Made by a program: the position numbers and the translations under genes
Shown here: piece after piece, positions 1 through 44,189 of the stretch
Layout of the letters: every line of letters starts with the position of its first letter
Numbering within the stretch: position 1 is the stretch's first letter
Notes under the pieces: model-generated
The model's database searches: none
The model's input: the letters and a program-made list of their open reading frames with translations, nothing else
Told to the model about the DNA's origin: nothing
Assembly (NCBI RefSeq): GCF_004010195.1
Contig: NC_057756.1
Location: 5,135,852-5,180,040, forward strand
Origin: Chiloscyllium plagiosum
Lineage: Eukaryota
DNA: 44,189 nucleotides
Direction: 5' to 3'

Positions 1-1004
1 GTCCTAGTGCCCCTCACCCTATGCTGAAAGCATTTGAATGAATTCAGAGATTTATTAAGACCTGGAATGAGTAGATTGCCTTATGAGGAAAGGCTAAACC
101 ATCTAGAACTGTATCCTCTGGAGTTCAGAAGAGTCACAAATGACTGAACGGAAAGATATAAGATCCTGAGGGGACGTGATCAGGTGGATATAGAAACGAT
201 GCTTCCTCTTGTGGGAGAGCTGAGAACGAGGGGTACAAAATCAGAAATTGCTGGAAAAACTTAGCAGGTCTGGCAGCACCTGTGGAAAGGAAGCAGGGTG
301 AACCTTTCAGGTCCAGGGACTGTTTGTTTTTGGTTTCGAGCACCTGCAGTGCTTTTTTATTTAATGTTTAGTCTCGAACTAGCGGTGAGAGTTCCAAAAT
401 ACGGAGGTGCTGTTCAAAATAAGAAATGAGGAAATGTTTTTTCCTCTCTCAGAGGAAGTCTTTGGGCTGCCCTTCCGCATTTGGCAATAGATGCAGAATC
501 TTTAACTATTTGGAAGGGAGACTGAGGTAGATTCTTGAGGACCAAAGGAGAGCACGATTATTATGGGAGGCGCAGGGATGTAGAATTGAGGTCCAAATCA
601 GATCAGCCACGATCCTATTGAATGCTGGAGAGCGGGCTGGAGGGGCCGAGATGGTCTTCTCTTGTCCCTTGCTTGGATGACAGTCCCTGTTCAATTTTAG
701 GAGCTGGGGGGGGGTAGCTTTGGAGAGCATGGCATTATTCAATGTTCTTAGGCTCCTAACCTAATCTAGTCCCATTTGCCAGCACCCGGCCCATATCCCT
801 CTTAACCTTCCTATTCATATACCCATCCAGATGCCTTTTAAATGCTTTAATCCAAGTGAGGTTAGTTTAGATTGGGAGCATGGTTGGCAATTAGACCAAA
901 GGGTCTGTTTCCGTGCTGTGTGACTCTTAAAAACAAGAACTGGGGCCACAGTTTACAAATAAGGGGTCAACTGCTGCAGTGAGAGATGAGGAGAAAGCAT
1001 TTTT

Positions 1005-1312
1005 TATTAGATTAGATTCCATACCCTTCGGCCCAACAAGTCTACACCGACCCCCTGAAGAGTAACCCACCCAGACCCATTCCCCTAACCTACATTTACC
1101 CCTGACTAATGCACCAAACACTATGGGACAATTTAGCATGGCCAATTTACCTGACCTGCTCATCTTTGGATTGTGGGAGGAAACCAGAGCACCCAGAGGA
1201 AACGCAGACACGGGGAGAATGTGCAAACCACATAGACAGTCACCCGAGGCTGGAATCGAACCCAGCTTCCTGGCGTTGTGAGGCAGCAGTGCTAACCCAC
1301 TGAGCCACCAGG
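1005..1312 (-). mobile_element. HE1-type tRNA-derived V-SINE
   Basis: A box (tggctcagtgg) and B box (ggttcgattcc), V-domain, CR1-like tail and (aatct)n end. Confidence 0.85.
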
Positions 1313-2435
1313 TAAGATGGATCTTTAAGGATGTGGTCTGCCTTTCTGAGGAAGTGAGAGGTGTAGAGGGAGCCAATGGATGGAAGGCTGGTTCACCTGA
1401 TGGACTGTTCTCAACTCTCTGTAGTTTCCATATCAAGGTAGAATACTTTCCATGGCGCATCTATGAAGGTTAGTCAGAGGCTTTATGGACATGCGGGATC
1501 CCCTTTAACCCCTGAAGATGAAGAGGCATCAAGTTTGTTTGACACTGTCAGCATACGGTTCTGTTTGTTTACCCCGAGTGTACTTTGCTCATCTTGACCT
1601 GAAAGACCATCTGATATCTGTCTGACGAACGCAGTGCGGTGCTAAATTCCATACTGAAACCACTCCCCGGACAGGAAGTTTTATGGGAATTTCCCCATTT
1701 GATTTCTTGGCAGCCAGCTTGCAATGAGGAAACTAAGAACAAGATGTGGCCATTCAGCCCTTCGAACCTGCTCCGCACTTCAGCCTGTTGTGGCTGATCC
1801 TCTCTCGATGCCATGTCCTCCAATACCATTTCACTCAGAGGGCTTTGATCCCTTTGGAATTCTTGATCATAAAGACAAAGGTTTTGTGATACGATCGCTT
1901 GACTATTAATCCTATTAATTCCTGATGAGGGGTCTCTGCCCGAAACTTCGACTCTCCTGACCTGCTGCGCTTTTCCAGCGCCACATTTTTCGACTCTGAC
2001 CCCCAGCATCTGCAGTCTGCACTTCCTCCTGTTAATCCAGAAACTCAGGCTCAGTTCTGGATGACTCAGGCTCAAATCCCACCATTTCAGGTGGCGTAAT
2101 CTGAACTCAATCGGAAGTTACTGATGACCACGAAACCGTTGTCAATTGTCATAAAAGACCATCTGGCTCACTTGTATCCTTTCGGGAAGGAGATCCGACT
2201 CTAGATGTGACTCCAGACCCACAGCCATGTGGTTGACTCTCAACTGCCCTCTGCAAATAAGGATGGGAGATGAAGATCGCCCACGTCCAGAGAACAAATA
2301 AAGAAAAAGAGGGGTTGTGGAAGCTCAGTCTGTTTAAGGTAGAGATTGGTAGATTCCTGATGGGGTTGGGTAAAAGCCATTGAAGTGTTCGCAGTCAGGC
2401 ATGATCGTACTGAAAGGTGTCGGAAGGTGACTGTT

Positions 2436-2925
2436 GGGTGGCATGGCGGCTCAGTGGTTAGCACCGCTGCCTCACAGCGCCAGGGACCCAGGTTCGATTC
2501 CAATCTCGGGCGACTGTCATGTTCTCCCCATGCCTGGGTGGGTTTCCTCCCACAGTCACAAAGATGTGCTGGTTAGGGTGGATTGGCCATGACATGACAT
2601 GACCTGTCTGAAGGTGGCTGTTTGGGTGGCACAGCGGCTCAGTGGTTAACACTGCAGACCTCACAGCGCCAGGGACCCGGGTTCGATTCCAGCCTCGGGT
2701 GACTGTCTGTGTGGAGTTTGCACATTCTCCCTGTGTCTGTGTGGGTTTCCTCCCACAGTCTAAAGATGTGCAGGTCAGGTGAATTGGCCATGCTAAGTTG
2801 CCCCTAGTGTTAGGTGCATTGGTCAGAGGGAGATGGGTAGGTTACTCTTCGGAGGGTTGGCATGGACTGGTTGGGCCGAGGGGCCTGCTTCCGCACTCTA
2901 GGGAGTTAATCTAATCTAATCTAAA
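2436..2925 (+). mobile_element. Two adjacent HE1 SINEs (truncated 2436-2592; near full-length 2623-2925)
   Basis: Two tRNA heads. The second ends in (aatct)n. Confidence 0.85.
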
Positions 2926-3967
2926 TTGGCCATCATTGAGAGCGAGTACTGCAGATACTGGAGATTAGAGTTGAGGGTGGAGTGCTGGAAAAGCACAGGT
3001 CAGGCAGCATCCAAGGAGCAAGAAAACCGATGTTTTGGGATGAAGGGCTTTTGCCTGAAATGTTGGTTTTTCTGCTCCTCGGAAATTGCCCAAAGTGTTC
3101 AGGGATGTGTAGGTTACGAACATTAGTCACGGGCAAATATAGGGTAGGGAACGGGTCTGGGTGGGTTACTCTTCGGAGGGTCAGTGTGGACTCGTTGAGC
3201 CAAAGGGCCTGTTTCCACGCTGCAGGGATTTAACAAAAAAAGTATTTTCTGAAGGAGTTGGATTATAACAGACACTGCCGTTGATCTAACGAAGTAACTT
3301 GCAGCAGTAATCGCATAGGGAGGGTAGAACACATGGAGAGTTTGCTAAAATTGTTTTCGAAAGCAACCAGCCACAGCGCAGAGGGAGAGCGGGTCCTGTT
3401 CACTTCGGAAAGTTCATGCAGTCTTCCATATAAATGGAAGCAATAGGAGCAGATATCAGTGTATGAGGGAATGAGATGCCAGGTCATCAGGTCAGGTCCT
3501 GGGATGGCAGGACTGATGTATGGAGAGAGATTGGATTAGACTGGGCTACACTCATTGGCGTTTAGAAATATAAGGGGGAGGATCTCATAGAAACTAATAA
3601 AATTCCAGCCAGGCAAGATGCAGGAAGGATGTTACTAATGAGCGGGGAGTCCAGAGAGTGTGGAATTCTCTGCCATAGAAAGTGATCCAGACCAAGACAT
3701 TCGAATGTTTTCAAGAAAGAGTTAGATATAGTTGTTCGGGCTAAAGGAATCAAAGGGTATGGGGGAGAAAGCACCTGTAGGGGAGTGAGTTGAATTGTCA
3801 GCCATATTGAATGGCAGAGCAAGCTGTAAGGACTGGGCGGCCTACTCCTGTTCCCATTCTCTGTGTTTCCAGATTCATGTCAGCACGTGCTTCTCGAGAG
3901 AGCAGATTGAAAAACCAGCTTTGTTCGCTCTGACAGGTTGACCAGGCAAACAACAGAAGGAAACCTG

Positions 3968-4965
3968 GGGCGGCACGGTGGCTCAGTGGTTAGCACTGCT
4001 GCCTCACACCACCAGGGACCCAGGTTCGGGTCCAGCCTCGGGCGACTGTCTGTGTGGAGTTTGCACATTCTCCTCATGTCTGTGTGGGTTTCCTCCGGGT
4101 GCTCTGGTTTCCTCACACAGTCCAAAGATGTGCAGGTTAGGGTGGATTGGCCATGCTAAACTGTCCCATAGTGCCTAGGGATGCGTAGGTTAAGGTGGAC
4201 TGGCCATGCTAAATTGTCCCATAGTGTCCAGGGATGTGCAGGTTAGGGTGGATTGGCCGTGCTAAATTGTCCCATAACCTTCAGGGATGTGCAGGCTAGG
4301 GTGGATTGGCCATGCCAAATTGTCCCATAGCGTCCAGTGATGTGCTGGTTAGGGTGGATTGGCCGTGCTAAATTGTCCCATAGTGTCCAGGGATGTGTAG
4401 ATTAGGGTGGATTGGCTGTGCTAAATTGTCCCATAGTGTTTAGGGATGTGTAGGTTAGGGTGGATTGGCCATGCTAAATTGTCCCATAGTGTTCAGGGAT
4501 GTGCAGGTTAGGGTGTATTGGCTGTGCTAAATTGTCCCATTGTGTCCAGGGATGTGTAGATTAGGGTGGATTGGCCATGCTAAATTGTCCCATTGTGTTC
4601 AGGGATGTGCTGGTTAGGGTGGATTGGCTGTGCTAAATTGTCCCATAGCCTTCAGGGATGTATAGATTAGGGTGGATTGGCCGTGCTAAATTGTCCCATA
4701 GCCTTCAAGGGATGTGTAGGTTAGTGTGGATTGGCCGTGCTAAATTGTCCCATCGTGTTCAGGGATGTGTAGGTTAGGGTGGATTGGCCATGCTAAATTG
4801 TCCCATCGTGTTCAGGGATGTGTAGGTTAGATACATTAGTTAGGAGAAATGTAGAGTAATAGGGTAGGAGAATGGGTTACTCTTCAGAGAGGTGCTTTGG
4901 ATTTGTTGGGCCAAAGGGCCTGTTTCCACATGGTAGGGATTCTATGATATTCTATGGATTCTATG
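3968..4965 (+). mobile_element. HE1 SINE with internal 53-bp tandem array (~4127-4830, about 13 units)
   Basis: tRNA head, repeated gggatgtgcaggttagggtggattggccatgctaaattgtcccatagtgtcca unit, then SINE tail. Confidence 0.9.
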
Positions 4966-6124
4966 ATAAAATATTTGCGTAAATCACTTTGCCTAACTCC
5001 TTCATATCGAGCACCAAGAGAATTAAACAGCAACACAGAGCCGAAGAGAGACCACAGTGGAGTATTGTGTGCAGTTCTAGTCTCCTTATCTGAGGAAGGG
5101 TGTTCCAGTGGTGGACGGAGTGTAGTGGAGAATTCACTCAAGTGATAACAGGGATGGCAACACTGAACTATTTGGAAACATTGGTTCGACTGGGCTTATA
5201 CCCACTAGAAGGATGAGAGAAGGTCTGATTAAAATATATCGAATTCTAACAGGGCTGGGCAGACCAGAGGCAGGGAGGATGCTGGTTGGGGAGTCTTGAA
5301 ACAGTCTCAGGGCACTGGCTAGACTGAGATGAGGAAAAATGGCTTCACTCAGTGGGTGATGAAGCTGTGGTATTCTCCAACACAGGAGGCTGTGTCACTG
5401 TAGGAGGAGATAAGTAATGTCTTTCGTTTCAGATGGTATGGACAGGAGTGGGAATGTGATATTGGGATCGAGAATCAGCCATGATCATAGCAAGCCAGGC
5501 TCGAAGGACCGAATGGCCAACTCCTGCTCCTCGTTTCTCTGTCTAATCACCCATTCGAGTTCTTACAGTCACTGAATTCATCTGTAGAAATCAGCTAAAA
5601 AGATCACTGATATTTTACCGTGCAGCTAGTCACAATACTGTGTCATTTTCCTATTGTATGCACATAAAGTTGGGATAAAGTTTACACGCAAAGTGAAGCA
5701 CTTGAAAATATGAAAATCGAAAGCTCCATCTCACTTTCTTTCTCTGAAACATTTGTACATGTTTTGGACCTTCTTTTGCCCATTCGCTAAATACATGATA
5801 CCTACCTCTCATGCTGTGGACTCTCTTGAATTGATCCATTCCATGTAAATTGGAGTTGAGGGTTTAACGCAAGTGATTGGAATAAAATGGGTCCAAACAG
5901 TATGATCAAAAGTTGAAAATGTTCACATGAAATTAAGAGGTGCACTTATATCTTGCGTGCAGCAAGCTAACAAGATATTTATCAAGTTGTTTCTGAACAC
6001 ACCATTGCATTCTGGAAATTATGAGATGGGTTAGTGACATTGTAAATGCTATGGGGCATTTCAGTCTGCACTCAACCTTAAATTGCAGTTGCTTGACTCT
6101 GTTTAATAGCAAACTCGAAAGGTG

Positions 6125-6532
6125 GTAAAAGAAAAGAATTGTGAATGCTGGAAATCTAAAGCAAAAACAGAAATGAATGGATGTGGGTTTGCTCGCTGAG
6201 CTGGAAGGGTCGTTTTCAGATGCTTTGTCACCATACGAGGTAACATCATCAGTGAGGCTTCATCCTGAGGCCTAGTATGGTGATGAAACGTCTGAGGACG
6301 AACCTTCCAGCTCAGTGAACAAACCTGCATCCAGAACCTCAACCAGAGCTACAAATCTCCTCAAAACAGAAATGAACGGAGAGACTCAACAGGTCCGGCA
6401 GCCACTGCGGAGACAGAAAGCAGACTCAACGTTTCAAGTCCAGTGACCCTTCTTCAGAACCGGACTCGAAATGTTGACTCTGTTTCTCTCTCCGCAGAGC
6501 TGCTGAGTTTCTCCGGCCACTTCTGTTTTTCA
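6125..6532. mobile_element. Nested palindromic PLE-type fragments: family C (6180-6366) inside family D
   Basis: Both show inverted arms around hammerhead-like cores. aaaacagaaatgaa is duplicated around the inner element (~6163 and ~6363). Confidence 0.6.
6425..6460 (-). ncRNA. Minimal hammerhead ribozyme motif (PLE-type family D)
   Basis: Minus strand reads gtt-CTGAAGA-a-GGGTC-actg-GACTT-GAAAC-GTT-gag. Other copies read ...gttaac, which would close helix I. Confidence 0.45.
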
Positions 6533-6744
6533 GAAAGTGGCCTCTGAATCTGCCGAGAGCCAAGAACTGAAAGCACCTGCAGTGTAGGCAATGAATTTCC
6601 AACAGATGCAGCTCGATGGATTTAACTCTGACACTGTCTTAGCACAGCCAAATATATTTTCGCCAAACTCTTCCCCGGTGCTCATCAACTTTCGGGGGGG
6701 GGGGGGTCAGTAAAATGTCATGAATATTTTGTTTGCATTCTTAG

Positions 6745-6768
6745 GAGACTAATGACTGTATTTTGGCT
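6745..6768 (+). CDS. Possible 24-bp symmetric micro-exon (phase 2 to 2, RLMTVFW(L)) of the same gene
   Basis: Acceptor ttttgtttgcattcttag, donor gtgagt, and an 87-bp intron to 6856. Phase-compatible but could be chance. Confidence 0.3.
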
Positions 6769-6855
6769 GTGAGTCACATTTAGTGAATGAAAATTGCAAG
6801 AGAATGTAAATTTGCTGAGCAACCTCTACAAGCCTATTGTGTAATATTTATATAG

Positions 6856-6908
6856 GGGAAAAGGTGGATCCCAACAAAAGAATAGCAAATCAGCTTCGTC
6901 TGGAAGTG
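6856..6908 (+). CDS. Internal 53-bp exon (phase 2 to 1) of a putative ITIM/ITSM-bearing receptor tail: GKGGSQQKNSKSASSGS(G)
   Basis: Unique sequence with acceptor ...atttatatag and donor GTG/gtaagt. The frame is open and phase-compatible with the exon at 10940. Confidence 0.65.
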
Positions 6909-7399
6909 GTAAGTGAGCTAGTTCAGCACTCATCACCCTGCTATGCTCGCGCAATTCTCATTGAGTGAAGTGTTTTAATTACTTTACTCAATCAGTGTTA
7001 ATTATAGCTTCTTTGCTCTGCCTTGGCATCTAAATAATAGAAGCGAATGTGTTAAGTGTATCATCGCTTTGCAATAAACCGTTTTCATTCCACAACCGCG
7101 TAAACATAAAGTTTGACGTCAGCTTATGCCAAATCTGGCAAAGGCATATGTTCCGCTCAAAGCTTTTCTGTGTCCTTCAATGCAACCCAATTCATCACCA
7201 AAACAATGTGCAGTGGTTGGAAGATCACATCCTTGCATCCAAGGTCAGTATGCTTGAGTCAAAGTGATTGTTCTCATTATCTTCCCTCCTGTGTTTTTGA
7301 AATTTAATGTGACTGCCATCAAGCACAGACGCTACTCTCCATAACCCACCGCCGAAGTATGAACTGATAGTGAAAAGGCATCAAAACTGTTGAGTTGAA

Positions 7400-8458
7400 G
7401 GGTTCGATTCTAGCCTCGGATGACTGTCTGTGTGGGGTTTGCAGTGTGAGTTTCCTCCGCGTGCCCTGGGTTCTTCCCACAGTCCAAAGGTTTGCAGTTC
7501 AGGGTGGATTGGCCATGCTACATTGTCCCACAGTGTCCAGGGTTGTGCAGGTTAGGGTGGATCGGCCAAGCTAAATTGTCCCATAGTGTCCAGGGTTGTG
7601 CAGGTTAGGGTGGATCGGCCAAGCTAAATTGTCCCATAGTGCCCAGGGACACGTATTTTGGGTGGATTGGCCATGCTAAATTGTCCCATAGTGTCCAGGG
7701 GATGTGCAGGTTAGGGTGGATTGGCCCATAGTCCCCAGGGATGTGCAGGTTAAGGTGGACTGGTTGTGCTAAATTGTCCCATAGCCTTCAGGGATGTGTA
7801 GATTAGGGTGGATTGGCCATGCTAAATTGTCCCATAGTGTCCAGAGATGTGCTGGTTAGGGTGGATTGGCCATGCTAGATTGTCCCATAGCCTTCAGGGA
7901 TGTGTAGATTAAGGGGGGTTGGCCATGCTAAATTGTCCCATCGTGTTCAGGGAAGTGCAGGTTAGGGTGGATTGGCCATGCTAACTTGTCCCATAGTGCC
8001 CAGGGATGTGCAGGTTAGGGTGGATTTGCCATGCTAGATTGTCCCATAGTGTCCTGGGATGTGCAGGTTAGGGTGGATTGGCCATGCTAAATTGTCCCAT
8101 AGTGTGCATGGATGTGTAGGTTAGAGTGAATTGGCCATGCTAAGTTGTCCCATAGTGTCCAGGGATGTGCAGATTAGGGTGGATTAGCCATGCTAAATTG
8201 TCCCATCGTGTTCAGGGATGTGCAGGTTAGGGTGGATTGGCCATGCTAAATTGTCCCATAGTGCCCAGGGATGTGCAGGTTAGGGTGGATTGGCCATACT
8301 AAATTCTCCCATAGTGTCCAGAGATGTGCAAATTAGGTGCATTAGTCAGGGGGAAATGTACAGTGGAATGGGAGTGGTTGGGTTACTTTTCGGAGGGTTG
8401 GTGAAGGTTTGTTGGGCCAAAGGGCCTGTGTCCACACTATCGGGATGCTATGATTCTC
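7400..8458 (+). mobile_element. HE1 SINE with internal 53-bp tandem array (~7487-8335, about 16 units)
   Basis: Same unit with diverged copies. 5'-truncated head and SINE tail present. Confidence 0.9.
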
Positions 8459-8464
8459 TTCAAA

Positions 8465-9225
8465 GGGGATGTTCGCTGATGAATGCATAATGTTCAGCGC
8501 CATTCGTTACTCCTCAGATACTGAAGCAGTCCATGGGCAAATGCAAAAAGATCTGGGCAATATCCAGGCTTGGGTTGGAAAGGGGCAAGAAACATTTGTG
8601 GCACACAAGTGCCAGGCTTTGGGCATCCTCACTTTGAGACAATCTAACATTTCCCTTTGTCATTCCATGGTGTGTGAATTCCATTGACCAGAAACTGAGC
8701 TGGATTTGCCATATAACTGCAATGACCAAAAGAACAGGTCAGAAGCTAACAATATTGTCGTGAGTACCTCACCTCCTGACTCCTCAAAGCCTGTCTAACC
8801 TTGACAAGGCACAAGTCAGGAGTGTGAGGGAATACTCCCCACTTGTCCTGGATGGGGGCAGCTCCAACAACACTCAAGAATCTCGACCCCATCCCGGGAC
8901 AAAGCAGCCCCCGCTTGATTGGCACCATATCCATCTCTCCCCTCTCAATGCTCAGTAGCAGCAGTGTGTGCCATCTACAAGATGCACTGCAGAAATTCAC
9001 CGAAGATCCTCAGACAGCACCTCAGACGTGACCATTTCCATTGAGAAGGACAAGGGCAGTAGATACATGGGAATACCAGCAACTGCAAGTTCCCCGCCGA
9101 GCCACTGACCATCCTGACTTGGAAATATATCGCCGTTCCTTCAGCGTTGCTGAGTCAAAATCATGAAACGCCTTCCTGAAAGGCAATGTACCTACAGCAC
9201 ATGGACTACAGCGGTCCCAGATCTA
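8465..9225 (+). mobile_element. Degenerate CR1/L2-group LINE, 3' part of RT (second LINE family)
   Basis: MFADECIMFSAIRYSSDTEAVHGQMQKDLGNIQAW (YADD-equivalent region). Related pieces at 11740-12030 (+), 17200-17572 (-) and 17985-18270 (-). Confidence 0.75.
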
Positions 9226-9975
9226 ACTGATAACCCTGTCAGTGTAATCTTTCACTCACTCAGGATTAATTCGCAATTAGCATTACTCAACCCAACATTA
9301 TGCTATTTCGAGTCATAGAGCCATACAGCATGGAAACAGACCCTTCGGCCCAACCCGTCCGTGCTGACCAAGCTTCTGAAGCTAAACTAGTCCTATTTGC
9401 CTCTGTTTTCACCCATATCCCAGTAAACCTTTTCTTTCCACGTACCTGTCAAAATGTCTTTTAAATATTGGAGCTGTATTTACATTGACCACTACCTCTG
9501 GCTGATCGTTTCACATATGAATGTGTGAAAAAGTTGCCCTCAGGTTCCTTTTAAATTTCTTTCCTCTCACCTTAAACATATGCTCTCTAGCTTTGAAACT
9601 CCCTTACCCTCGGGAAAAGACATCTGCCCTTCATCTTATCTATGCCCTTTATGATTATATAAACCTTTATACGGTCACCTCTCGGTCTCCTGCGCTCCAG
9701 TGAGAAAAGGTCCCAACCTATCCAATCTCTCTTCGTATTTCAAACAGCCTGGCAAATTGTTTCTGCACCTTCTCCCATTTAATAATACTCTCGCTGACCA
9801 GAATTGTACACAGTACTCCAAAAGTGATCTCACCAACATCCTGTACAGAAGAGAAAAATAACCGATAACTCAATACTGGAGCATTTTCCCTTGTTTTATT
9901 TTAGCATTTTCTGACAATACGTTTCTTTTAGAATTTTCTTAACAAGAAGTACCAACCAGTGATGAAGATATCTTG

Positions 9976-10475
9976 NNNNNNNNNNNNNNNNNNNNNNNNN
10001 NNNNNNNNNNNNNNNNNNNNNNNNNNNNNNNNNNNNNNNNNNNNNNNNNNNNNNNNNNNNNNNNNNNNNNNNNNNNNNNNNNNNNNNNNNNNNNNNNNNN
10101 NNNNNNNNNNNNNNNNNNNNNNNNNNNNNNNNNNNNNNNNNNNNNNNNNNNNNNNNNNNNNNNNNNNNNNNNNNNNNNNNNNNNNNNNNNNNNNNNNNNN
10201 NNNNNNNNNNNNNNNNNNNNNNNNNNNNNNNNNNNNNNNNNNNNNNNNNNNNNNNNNNNNNNNNNNNNNNNNNNNNNNNNNNNNNNNNNNNNNNNNNNNN
10301 NNNNNNNNNNNNNNNNNNNNNNNNNNNNNNNNNNNNNNNNNNNNNNNNNNNNNNNNNNNNNNNNNNNNNNNNNNNNNNNNNNNNNNNNNNNNNNNNNNNN
10401 NNNNNNNNNNNNNNNNNNNNNNNNNNNNNNNNNNNNNNNNNNNNNNNNNNNNNNNNNNNNNNNNNNNNNNNNNNN
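9976..10475. other. Assembly gap (500 N); other gaps at 15441-15892 and 23873-23982
   Basis: Runs of N. Confidence 1.
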
Positions 10476-10939
10476 TGGCTGAGTTGACTACATTAGCAGG
10501 CAGGGCATTCCACACCCTTCCCACTCTCTGCGTAAAGAACCTGCCTCTGACACCTGTCTTAAATCTATCACCCCTCAATTTGCAGTTATGCCCCCTCGTA
10601 CAAGCTGACGTCATTATCTTAGGAGAAAGACTCTCACGGTGTACCCTATTTAGCATGGCCAATTCACCCTGACCTGCACATCTTTGGACTGTGGGAGGAA
10701 ACCGGAGCACCCGGAGGAAACCCACGCAGGCACGGGGAGAGTGTGCAAACTCCACACAGACAGTTGTCCAAGGCTGGAATCGAACCCAGGTCCCGAGAGG
10801 CTGCAGTGCTAACCACTGAGCCACCGTGCCACCCAAATTTCTCAAGGGCAAGTTCTTGTTAGGAGATTTTTTTAAAAATAAGGGCACAGTCTTATTGGAA
10901 AGCTTGCAGAGTAACAAGATCTAAATCTTGATTTTACAG

Positions 10940-10983
10940 GACCAGCGGCATCTAGCAATGGGACCAATCCAGAAAACATGAAG
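10940..10983 (+). CDS. Internal 44-bp exon (phase 1 to 0): (G)PAASSNGTNPENMK
   Basis: Acceptor ...cttgattttacag and donor AAG/gtaaaa. Joins the 53-bp exon to the terminal exon without a stop codon. Confidence 0.7.
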
Positions 10984-11206
10984 GTAAAAGAAACATTGTC
11001 TCTCACTTTTTATTGTTAATTTGTTTGGAGGTTTGAGCAATTTAAACTGCATCAGCATTGACTTTTCACTGACTGCATTTTTAACGTAAAGGATATTATA
11101 TAATCTACATGGATCCGTCAATTCCCTTTCATCAGTGAAGTGGTGGAAGACGTCAATAATACTATCAAACATCACCCGCTCAGCAATAACCTGCTCAGTG
11201 ACGCTC

Positions 11207-11660
11207 AGAATCCCTACAGTGTGGAAACAGGCCCTTCAGCCCAACAAGTCCACACCGGCCCTCCGAGGACTAACCCACCCAGACCCATTCCGCTACACAT
11301 TATCTTATATTTATCCCTGACCAATGCACCTCATTTACACATCACTACGGGCAATTTAGATTAATTAGATTAGATTCCTACAGTGTGGAAACAGGCCCTT
11401 CGGCCCAACAAGTCCACACCGACCCTCCGAAGAGTAACCCAACCACACCCATTCCGTTACACTATTATCCAATATTTACCCCTAACCATGCACCTCGTTT
11501 ACACATCACTATGGGCAATTTAGATTAGATTAGATTGGATTCCCTACAGTGTGGAAACAGGCCCTTCGGCCCAACAAGTCCACACCGATCCTCCGTAGAG
11601 CAACTCACCCAGATACCCAGCTTGGCTAATTCACCTAACCTGAACATCCTTGGATTGTGG
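11207..11660 (-). mobile_element. Three tandem HE1 SINE 3' tails
   Basis: cctacagtgtggaaacaggcccttc...gcccaacaagtccacacc occurs at ~11213, 11377 and 11543. Confidence 0.8.
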
Positions 11661-12064
11661 GTTCCACCGAGACCACTCAGCTCCTGACCCCATTACAGCC
11701 TTGGATCGAAATGGCCAAAAGAGCCGAATTCCAGAGGGGAGATGTGAGTGACAGACCTTCACATCATGGCTGCATTCGACTGAGCGTGGCATCGAGGTGC
11801 CCGAGCAATGCTGGAATCAATGGGCGTGAGGGGGGGGGAATCTCTCCTCTGGTTACAGACATACCTGGCATGGAGAAAGATGGCCCTGGTTGTTGGAGGT
11901 CAGTCATCTCAGCTCCAGGGTATCTGCGCAGGAACTCCTCAGGGTAGTGTCCTCAGCCCAACCATTGGCATGGTGGGCCTACCTCCAGCACTGTGGAGGT
12001 TCAAGAAGGCAGCTCGACTCCACCTCAGCTACTGTGTCCATTGCTCTCGATGTGGTCTCGGCAA

Positions 12065-13057
12065 CATCCCTGGGCACTATGGGACAATTTAGCACGGCCA
12101 ATCCACCCTAACCTGCACATCCCTGGGCACTATGGGACAATTTAGCACGGCCAATCCACCCTAACCTGCACATCCCTGGGCACTATGGGACAATTTAGCA
12201 CGGCCAATCCACCCTAACCTGCACATCCCTGGGCACTATGGGACAATTTAGCACGGCCAATCCACCCTAACCTGCACATCCCTGGGCACTATGGGACAAT
12301 TTAGCACGGCCAATCCACCCTAACCTGCACATCCCTGGGCACTATGGGACAATTTAGCACGGCCAATCCACCCTAACCTGCACATCCCTGGGCACTATGG
12401 GACAATTTAGCACGGCCAATCCACCCTAACCTGCACATCCCTGGGCACTATGGGACAATTTAGCACGGCCAATCCACCCTAACCTGCACATCCCTGGGCA
12501 CTATGGGACAATTTAGCACGGCCAATCCACCCTAACCTGCACATCCCTGGGCACTATGGGACAATTTAGCACGGCCAATCCACCCTAACCTGCACATCCC
12601 TGGGCACTATGGGACAATTTAGCACGGCCAATCCACCCTAACCTGCACATCCCTGGGCACTATGGGACAATTTAGCATGGCCAATCCACCCTAACCTGTA
12701 CATCCCTGGGCACTATGGGGCAATTTAGCACGGCCAATCCACCCTAACCTGCACATCCCTGGGCACTATGGGACAATTTAGCATGGCCAATCCACCCTAA
12801 CCTGCACATCCCTGGGCACTATGGGACAATTTAGCACGGCCAATCCACCCTAACCTGCACATCCCTGGGCACTATGGGACAATTTAGCATGGCCAGTGCA
12901 CCCTAATCTACACATTCTTGGACTGTGGGAGGAAACCGGAGCACCCGGAGGAAACCCACACAGAAACGGGGAGAAGGTGCAAAATCCGCACAGACAGTCG
13001 CCCCGAGGCTGGAATTGAACCCGGGTCCCTGGTGCTGTGAGGCAGCAGTGCTAACCC
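12065..13057 (-). mobile_element. HE1 SINE head (12913-13057) with 16 x 53-bp tandem array (12065-12912), tail missing
   Basis: Exact period of 53 with no indels. The first 11 units appear identical. Confidence 0.9.
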
Positions 13058-13984
13058 CTGCACCACCTCTAATATCAAGTTGCATGTCAATCGATCTCGA
13101 TATCAATCCAGTAAACAACCTCTGATCTAACGCCAATGCTTTTGGCTCCCTCTTTAGATTAGGAGACCAAAGCCACACACAGTACTCCCAGATGTGGTCT
13201 ATCTAATACCCTTTCGAACTAAAGCAGAACCTCTCTTACTTGTATGTTCAACTCCTTACGTCCCAAAGTCTGCCGTGCTCTGGAAGGGGCCTCCCTGAGC
13301 ACTTTTGTTCCCTGTGGTTTATATGCCTATGATTTGTACTTCCCCACTGTCAAGCAGGACCATTGAAGCCTTACTTATTGCTGAGCAGCAGCAGAGGGTA
13401 AAGCCGATGTCGTCTCCTCCACCATTGTTTCAGACAGTGGAAATGAGTAAGGAGCTCCAACTCAGAGGAGGTAGCGACCCCGGCTCAGGTTACAGGGCAC
13501 AGTATCAATTTTCTCAACACCAGGTGACCCAGGGACGCTCAGAATCGCACACCAGGACAGAGCTGTCAACTTCTCTGAAGCGGATGTGGCAGCAGGTCAA
13601 ACTCACAACAGCCCTGAATTCCTCCAGCTCTACATGCTGACAGAGATTTGATGGTGGCATCTGTAGCTCTCTCTGTATGCCCACAATCGTGACCCTTGAC
13701 CTTGTGACAGCCACCATTTCTGCCCACGTTGCTCCAGATGAAGCCAATCAGAATGGGGTGCCTTTGCGTCAACGAGCTAATGAATTTCTTGCAAGTTAAT
13801 GTGGAAGCACTAGTTTAAGGCTGTGTAAGTTCAGGAACTACAGGTCTGTTGAAAAAAACGCATTCCATGAATCTGATTGAGGAACACTGAAATGAAAACG
13901 GGAATCGCTGAACAGATTCTGTAGAAATGCTGTGTTTATCATTGTCAGATCAGGCACAGTTTATTGAAACTTTTCCCTCATTGG

Positions 13985-14937
13985 AGGTCTAGTTGACAGT
14001 GAAGAAGGTTACCTCAGAGTACAATAGGACCTTGATCAGATAGGCCAATGAGCCAAAGAGTGGCAGAGGGAATTTAATTTAGATAAATTTGAGGTGCTGC
14101 ATTTTGGAAAGGCAAGTCAGGGCAGGACTTATATACTTAATGGTCAGGTCCTGGGGAGTGTTGCTGAACAAAAAGACCTTGGAGTGTAGGTCCATAGATC
14201 CTTGAAAGTGGAGTTGTAGGGAGGTAGGTTAGTGAAGAAGGCATTTAGTATGTTTCCCTTTCTTAGTTAGACCATCAAGTATAGGATTTGAGAGGTAATA
14301 TTGAGGCTGTACAGGACATTGGTTAGGTCACTTTTGGAATATTGTGTGAAAGACTGGTCTCCTGTTATCGGAAGGATGTTGTGAAACTTGAAAGGGAATA
14401 CTGTGTGCAATTCTGATCTCCCTGCTATAGAAAGGATGTTGTGAAACTTGAAAGGGTTCAGAAAAGATTTACAAGGATGTTGCCAGGGTTGGAGGATTTG
14501 AGCTGTGGGGAGAGGCAGAGCAGGCTGGGGCTGTTTTCCTTGGAGCGTCGGAGGCTGAGGGGTGACCATATAGAGGTTTACAAAATTATTGAGGGGCATG
14601 GATAGGATAAATAGGCAAAGTCTTTTCCCCGGGGTCGGGGAGTCCAGAACTAGAGGTTTAGGGTGAGAGGGGAAAGATATAAAAGAGACCTATGGGGCAA
14701 CCTTTTCACACAGAGGGTGGTGCATGTATGGAATGAGCTGCCAGAGGATGTGGTGGAGGCTGGTACAATTGCAACATTTAAGAGGCATTTGGCTGGGTAT
14801 ATGAATAGGAAGGGGTTTGGAGGGATATGGGCCAGGCATTGGTGGGTGGGACTAGATTGGGATGGGATATCTGGCCGGCATGGACAGGTTGGACCGAAGG
14901 GTCTGTTTCCATGCTGTACATCCTAATGACTCTATGA
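13985..14937 (+). mobile_element. CR1 (HER1-like) LINE 3' fragment
   Basis: Reads ...RGERYKRDLWGNLFTQRVVHVWNELPEDVVEAGT... and ends in the tail ctaatgactctatga. Confidence 0.9.
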
Positions 14938-15280
14938 CAGGGAGGAGGGAGAATCACATGCTTTTGATCAAGATTGGGGATGTGGGTCTGAAGTCACATG
15001 TAGGCCAGACCAGGTAAGGATGGCAGATTTCCTTCTCCCAAGGATATTTGTGACCCATATGGGTTTTCATGACGATTCCCAATGGTTTTGTAGAAATCGG
15101 AATCTTAAGTCCAGATTTTTTATTGCTTTCCAGCTACCCAGAATGTTAACTGACTGCAAAGGCTGAAACCCAATCTCAGCTACAGGCCATTTCCAGCTGA
15201 AATTCACTGGTACACTGGGCAGTTATTCCTGGGTGTGGCTTCCAAGTCGTGACCAAAATTGCCTCTCGCAACATTGAGCT

Positions 15281-15362
15281 ACACACACACACACACACAT
15301 ACACACAACACAGAGATACACACACAGACACACACACTCACACAATCTCTGTCTCAGACACC

Positions 15363-15405
<43 letters not shown>

Positions 15406-16232
15406 ACATGGACACACGGACACACATGCGGGTGCACACANNNNNNNNNNNNNNNNNNNNNNNNNNNNNNNNNNNNNNNNNNNNNNNNNNNNNNNNNNNN
15501 NNNNNNNNNNNNNNNNNNNNNNNNNNNNNNNNNNNNNNNNNNNNNNNNNNNNNNNNNNNNNNNNNNNNNNNNNNNNNNNNNNNNNNNNNNNNNNNNNNNN
15601 NNNNNNNNNNNNNNNNNNNNNNNNNNNNNNNNNNNNNNNNNNNNNNNNNNNNNNNNNNNNNNNNNNNNNNNNNNNNNNNNNNNNNNNNNNNNNNNNNNNN
15701 NNNNNNNNNNNNNNNNNNNNNNNNNNNNNNNNNNNNNNNNNNNNNNNNNNNNNNNNNNNNNNNNNNNNNNNNNNNNNNNNNNNNNNNNNNNNNNNNNNNN
15801 NNNNNNNNNNNNNNNNNNNNNNNNNNNNNNNNNNNNNNNNNNNNNNNNNNNNNNNNNNNNNNNNNNNNNNNNNNNNNNNNNNNNNNNNNNNNACATACAG
15901 ATGTACACACACATGGACGCACGCAAACACAAAGACACACATGACAGAGAGAGACACATGTGCACACAGACACATACATGCAGTCACACACACAAGGACA
16001 CACACACACGACAGATAAAGAGAGACAAACACATAAACACACTCACACACACACACAAGGACACACACATGACAGACACAGTGAGAGAGACAGGCACACA
16101 CATGGACACACACACGCAAGGACACACACACACACGGACACACATACACAAGGACACACACAAAGACAACAGACACACACGACAGATAGACCAAGACAGA
16201 CAGCCACATACAGTACACACACACACACACTC
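15281..16232. repeat. Compound (CA)n/(CT)n/(GA)n microsatellite spanning an N gap
   Basis: Direct reading. It produces the spurious HT- and CV-rich ORFs. Confidence 0.95.
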
Positions 16233-16239
16233 ACTTACT

Positions 16240-17200
16240 TATTTGGATGTGAACATAGGAGGTATAGTTAGTAAGTTTGTAGATGGCTCCAAAATTGCTG
16301 ATGTAGTGGACAGCAAAGAAGATTACTTTAGAGAACAACAGGACCTTGACCAGATGGGCCAATGAGCTGAGGAGTGGCAGATGGAGTTTAATTCAGATAA
16401 ATGTGAGGTGCTGCACTTTGGAAAGGCAAATCAGGGCAGGACTTATGTACTTAATGGTGAGGTCCTGGGGGATGTTGCTGAACAAAGAGTCCTTGGAGTG
16501 CAGGTTCATAGTTCCTTGAAAGTGGTGTCGCAGGTAGACAGGATAGTGAAGAAGGTTTTATTGGTCAGAGCATTGAGTACAGGGGTTGGGAGGTGCTGCT
16601 GCTGCTTTTCAGGACATTGGTTTGGCCACTATTGGAATATTGTGTCCAATTCTGGTCACCGTGCTATAGGAAGGACGTTGTGAAACTTGAAAAGATTCAG
16701 AAAAGATTTCCAAGGATGTTGCCAGGGTTGGAGTGTTTGAGTTAGAGGGAGAGGCTGAATATTAGATTAGATTACATTAGATTACATTACAGTGTGGAAA
16801 CAGGCCCTTCGGCCCAACAAGTCCACACCGACCCGCCGAAGCGAAACCCACCCATACCCCTACATTTACCCCTTACCTAACACTAGGTAAGTGAATCCCA
16901 TGATCTTGACCCAGTAACACTGAAGGAACGGCGATCCCCCGACATTTATCCCTTCACCTAACACTACGGGCAATTTAGCATGGCCAATTCACCCAACCTG
17001 CACATTTTTTGGACAGTGGGAGGAAACCGGAGCACCCGGAGGAAACCCACGCAGACACGGGGAGAATGTGCGAACTCCACACAGTCAGTCGCCTGATTCG
17101 GGCTATTTTCCCTGGAGCACTGGAAGCTGAGAGGTGGCCTTATAGAGGTTTATAAAATCATGAGGGGAATAGAAAGGGTAAATAGACAAGGTCTTTTTGA
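16240..17200 (+). mobile_element. CR1 LINE fragment interrupted by an HE1 SINE (16762-17100)
   Basis: SKFVDGSKI (FADDTK-like) and MEFNSDKCEVLHFG. Confidence 0.85.
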
Positions 17201-17572
17201 AGGTGGGGGTGAGCTACCTCCTTGAACCACTGTCGTCCATGTGCTAAAGGTAAGCCCACAATGCACTGAGGGAGTGAATCCCATGATCTTGACCCAGTAA
17301 CACTGAAGGAACGGCGATTGGTTTCCCATTCAGGATGGCGAGTGGCTTGGAGGGGAATTTGCAGGGGCTGGTGTTCCCACATAACTGCTGTCCTTGTCCT
17401 TTGAGATGGAAGTGGCCTAGATGGAAGGTGCTGTCTCAGGATTCTGATGAGTATTTTGTAGATGGTACACACCGCTGCTACTGAGAGTCAGTGGGGGAAG
17501 GAGCAGATGTTTGTGGATGTGGTGCCAATCAAGTGGGGGCTGCTTTGTCCCTGGATGGTGTCGAGCTTCCTG

Positions 17573-17985
17573 AGTCATAGAGATGTATGGTACAGAAACA
17601 GACCCTTCGGTCCAACTCGTCCATGCCGACCAGATATCCCAATCTAATCCAGTCCCATTTGCCAGCATCCAGCCCACATCCCTCTAAACCCTTCCTATTC
17701 ATATACCCATCCAGATGCCTTTTAAATGCTGTAATTGTACCAACCTCCACCACTTCCTCTGGCAGCTCATTCCATACACACACCACCCTCTGTGTGAAAA
17801 TATTGCCCCTTAGGTCCATTTTATATCTTTCCCCTCTCACCCTAAACCTATGCCCTCTAGTTCTGGACTCCCCCACCCTAGGGAAAAGATCTTATCTATT
17901 TACCCTATCCATGCCCCTCATGATTCTATAAACCTTGATGAGGTCACCCCCTCAGCCTTCAGTGCTCCAGGGAAAACAGCCCCAG
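17573..17985 (-). mobile_element. CR1 LINE 3' end
   Basis: RTRGHRFRVRGERY...FTQRVVCVWNELPEEVV. Similar minus-strand copies at 9310-9850, 10476-10648, 28565-28885, 32725-33245, 33733-34190, 34505-34960 and 38533-38880. Confidence 0.9.
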
Positions 17986-18287
17986 TGTTGTTGGAACTGC
18001 CCCCATCCAGGGCAAGTGGCGAGTATTCCATCACACTCCTGACTTGTGCCTTATAAACAGCGGAGAGGCTTTGGGGAGTCACAAGGTGAGTTACTTACTA
18101 CAGGATTCCCAGCTTCTGACCTGCTCATGTAGCCACTGTGTTGATATGATGAGGTCCAGTTCATTTTTTTTAGTGGGGATTAGGTGATGGTATTGACATT
18201 GAACACCATGGGTTGATGGTCAGGCTAGCTGTTATTGGGGATGGTCATTTCCTGGCATTTGTGTGGTGGAAAGTGTTTATATTATTG

Positions 18288-18820
18288 TATAAGATCTATG
18301 AATACTGGTATAAGACCAATGAGTACTGGTATAAGACCAATGAATACTGGTATAAGAACATTGAGTACTGGTATAAGAACATTGAGTACTGGTATAATAC
18401 CTATGAATATTAGTATAAGACTGATGAATATGAGTATATGTACAAGATGAATATATACGTATACTGAAAAAGATGCCCAAGATTATTTTGTAAAATGTTC
18501 AAGATCCATATATCAATGCATAAAATGCACAGCACCTACATCTTAGTGCTTAAGACACACAAGACCTATATAATAGTGTATAAGACATATAAGATCTATG
18601 TATTATTTTGAAAGATGCACAAGATCTATATATTATTGATTAAAATATCCAGTGTAAGATCTACAAGACCTATGTATTAGCATACAAGATGTAACACATT
18701 TAAGTGTTTATATAATACATATAATCATATATAAGATGTATTAGGCCTATATATTCATATATAAGATGCACAAGACCTGTACATTGCTGTATAAGGTGGA
18801 CTGGACTATATATATCAGTG
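18288..18820. repeat. AT-rich minisatellite: 21-bp unit (tataagaccaatgagtactgg) decaying into looser units of about 30 bp
   Basis: About seven clear 21-mers at 18288-18434. The tataaga/caagac motif keeps recurring to ~18820. Confidence 0.85.
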
Positions 18821-18898
18821 TTAGCGATGCTTGAGAAGATTGTAGCTCAGGTTAATGATCAGTCTGTAAGTTAGCTCGCTGAGCTGCAATGTTTGTTT

Positions 18899-18939
18899 TC
18901 AGACGTTTCGTCACTGTGACTCGGTACCATCATCAGTGA
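18899..18939 (-). ncRNA. Minimal hammerhead ribozyme motif (PLE-type family C)
   Basis: Minus strand reads tca-CTGATGA-tggtaccgagtcacagtgac-GAAAC-GTC-tga. tca/tga closes helix I. Confidence 0.55.
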
Positions 18940-19029
18940 GAGTCACATATACCTATGTATTAGAGTGTAAGATATTCAATGAATAAGTATTCTGACTGTG
19001 CAATCATTTCTTTTTTTGTTTTATTTCAG

Positions 19030-19146
19030 ACATCAGGGACAGATGTTGTTTATTCCCAACCGAACATTAACCCTTTGCACGCAACAGCTCCACCTGAACT
19101 GACTGATAGCAATAAGACTGCCTATGCCGAACTGAAGTTCACATGA
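19030..19146 (+). CDS. Terminal coding exon (phase 0) of an Ig-superfamily-type inhibitory receptor, CEACAM1-like: TSGTDVVYSQPNINPLHATAPPELTDSNKTAYAELKFT*
   Basis: Strong polypyrimidine acceptor (tttctttttttgttttatttcag) with a ctgac branch-like site near 18992. Two Tyr motifs (VVYSQP, TAYAEL) 24 residues apart. TGA at 19144-19146. Confidence 0.8.
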   Translation, partial: TSGTDVVYSQPNINPLHATAPPELTDSNKTAYAELKFT

Positions 19147-19589
19147 GTTTGTATTTGAAGGAAAGAGTGTATATAATTATAATCACTTATCCACCTTAAA
19201 CGTAATACAGATGCTTGGATGTATGCTGAGACTTTCAGTGTCCAGCTTCTCAAGAACAAAAGCTAACAGACTTTTACAAAAGGAAGGCATCCAGCAAATT
19301 TAGTTTTCTATTTTTTTTAAGAAAATGATTCCCCTAAAGGGACAGAATTATTAAGTAATAGTTACTGCAAGTCTGCGTCATAAACTCAGGCTTAAATTGT
19401 TGGATGGAGAAAACCAATGAATCAATTCTTTCCTTCCAAAGTGCTAGGCCCGCAACAGTAAACACAAATATCTATTTTCTTAGCTAATATCACGCCGTCA
19501 AATTTATAACCCAAAGTAAACGACACCTACAATATACAGCATTGAAGTTGACCTTTCTGATGAATATGCCGTTGCCCTTCTCTGGCTGG

Positions 19590-20070
19590 CTTAGATTAGA
19601 TTCCCTACAGTATAGAAACAGGTCCTCCAACTCAAACTGACCCTCCCAAGTGTAACCCACCCAGACCCATTCGCCTACCCCCTGACTAATACACATAACA
19701 CTATGGGACAATTTAGCATGACCAATTGACCTGACCTGCACATTAGATTAGATTAGATTAGATTAGATTAGATTAGATTACTTACAGTGTGGAAACAGGC
19801 CCTTCGACCCAACAAGTCCACACCGACCCGCATCCCATCCCCCGACATTTATCCCTTCACCTAACACTACGGGCAATTTAGCATGGCCAATTCACTCAAC
19901 CTGCACATTTTTTGGACAGTGGGAGGAAACCGGAGCACCCGGAGGAAACCCACACAGACACGGGGAGAATGTGCGAACTCCACACAGTCAGTCGCCTGAG
20001 GCGGGAATTGAACCCGGGTCTCTGGCGCTGTGAGGCAGCAGTGCTAACCACTGAGCCACCATGCCACCCA
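19590..20070 (-). mobile_element. HE1 SINE fragment plus a full HE1 SINE with (attag)n tail, downstream of the stop codon
   Basis: tRNA head at 20000-20070 and (attag)n at 19742-19780. Further HE1 copies lie at 10650-10835, 16762-17100, 33551-33730, 40326-40510 and 42578-42880. Confidence 0.85.
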
Positions 20071-20694
20071 AGTCATTGGAGTTGACCTTTCTGGAGGGTA
20101 TGCCATTGCCCGTCTCTGGCTGATTCTTCCAGGTTTATGTCAAATGCCCATGAGGGGATTGAACTGATCCAGAAACAAGCAACCTTCACGGTCCCTTAAG
20201 ACTGCAAACAGATTAAAATGTTGAGGCATCTGACTTAATTGCTGTTGACGGGCAAAGTTGAATGGAGGGAGGGGAGGAGGGATGATGCTGAAGGGAATCT
20301 AAGATTGCCGGCATTTATACCAATAGAAAGCCATTTTTTCTTTCCATAAACATGATCAGGCTTTCCCTTATCGCACTTACTCTTCCCAAAACGGAGGCGT
20401 GTGAGCAAGCTTTCTGAAACATGATGCGCTCAAGCCGTTTCACGGTGGGTTCTCAGGCCCTGAGATTTCTGATGGGGTTGCTACAGTTTGTCAAGGAAGC
20501 ATATGAAGGGCCCGGGTGTCAGAGTTCTGGCCTGGAGTCGAGAGTGAAGTAATTGCCTCCGTCCCCCGTTTTCCGTTCGCCGATCGCACGCGGTATCGCA
20601 ACTCTGCCGCGACCACGTCCCTGCTTCTGCGAGGTGGGAGTGTCTACTTGACAGCTCCTGGTTGGGAAGCAATGCTTCCAATTAATAAAGGGGG

Positions 20695-20862
20695 TTGATG
20701 CACTTGGCTGGCTGGCCTGCAATACAGATTGAAGCTCACAGCCTGGGTTCAACTCCGACATCTGTCTGAGGCACCTGCGAAAGGTGTCTCTTCCCCCTAC
20801 CTGAGGTATGGTGACCCTCACATTAAACCACCACCAGCCATCTCTCTTTAATGTGACAGTAT
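20695..20862 (+). mobile_element. Old tRNA-SINE, possibly MetaSINE-like; related copies at ~27335-27445 and ~30770-30930
   Basis: B-box-like gggttcaactcc plus the shared core ctcaggttaaaccacca...tctctctaatga. Confidence 0.45.
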
Positions 20863-20880
20863 ACCTTTACAACAAAGCAG

Positions 20881-21488
20881 TACAGTAATCCTTTTATTAA
20901 CCTGCATCTCAGGAATGCACCAGACAATCAAATATTCCGGATGATCAAGAGGCCCACATAATCGATGTGGAAACACGTACTAAGTAACGGAAATGAAATG
21001 CACAACGCTGTTATACTTTATTTATAGCGTAAGTCACTTAAATGATAATAAAACTTTGCCTTAAATAAAACTTACCAGTTAAAAAGCCTTGTGACTTGCA
21101 CCCTCAACTGACTACTCAGACATTTGAGGAGGAATTGACTTGAAACTGAATCAATATTTCGGGTGGCTATTCAACTGTGTGAGTATATTTACATCGATGT
21201 GAACAGCTTTAAAAACTGTAATGATTGGAGAGTAAACTTCATGGTGTTTGAGGGACATAATTCTTGCGATTTTATCGAGACTGCCAGTAGATAGGGTGCA
21301 GGTTAAAACAAAGTTCGCTGTATCGTCATCTCGAGAGCGTGGTGCTGGAAAAGCACAGCGTCCAAGGAACAGGAGAATCGACCTTTTCGGGCATAAGCCC
21401 TTCAAAGCTTTTCCAGCACCACACTCTTGACTCTGATCTGCAGTCCTCACTTTCTCCTGTATCATCATATAACCTCAAAAGATTACTG
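20881..21488. mobile_element. Possible old Tc1/mariner (pogo/Tigger-like) remnant
   Basis: ta-cagtaatcctttt at the left and the imperfect inverse aaaagattactg at 21477-21488. Confidence 0.3.
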
Positions 21489-21679
21489 GTGGGGGGGGGG
21501 GTCATAGAGTCAGAGAGATGTGCAGCATGGAAACAGACCCTTCGTCCAACTCATCCATGCCAAGCTGATATCCTAACTTAATCTGCTCCCAGTAGGCCCA
21601 TATCCCTCTAAATACTTCCTGTTCATATACCCATCCAGATGTCTTTTAAGTGTTGTCCTTGCCAGGCCAGAAAGATGAA

Positions 21680-21932
21680 GCTAGTGGTATCATCACCAGG
21701 TTATTCAGCCAGACATCCAGTTGACGTTGTGGGGACCTTGGTTTGATGGAATTTGAATCCAGTAAAAATCTGGAATTAAGAATCTCATGATGATCATTGA
21801 TTGTTGGGGGAAATTGGTCTTGAGGCTTATATATGACTCTGAGACACACAGCGATGTGCTTGACTCTTAACTACAATCTGGGAAATGAGGGTAATAAATG
21901 CTGTCCTGCCCAGAGACACTCATGTGCTGTGA
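21680..21932 (+). mobile_element. Second unclassified SINE family; copies at ~2030-2300 (+) and ~14965-15130 (-)
   Basis: Shared gttaatccag...atgtgactccagacccacag...tggttgactct motifs. Confidence 0.55.
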
Positions 21933-22134
21933 AAGAGTTCATAGGGTCATGCAGTACAGAAACAGACACCTCGGTCCAACTCATCCTAGGTTTCATAAAG
22001 TGAACTCCTTCCCATTTGCTTATGTTTGACCCATATCCCTCTAAACCTGTCCTATCCATATAACTAACCAAATGTCTTTTAAATGTTGCAACTCATTCAA
22101 TCAGCATTAACTCCAGCCCAGATTTTTTAATTTC

Positions 22135-22625
22135 ATAGAATCCCTACAGGCCCTTTGGCCCAACAAGCCGACACTGAACCTCTGACGAGTAACCCCACCC
22201 AGACCCATTCCCCTATCTATTTCTCTACATTAACCCCTGACTAATGCACCTAATCTACACATCCCTGGACACTATGGGACAATTTAGCACGGCCATTCCA
22301 CCCTAACCTACACATCCCTGGGCACTATGGGACAATTTGGCACGGCCAATCCACACTAACCTGCACATCCCTGGATACGATGAGCAATTTAGCATGGCCA
22401 ATCCACCCAAACCTATGCATCCCTGGATAATATGGGCGATTTAACTTGGCTAATCTACCTAATTTACACATCTTTGGATTGTGGGAGTAAACCTGAGCAC
22501 CCAGATGAAACCCACGCAGACACAGGAAGAATGTGCAAACTCCACACAGACAGTCACCCGAGGCTGGAATCGAACCCGGGTCCCTGGCGCTGTGAGGCAG
22601 CAGTGCTAACCACTGAGCCACCGTA
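22135..22625 (-). mobile_element. HE1 SINE with a short 53-bp array (about 4 units)
   Basis: Head at 22560-22625, units at 22255-22470, tail at 22135-22255. Confidence 0.85.
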
Positions 22626-23649
22626 CCAAAATCAAGATGTTAACATTTGAAAGAAAATCTTTCCAGACATCATTGCAAGTGCACATTTAGAATAACTGGC
22701 AAGGAAGGATGTGATTTGAAACAAGTATGATGCAACTCTGATAATTAACTATTGAGAATACTTAAATAGAATGCATTTGGGTCATTGAAGTTAAAATGCA
22801 GTTAACTACAATCTAGTATTAACAGGAGCCCAGAACTGTGACAAGCAAGCCCTTAATTGCAGAAATGCTATGATTTAGACCATAGTTACACCAGCACCAA
22901 CATATTTTCTAACAATCAGATTGTCTGTCAAATGTTGCTCACATCTTCCTCCTTCCTTCTGCAATTTAAATTACATCTCCTCATTTTGCGACGCACACTT
23001 ACACCATCTGGGAAATGCTTACTCAATGCCAAAGCTCTGAATGGCCTTAGGGAGCACAGAATTCAATGTGGACCAGGGCAACACCCATAACAGGTTTCCC
23101 CAGTAACTGTGTGAGGCCTAACGCTGGGACTCAGGCATGCAACAACGGGACACTACTGGTTTTGAAATCATTAATTAAAGATAGGAGATTTCTCGAGCAA
23201 ATCCCTTATTGGTTTTCTAATTACTAAAGTCAAATACTACTTGGATGCTTGCTTTTATTGATTCGTGGTTGAAGACTTGCAGATCCCTGTCCTCTGTGGA
23301 AAGACGCAGATTGAAGGGGGGGACCTAACTGAGGCCTACAAATCATGAGTGGTGTAAACAGGGTGGATAACAAGAAACGCTTTCCCAGCGTGGATGCCTC
23401 CATTACTAGAGGTCACGAGTTCAAAGTGAGAGGGGTAAAGGTTAGGGGAGATATATGGGGCAAGTTCTTCACGCAGAGGGTGGTGGGTGCCTGGAACACG
23501 CTCCTAGCAGAGTTGGTAAGGGCGGGAATGATAGCCTCATTTACGATGTATCTAGACAGATAAATGAATGGGCAAGGAGCAGAGGGATACAGATCCTTAG
23601 AAAATAGGCGACAGGTTTAGGTAGAGGATCTGGATTGGCTTGGAGGGCT

Positions 23650-24447
23650 GAAGGAGAAAGTGAGGTCTGCAGATGCTGGAGATCAGAGCTGAAAAATGTC
23701 TTGCTGGAAAAGCGCAGCAGGTCAGGCAGCATCCAAGGAGCACGAGAATCGACGTTTCAGGCATAAGCCCTTCTTCAGGAATGAGGAAGGTGTGCCAAGC
23801 AGGCTAAGGTAAAAGGTAGGGGGGAGGGGCGTTGGGAATGCGATAGGTGGAAGGAGGTTAAGGTGAGGGTGANNNNNNNNNNNNNNNNNNNNNNNNNNNN
23901 NNNNNNNNNNNNNNNNNNNNNNNNNNNNNNNNNNNNNNNNNNNNNNNNNNNNNNNNNNNNNNNNNNNNNNNNNNNNNNNNNNAGTATAGAGGAGGCCACA
24001 TTGGGTGCAGCAGATGCAGTAAATGATGTGTGTGGAGGTGCAGGTGAATTTGTGACGGATATGGAAGTGTCCCTTGGGGCCTTGGAGGGAAGTAAGGGGG
24101 GAGGTGTGGGCGCAAGTTTTGCATTTCTTGCGGTTGCAGGGGAAGGTGCCGGAAGTGGAGATTGGGTTGGTGGGGGGTGTGGACCTGACGAGGGAGTCGC
24201 GGAGGGCGTGGTCTTTCCAGAATGCTGATAGGGGAGGGAAGGGAATCCGGAATGCTCACCGTAACCTCCTTCCACCTATCGCATTCCCAACGCCCCTCCC
24301 CCAAGTCCCTCCTCCCTACCTTTTATCTTAGCCTGCTGGGCACACCTTCCTCATTCCTGAAGAAGGGCTTATGCCCGAAACGTCGATTCTCCTGCTCCTT
24401 GGATGCTGCCTGACCTGCTGCGCTTTTCCAGCGACACATTTTTCAGC
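23650..24447 (-). mobile_element. Penelope-like element (family A) 3' fragment: GIY-YIG endonuclease region plus inverted pseudo-LTR copies
   Basis: Minus frame 24240 to 23983 reads FPPLSAFWKDHALRDSLVRS...GTFPCNRKKCKTCAH...FTCTSTHIIYCICCTQCGLLYT, then an N gap. Arms ~23690-23865 and ~24255-24447 are inverted copies of each other. Confidence 0.85.
24353..24388 (+). ncRNA. Minimal type I hammerhead ribozyme motif (PLE family A)
   Basis: attc-CTGAAGA-a-GGGC-ttat-GCCC-GAAAC-GTC-gatt. Predicted cleavage after 24384. Confidence 0.6.
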
Positions 24448-24839
24448 TTGGCGGGCTGAAGGGCCTGTTCCTGTGTTGGAATTTTCTTTGTTAGCTTTCT
24501 TTATTCTAATACTTCCAACTGGTTCCATAATCAAAGTACTGCAAATTACTGACAGACCTAATAGTTCCCATCATGAGGTGCCAAGAGTTAATAATACACA
24601 TTTTTACAGAAGTCTGCTAATTTGCATTTGAATGCTCACTGTATAAGATTACGAATGCATACACTGAAACCCACAATGCATGACAGGCGATCCCATTTCC
24701 ATCGACTCGTTTATTTAAGCTACCCATTATGTATTTCAGGTAAAGCACAATCGAGTTGCGTCTTGATTTAATGTCGTTTCCGAAGGTGTTTTGGATCAGG
24801 TGCCTCTCGGCATTTTGTACAACACAGAATGAATGTGTT

Positions 24840-26050
24840 GTCGCAAAGACATAAAAGGAAAAGGGAGGGCAACTGGTGAGGAGATCACTCAGAGGGATAT
24901 GGACAGATTAAACAAGTGGGAAGCAGCTTGGCTGATGGAATATAATGTGGGGAAATGTGAGGTAACGGGCTTTGGCAGGAAGAATAGAGGAGCTGACTAT
25001 TATTTAAAGAGAGAAAGCTTGCAGATAACCATGGAAGAAAGAGAGCCAGGAGTCCTTGCCCATGAAACATTAAAAGCAAGCATCCAAGTTTAACGAGTCA
25101 CAAGAAAGACAGATGGAATGTTGGCCTTTATTTCAAAGGGAATGGGGTAGAAATGGAGGGAGGTTTTGCTAAACCTATACACAGCATGAGTCAGACCACA
25201 GCTGGAATAATGTGGACAGTTTTGGGTCCCTTATCTGAAGACTGACAGTCCAGAGAAAGGTCACTCAGCTGATCCCAGGGACTGTCTTATGAGGGGAGGG
25301 TGAGTAGGTTGGGCCTGTAGTCATTGGACTTTACACGAGTGAGAGGTATACTCACAGAAGCATGCACGATTCTTCATGGGGCTTGGTAGGGTAGGTACTG
25401 ACGAGGTTGTTTCTCCTTGTGGGAGGGTCTCGGCCCAGAAGGTATCCTCTCAGAATAAGGAGTCTCACATTTAAGACACAAATGAGCAGCCATGATGTGG
25501 AGGTGCCAGTGTTGGACTGGGATGGACAAAGTAAAAAAATCATTTCCGATGAAGGGCTTTTGCCCGAAACGGCGATTTTCCTGCTCCTCGGATGCTGCCT
25601 GACCTGCTGTGCTTTTCCAGCACCGCTCTAATCTCAAGTTTAAAAATCACACAATGTCAGTTTATTGTTCAACAGGTTTATTGGGAAGCACTAGTTTTTA
25701 AGAACGCTGCTCCTTCATAACCACTTGGTGAAGGAGCGGTGCTCCAAAAGCTAGCGTTTCCAAATAAACCCGTTGAACTTTAACCTGGTGTTGTGTGATT
25801 TGTTTTAAAAGATGAGGAGGAATTTCCTCTCTTTGGAAGGTAGTCAAATCTGTGTAATTCCTGACCACAGAGGATGGTCAAGGCTGGGGCATTAAGTATA
25901 TTCACAGCTGAGTTGTCTTAATCAGTAAATGAACCAAGGGGTGATAGGACTGAGACAGTAAAGTGGACCTGGGGGTTAACAGGTCAGCCTTTGATAGCAC
26001 AGAACTAGATGGTCTGAATGAATTACATCTGCTCCCCTATCTTACTGTCT
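24840..26050 (+). mobile_element. Older CR1 LINE fragment split by PLE insertions
   Basis: QRDMDRLNKW...WLMEYNVGKCEV. Related old pieces at 60-660, 3500-3870 and 5060-5545. Confidence 0.75.
25498..25810. mobile_element. PLE-type family B inverted pair, interrupted by a family A copy (25541-25640)
   Basis: The arms aaaaatcacaca...tccttca and tgaaggagc...gtgttgtgtgattt are reverse complements. Confidence 0.6.
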
Positions 26051-29000
26051 CATGATAACAAACGTTCCTCAGTTTAAAAATAGCCTGCTAATTTTCAAAC
26101 GTGCTGAATAACCTGTATAAATTAAGGGAAAAAGACCTGTGTCTGGGCTGGATTGTCGGCTTTAATTTACAACTTCAGAGCCAAGCCTGTGGATATATTT
26201 ACCTTTCTCGCAAATAGTCTCAATTCTTTCCTCCTGAGTGCTTCCCCTGAGTCCATCGAAGCAAATAGATATATGACAAGGCAACTTACAATGGAAAGCA
26301 GCAAACAGGAGATGCAAAACAGTTTTGATTCTCAGGAGTGACTCTGTTCGGAATGATTCCTTCGGGAGCTTCCTGGTTTTCATGTCACCACACGATGTGA
26401 CAGCTGAGATCACCAGTGCTTGCAAAAATCGACATATTTTGATCTATTTTGAACTCATGTGAACTTCAGCCCCCTAGCCATTTACTTGAATATTTATCTA
26501 TCCGTTAACTTGTAAATATGGGGTAAAGCTACTGATCATCTTCCCTGAAAACAATTTTGCGATGCTATTTTAAAGCTCTATATTATTAAAATATATCTTT
26601 TCTCCAACGTACCAGTGTGCAGTGATTTTAGGAAAAAGCTCTCCTGAATGTTGTGAAGATGTGCCAGGATTTCTGTTCTTGCAACGATAATGCGTGCATT
26701 TACAGTTTTGTAAATCTGAAATCTGCATTTCTAAAGCTCCAGCAAACCAAGAGATTACATGATGAGTGGTCGGACCCTCGGACATACAGAGGACTTGGTG
26801 TGCATGTCACTTGAAAAGGCAGGAGGACACGTATAGGACATTGGTGAGGCCACTTTTGGAATACTGCATGCAAGGATGTTGCCAGGGTTGGAGGATTTGA
26901 GCGATTGGAAGAGGCTGACTAGGCTGGGGCTGTTTTCCCTGGAGGGGTGGTCTTATAGAGGTTTACAAAATCATGAGGGGGGGTGGATAGGATAACTAGA
27001 CAAAGTCTTTTCCCTGGGGTGGGGGGACCCAGAACTACAGAGCATAGGTTTAGGGTGAGGGGGGAAGGATTTAAGAGAGACCTAAGGGTTAATTTCTCCC
27101 ACACAGAGGGTGGTACGTGTGTGGATCGAGCTGCCAGAGGAAGTGGTGGAGGCTGGTACAATGACAACATTTGAAAGACATCTGGATGGGACATGAATGG
27201 GAAGGGTTTGGAGAGATATGGGCCGGGTGCTGGCAAATGGGACTAGGTTAATTTAAGATACCTGGTCAGCATGGGTAAGTTAGACCAAAGGGTCTGTACC
27301 CCTCTATGGCTCTATGAACAGCTTCTTTGCATGATGGCCCTAGTCTCTCAACCTCACCCCTGGCCTGAGTCATGGTAACTCTCCGCCAACCATCTGTCTC
27401 CAATGAGAGAGCAGCCGGATGGTCTGGTAAGACTGTGGCGACTTGGCTTGCTGTATCAATAACTGCAGAGACCATAGATCTGACCCTAATGCAGGAAGCC
27501 CTCAAGTTACTCAGCAGATCCAGCAGCCTCTGTGGAGAGAGAAATGGAGTTCATGTTTCAAGTCCCTTCTAGAGAACTGACAGTAGCTCAGGGAGAAAAG
27601 GAAAAGGCGGCATTGATTGCCGAAGATGGGGATGGGGAAGGGGAGGTGAGCGGATTGCTGGAAATGGAGCCCAAAGAGAGAGAGTGATGAAAGGGAAAGC
27701 CGGCCAATGTAGGTCTCCTGGCTCAAAGGTAGGGACATTATCACTGCCCGGCAAGAGCCCGAGCTCCCTTGGCAACTCTGTCTGCTCTCTTGAGTATGTC
27801 TTGCTCGTCCTATTAAGGGGCGATCATCTCGAACGCTGCAGTGCAGAAAGGGGGTGACAGTGAGGAAATGGCTGATTTCCTGAGAGCAGTCATTTCCGCA
27901 AGAGCTGATGTTCACCCACAGTGAAGTGAGCTTATTGGTGTATCTTCTTCAGCAATCCTTTAAGTTTAGGGGAACAGTTATGGTAACTGCTTTGAAAATT
28001 GCTGATCAGGCCAGCAATTCAACAAAACAGCTCAACCAGCTGTCTTTTATTCAGCAACATATGGCTCACATACATTTGATGGGATAGATTGAAAAATCTA
28101 TGGATTTTTTTTTGTGTGGGACTAGTGGCATGTGTATGGAATGAGCTGGCAGTGGTGGAAGCTGGTACAATTGTAACATTTAAAAGGCATCTGGATGGGC
28201 ATATGAATAAGAAGGGTTTGGAGGGATATGGGCCGGGGGCTGGCAGGTGCAACTGAATCGGGTTGGGATATCTGGTCAGCATGGACAAGTTGGACCGAAG
28301 GGTCTGTTTCCGTGCTGTACATCTCTATGACTCTAGTGATGGTCCTGGTATATTTCAGGTAGTGCAGAATTGACGGGCTATTTTGTGATGTCCTTGAAAT
28401 CCATAGAGTCATAGAAAGGTATATCAGTCCAACTCGTCCATGCCGGCCTGATGAGCCCGAAAAGTCGATTTTACTGCTCCTTGGATGCTGCTTGAACTGC
28501 TGTGCTCTTCCAGCACCACTAATCCAAAATCTGGTTTCCAGAATTTGCAGTCATTGTTTTTACCGACCAGATATCCTAACCTAATCTAGTCCCATTTGCC
28601 AGCACCCGGCCCATATCCCTCCAAACCCTTCCCATTCATATACCCATCCAGATGCCTTTTAAATGCTGTCATTGTACCAGCCTCCACCACTTCCTCCGGC
28701 AGCTCATTCCACACACGTAGCACCCTCTGTGTGAAAAAGTTGCCCCTCGGCTCCCTTTTAAATATTTCCCCTCTCACCCTAAACCTATGCCCTCTAGTTC
28801 GGGACTCCCCCACCCCAGGGAAAAGACCCTGTCCGATCACCCTTGTAAACGATAAACCTCTGTCGGGTCACCCCTCAGCCTCCAACACATCTCTTTTGGA
28901 AAATCAGAAGCAAAATTGATCTGAAACGGAGGAAGTCTCCTGTTGTTGTTCAGATGGAGAGATAAAGAGATAAAGTTTTACTGGAATTCCTCTCAACTGA

Positions 29001-29371
29001 ATGATCGTTGTGTGCACGCGTTTTTAGTTAAAATTGCACAAAATTGTCTTTAATTTAAATTTGGAGACCGTGACCGATACAGGTCTCTTTTATTTCAACT
29101 TCTATGTGCTATTATCTCACCCAGTCCCTGTGACAAGTTAATGGTTACGTACTGAAGTAGCGAAAACAAACTCGGAGAGACGTCAATCAACTGCAAATTA
29201 TTTGAATCCAGCATCTATTGGTCAATTAGATTAAAATGATGGATCAAGCATAATCATAAAGAAATGCTTACAAAGCTAGAAACATCGAAAATAGACTCAG
29301 GAGGAGGCCATTCAGCCCCTCGAGTCTGCTTCCCCATTCCATCTGACCAAAGGAAGATCATCTCATTCAGC

Positions 29372-29580
29372 AGGAGAAAGTGAGGTCTGCAGATGCTGGA
29401 GATCAGAGCTGGAAATGTGTTGCTGGAAAAGCGCAGCAGGTCAGGCAGCATCCAGGGAACAGGAGAATCGACGTTTCGGGCATTCCTGAAGAAGGGCTTA
29501 TGCCCGAAACGTCGATTCTCCTGTTCCCTGGATGCTGCCTGACCTGCTGCGCTTTTCCAGCAACCCATTTCCAGCATCTC
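29372..29580. mobile_element. Palindromic PLE family A insertion
   Basis: tgttgctggaaaagcgcagcagg...gacgtttcgggca is followed by its reverse complement. catctcattcagcagg is duplicated at the flanks (~29359 and ~29575). Confidence 0.7.
29482..29517 (+). ncRNA. Minimal hammerhead ribozyme motif (PLE family A) in a palindromic insertion
   Basis: attc-CTGAAGA-a-GGGC-ttat-GCCC-GAAAC-GTC-gatt, the same core as at 24353. Confidence 0.6.
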
Positions 29581-29939
29581 ATTCAGCAGGCTGTTCTTAT
29601 ATTTGTCCCATAACATTAGATCTCTTTAGGCCTATGTTGAACTCTTTCTTGAAGACATTCAATGTTTAGGTTTCAACCATTAGAGAATTCTACAGGCTCA
29701 CCACTCAATGGGTGAAGACGTTTGTCATTGTCTCAGTCTCCTACCTCTGCAACCCGAGACTGTAACCTCTGCTACTAGAGCACCCATCCTGCCTTTACAC
29801 TGTCTAGTCCTGTTAAACATTTTATAGGTTTCTATAAGAGCACCCCCAAACTCATTCCTTAATTCCAATGAGTATAATCCTAACAAATCCAATCTCTCCA
29901 TCAAGGATGGAAACTAATTTTAACACTTATATTCAGTAT

Positions 29940-30738
29940 TTGGAGGTGTCGGTGTTAAAAAGCACACAACACCAGGTTATAGTCTGACAGGTTTAGATTT
30001 AGATTCAGTTCAATTTAGAACAGAAATAAGGAGACATTTCTTCAGCCAGAGAGTAGTGGGCCTGTGGAACTCATTGCCACGGAGCGCAGTGGAGGCCGGG
30101 ACGTGAAATGTTTAGATTGATAAATTCTTGGCCTCGCAAGGAATTAAGGGATAGGGGGAGAGTGCGAGTAAGTGGTGTTGAAATGCCCATCAGCCATGAT
30201 TAAATGGCGGAGTGAACCCGATGGGCCGAATGGCCTTACTTCCACTCCAATGTCTTATGGTCTTATGATCTTATGGCTTTAGGTTTATTTAGGAGCACTA
30301 GCTATTGGAGCGCTGCACCTTCATCAGGTGCGGCACGGTGGCTTAGTGGTTAGCACTGCTGCCTCACAGCGCCAGGGACCCCGGTTCAATTCCTGCCTCG
30401 GGCAACTGCCTGTGTGGAGTTTGCACATTCTCTCTGTGTCTGCGTGGGTTTCCTCTGGGTGCTCCGGTTTCCTCCCAAAGTCCAAAGATGCGCAGGTCAG
30501 GGTGAATTGACCATGGTAAATTGCCTGTAGTGTTAGGTGCATTAGTCAGGGGTAAATGTAGGGGAATGGGTCTGGGTGTGTTGTTGTTCGGAGGGTCGGT
30601 GTGGACCTGTTGGGCCGAAGGGCCTGTTCCCACGCTATAGGGAATCTAATGTATACTCCACCACCACCTGATGAAGGAGCAGTGTTCCCAAATAAACCTG
30701 TTGGACTATAACCTGGTGTTGTGTGATTTTTAACTTTA
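29940..30738. mobile_element. PLE-type family B inverted pair split by a CR1 3' end (30015-30275) and a full HE1 SINE (30328-30650)
   Basis: Left arm pieces at 29940-29995 and 30278-30330. Right arm cacctgatgaaggagcag...ataacctggtgttgtgtgatttttaacttt at 30665-30737. Confidence 0.6.
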
Positions 30739-31529
30739 TATTCACCATGGTTTTCATAAATGCCAAATCACCAGTCTGCTAGCTTAGATGCCGGTTTTTC
30801 CAACAGCGTGGATGCAAATCCCGGACTGGCTGAGTTTACCACGAAGGACTCTCTCCTCAACCTCTCCCATTTCCTGGACTCTCAGGTTAAACCACCAACA
30901 ATCACCTCTCTAATGATAAAGCAATCTGATGAGGCCTTTGTGCTTTTATTATGTGACAGTACAGGCCTTTCAGAGTGCATTATAACGACAACAAAAACTA
31001 CTCGATTCGTGTAAACAGACAGTAATTTCCCTTTCCAATTAACAAAACAGAACTCTTCAGATTGTTTACCGCAAAATAGATGCGGCTTTTATCTGGAAAC
31101 AATGGGAAAAGTCACACAATGTCCACAAAGATGACCTTGTAAATGATACCTGGCACCATTGCAGGCTGCTGTTTGCTACATTTGTTTAAGAGCTTGGAAG
31201 ACAGATCGCTGTATGATCCATTACCAGCCCAGTCCATGGTGGGGACACTACAGTCACCCATTGTTCTCTCCGTCTCACATTGACGCAATGCTACTGAGCA
31301 ACCTATATCCAAGCCAGGGCATGGATATTGGCAGCCAAGCCACTGTAAAACCCGGCCCCCGCAAGCCTCAGAAACAAAAATCACTGAATAGTAAGAGAGC
31401 ATCCAATACTTCAATCCAATCCTGAACAATTCAACTTCTATTCTTTTGCCACTTCCTGGAGTAAAATAGCTGTTACAATCCAGTCAGATTGACACTCATA
31501 TGTGATCCATTATCGGGATTTCCATTTTT

Positions 31530-31995
31530 GGGGAAGAAAAGTCATACAGGACTCGAAATTCCTGATTCCTGATAAAGGGCTTTTGCCCGAAACGTCGATT
31601 TTCCCGCTCCTCGGATGCTGCCTGACCTGCTGTGCTTTTCCAGCACCACTCTAATCTAGACTCTGGTTTCCAGTATCTGCAGTCCTTGTTTTTGCCCAGG
31701 ACTCGATATGTTAACTCTGTTTCTCTCTTCGCGGATGCTGCCAGACCTGCTGAGTTTCTCAATCATTCTCCGGTTTGTTGAGATTTCCAGCATCCACAAC
31801 ATTTCGTGCCTTAATCTGTTTTTGTTACCTTGACTTTTCTTGATTTGGGGTGTTGGACTGGTGTGAACAAAGTTAAAAATCCACACACCAGGTTATAGTC
31901 CGACAGGTACAATTGGAAGCGCTAGCTTTCAGAACGCTGCTCCTTCATGGAACCTGTCGGACTATAACCTGGTGTTGTGTGGATTTTTAACTTTG
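31530..31995. mobile_element. Cluster of PLE-type fragments: family D with inserted family A (31560-31700), then a family B inverted pair (31845-31995)
   Basis: Same motifs as the other copies. The family B arms are near-exact reverse complements. Confidence 0.6.
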
Positions 31996-34900
31996 ACTTT
32001 TCTTGCTGCCTTCTCTTTCCCTGCTTATGTTTTGCATAAAAGTTTTGTCAGGACACTTTGACACTGTCCTGAACTGGGGGAGAGAAAGGTAATAGGTTCT
32101 GATGCAGAGTCACTGTTAACTCTGCTTTCCTCTCTACAGATGTTCACAGCTTTGGGTACAGGAGTTGGGAGGTCATGTTGCCACTGTACAGGACATTGGT
32201 TAGATCACTTTTGGAATATAGTATGCAATTCTAGTCTTCCTGCTATAGAAAGGAAGGGTACAGTAAAGATTTACAAGGATGTTGCCAGGGTTGGAGGATT
32301 TGAGCTCTAGGGAGGGGCTGAACAGACTGGGACTGTTTTCCCTGGAGCATCGGAGGCTGTGGGGTGGCCTTCTAGAAGATTATAAAATCATGAGGGGCAT
32401 GGATAGGATAAATAGACAAGGTCTTTTCCCTGGGTGGGGGAGTCCAGAACTAGAGGGCATTGGTTTAAAAGGGACCTAAGAGGCAATTTTTTCACACAGA
32501 GGGTGGTGCGTGTATGGAATGAGCTGCCAGAGGAAGTGGTGGAGGCTGGTTCAATGACAACATTTAAAAGGCATCTGGATGGGTATGTGAATAGGAAGGT
32601 TTGAGAGGGATATAGGCAAAGTGCTAGCAACTGGGTCGAGATTAGTTTAGGCTATCTGGTGGGCATAGATGTGTTGGACCGAAGGGTCTGTTTCTGTGCT
32701 GAACATCTCTATAACTCTATGACTCATAGAACATAGAACATAGGATGGTACAGCACAGTAAAGACCCTTCGGCCCTTGATGTTGCGCCGGCCTTCTATCC
32801 TACTCTAAGATCAGACTAACCTGCATACCCTTCATTGCACTATCATCCATGTGCCTATCCATGAGTTGCTTAAATGTTCCTAATGTCTCTGACTCTGCTA
32901 CCACTGCTGGGCCGTGCATTCCACACACCCACCACTGTCTGTGTTAAGAACCTACCTCTGACATCTCCCCCAAACCTTAACATTATGTTCCTCCTTGATA
33001 GCCATTTCTGCCCTGGGAAGAAAGGTCTCTGGCTATCCACTCTATCTGTGCCTCTCATCATCTTGTCCACCTCTAAAGCGTCACCTCTCATCCTTCTTCA
33101 CTCCAATGAGAAAAGCCCTAGCTCCCTCAACCTTTCCTTCAATAGACATGCCCCCCCCAGTCCAGGCAGCAGCCTGGGAAATCTCCTCTGTACCCTCTCA
33201 AAAGCTTCCACACCCTTCCTATGATGAGGCGACCAGAACTGAACATTCAATGAGATGCTGCCAAACCTGCTGAGTTTCTCCAGCAGCTTCTGCTTCAGAT
33301 CTTCAGCATCCACAGTGCTTTGGTTTCTTGACGTAACCGCTCTGTTGGCCTTCACAGTGAGAGGATTCGAGGACAGGAGCAGGGACATTATGCTGCCCTT
33401 GTGCAGAGCCATAGTGAGACTGCACCTGGTGTGCTATGCTCAGCTTTGGTTTCCTTATCTAAAGAAGGACAGAAACGTGGAATTCAGTCCTCTTGGGCCT
33501 GCTCTGTCATTCAACATGATCTTAGCTGATCATCGAACTTAATATTAAGGACAGCATGGTGGCTCAATGCTTAGTCCTCTCCCTCACAGCACCAGGGACC
33601 CAGGTTCGATTCCAACCTTGGATGATGGTCTCTGTAGAGTTTGCACATTCTCTGTGTGGGTTTCCCCAGAGTCCCAAGATGTGCAGGTTATGGTGGATTG
33701 GCTGTGCTAAGTTACCCATAATGTCCCAGGGTAACAAAGAACAAAGAGAATTTACAGCCCAGGAACAGGCTCTTCGGCCCTCCAAGCCTGAGCCGATCCA
33801 AATGTACTGTCGAAACCTGTCGCTCAATTCCTAAGCATCAGTATCCCTCTGCTCCCCACCTACTCATGTATCTGTCCAGACGCATCTTAAATGAATCTAC
33901 CGTGCCTGCCTCTACCACCTCTGCTGGCAACGCGTTCCAGACGCCTACCACCCTCTGTGTGAAGTACTTACCACGTGTATCCCCCTTAAACATTCCACCT
34001 CTCACCTTGAAAACATGACCTCTCCTTATTGAATCCTTCACCCTGGGAAAAAAATTATCTCTATCCACCCTGTCTGTACCCTTCACGATTTTGTAAACCT
34101 CAATCAGTTCCCCCCCTCAATCTCCTTTTTTCTAGTGAAAATAAACCTAACCTACTCAACCTCTCCTCATAGCTCACACCTTCCATACCATTGTGCAGCG
34201 AGATGGGTTAGCTGTGGGGCATGTTGACTTATAGGGATAGCTTAGGAGAATGGCTCTTCGGAAGGAGGGGTTGGACCCAATAGGCCGAGTGCTTCTGAAC
34301 TATTAGAATTCTAAGGATAGCCTAATCCTGCCCTTCTCCCTGTCCCTTCAGTCACAAGAGCTATCTCCATGGATGGATGTTGTGGCTCTGGAGGGAGAAC
34401 AGCAAAGACATGCCAGACCTGATTCCTGGAATGGCAAGGCTGACCTATGAAGAGAGACAGGGTTGGTTTCCATATCCAACCAAATTCAGAAGAATGAAAG
34501 GTGTATAGAGCCATATGGCACGCAAACAGACCCTTCGGTCCAACTCGGCCATGCTGACCAAGGTTCCTAAACTATACTCGTCTCATTTGCCTGCGTTTGG
34601 CCATATCCCTCAAAACCCTTCCCAGTTACGTACCTGTCCAAGTGTCTTTTAAATGTTCTAACTGTACCACATCTCCCATTTCTTCTGAAAGGCCATTCCA
34701 CTCGTGACCCAACTCTGTGAAACAATTGCGCTTTTTATGTTCCTTTCAAATCTTTCTTCTCTCACCTTAAAACAACAAGCCCCCCCCCTCCATCCCAGGG
34801 AAAAGACTTTTGCTATTCACCTTATCTGTGTCTCTTTATAACCTCTATAAAGGCAACCCCTCAGGTGCCTATGGTCCAGAGAAAAAAGCCCCAGTCTATC

Positions 34901-35059
34901 CAACCTCTGCCTGTAACTTAAACTCTCCAGTCTCAGAAACACCCTGGTAAATCTCATGTAATAATATGCACGGAAACTTATAAAATTCTACCCAATAAAC
35001 CCAATAAGGATATTCCCAATGACCAGGTAGTCCAGAACCAGGTGGAGGTCACATTCTAA

Positions 35060-35745
35060 GGATATGAAGGAGAGGAGAACTGTGTAACAAAGAGACCTTG
35101 GAGTCGCAGGTAGATAGGATAGTGAAGAAGGCGTTTGGTATGCTTTCCTTTATTGGTCAGAGTATTGAGTACAGGAGTTGGGAGGTCATGTTGAGGCTGT
35201 ACAGGACATTGGTTCGGCCACTGTTGGAATATTGTGTGCAATTCTGGTCTCCTTCCTATCGGAAAGATGTTGCGAAATATGAAAGGGTTCAGAAAAGATG
35301 GGCAAGGATGTTGCCAGGGGTTGGAGGGTTTGAGCTACAGGGAGAGGTGGAATTGGCTGGAGTGTTGGAGGCTATGGTTTATAAAGGTTTATAAAATCAT
35401 GAGGGGCATGGATAGGGTAAATTGGCAAGCTCTTTTCTCTGGGGTGAGATGAGTCCAGAACTACAGGGCATAGGTTTAAGGTGAGAGAGGAAAGATTTTA
35501 AAGGGGAACTAAGGGGCAACTTTTCACACAGAGGGTGGTACGTGTATGGAATAAGCTGCCAGAGGAAGTGATGGAGGCTGGTACAATGACAACATTTAAA
35601 AGGCATTTGGATGGGTGTATGAATAGGAAGGGTTTAGAGGGATATGGGCCAAATGGGAACAGATTAATTTAGGATATGTGGTCGGTACAGACGAGTTGGA
35701 CTGAAGGGTCAGTTTCCATGCTGTACGTCTCTATAACTCTCTGAC
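35060..35745 (+). mobile_element. CR1 LINE 3' fragment
   Basis: LYRTLVRPLLEYCVQFWSP. Further plus-strand copies at 23310-23650, 26785-27318, 28125-28335 and 32145-32725. Confidence 0.9.
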
Positions 35746-35982
35746 CCAGAGAGGGGTGGATCGGTGGAATTCTCTGTCACTGAAAATGAATGAGGCTAAA
35801 ACGTTTCCAAGAAGGAGTCAGAGGTAGTTGTAAATATAACCAGAGATACCATGGAAGTACAGAAACATTAGAAATAGGAACAGGAGGAGGCCATTTACCA
35901 ATTCAATATCATCATGGCTGTTCATCCAACTCACTCCCCCTGTTCCCACTTTTGTCCTATACCCTTTGATCGCTTCAGCCCT

Positions 35983-36756
35983 AGGGCAGCAAGTTGGCTC
36001 AGTGGTTAGCCCTGCTGCCTCACAGGGCCAGAGGAGTTTGCACGTTCTCCCCATGGAGGCACAGGTTTCCCTCGGATGCTGTGGTTTCTTTCTGCAGTCC
36101 AAATATGTGCAGGTTAGGGTGGATTGGCCATGATATATTGTCCCATAGTGCTCAGGGATGTGCAGGTTAGGGTGGATTGGCCATGCTATATTGTCCCATA
36201 GTGCTCAGGGATGTGCAGGTTAGGGTGGATTGGCCATGCTATATTGTCCCATAGTGCTCAGGGATGTGCAGGTTAGGGTGGATTGGCCGTGCTAAATTGT
36301 CCCATAGTGTCCAGGGATGTGAGGGTTAGGGTGAATTGGCCATGCTAAATTGTCCCATAGTGTCCAGGGATGTGCAGGTTAGGGTGGATTGGCCGTGCTA
36401 TATTGTCCCATAGTGCTCAGGGATGTGCAGGTTAGGGTGGATTGGCCAAGCTAAATTGTCCCATAGTGCCCAGGGATGTGCAGGTTAGGGTGGATTGGCC
36501 ATGCTAAATTGTCCCATAGTGTCCAGGGATATGCAGGTTAGGGTGGATTGGCCATGCTAAATTGTCCTTTCGTGCACAGGGATGTGCAGGTTAGGGTGGA
36601 TTGCCCATGCTAAATTGTCCCACAGTGTTCAGGGATGTGCAGGTTGGGTGCATCATTCAAGAGAAATGTAGGGGAATGGGTGGGTTACTCTTCAGAGGGT
36701 CAGTGTGGACTTGTTGGGCCAAATGACCTGTTTCCACACTGTAGGCATTCTATGAA
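35983..36756 (+). mobile_element. HE1 SINE with internal 53-bp tandem array (~36105-36645, about 10 units)
   Basis: Degenerate head, repeated unit and SINE tail. Confidence 0.9.
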
Positions 36757-36944
36757 CTAAATCCAACACCTTCTTGAAAGCAGACAATACTCCAGTCTCA
36801 TTAGAATCAGTCAATTCAACCACTTTCTGTGGGACAGAATTCCACTGACTGACTAGGGATAGTGATCTAATATAACCTCAATGTTTGGAAAATGCATGTG
36901 GGTAAGTTTTATGAATAAACTCCAGTCTGATGAATGAATTTGAA

Positions 36945-37285
36945 AGGAGAAGTCGCATTTATGTAGCACCTTTCACAACCCCCGTTTGCACTCTCGCAGC
37001 GCTTTTGTAACTGAAGAAACTCAAGAGCGTGTCAATGACCTGATGATACGTTTTAATGAGGTTGATTGAAGGATAAATATTGGCCAATAGAGCAAACCGA
37101 ATTCCCTTGCATTGTTCGAAATGGTGCCATGAGACTTTTAACAGCCCTCAAGAGAGCACATGTGTCCTCGCTTTGACATCTCATCCAACAGACAGAGCTT
37201 CCAACGGTGGAACGTAGTCACATTAGCGGTCCAGTGGAGCGCGACTTGAAATTTCTGGCTCAGAACTCAGCCAACAGCTGACATC
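36945..37285 (-). mobile_element. Old DeuSINE-like (SacSINE1/AmnSINE1-related) remnant; second copy at ~39100-39340
   Basis: Recognised motifs gcatttatgtagcacctttcacaacc, ggataaatattggcca, gtgccatgagacttttaac and catctcatccaacagac (family assignment from recall). Confidence 0.6.
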
Positions 37286-37789
37286 CATCTGAATGAACAT
37301 TGCGACTTCCTGATGCTCAGATATTTCGAGCTGCTTGCTCGACCTTAATTCTCTGAAAGGAACAAGGGAGACCTTCACACCGTGACAGAAATAACTTCCG
37401 AAAACATTAGCAGGTCCGGCTGGATCCGTGGAGAGAGAGAGAAAGCAGACTTGGCGTGCCGTTCTGAAGAGGGGTCACTGGACACAAAATGTCGAACGCT
37501 GTTCTTCTCCCTCCACGCGGACGCTGCCAGACCTGCTGAGTTTCTCCAGCAATGTCTGAATTTGTTTGTTTCAGAGTCCCAGCCTCTGCAGGTCATTGCT
37601 TGGGTCCTGGTGGCACGGTGGGTCAGTGGTTAGCACTGCTGCCTCACAGCGCCAGGGACCCAGGTTCGATTCCAGCCTCAGGCGACTGTCTGTGTAGCGT
37701 TCGCACGTTATGTTGGCATGGGTTTTCCCTGGTTTCCTCCCACAATCCGAAAACGTGCAGGTTAGGAGAATTTGCCTGACTAAATTGCC

Positions 37790-37962
37790 GCTGAAAATGT
37801 GTTGCTGGAAAAGCACAGCAGGTCAGGCAGCATCCAAAAAGGGCTCATGCCCGAAACGGTCGATTCTCCTGTTCCTTGGATGCTGCCTGACCTGCCGTGC
37901 TTTTCCAGCAACACCTTTTCAGCTCTGATCTCCAGCATCTGCAGCCCTCACTTTCTCCTCCC
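37790..37962. mobile_element. Palindromic PLE family A insertion inside an HE1 SINE (37608-38130)
   Basis: Inverted arms, with gactaaattgcc duplicated on both sides. Further family A copies lie at ~1915-2030, 2940-3082, 21335-21460 and 28455-28560. Confidence 0.7.
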
Positions 37963-39374
37963 AGACTAAATTGCCCCATAGTGTTCAGGGATGTCTAGGA
38001 TGGGTGCATTAGTCAGGGTTAAATGTAATGCAATAGGGTAGGGGAATGGCTCTGGGTGGGATACTCTTTGAAGGGTCAGTGCGAACTAGTTGGGCCAAAT
38101 GGCCTGTCTCCACACTGTCGGGATTCTATTCTGTCGTTTCATTTTAAGGAGATCTTCAGGCTGCCGTACACCTCAGAAGGAAGCTGAAGGGTCGGTTTTG
38201 TCTTTGATGTCCTGGAAAGACAGGGTCTTATTTTTTTCAGAAATTGTTTTAAAAACCAAGCTTTGCTGCCCATTTGGAACCCAATTCACCCATAATTCCC
38301 ATGCTTTTCTGCTCCGTCGCATATCTTTGAAGTTAATGAGGGGAGCAGAGTCAAATTATATGCCAAAAGTCATCATTTACCTGGAGTCCAATTGCTTGCA
38401 ATAAATGGTAATTTTTATTCAGTGCAAGCACCTGGGCATGTGCTTTCTCTCAAACTGAGGGTAAAAGAGACTGAGTGTGAATGGAGAGCAAAATACTGTA
38501 CACATTCATAAAATCTTTAACTTTTCATTGTAGTCATAGAATCATAGAAATGTACAGCACAGAAATGGACCCTTCAGTCCAACTCGTCCATGCCGACCAG
38601 ATATCCGAAATTAATCAAGTCCTATTTACCAGCACTTAGCCCAGATCCCTCAAACCCCTTCCTATTCATATTCCCATCCAGATGCCTTTTAAATGTTGCA
38701 ATTGTACCAGCCTCCACCACTTCCTCTGGCAGCTCATTCCATACATGTACCACCTTCTTTCTATCTTTCCCCTCTCACCCTAAATCTATGCCCTCTAGTT
38801 TGCCCACCCTAGGGGAAAAGATCTTGCCTATTTACTCTATGCATGCCCCTCCTGATTTTATAAACCTCTGCAAGGTCACGTTAACAGAGTCTGGGAATAA
38901 GGGGGCTTAATATTATTCCAGTTCCACCGATGACACACCTCGGCACTACCTTTGTGATCCTTCTGGGAACCAGCCATCGCAGGAATGCTGATGCCCTGCC
39001 TGATGGAACGTAACTTTCACAGTTCTCACTGAGAGAGTGATTAGAAGGCGTGCAATGAACTGCTGTTTAGGTAAAAGCCCGACACACAGGGGAGAGAAGG
39101 ATACGTTGTGTTGAAAGAGTCCCACTTGCATCTGAAGCCCCACAGCGGTGACATACATAAACAGATCGGTTTGTTTTTTTTTAAACTGATGGTGGCAGAG
39201 AGATAAACATTGACAGGCCAACAGGGAGAATGGCTGTACAACGGCACCATGGGAATTTTGGCATCTGCCTGAGACAGCAGACTGGGCCTCCCTTTACAAT
39301 CTCGCTCGTAAGGCAAGCATGTCAACATTGGACGCACTCTGTCTTGGAGTCAGACAGCACAGAAACAGACCCAA

Positions 39375-41893
39375 CGATGTCTCCTCTTCCTCGGGCAGCT
39401 GAGGAAATTTGGCATGACGCGAATATCCTCGCCAACTGTTATAGGTGTGCCATCGAGAGCATTCTGTCTGGATGTATCACTACCTGGTATGGCAACTGTA
39501 CCATTCAAGATCGGAGATGGTTACAGAGAGTGGTGAATTCGGCCCAGACGATCACAAAGGCCAACCTCCCATCTATAGAATCCACCTACCAGGCCCACTC
39601 AGAGCACACGCAGATCAACTGGCAGAGGTTTTCTCGAACATCTTCAACCTCTCCCTACAGCAGGCCCTGCTCGTGCCTGTTTCAAGAGGGCCAACATCGT
39701 CCCTGTGCCTAAAAAGTCTCATGCAGCATGTCTCAATGACGACCGCCCAGTGACCCTAACTTCGGTGGTCATGAAGTGCTTTGAAAGGCTGGTCATGGCA
39801 TTAATCAACTCCAGCCTCCCCACTACTCTTGACCCACTCCAATTTGCCTATTGGACCAATAGATCCACGTCAGATGCCATATCACTTGCCCTTCACTCCT
39901 CCCTAGAACATCTTGACACCAACAACAGCTACGTAAGAATCCTACTCATTGACTACAGTTCAACACTATTATCCCCTCGAGAATGATTACTAAACTTAGT
40001 GATCTCGGTTTCGAGTTAGGATTAGAGTTATGGTTGGGGCTAGGGTTAGTGTTCAGGTTTTGTTTGTTTTAGGGTTAGGGTTCAGATCAGGTTTATTATC
40101 CGAGTTAAGGTTAGGGTTTGGGTTTGGGTTAGGTTTAGGGTTAGTGTTAGGGTTTGGGTTAGGGTAGGGATTCGGATGCAAACGCAGAAAGTGTGGTCCA
40201 TTTTGTTTGGAGTGTTTATGTGAAATAGGGTTAGTTTTAAGTTCAGTGTTTGGGTTAGCGATAGGGTTAGGGTTAGCTTTAGGGTTAGTGTCAGGTTTAG
40301 AGTTGTGGCTAGTGAAAGGTTTAGGGTGATTTCCTCCCACAGTCCAAAAATGTGCAGGTCAGGTGATTTGGCCATGCTAAATCGCCCATAGTGTTAGGTG
40401 CAGGGGTAAATGTAAGGGAATGGGTCTGGGTGGGTGTGCTTTGGTGGGTCGGTGGGTCAGTGTGGACTTGTTGGGCCGAAGGGCCTGTTTCCACACTGTA
40501 AGTAATCTAAGGTCAGAGCTAGGGTTTGGGTTAGAGTTGGGACCTAGAGTTCGGCCAGGGTCAGGGTTTAGGTTTGGGTTAGGGTTAGGGTTCCATTTAG
40601 GTTTTGAGATAGGGTTAGGGTTAGTGATGGGTGAAGGTTATGTTGAGGGTTAGGGTTAGGGTTTGAGTTAAGGTTGGGTTCAGTTACAAACCAAGAAACT
40701 GTGGTTTGTAGTGTCATATCAGTTGCCCTTCACTCCTCCCTAGAACATCTTGACACCAAGAACAGCTACGTCAGAATCCCACTAATTGACTACAGTTCAG
40801 CCTTCAACACTATCTTCCCTCGAGACTGATTACTAAACTTGGTGATCTCGGACTAAGCCCCACTCTCTGCAATTGGATCCACAGTTTCCTGACCCACAGG
40901 CCAAAATCAGCGAAGATTGGGCACAATATTTCCCCCTCACTAACACTCAACACTGGAGCCCCCCCAGGGGGTTGTGTACTCAGCCCCCTACTGTGCTCAC
41001 TGTATACCCATGACTGTGTCACCAAATACCAGACTGATGCCATTTACAAAGTCACTGTTGACACCACCATAGTCGGTCGAATCTCAGATGGCGATGAAAC
41101 AGACTACATATGGGAGGTGGAAGACCTGCAAAATGGTGCACTGAGAACAACCTAGCTCTCAACGTCGGCAAAACCAAGGAACTCATTATTGGCTTTTGGC
41201 GGGATGTTACTCCTGCCCCCCCCCCTACACATTACCAGCACAGAGGTGGAACGAATGGAGAGGGTCAAGCTCCTGGGAGTGGTCACCCACAACAAGCTTT
41301 CTTGGGCTCTTCATGTGGACGCACTGGTTACAAAGGCCCAACAACGTCTCTTTTTCCTCAGGCAGCTGAGGAAATTTGGCATAACGGTCAACTTTTGTCA
41401 ACTTTTATAGGTGCCCCATTGAGAGCATCCTGCCTGGATGTATCACTACCTGGTACGGCAACTGTACCATTCAAGATCGGAGACGGTTACAGAGTGTGGT
41501 GAACTCGGCCCGGACGATCACAAAGGCCAACCTCCCATCTATAGGATCCATCTACAAGGCCCGCTGTCAGGGAAAGGCCGCCGGCATCCTCAAAGCTCCA
41601 TCCCACCCTGGTAATGTTTTTCTACACCCTCTACCATCGGGGAGAAGGTACAGAAACCTGAACACACACACCAGCCGGTTTCAAAACAGTTTCTACCCAC
41701 TTGTTGTTAGAATACTGAACGGACTCACAAACTCTTAACATTCGCCTGGACCTGTGTTTTTGTGTTTGCCGCTGTTTCCCTATTATTTACTATCTATGCT
41801 CATTAACTCGGTGATCTGCCTGTATTGCTCACAGGACAAAGCTTTCCACTGTGCCTCGGAACACGTGGCAATCAATTCAATTCAATTCAATTC
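39375..41893 (+). mobile_element. Rearranged Rex1/Babar-clade LINE RT fragments ending in a (caatt)n tail
   Basis: [22 protein letters not shown]...LDPLQFAY...[28 protein letters not shown] and KAQQRLFFLRQLRKFG. Confidence 0.85.
40009..40685 (+). repeat. Degenerate telomere-like (TTAGGG)n tracts (40009-40327 and 40511-40685) flanking an HE1 fragment
   Basis: Hexamer periodicity with many exact TTAGGG plus TTTGGG, TTAGTG and TTAGAG variants. Confidence 0.8.
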
Positions 41894-41999
41894 AGACCCT
41901 TCGGCCCATCCAGTCCGCACTGACTATAATCCCAACTAAACTAAATGATTCCTGCCTGCCTGATCCTGGCCCATATATCCCTTTGAACCTTTCCTAACC

Positions 42000-44189
42000 T
42001 TTGGACAATAGCTGAGGAACGTGGATTGGGAGCAGTTATTTGAGGGTAAATGCTCAACTGGCATGGGGGAGGCTTTGAGAGACCAGTTGATTAAAGTACA
42101 GGACGTGCCCATCCCTGCAAAACTGAAGGATAGGAACCACGGATGACAAGAGGAAGTGAAAACACAGGCAAACAAAAAAGGATACAATCAATAGGTCTGA
42201 GATAAATGGCTACAAACTGACACAGTCCTTGGGGAGTATAGAGTAATTAGGAAAGAACTTCAACATGGAATTAGGAAAGGACCATGAAATGTCTTTCGCA
42301 AACAGTGTCAAGGAGAATCCGAAGGCTTTTTATGCGTATATTGGAAGAAAGAGACTAGCGAGAGAAAGGGTAGATTGACTCAAGGATAAAAGGAGGGAAG
42401 TTCACAGGAAGTGAGAGAGAGAGATCCTTAATGAGTACTTTGTATCAGTATTCACTGAGCAGAAGGATATGACTGATGTTAAGGTCAGCGATGAGTGTGT
42501 GAATACTCTAGAGAATGTCAATATATTGAAGGAGGACGTTTTGGGTATCCTAAGTTGCACTAGTTTATAGAGGTCAAAGAATCCCTATAGTGTGGACACT
42601 GGCCAATTTAACACAACAAGTCCACACCCAACAGCATCTCCCTCAGACCCATTCCCTACCCTATTACTTTACATTTCTCCTGAGTAATCACCTAACCTAC
42701 GCATCCCTGAACACTGTGGGCAACCCACCTAACCGGTACATCTTTGGACTGTGGGAGGAAACCGGAGCACCTGGAGGAAACCCACGCAGACACGGGGAGA
42801 ATGTGCAAACTCCACACACAGAGGGTGGAATCAAACCCGGGTCCCTGGCACAGTGAGGCAGCAGTGTTAACCACTGTGTCACTCTGTATTAAAATAGCCC
42901 CCAGGGCCAGATGGGATCTATCCCAGGTTTCAATGAGAGGCAAGGGAAGATATAGCTGAGGCATTAGCAGATATCTTCACATCCTCGTTGACCACAGGTG
43001 AAATTCCAGCGGGCTGGAGATTAGCCGATTGTTGTTCCCTTGTTTAAGAAAGGAAGTAGGGATAATCACAGAAATTCTAGGTCGGTGAGCTGAACGTCTG
43101 TGGCTGGGAAGCTCCTGGAGAAGTTACTGAAGGACAATATAGATACACATTTGAAAGAAAATTGACTAGTTAGTGATTGGCAGCATGGTTTTGTACAGGG
43201 AAAGTCATGTCTCACCAACCTTTTTGAAGAGGTGACAAAGATAATTGATGAGGGAAGGGCTGTGGATGTAGTTTATATGGACTTCAGTGAGGCACTGGAT
43301 AAAGTCCCACATGGCAGATTGGTACAAAAATTAAAATTACATGAGATCCAGGATGGGCTGACAAGACAGATATAAAACTGGGTCGGTCATAGGAGACAGA
43401 GGCTGGTATTGCAAGGATGTTTCTCAGAATGGAGACTGAGTGTGTTCCACAGGGATCAGTATTAGGTCCTCCGTTGTCTGTAGTAGATCTGGAGGAAAAT
43501 CTGAGCGATCTGATCAGTACGTTTGCAGATGACACGAAGATTGGTGGAGTACCTGATATTGCCGACGATTGTGAAAGGATGCAAGAAGATATAGATAGAC
43601 TGGCGACCTGGGGACAGGAATGACAGATGGAGTTTACCAACCAAATGGGAGGTAATGCCTTTCAGAGGATCAATAGTTGGTGTGAATTGTGCGGTAAATG
43701 GCAGCATCCTGAGGAACATTAACATACAGACCGATCTGGGCGTGCAGGTCCACAATTGCCGGAAAGGGGAGACACAGTGGTCAAGGTGATGGAGATGGCA
43801 CATGACATACTTGCCTTCATCGGCAGGGGTATAGAGTCCAAGAGTTGGTGAACCATGTTGCCCAGGTTAAAGCACCTTTGGAGAATGGGTGTGTAGTGTT
43901 GGGGGCCACACTACCAGAAGGAGGTGGACGCTTGGCAGAGAAGGTTCACCAGGATGTGGCTTGGCCTTGAGTGCAATGGAGCTACGAGGAAAGGTTAAAA
44001 AGACCAGGATTGGTTTCACTGGGAAGACAACGGCCGAGAGGAGACCAGATAGAGGGCTAAACAATTAGGAGAGGCATCGATAGTCAGAGGCTTTTTTCCC
44101 CAGGGTTAAAGTTTTAATTACAAGGGGGCATAGGTTCAAGGTGAGGGGGGGAAAGTTTAAGGGAGATGTGCGAGGGATAGTTTCACACA
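42000..44189 (+). mobile_element. Long degenerate CR1 ORF2 (RT) fragment, interrupted by an HE1 SINE and running off the window
   Basis: QHGFVQGKSCLTNL, VDVVYMDFS, VPQGSVLGP and ISTFADDTKIGG, with stops and frameshifts. Confidence 0.9.

What the first reader, a model, noticed from the sequence alone, without database searches (positions are those of the whole stretch)
6856..19146. Hidden inhibitory receptor tail with CEACAM1-like exon architecture
Seen: three small exons missed by the ORF track (53 bp phase 2-1; 44 bp phase 1-0; terminal phase 0) splice in frame to ...GKGGSQQKNSKSASSGSGPAASSNGTNPENMKTSGTDVVYSQPNINPLHATAPPELTDSNKTAYAELKFT*. Recalled knowledge: the human CEACAM1 cytoplasmic exons are a 53-bp phase 2-1 exon 7, a short phase 1-0 exon 8 ending ..SNDPPNK, and a phase-0 last exon carrying both ITIMs. 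Inference: this is a cartilaginous-fish CEACAM1-like (or convergent) SHP-recruiting receptor whose Ig and transmembrane exons lie upstream of the window.
Basis: partly seen in the sequence, partly recalled or inferred. Interest (0 to 1): 0.72.

Follow-up and report, generated by a model that had tools for sequence, protein, structure and literature searches.

The report
Shark CEACAM1-type receptor, altered tail
These three small exons are the real inner end of an already annotated shark cell-adhesion receptor of the CEACAM family; it keeps the on/off splicing switch known from human CEACAM1, but one of the two usual inhibitory docking sites is replaced by a different, conserved motif.

Summary
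Observation confirmed. The three exons translate to exactly the last 70 residues of RefSeq XP_043539135.1 (Chiloscyllium plagiosum 'CEACAM5-like', 944 aa), so the gene is not hidden from public annotation. Transcript-like contigs start at the last acceptor. The ectodomain is CEACAM (best PDB hit CEA, E 1e-100). (1) Skipping the 53-nt exon gives a stop in the next exon; matching short isoforms are modelled in 5 of 5 shark long/short pairs tested, the CEACAM1-L/S switch. (2) The tail does not carry two ITIMs: the proximal tyrosine is YxxP in 8 of 8 elasmobranch species and the distal one is TxYA(E)(L/V)x(F/Y), a good SHP-2 C-SH2 fit. ITAM-like paralogues with near-identical N domains exist (93/100, 96/101). 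CEACAMs in cartilaginous fish are known; I found no paper on these tails or isoforms. Synteny and binding are untested. The scan's notes showed no earlier finding of this.

The parts
6856..6908 (+). Cytoplasmic exon 1 (Cyt1), 53 nt, phase 2-1; the skippable exon of the long/short switch
   Evidence: AG/GT ends; encodes residues 875-891 of P0005; 12 of 20 pyrimidines before the acceptor against 18 of 20 for the last exon
10940..10983 (+). Cytoplasmic exon 2 (Cyt2), 44 nt, phase 1-0 in the long form; read in the shifted frame in the short form
   Evidence: AG/GT ends; tblastn of orthologues hits 10936-10995; shifted frame gives the same four last residues as the C. punctatum short isoform P0006
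10953..10955 (+). TAG stop used when Cyt1 is skipped (short isoform); 28 nt before the last exon junction
19030..19146 (+). Cytoplasmic exon 3 (Cyt3), phase 0, 38 codons plus TGA
   Evidence: contigs of X1, X5 and X7 begin at 19027-19028
19045..19062 (+). Proximal tyrosine motif VVYSQP (YxxP), at the place of the first ITIM of sauropsid CEACAM1
   Evidence: Pro at pY+3 in 8 of 8 elasmobranch species; aligns with the sauropsid ITIM column
19117..19140 (+). Distal tyrosine motif TAYAELKF, ITSM-like, tyrosine seventh from the end
   Evidence: fits the SHP-2 C-SH2 pattern tested in 8 of 8 species (pattern from PMC12151841)
19147..19730 (+). 3' untranslated region, minimum extent; true end not found
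   Evidence: the X1 contig runs unbroken from 19028 to the end of the stretch laid, 19730; AATAAA candidates at 20684, 21047, 21064 untested

Best explanation
This is the 3' end of the elasmobranch CEACAM1-type gene. The protein is a type I membrane receptor: signal peptide, one IgV-like N domain, eight IgC-type units in A/B pairs (one degenerate), one TM helix and a disordered tail (shown for the annotated protein). It most likely works like CEACAM1. N-domain engagement clusters the receptor and Src-family kinases phosphorylate the tail (inferred from mammalian CEACAM1). The distal motif recruits SHP-2 or SHP-1 and damps nearby activating signals (inferred from motif fit). The proximal tyrosine has Pro at pY+3, so it is probably not a second SHP site; SHP-2 would then be activated by bridging two receptor tails, as in the dimer model for PD-1, and the YxxP site is free for a Crk/CrkL-type adaptor (inferred, about even odds). 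Including or skipping the 53-nt exon switches between this signalling long form and a tyrosine-free short form (shown as gene models in five other sharks; inferred for this species). ITAM-like paralogues with similar N domains make it the non-activating member of a paired-receptor set (inferred).
For: Exact 70-residue match to XP_043539135.1. C. punctatum orthologue P0003 against PDB: CEA E 1.1e-100, CEACAM1 1.4e-57, best non-CEACAM (titin) 1.1e-30. N domain alone: the five best hits are CEA/CEACAM1 chains; no cysteine in it. Long and short isoforms differ by 66 residues in 5 of 5 pairs, are identical up to the splice point, and the short end can share DNA with the long tail at 1 of 65 offsets only, the one a 53-nt skip gives. 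The same switch is described for human (53-nt exon 7; PMC2490704), dog (PMC2110893) and rattlesnake (PMC13278318). Last tyrosine seventh from the end in 9 of 9 elasmobranch, 6 of 6 sauropsid and 2 of 2 catfish rows. Distal motif has T(-2), A(+1), L/V(+3), aromatic(+5), the SHP-2 C-SH2 preferences given in PMC12151841. 22 of 51 elasmobranch records carry an ITAM-like YxxL-x7-YxxL tail; 14 of 51 carry the YxxP type (records include isoforms). N domains group by lineage, not tail type; great white shark pair 93/100 against 80/100 to the basking shark orthologue, Mustelus pair 96/101.
Against: No binding, phosphorylation or expression data by cell type. The short isoform rests on RefSeq models; no short model of this species was among the records seen and I read no skip junction. 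Tail homology to sauropsid CEACAM1 is weak by profile comparison (probability 35%, pairwise E 4e-4), below the match to elasmobranch ITAM-like tails, which lay in the juxtamembrane part (80%). For the N domain alone JAM-A scores close behind (E 3.4e-5 against 4.9e-6). Leu at pY+3 is less favoured than Ile by C-SH2 according to one study cited in PMC12151841. In the bamboo-shark group N-domain homogenisation is modest (72/99 in Hemiscyllium). Synteny could not be tested (no genome held).
Confidence: 0.72

Rival explanations
1. It is an ordinary two-site CEACAM1: the YxxP tyrosine still serves as the weak second SHP site, and the Pro is a tolerated lineage variant.
For: The motif keeps V at pY-2, S/A/T at +1 and a hydrophobic residue at +5 in 8 of 8 species, and the 24-residue spacing to the distal tyrosine is fixed. 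PMC2832619 notes mammalian motifs that fit neither consensus. PMC12151841 describes the PD-1 ITIM as a weak helper of the ITSM.
Against: Both SHP-2 SH2 consensus patterns want I/V/L at pY+3. Pro is invariant in 8 of 8 species while neighbouring residues vary, which looks selected. The stingray orthologue carries an extra ITSM in a 19-residue insert, as if a second SHP site had been gained anew.
Confidence: 0.2
2. The short forms are low-level splicing noise captured by annotation, and the shared 53-nt length is a family trait with no conserved switch.
For: Any frameshifting skip soon meets a stop. The shark stop is TAG, while PMC2110893 gives TGA for mammals. The five short forms are automatic models; an ITAM-like catshark paralogue shows a similar skip of 56 nt.
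Against: The same skip with the stop at the same codon is modelled in five species of three shark orders. The stop lies 28 nt before the last junction, inside the distance that escapes nonsense-mediated decay (50-55-nt rule, recalled). The acceptor of the 53-nt exon is pyrimidine-poor.
Confidence: 0.15
3. It belongs to another Ig family (CD2/SLAM, JAM, SIRP, Siglec, PECAM, PZR) and resembles CEACAM1 by convergence.
For: JAM-A and CD2 appear among hits of the N domain. A weak Pfam match to the 2B4 model (E 3e-4) lies on the N domain of P0003. Whole-chain Foldseek ranks DSCAM first.
Against: CEA and CEACAM1 lead the sequence search by 70 and 27 orders of magnitude over the best non-CEACAM. No SIRP, Siglec V-domain, PECAM or PZR chain is among the 60 rows shown of 159 (a CD22 d6-d7 fragment scores 2e-11). 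Nearly all named hits among the 84 are CEACAM/PSG-like. The Foldseek order reflects chain length on a model with pTM 0.36. The 53-nt long/short switch is the CEACAM one.
Confidence: 0.04

Closest known systems
CEACAM1 of mammals and sauropsids (CEACAM1-L and CEACAM1-S)
   Same: IgV-like N domain, A/B IgC domains, TM, three cytoplasmic exons, 53-nt first exon whose skip ends the frame in the second exon, two tyrosines in the last exon, long tail of similar size (72-74 aa in PMC2490704; about 80 here).
   Different: Proximal motif is YxxP, not an ITIM; distal motif is TxYxxL, neither strict ITIM nor strict ITSM; no TEHKxS motif (0 of 8); eight IgC units against 3-4 in most mammals; short-form stop TAG against TGA.
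RefSeq 'CEACAM5-like' models of sharks (XP_043539135.1, XP_072409538.1/9.1, XP_060708511.1-13.1, XP_041032665.1-68.1)
   Same: The window's exons are the end of XP_043539135.1; the others are orthologous long and short isoforms.
   Different: The names are automatic and misleading: human CEACAM5 is GPI-anchored (PMC2832619), while these have a TM helix and a signalling tail.
Xenopus group 1 paired Ceacams (PMC5112662)
   Same: One inhibitory-type member with ITAM-like paralogues sharing N domains; the paper says group 1 N domains are closest to those of cartilaginous and bony fish.
   Different: The frog inhibitory members are described with ITIM/ITSM. Their tail alignment is in a supplement that I could not read, so whether YxxP occurs there is open.
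PD-1 (dimer model of SHP-2 activation)
   Same: One strong ITSM-type site can activate SHP-2 by bridging two receptors (PMC12151841).
   Different: Unrelated ectodomain family; only a mechanistic analogy.

Membership tests
CEACAM family | Single N-terminal IgV-like N domain (lack of the disulfide is recalled as typical) | tested here: met
   Pfam V-set on orthologues; no Cys in residues 23-122 of P0005; five best PDB hits are CEA/CEACAM1 chains, with JAM-A close
CEACAM family | IgC2 domains of A and B type after the N domain | tested here: met
   P0003 against CEA E 1.1e-100 with three matched stretches; seven folded IgC units and one unfolded unit in the model of P0005
CEACAM family | Syntenic position (LIPE, BCL3, ATP1A3, CNFN neighbourhood) | not testable with these tools
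   No genome held; no neighbouring gene recognised in the window by reading
CEACAM family | Conserved intron phases of the Ig exons | not testable with these tools
   Ig and TM exons lie outside the window
CEACAM1 | [quoted passage not shown] | tested here: met
CEACAM1 | 53-nt first cytoplasmic exon; skipping gives a stop in the second | tested here: met
   53 nt and TAG at 10953-10955; 5 of 5 long/short pairs. Not exclusive to CEACAM1 (dog CEACAM25)
CEACAM1 | ITIM plus ITIM or ITSM in the last exon | tested here: not met
   Strict ITIM 0 of 8 species; strict ITSM 0 of 7 sharks, present in the stingray
CEACAM1 | TEHKxS motif in the first cytoplasmic exon (described for mammals) | tested here: not met
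   0 of 8
CEACAM1 | One-to-one orthology with tetrapod CEACAM1 | tested here: inconclusive
   Tail profile match weak; sauropsid N domains were too distant to enter the tree (6 of 6 dropped)
CEACAM1 | Recruits SHP-1/SHP-2 on phosphorylation | not testable with these tools
   Motif fit only
CEACAM5 | GPI anchor, no cytoplasmic tail | tested here: not met
   TM helix and tail present
Paired CEACAM receptors | ITAM-like paralogue with a closely similar N domain in the same species | tested here: met
   93/100 in Carcharodon, 96/101 in Mustelus, 70-78% in Hemitrygon, 72/99 in Hemiscyllium; no full ITAM-like paralogue of C. plagiosum itself was seen (P0030 ends early)

The most novel reading that the evidence does not exclude
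The CEACAM1 long/short splice switch is as old as jawed vertebrates, and sharks and rays rewired the long tail: the first ITIM became a conserved YxxP site for a Crk/CrkL-type adaptor, giving a receptor that couples one phosphatase site to a cytoskeletal adaptor site, and that is shadowed by ITAM-like decoys kept similar by gene conversion, implying CEACAM-binding pathogens in elasmobranchs.
Probability: 0.3. Interest if true: 0.65.

Novelty: new variant of a known kind. Interest (0 to 1): 0.42.

Why it matters
The literature I read traces CEACAMs to cartilaginous fish only through skate ESTs (PMC3628338, PMC4079198) and gives the ancestral CEACAM1-like gene as an inference (PMC2832619, PMC13278318). 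These exons give the tail and splice design of that gene in sharks. They push the 53-nt long/short switch, known from mammals and a snake, back to the split of cartilaginous and bony fish (450-420 Ma in PMC4079198), unless it arose twice. The conserved ITIM-to-YxxP change is a natural test of whether CEACAM1-type inhibition needs two SHP sites. The gene itself is already annotated, which caps the surprise.

Tried and rejected
Search of 1.84 billion representatives with the 38-residue last exon: 0 hits at E 0.001; the query was too short, not evidence of absence. No whole genome is held, so upstream exons and synteny stayed out of reach. No listed holder of the stretch is on record as RNA. Only 18640-19730 was laid, because the introns hold long tandem arrays and gaps; the loose-end letters at the acceptor were not among the rows shown. 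The 827-nt upstream length of the two contigs does not tell long from short form. Raw single-cell RNA run X20 gave depth 1-3 over 19010-19268 on one strand and none at 18936-19009: few reads, weak support only. tblastn of 105 proteins found only exons 2 and 3 in the window, plus one chance-level match at 13416-13526; a six-frame scan found no TM exon. Whole-chain Foldseek was uninformative. In the N-domain tree 7 of 40 rows were dropped for lack of a long enough match (six sauropsid rows and Narcine), and the long-branch row annotated as VSIG10-like fell unresolved among elasmobranch rows, so the tree places nothing outside elasmobranchs. Tail profile against two catfish ITIM tails: no match (probability 1%). 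Rejected: 'unannotated gene', 'two ITIMs', 'CEACAM5 orthologue', and non-CEACAM families. Paper searches with no paper on shark CEACAM tails or isoforms in their listings; the library lacks most subscription journals. Scan notes: nothing relevant.
Full report
Observation. The window holds the three exons as described: 6856-6908 (53 nt), 10940-10983 (44 nt) and 19030-19146, each with an AG acceptor, the first two with GT donors. The rest of the window reads as SINE/LINE remnants, tandem arrays and three gaps. A search with the last exon found 3 of 3 candidates as shark Ig proteins, and their clusters held XP_043539135.1 of Chiloscyllium plagiosum (P0005, 944 aa), whose last 70 residues are identical to the spliced product. 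The C. punctatum and Hemiscyllium tails differ at several positions, so the window is from C. plagiosum or a very close form. Contigs of two runs guessed to be RNA start at 19028 and carry 827 nt that do not fit the intron; a contig from a related species starts at 19027 with five listed substitutions in the exon, none in the tyrosines, the proline or the distal motif (12 rows not shown). The junctions themselves were not read.

What the protein is. P0005 has a signal peptide, a cysteine-free IgV-like domain (23-122), eight IgC-type units, one TM helix near 845-861 and a disordered tail, with 32 N-glycosylation sequons outside the cell. The fourth IgC unit (392-474) is not folded in the model. 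The orthologue P0003 matches CEA at E 1.1e-100 and CEACAM1 at 1.4e-57; the best unrelated chain is titin at 1.1e-30. The family call is strong on sequence and untested on synteny. The database name 'CEACAM5-like' is misleading, since human CEACAM5 is GPI-linked (PMC2832619, passages).

The long/short switch. If the 53-nt exon is skipped, exon 2 is read in a shifted frame and ends at TAG 10953-10955 after four residues, the same four that end C. punctatum isoform X2. RefSeq X1/X2 pairs of C. punctatum, Hemiscyllium, Carcharodon, Cetorhinus and Mustelus all differ by 66 residues and are identical up to the splice point. In 5 of 5 pairs the short end can be encoded by the same DNA as the long tail at exactly 1 of 65 offsets, the one a 53-nt skip predicts. 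This is the CEACAM1-L/S design: human exon 7 is 53 nt and its exclusion gives a proximal stop (PMC2490704, passages; PMC11646291, passages); dog CEACAM1-4S lacks the 53-bp first cytoplasmic exon and stops in the second (PMC2110893, passages); a rattlesnake does the same (PMC13278318, passages, discussion and part of the references). A 53-nt exon entered in phase 2 must leave in phase 1, so the phases agree by arithmetic; the phase 0 of the last mammalian intron is recalled, not checked. Caveats: these are automatic models, none seen for this species; the stop codon differs from the mammalian TGA; and the 53-nt exon also occurs in an ITAM-bearing dog gene, so it marks the family rather than CEACAM1 itself.

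The tyrosines. Against nine sauropsid CEACAM1-like tails, the shark proximal motif aligns with the first ITIM and the distal one with the second, though the profile match is weak (probability 35%). The proximal motif has Pro at pY+3 in 8 of 8 elasmobranch species, seven sharks of three orders and one stingray, where 6 of 6 sauropsid rows have Leu. Strict ITIM matches are 0 of 8; strict ITSM 0 of 7 sharks, while the stingray has two, one in a 19-residue insert. The distal motif has Thr at -2, Ala at +1, Leu or Val at +3 and an aromatic residue at +5 in 8 of 8, matching the SHP-2 C-SH2 preferences summarised in PMC12151841 (passages and section 20). YxxP is described as the CrkL-binding motif of CBL (PMC4017086, passages); its use by Nck and Abl SH2 domains is recalled.

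Mechanism. Shown: exon structure, protein identity, domain layout, motif conservation, short-form models in relatives. Inferred: adhesion or ligand binding through the N domain, Src-family phosphorylation, SHP-2 or SHP-1 recruitment at the distal tyrosine (about 75%), phosphatase activation by bridging two tails as in the PD-1 dimer model, a non-SHP adaptor at the YxxP tyrosine (about 45%), and tuning of signal strength by the long-to-short ratio. The short-form stop is 28 nt before the last junction, so it should escape decay (rule recalled).

Partners. Of 51 elasmobranch CEACAM-like records, 14 have the YxxP type of tail, 22 an ITAM-like pair, 9 end without a tyrosine in their last 25 residues and 6 are other (isoforms counted separately). 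In a tree of 33 N domains (7 of 40 rows dropped) sequences group by lineage, not tail type: the great white shark pair is 93/100 identical against 80/100 for the basking shark orthologue, and the Mustelus pair 96/101. That is the signature used to call paired receptors in frogs (PMC5112662, passages). It is weaker in the bamboo-shark group (72/99), and gene conversion was not tested on DNA.

Known and new. CEACAMs in cartilaginous fish are in print from skate ESTs (PMC3628338 and PMC4079198, passages), and ITIM/ITSM-bearing fish genes are mentioned as unpublished. I also read passages of PMC8274849 and PMC8564729, which say nothing on sharks. Verdict: a real, annotated CEACAM-family gene that works like CEACAM1 but fails the two-ITIM/ITSM membership feature; I file it as a variant. 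Interest 0.42.

Noticed in passing
window 9976-10475, 15441-15892, 23873-23982: Three assembly gaps (N runs); the first two lie in the introns of this gene and could hide small exons, though the RefSeq protein needs none.
   Followed up: partly
window 4127-4830, 7482-8337, 12064-12915, 22249-22472, 36105-36650: Tandem arrays of one 53-bp unit inside SINE-like elements, up to 16 copies at 98% match. The period equals the exon length by coincidence; the sequences look unrelated by eye.
   Followed up: no
window 40104-40680: Degenerate hexamer repeats resembling telomeric GGGTTA, between reverse-transcriptase-like LINE remnants at about 39185-39986 and 40790-41738 (labels recalled).
   Followed up: no
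P0005 residues 392-474: The fourth IgC unit is degenerate, rich in N-glycosylation sites and unfolded in the model; present also in C. punctatum.
   Followed up: partly
P0025 (Hemitrygon akajei) tail: A 19-residue insert between the first two cytoplasmic exon blocks adds a strict ITSM, so the ray has two SHP-type sites around the YxxP. Probably an extra 57-nt exon; DNA not seen.
   Followed up: partly
P0013 and P0113 (Scyliorhinus canicula): An ITAM-like paralogue also has a short isoform that fits a frameshifting skip of a 56-nt first cytoplasmic exon (1 of 66 offsets).
   Followed up: partly
teleost hits: About two dozen teleost CEACAM-like proteins (counted by eye) end in a very short tail with a terminal SPY motif.
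   Followed up: no
P0002, P0008, P0004 and isoform sets: Ectodomain isoforms with different numbers of IgC units exist for the same shark genes, as for mammalian CEACAM1.
   Followed up: no
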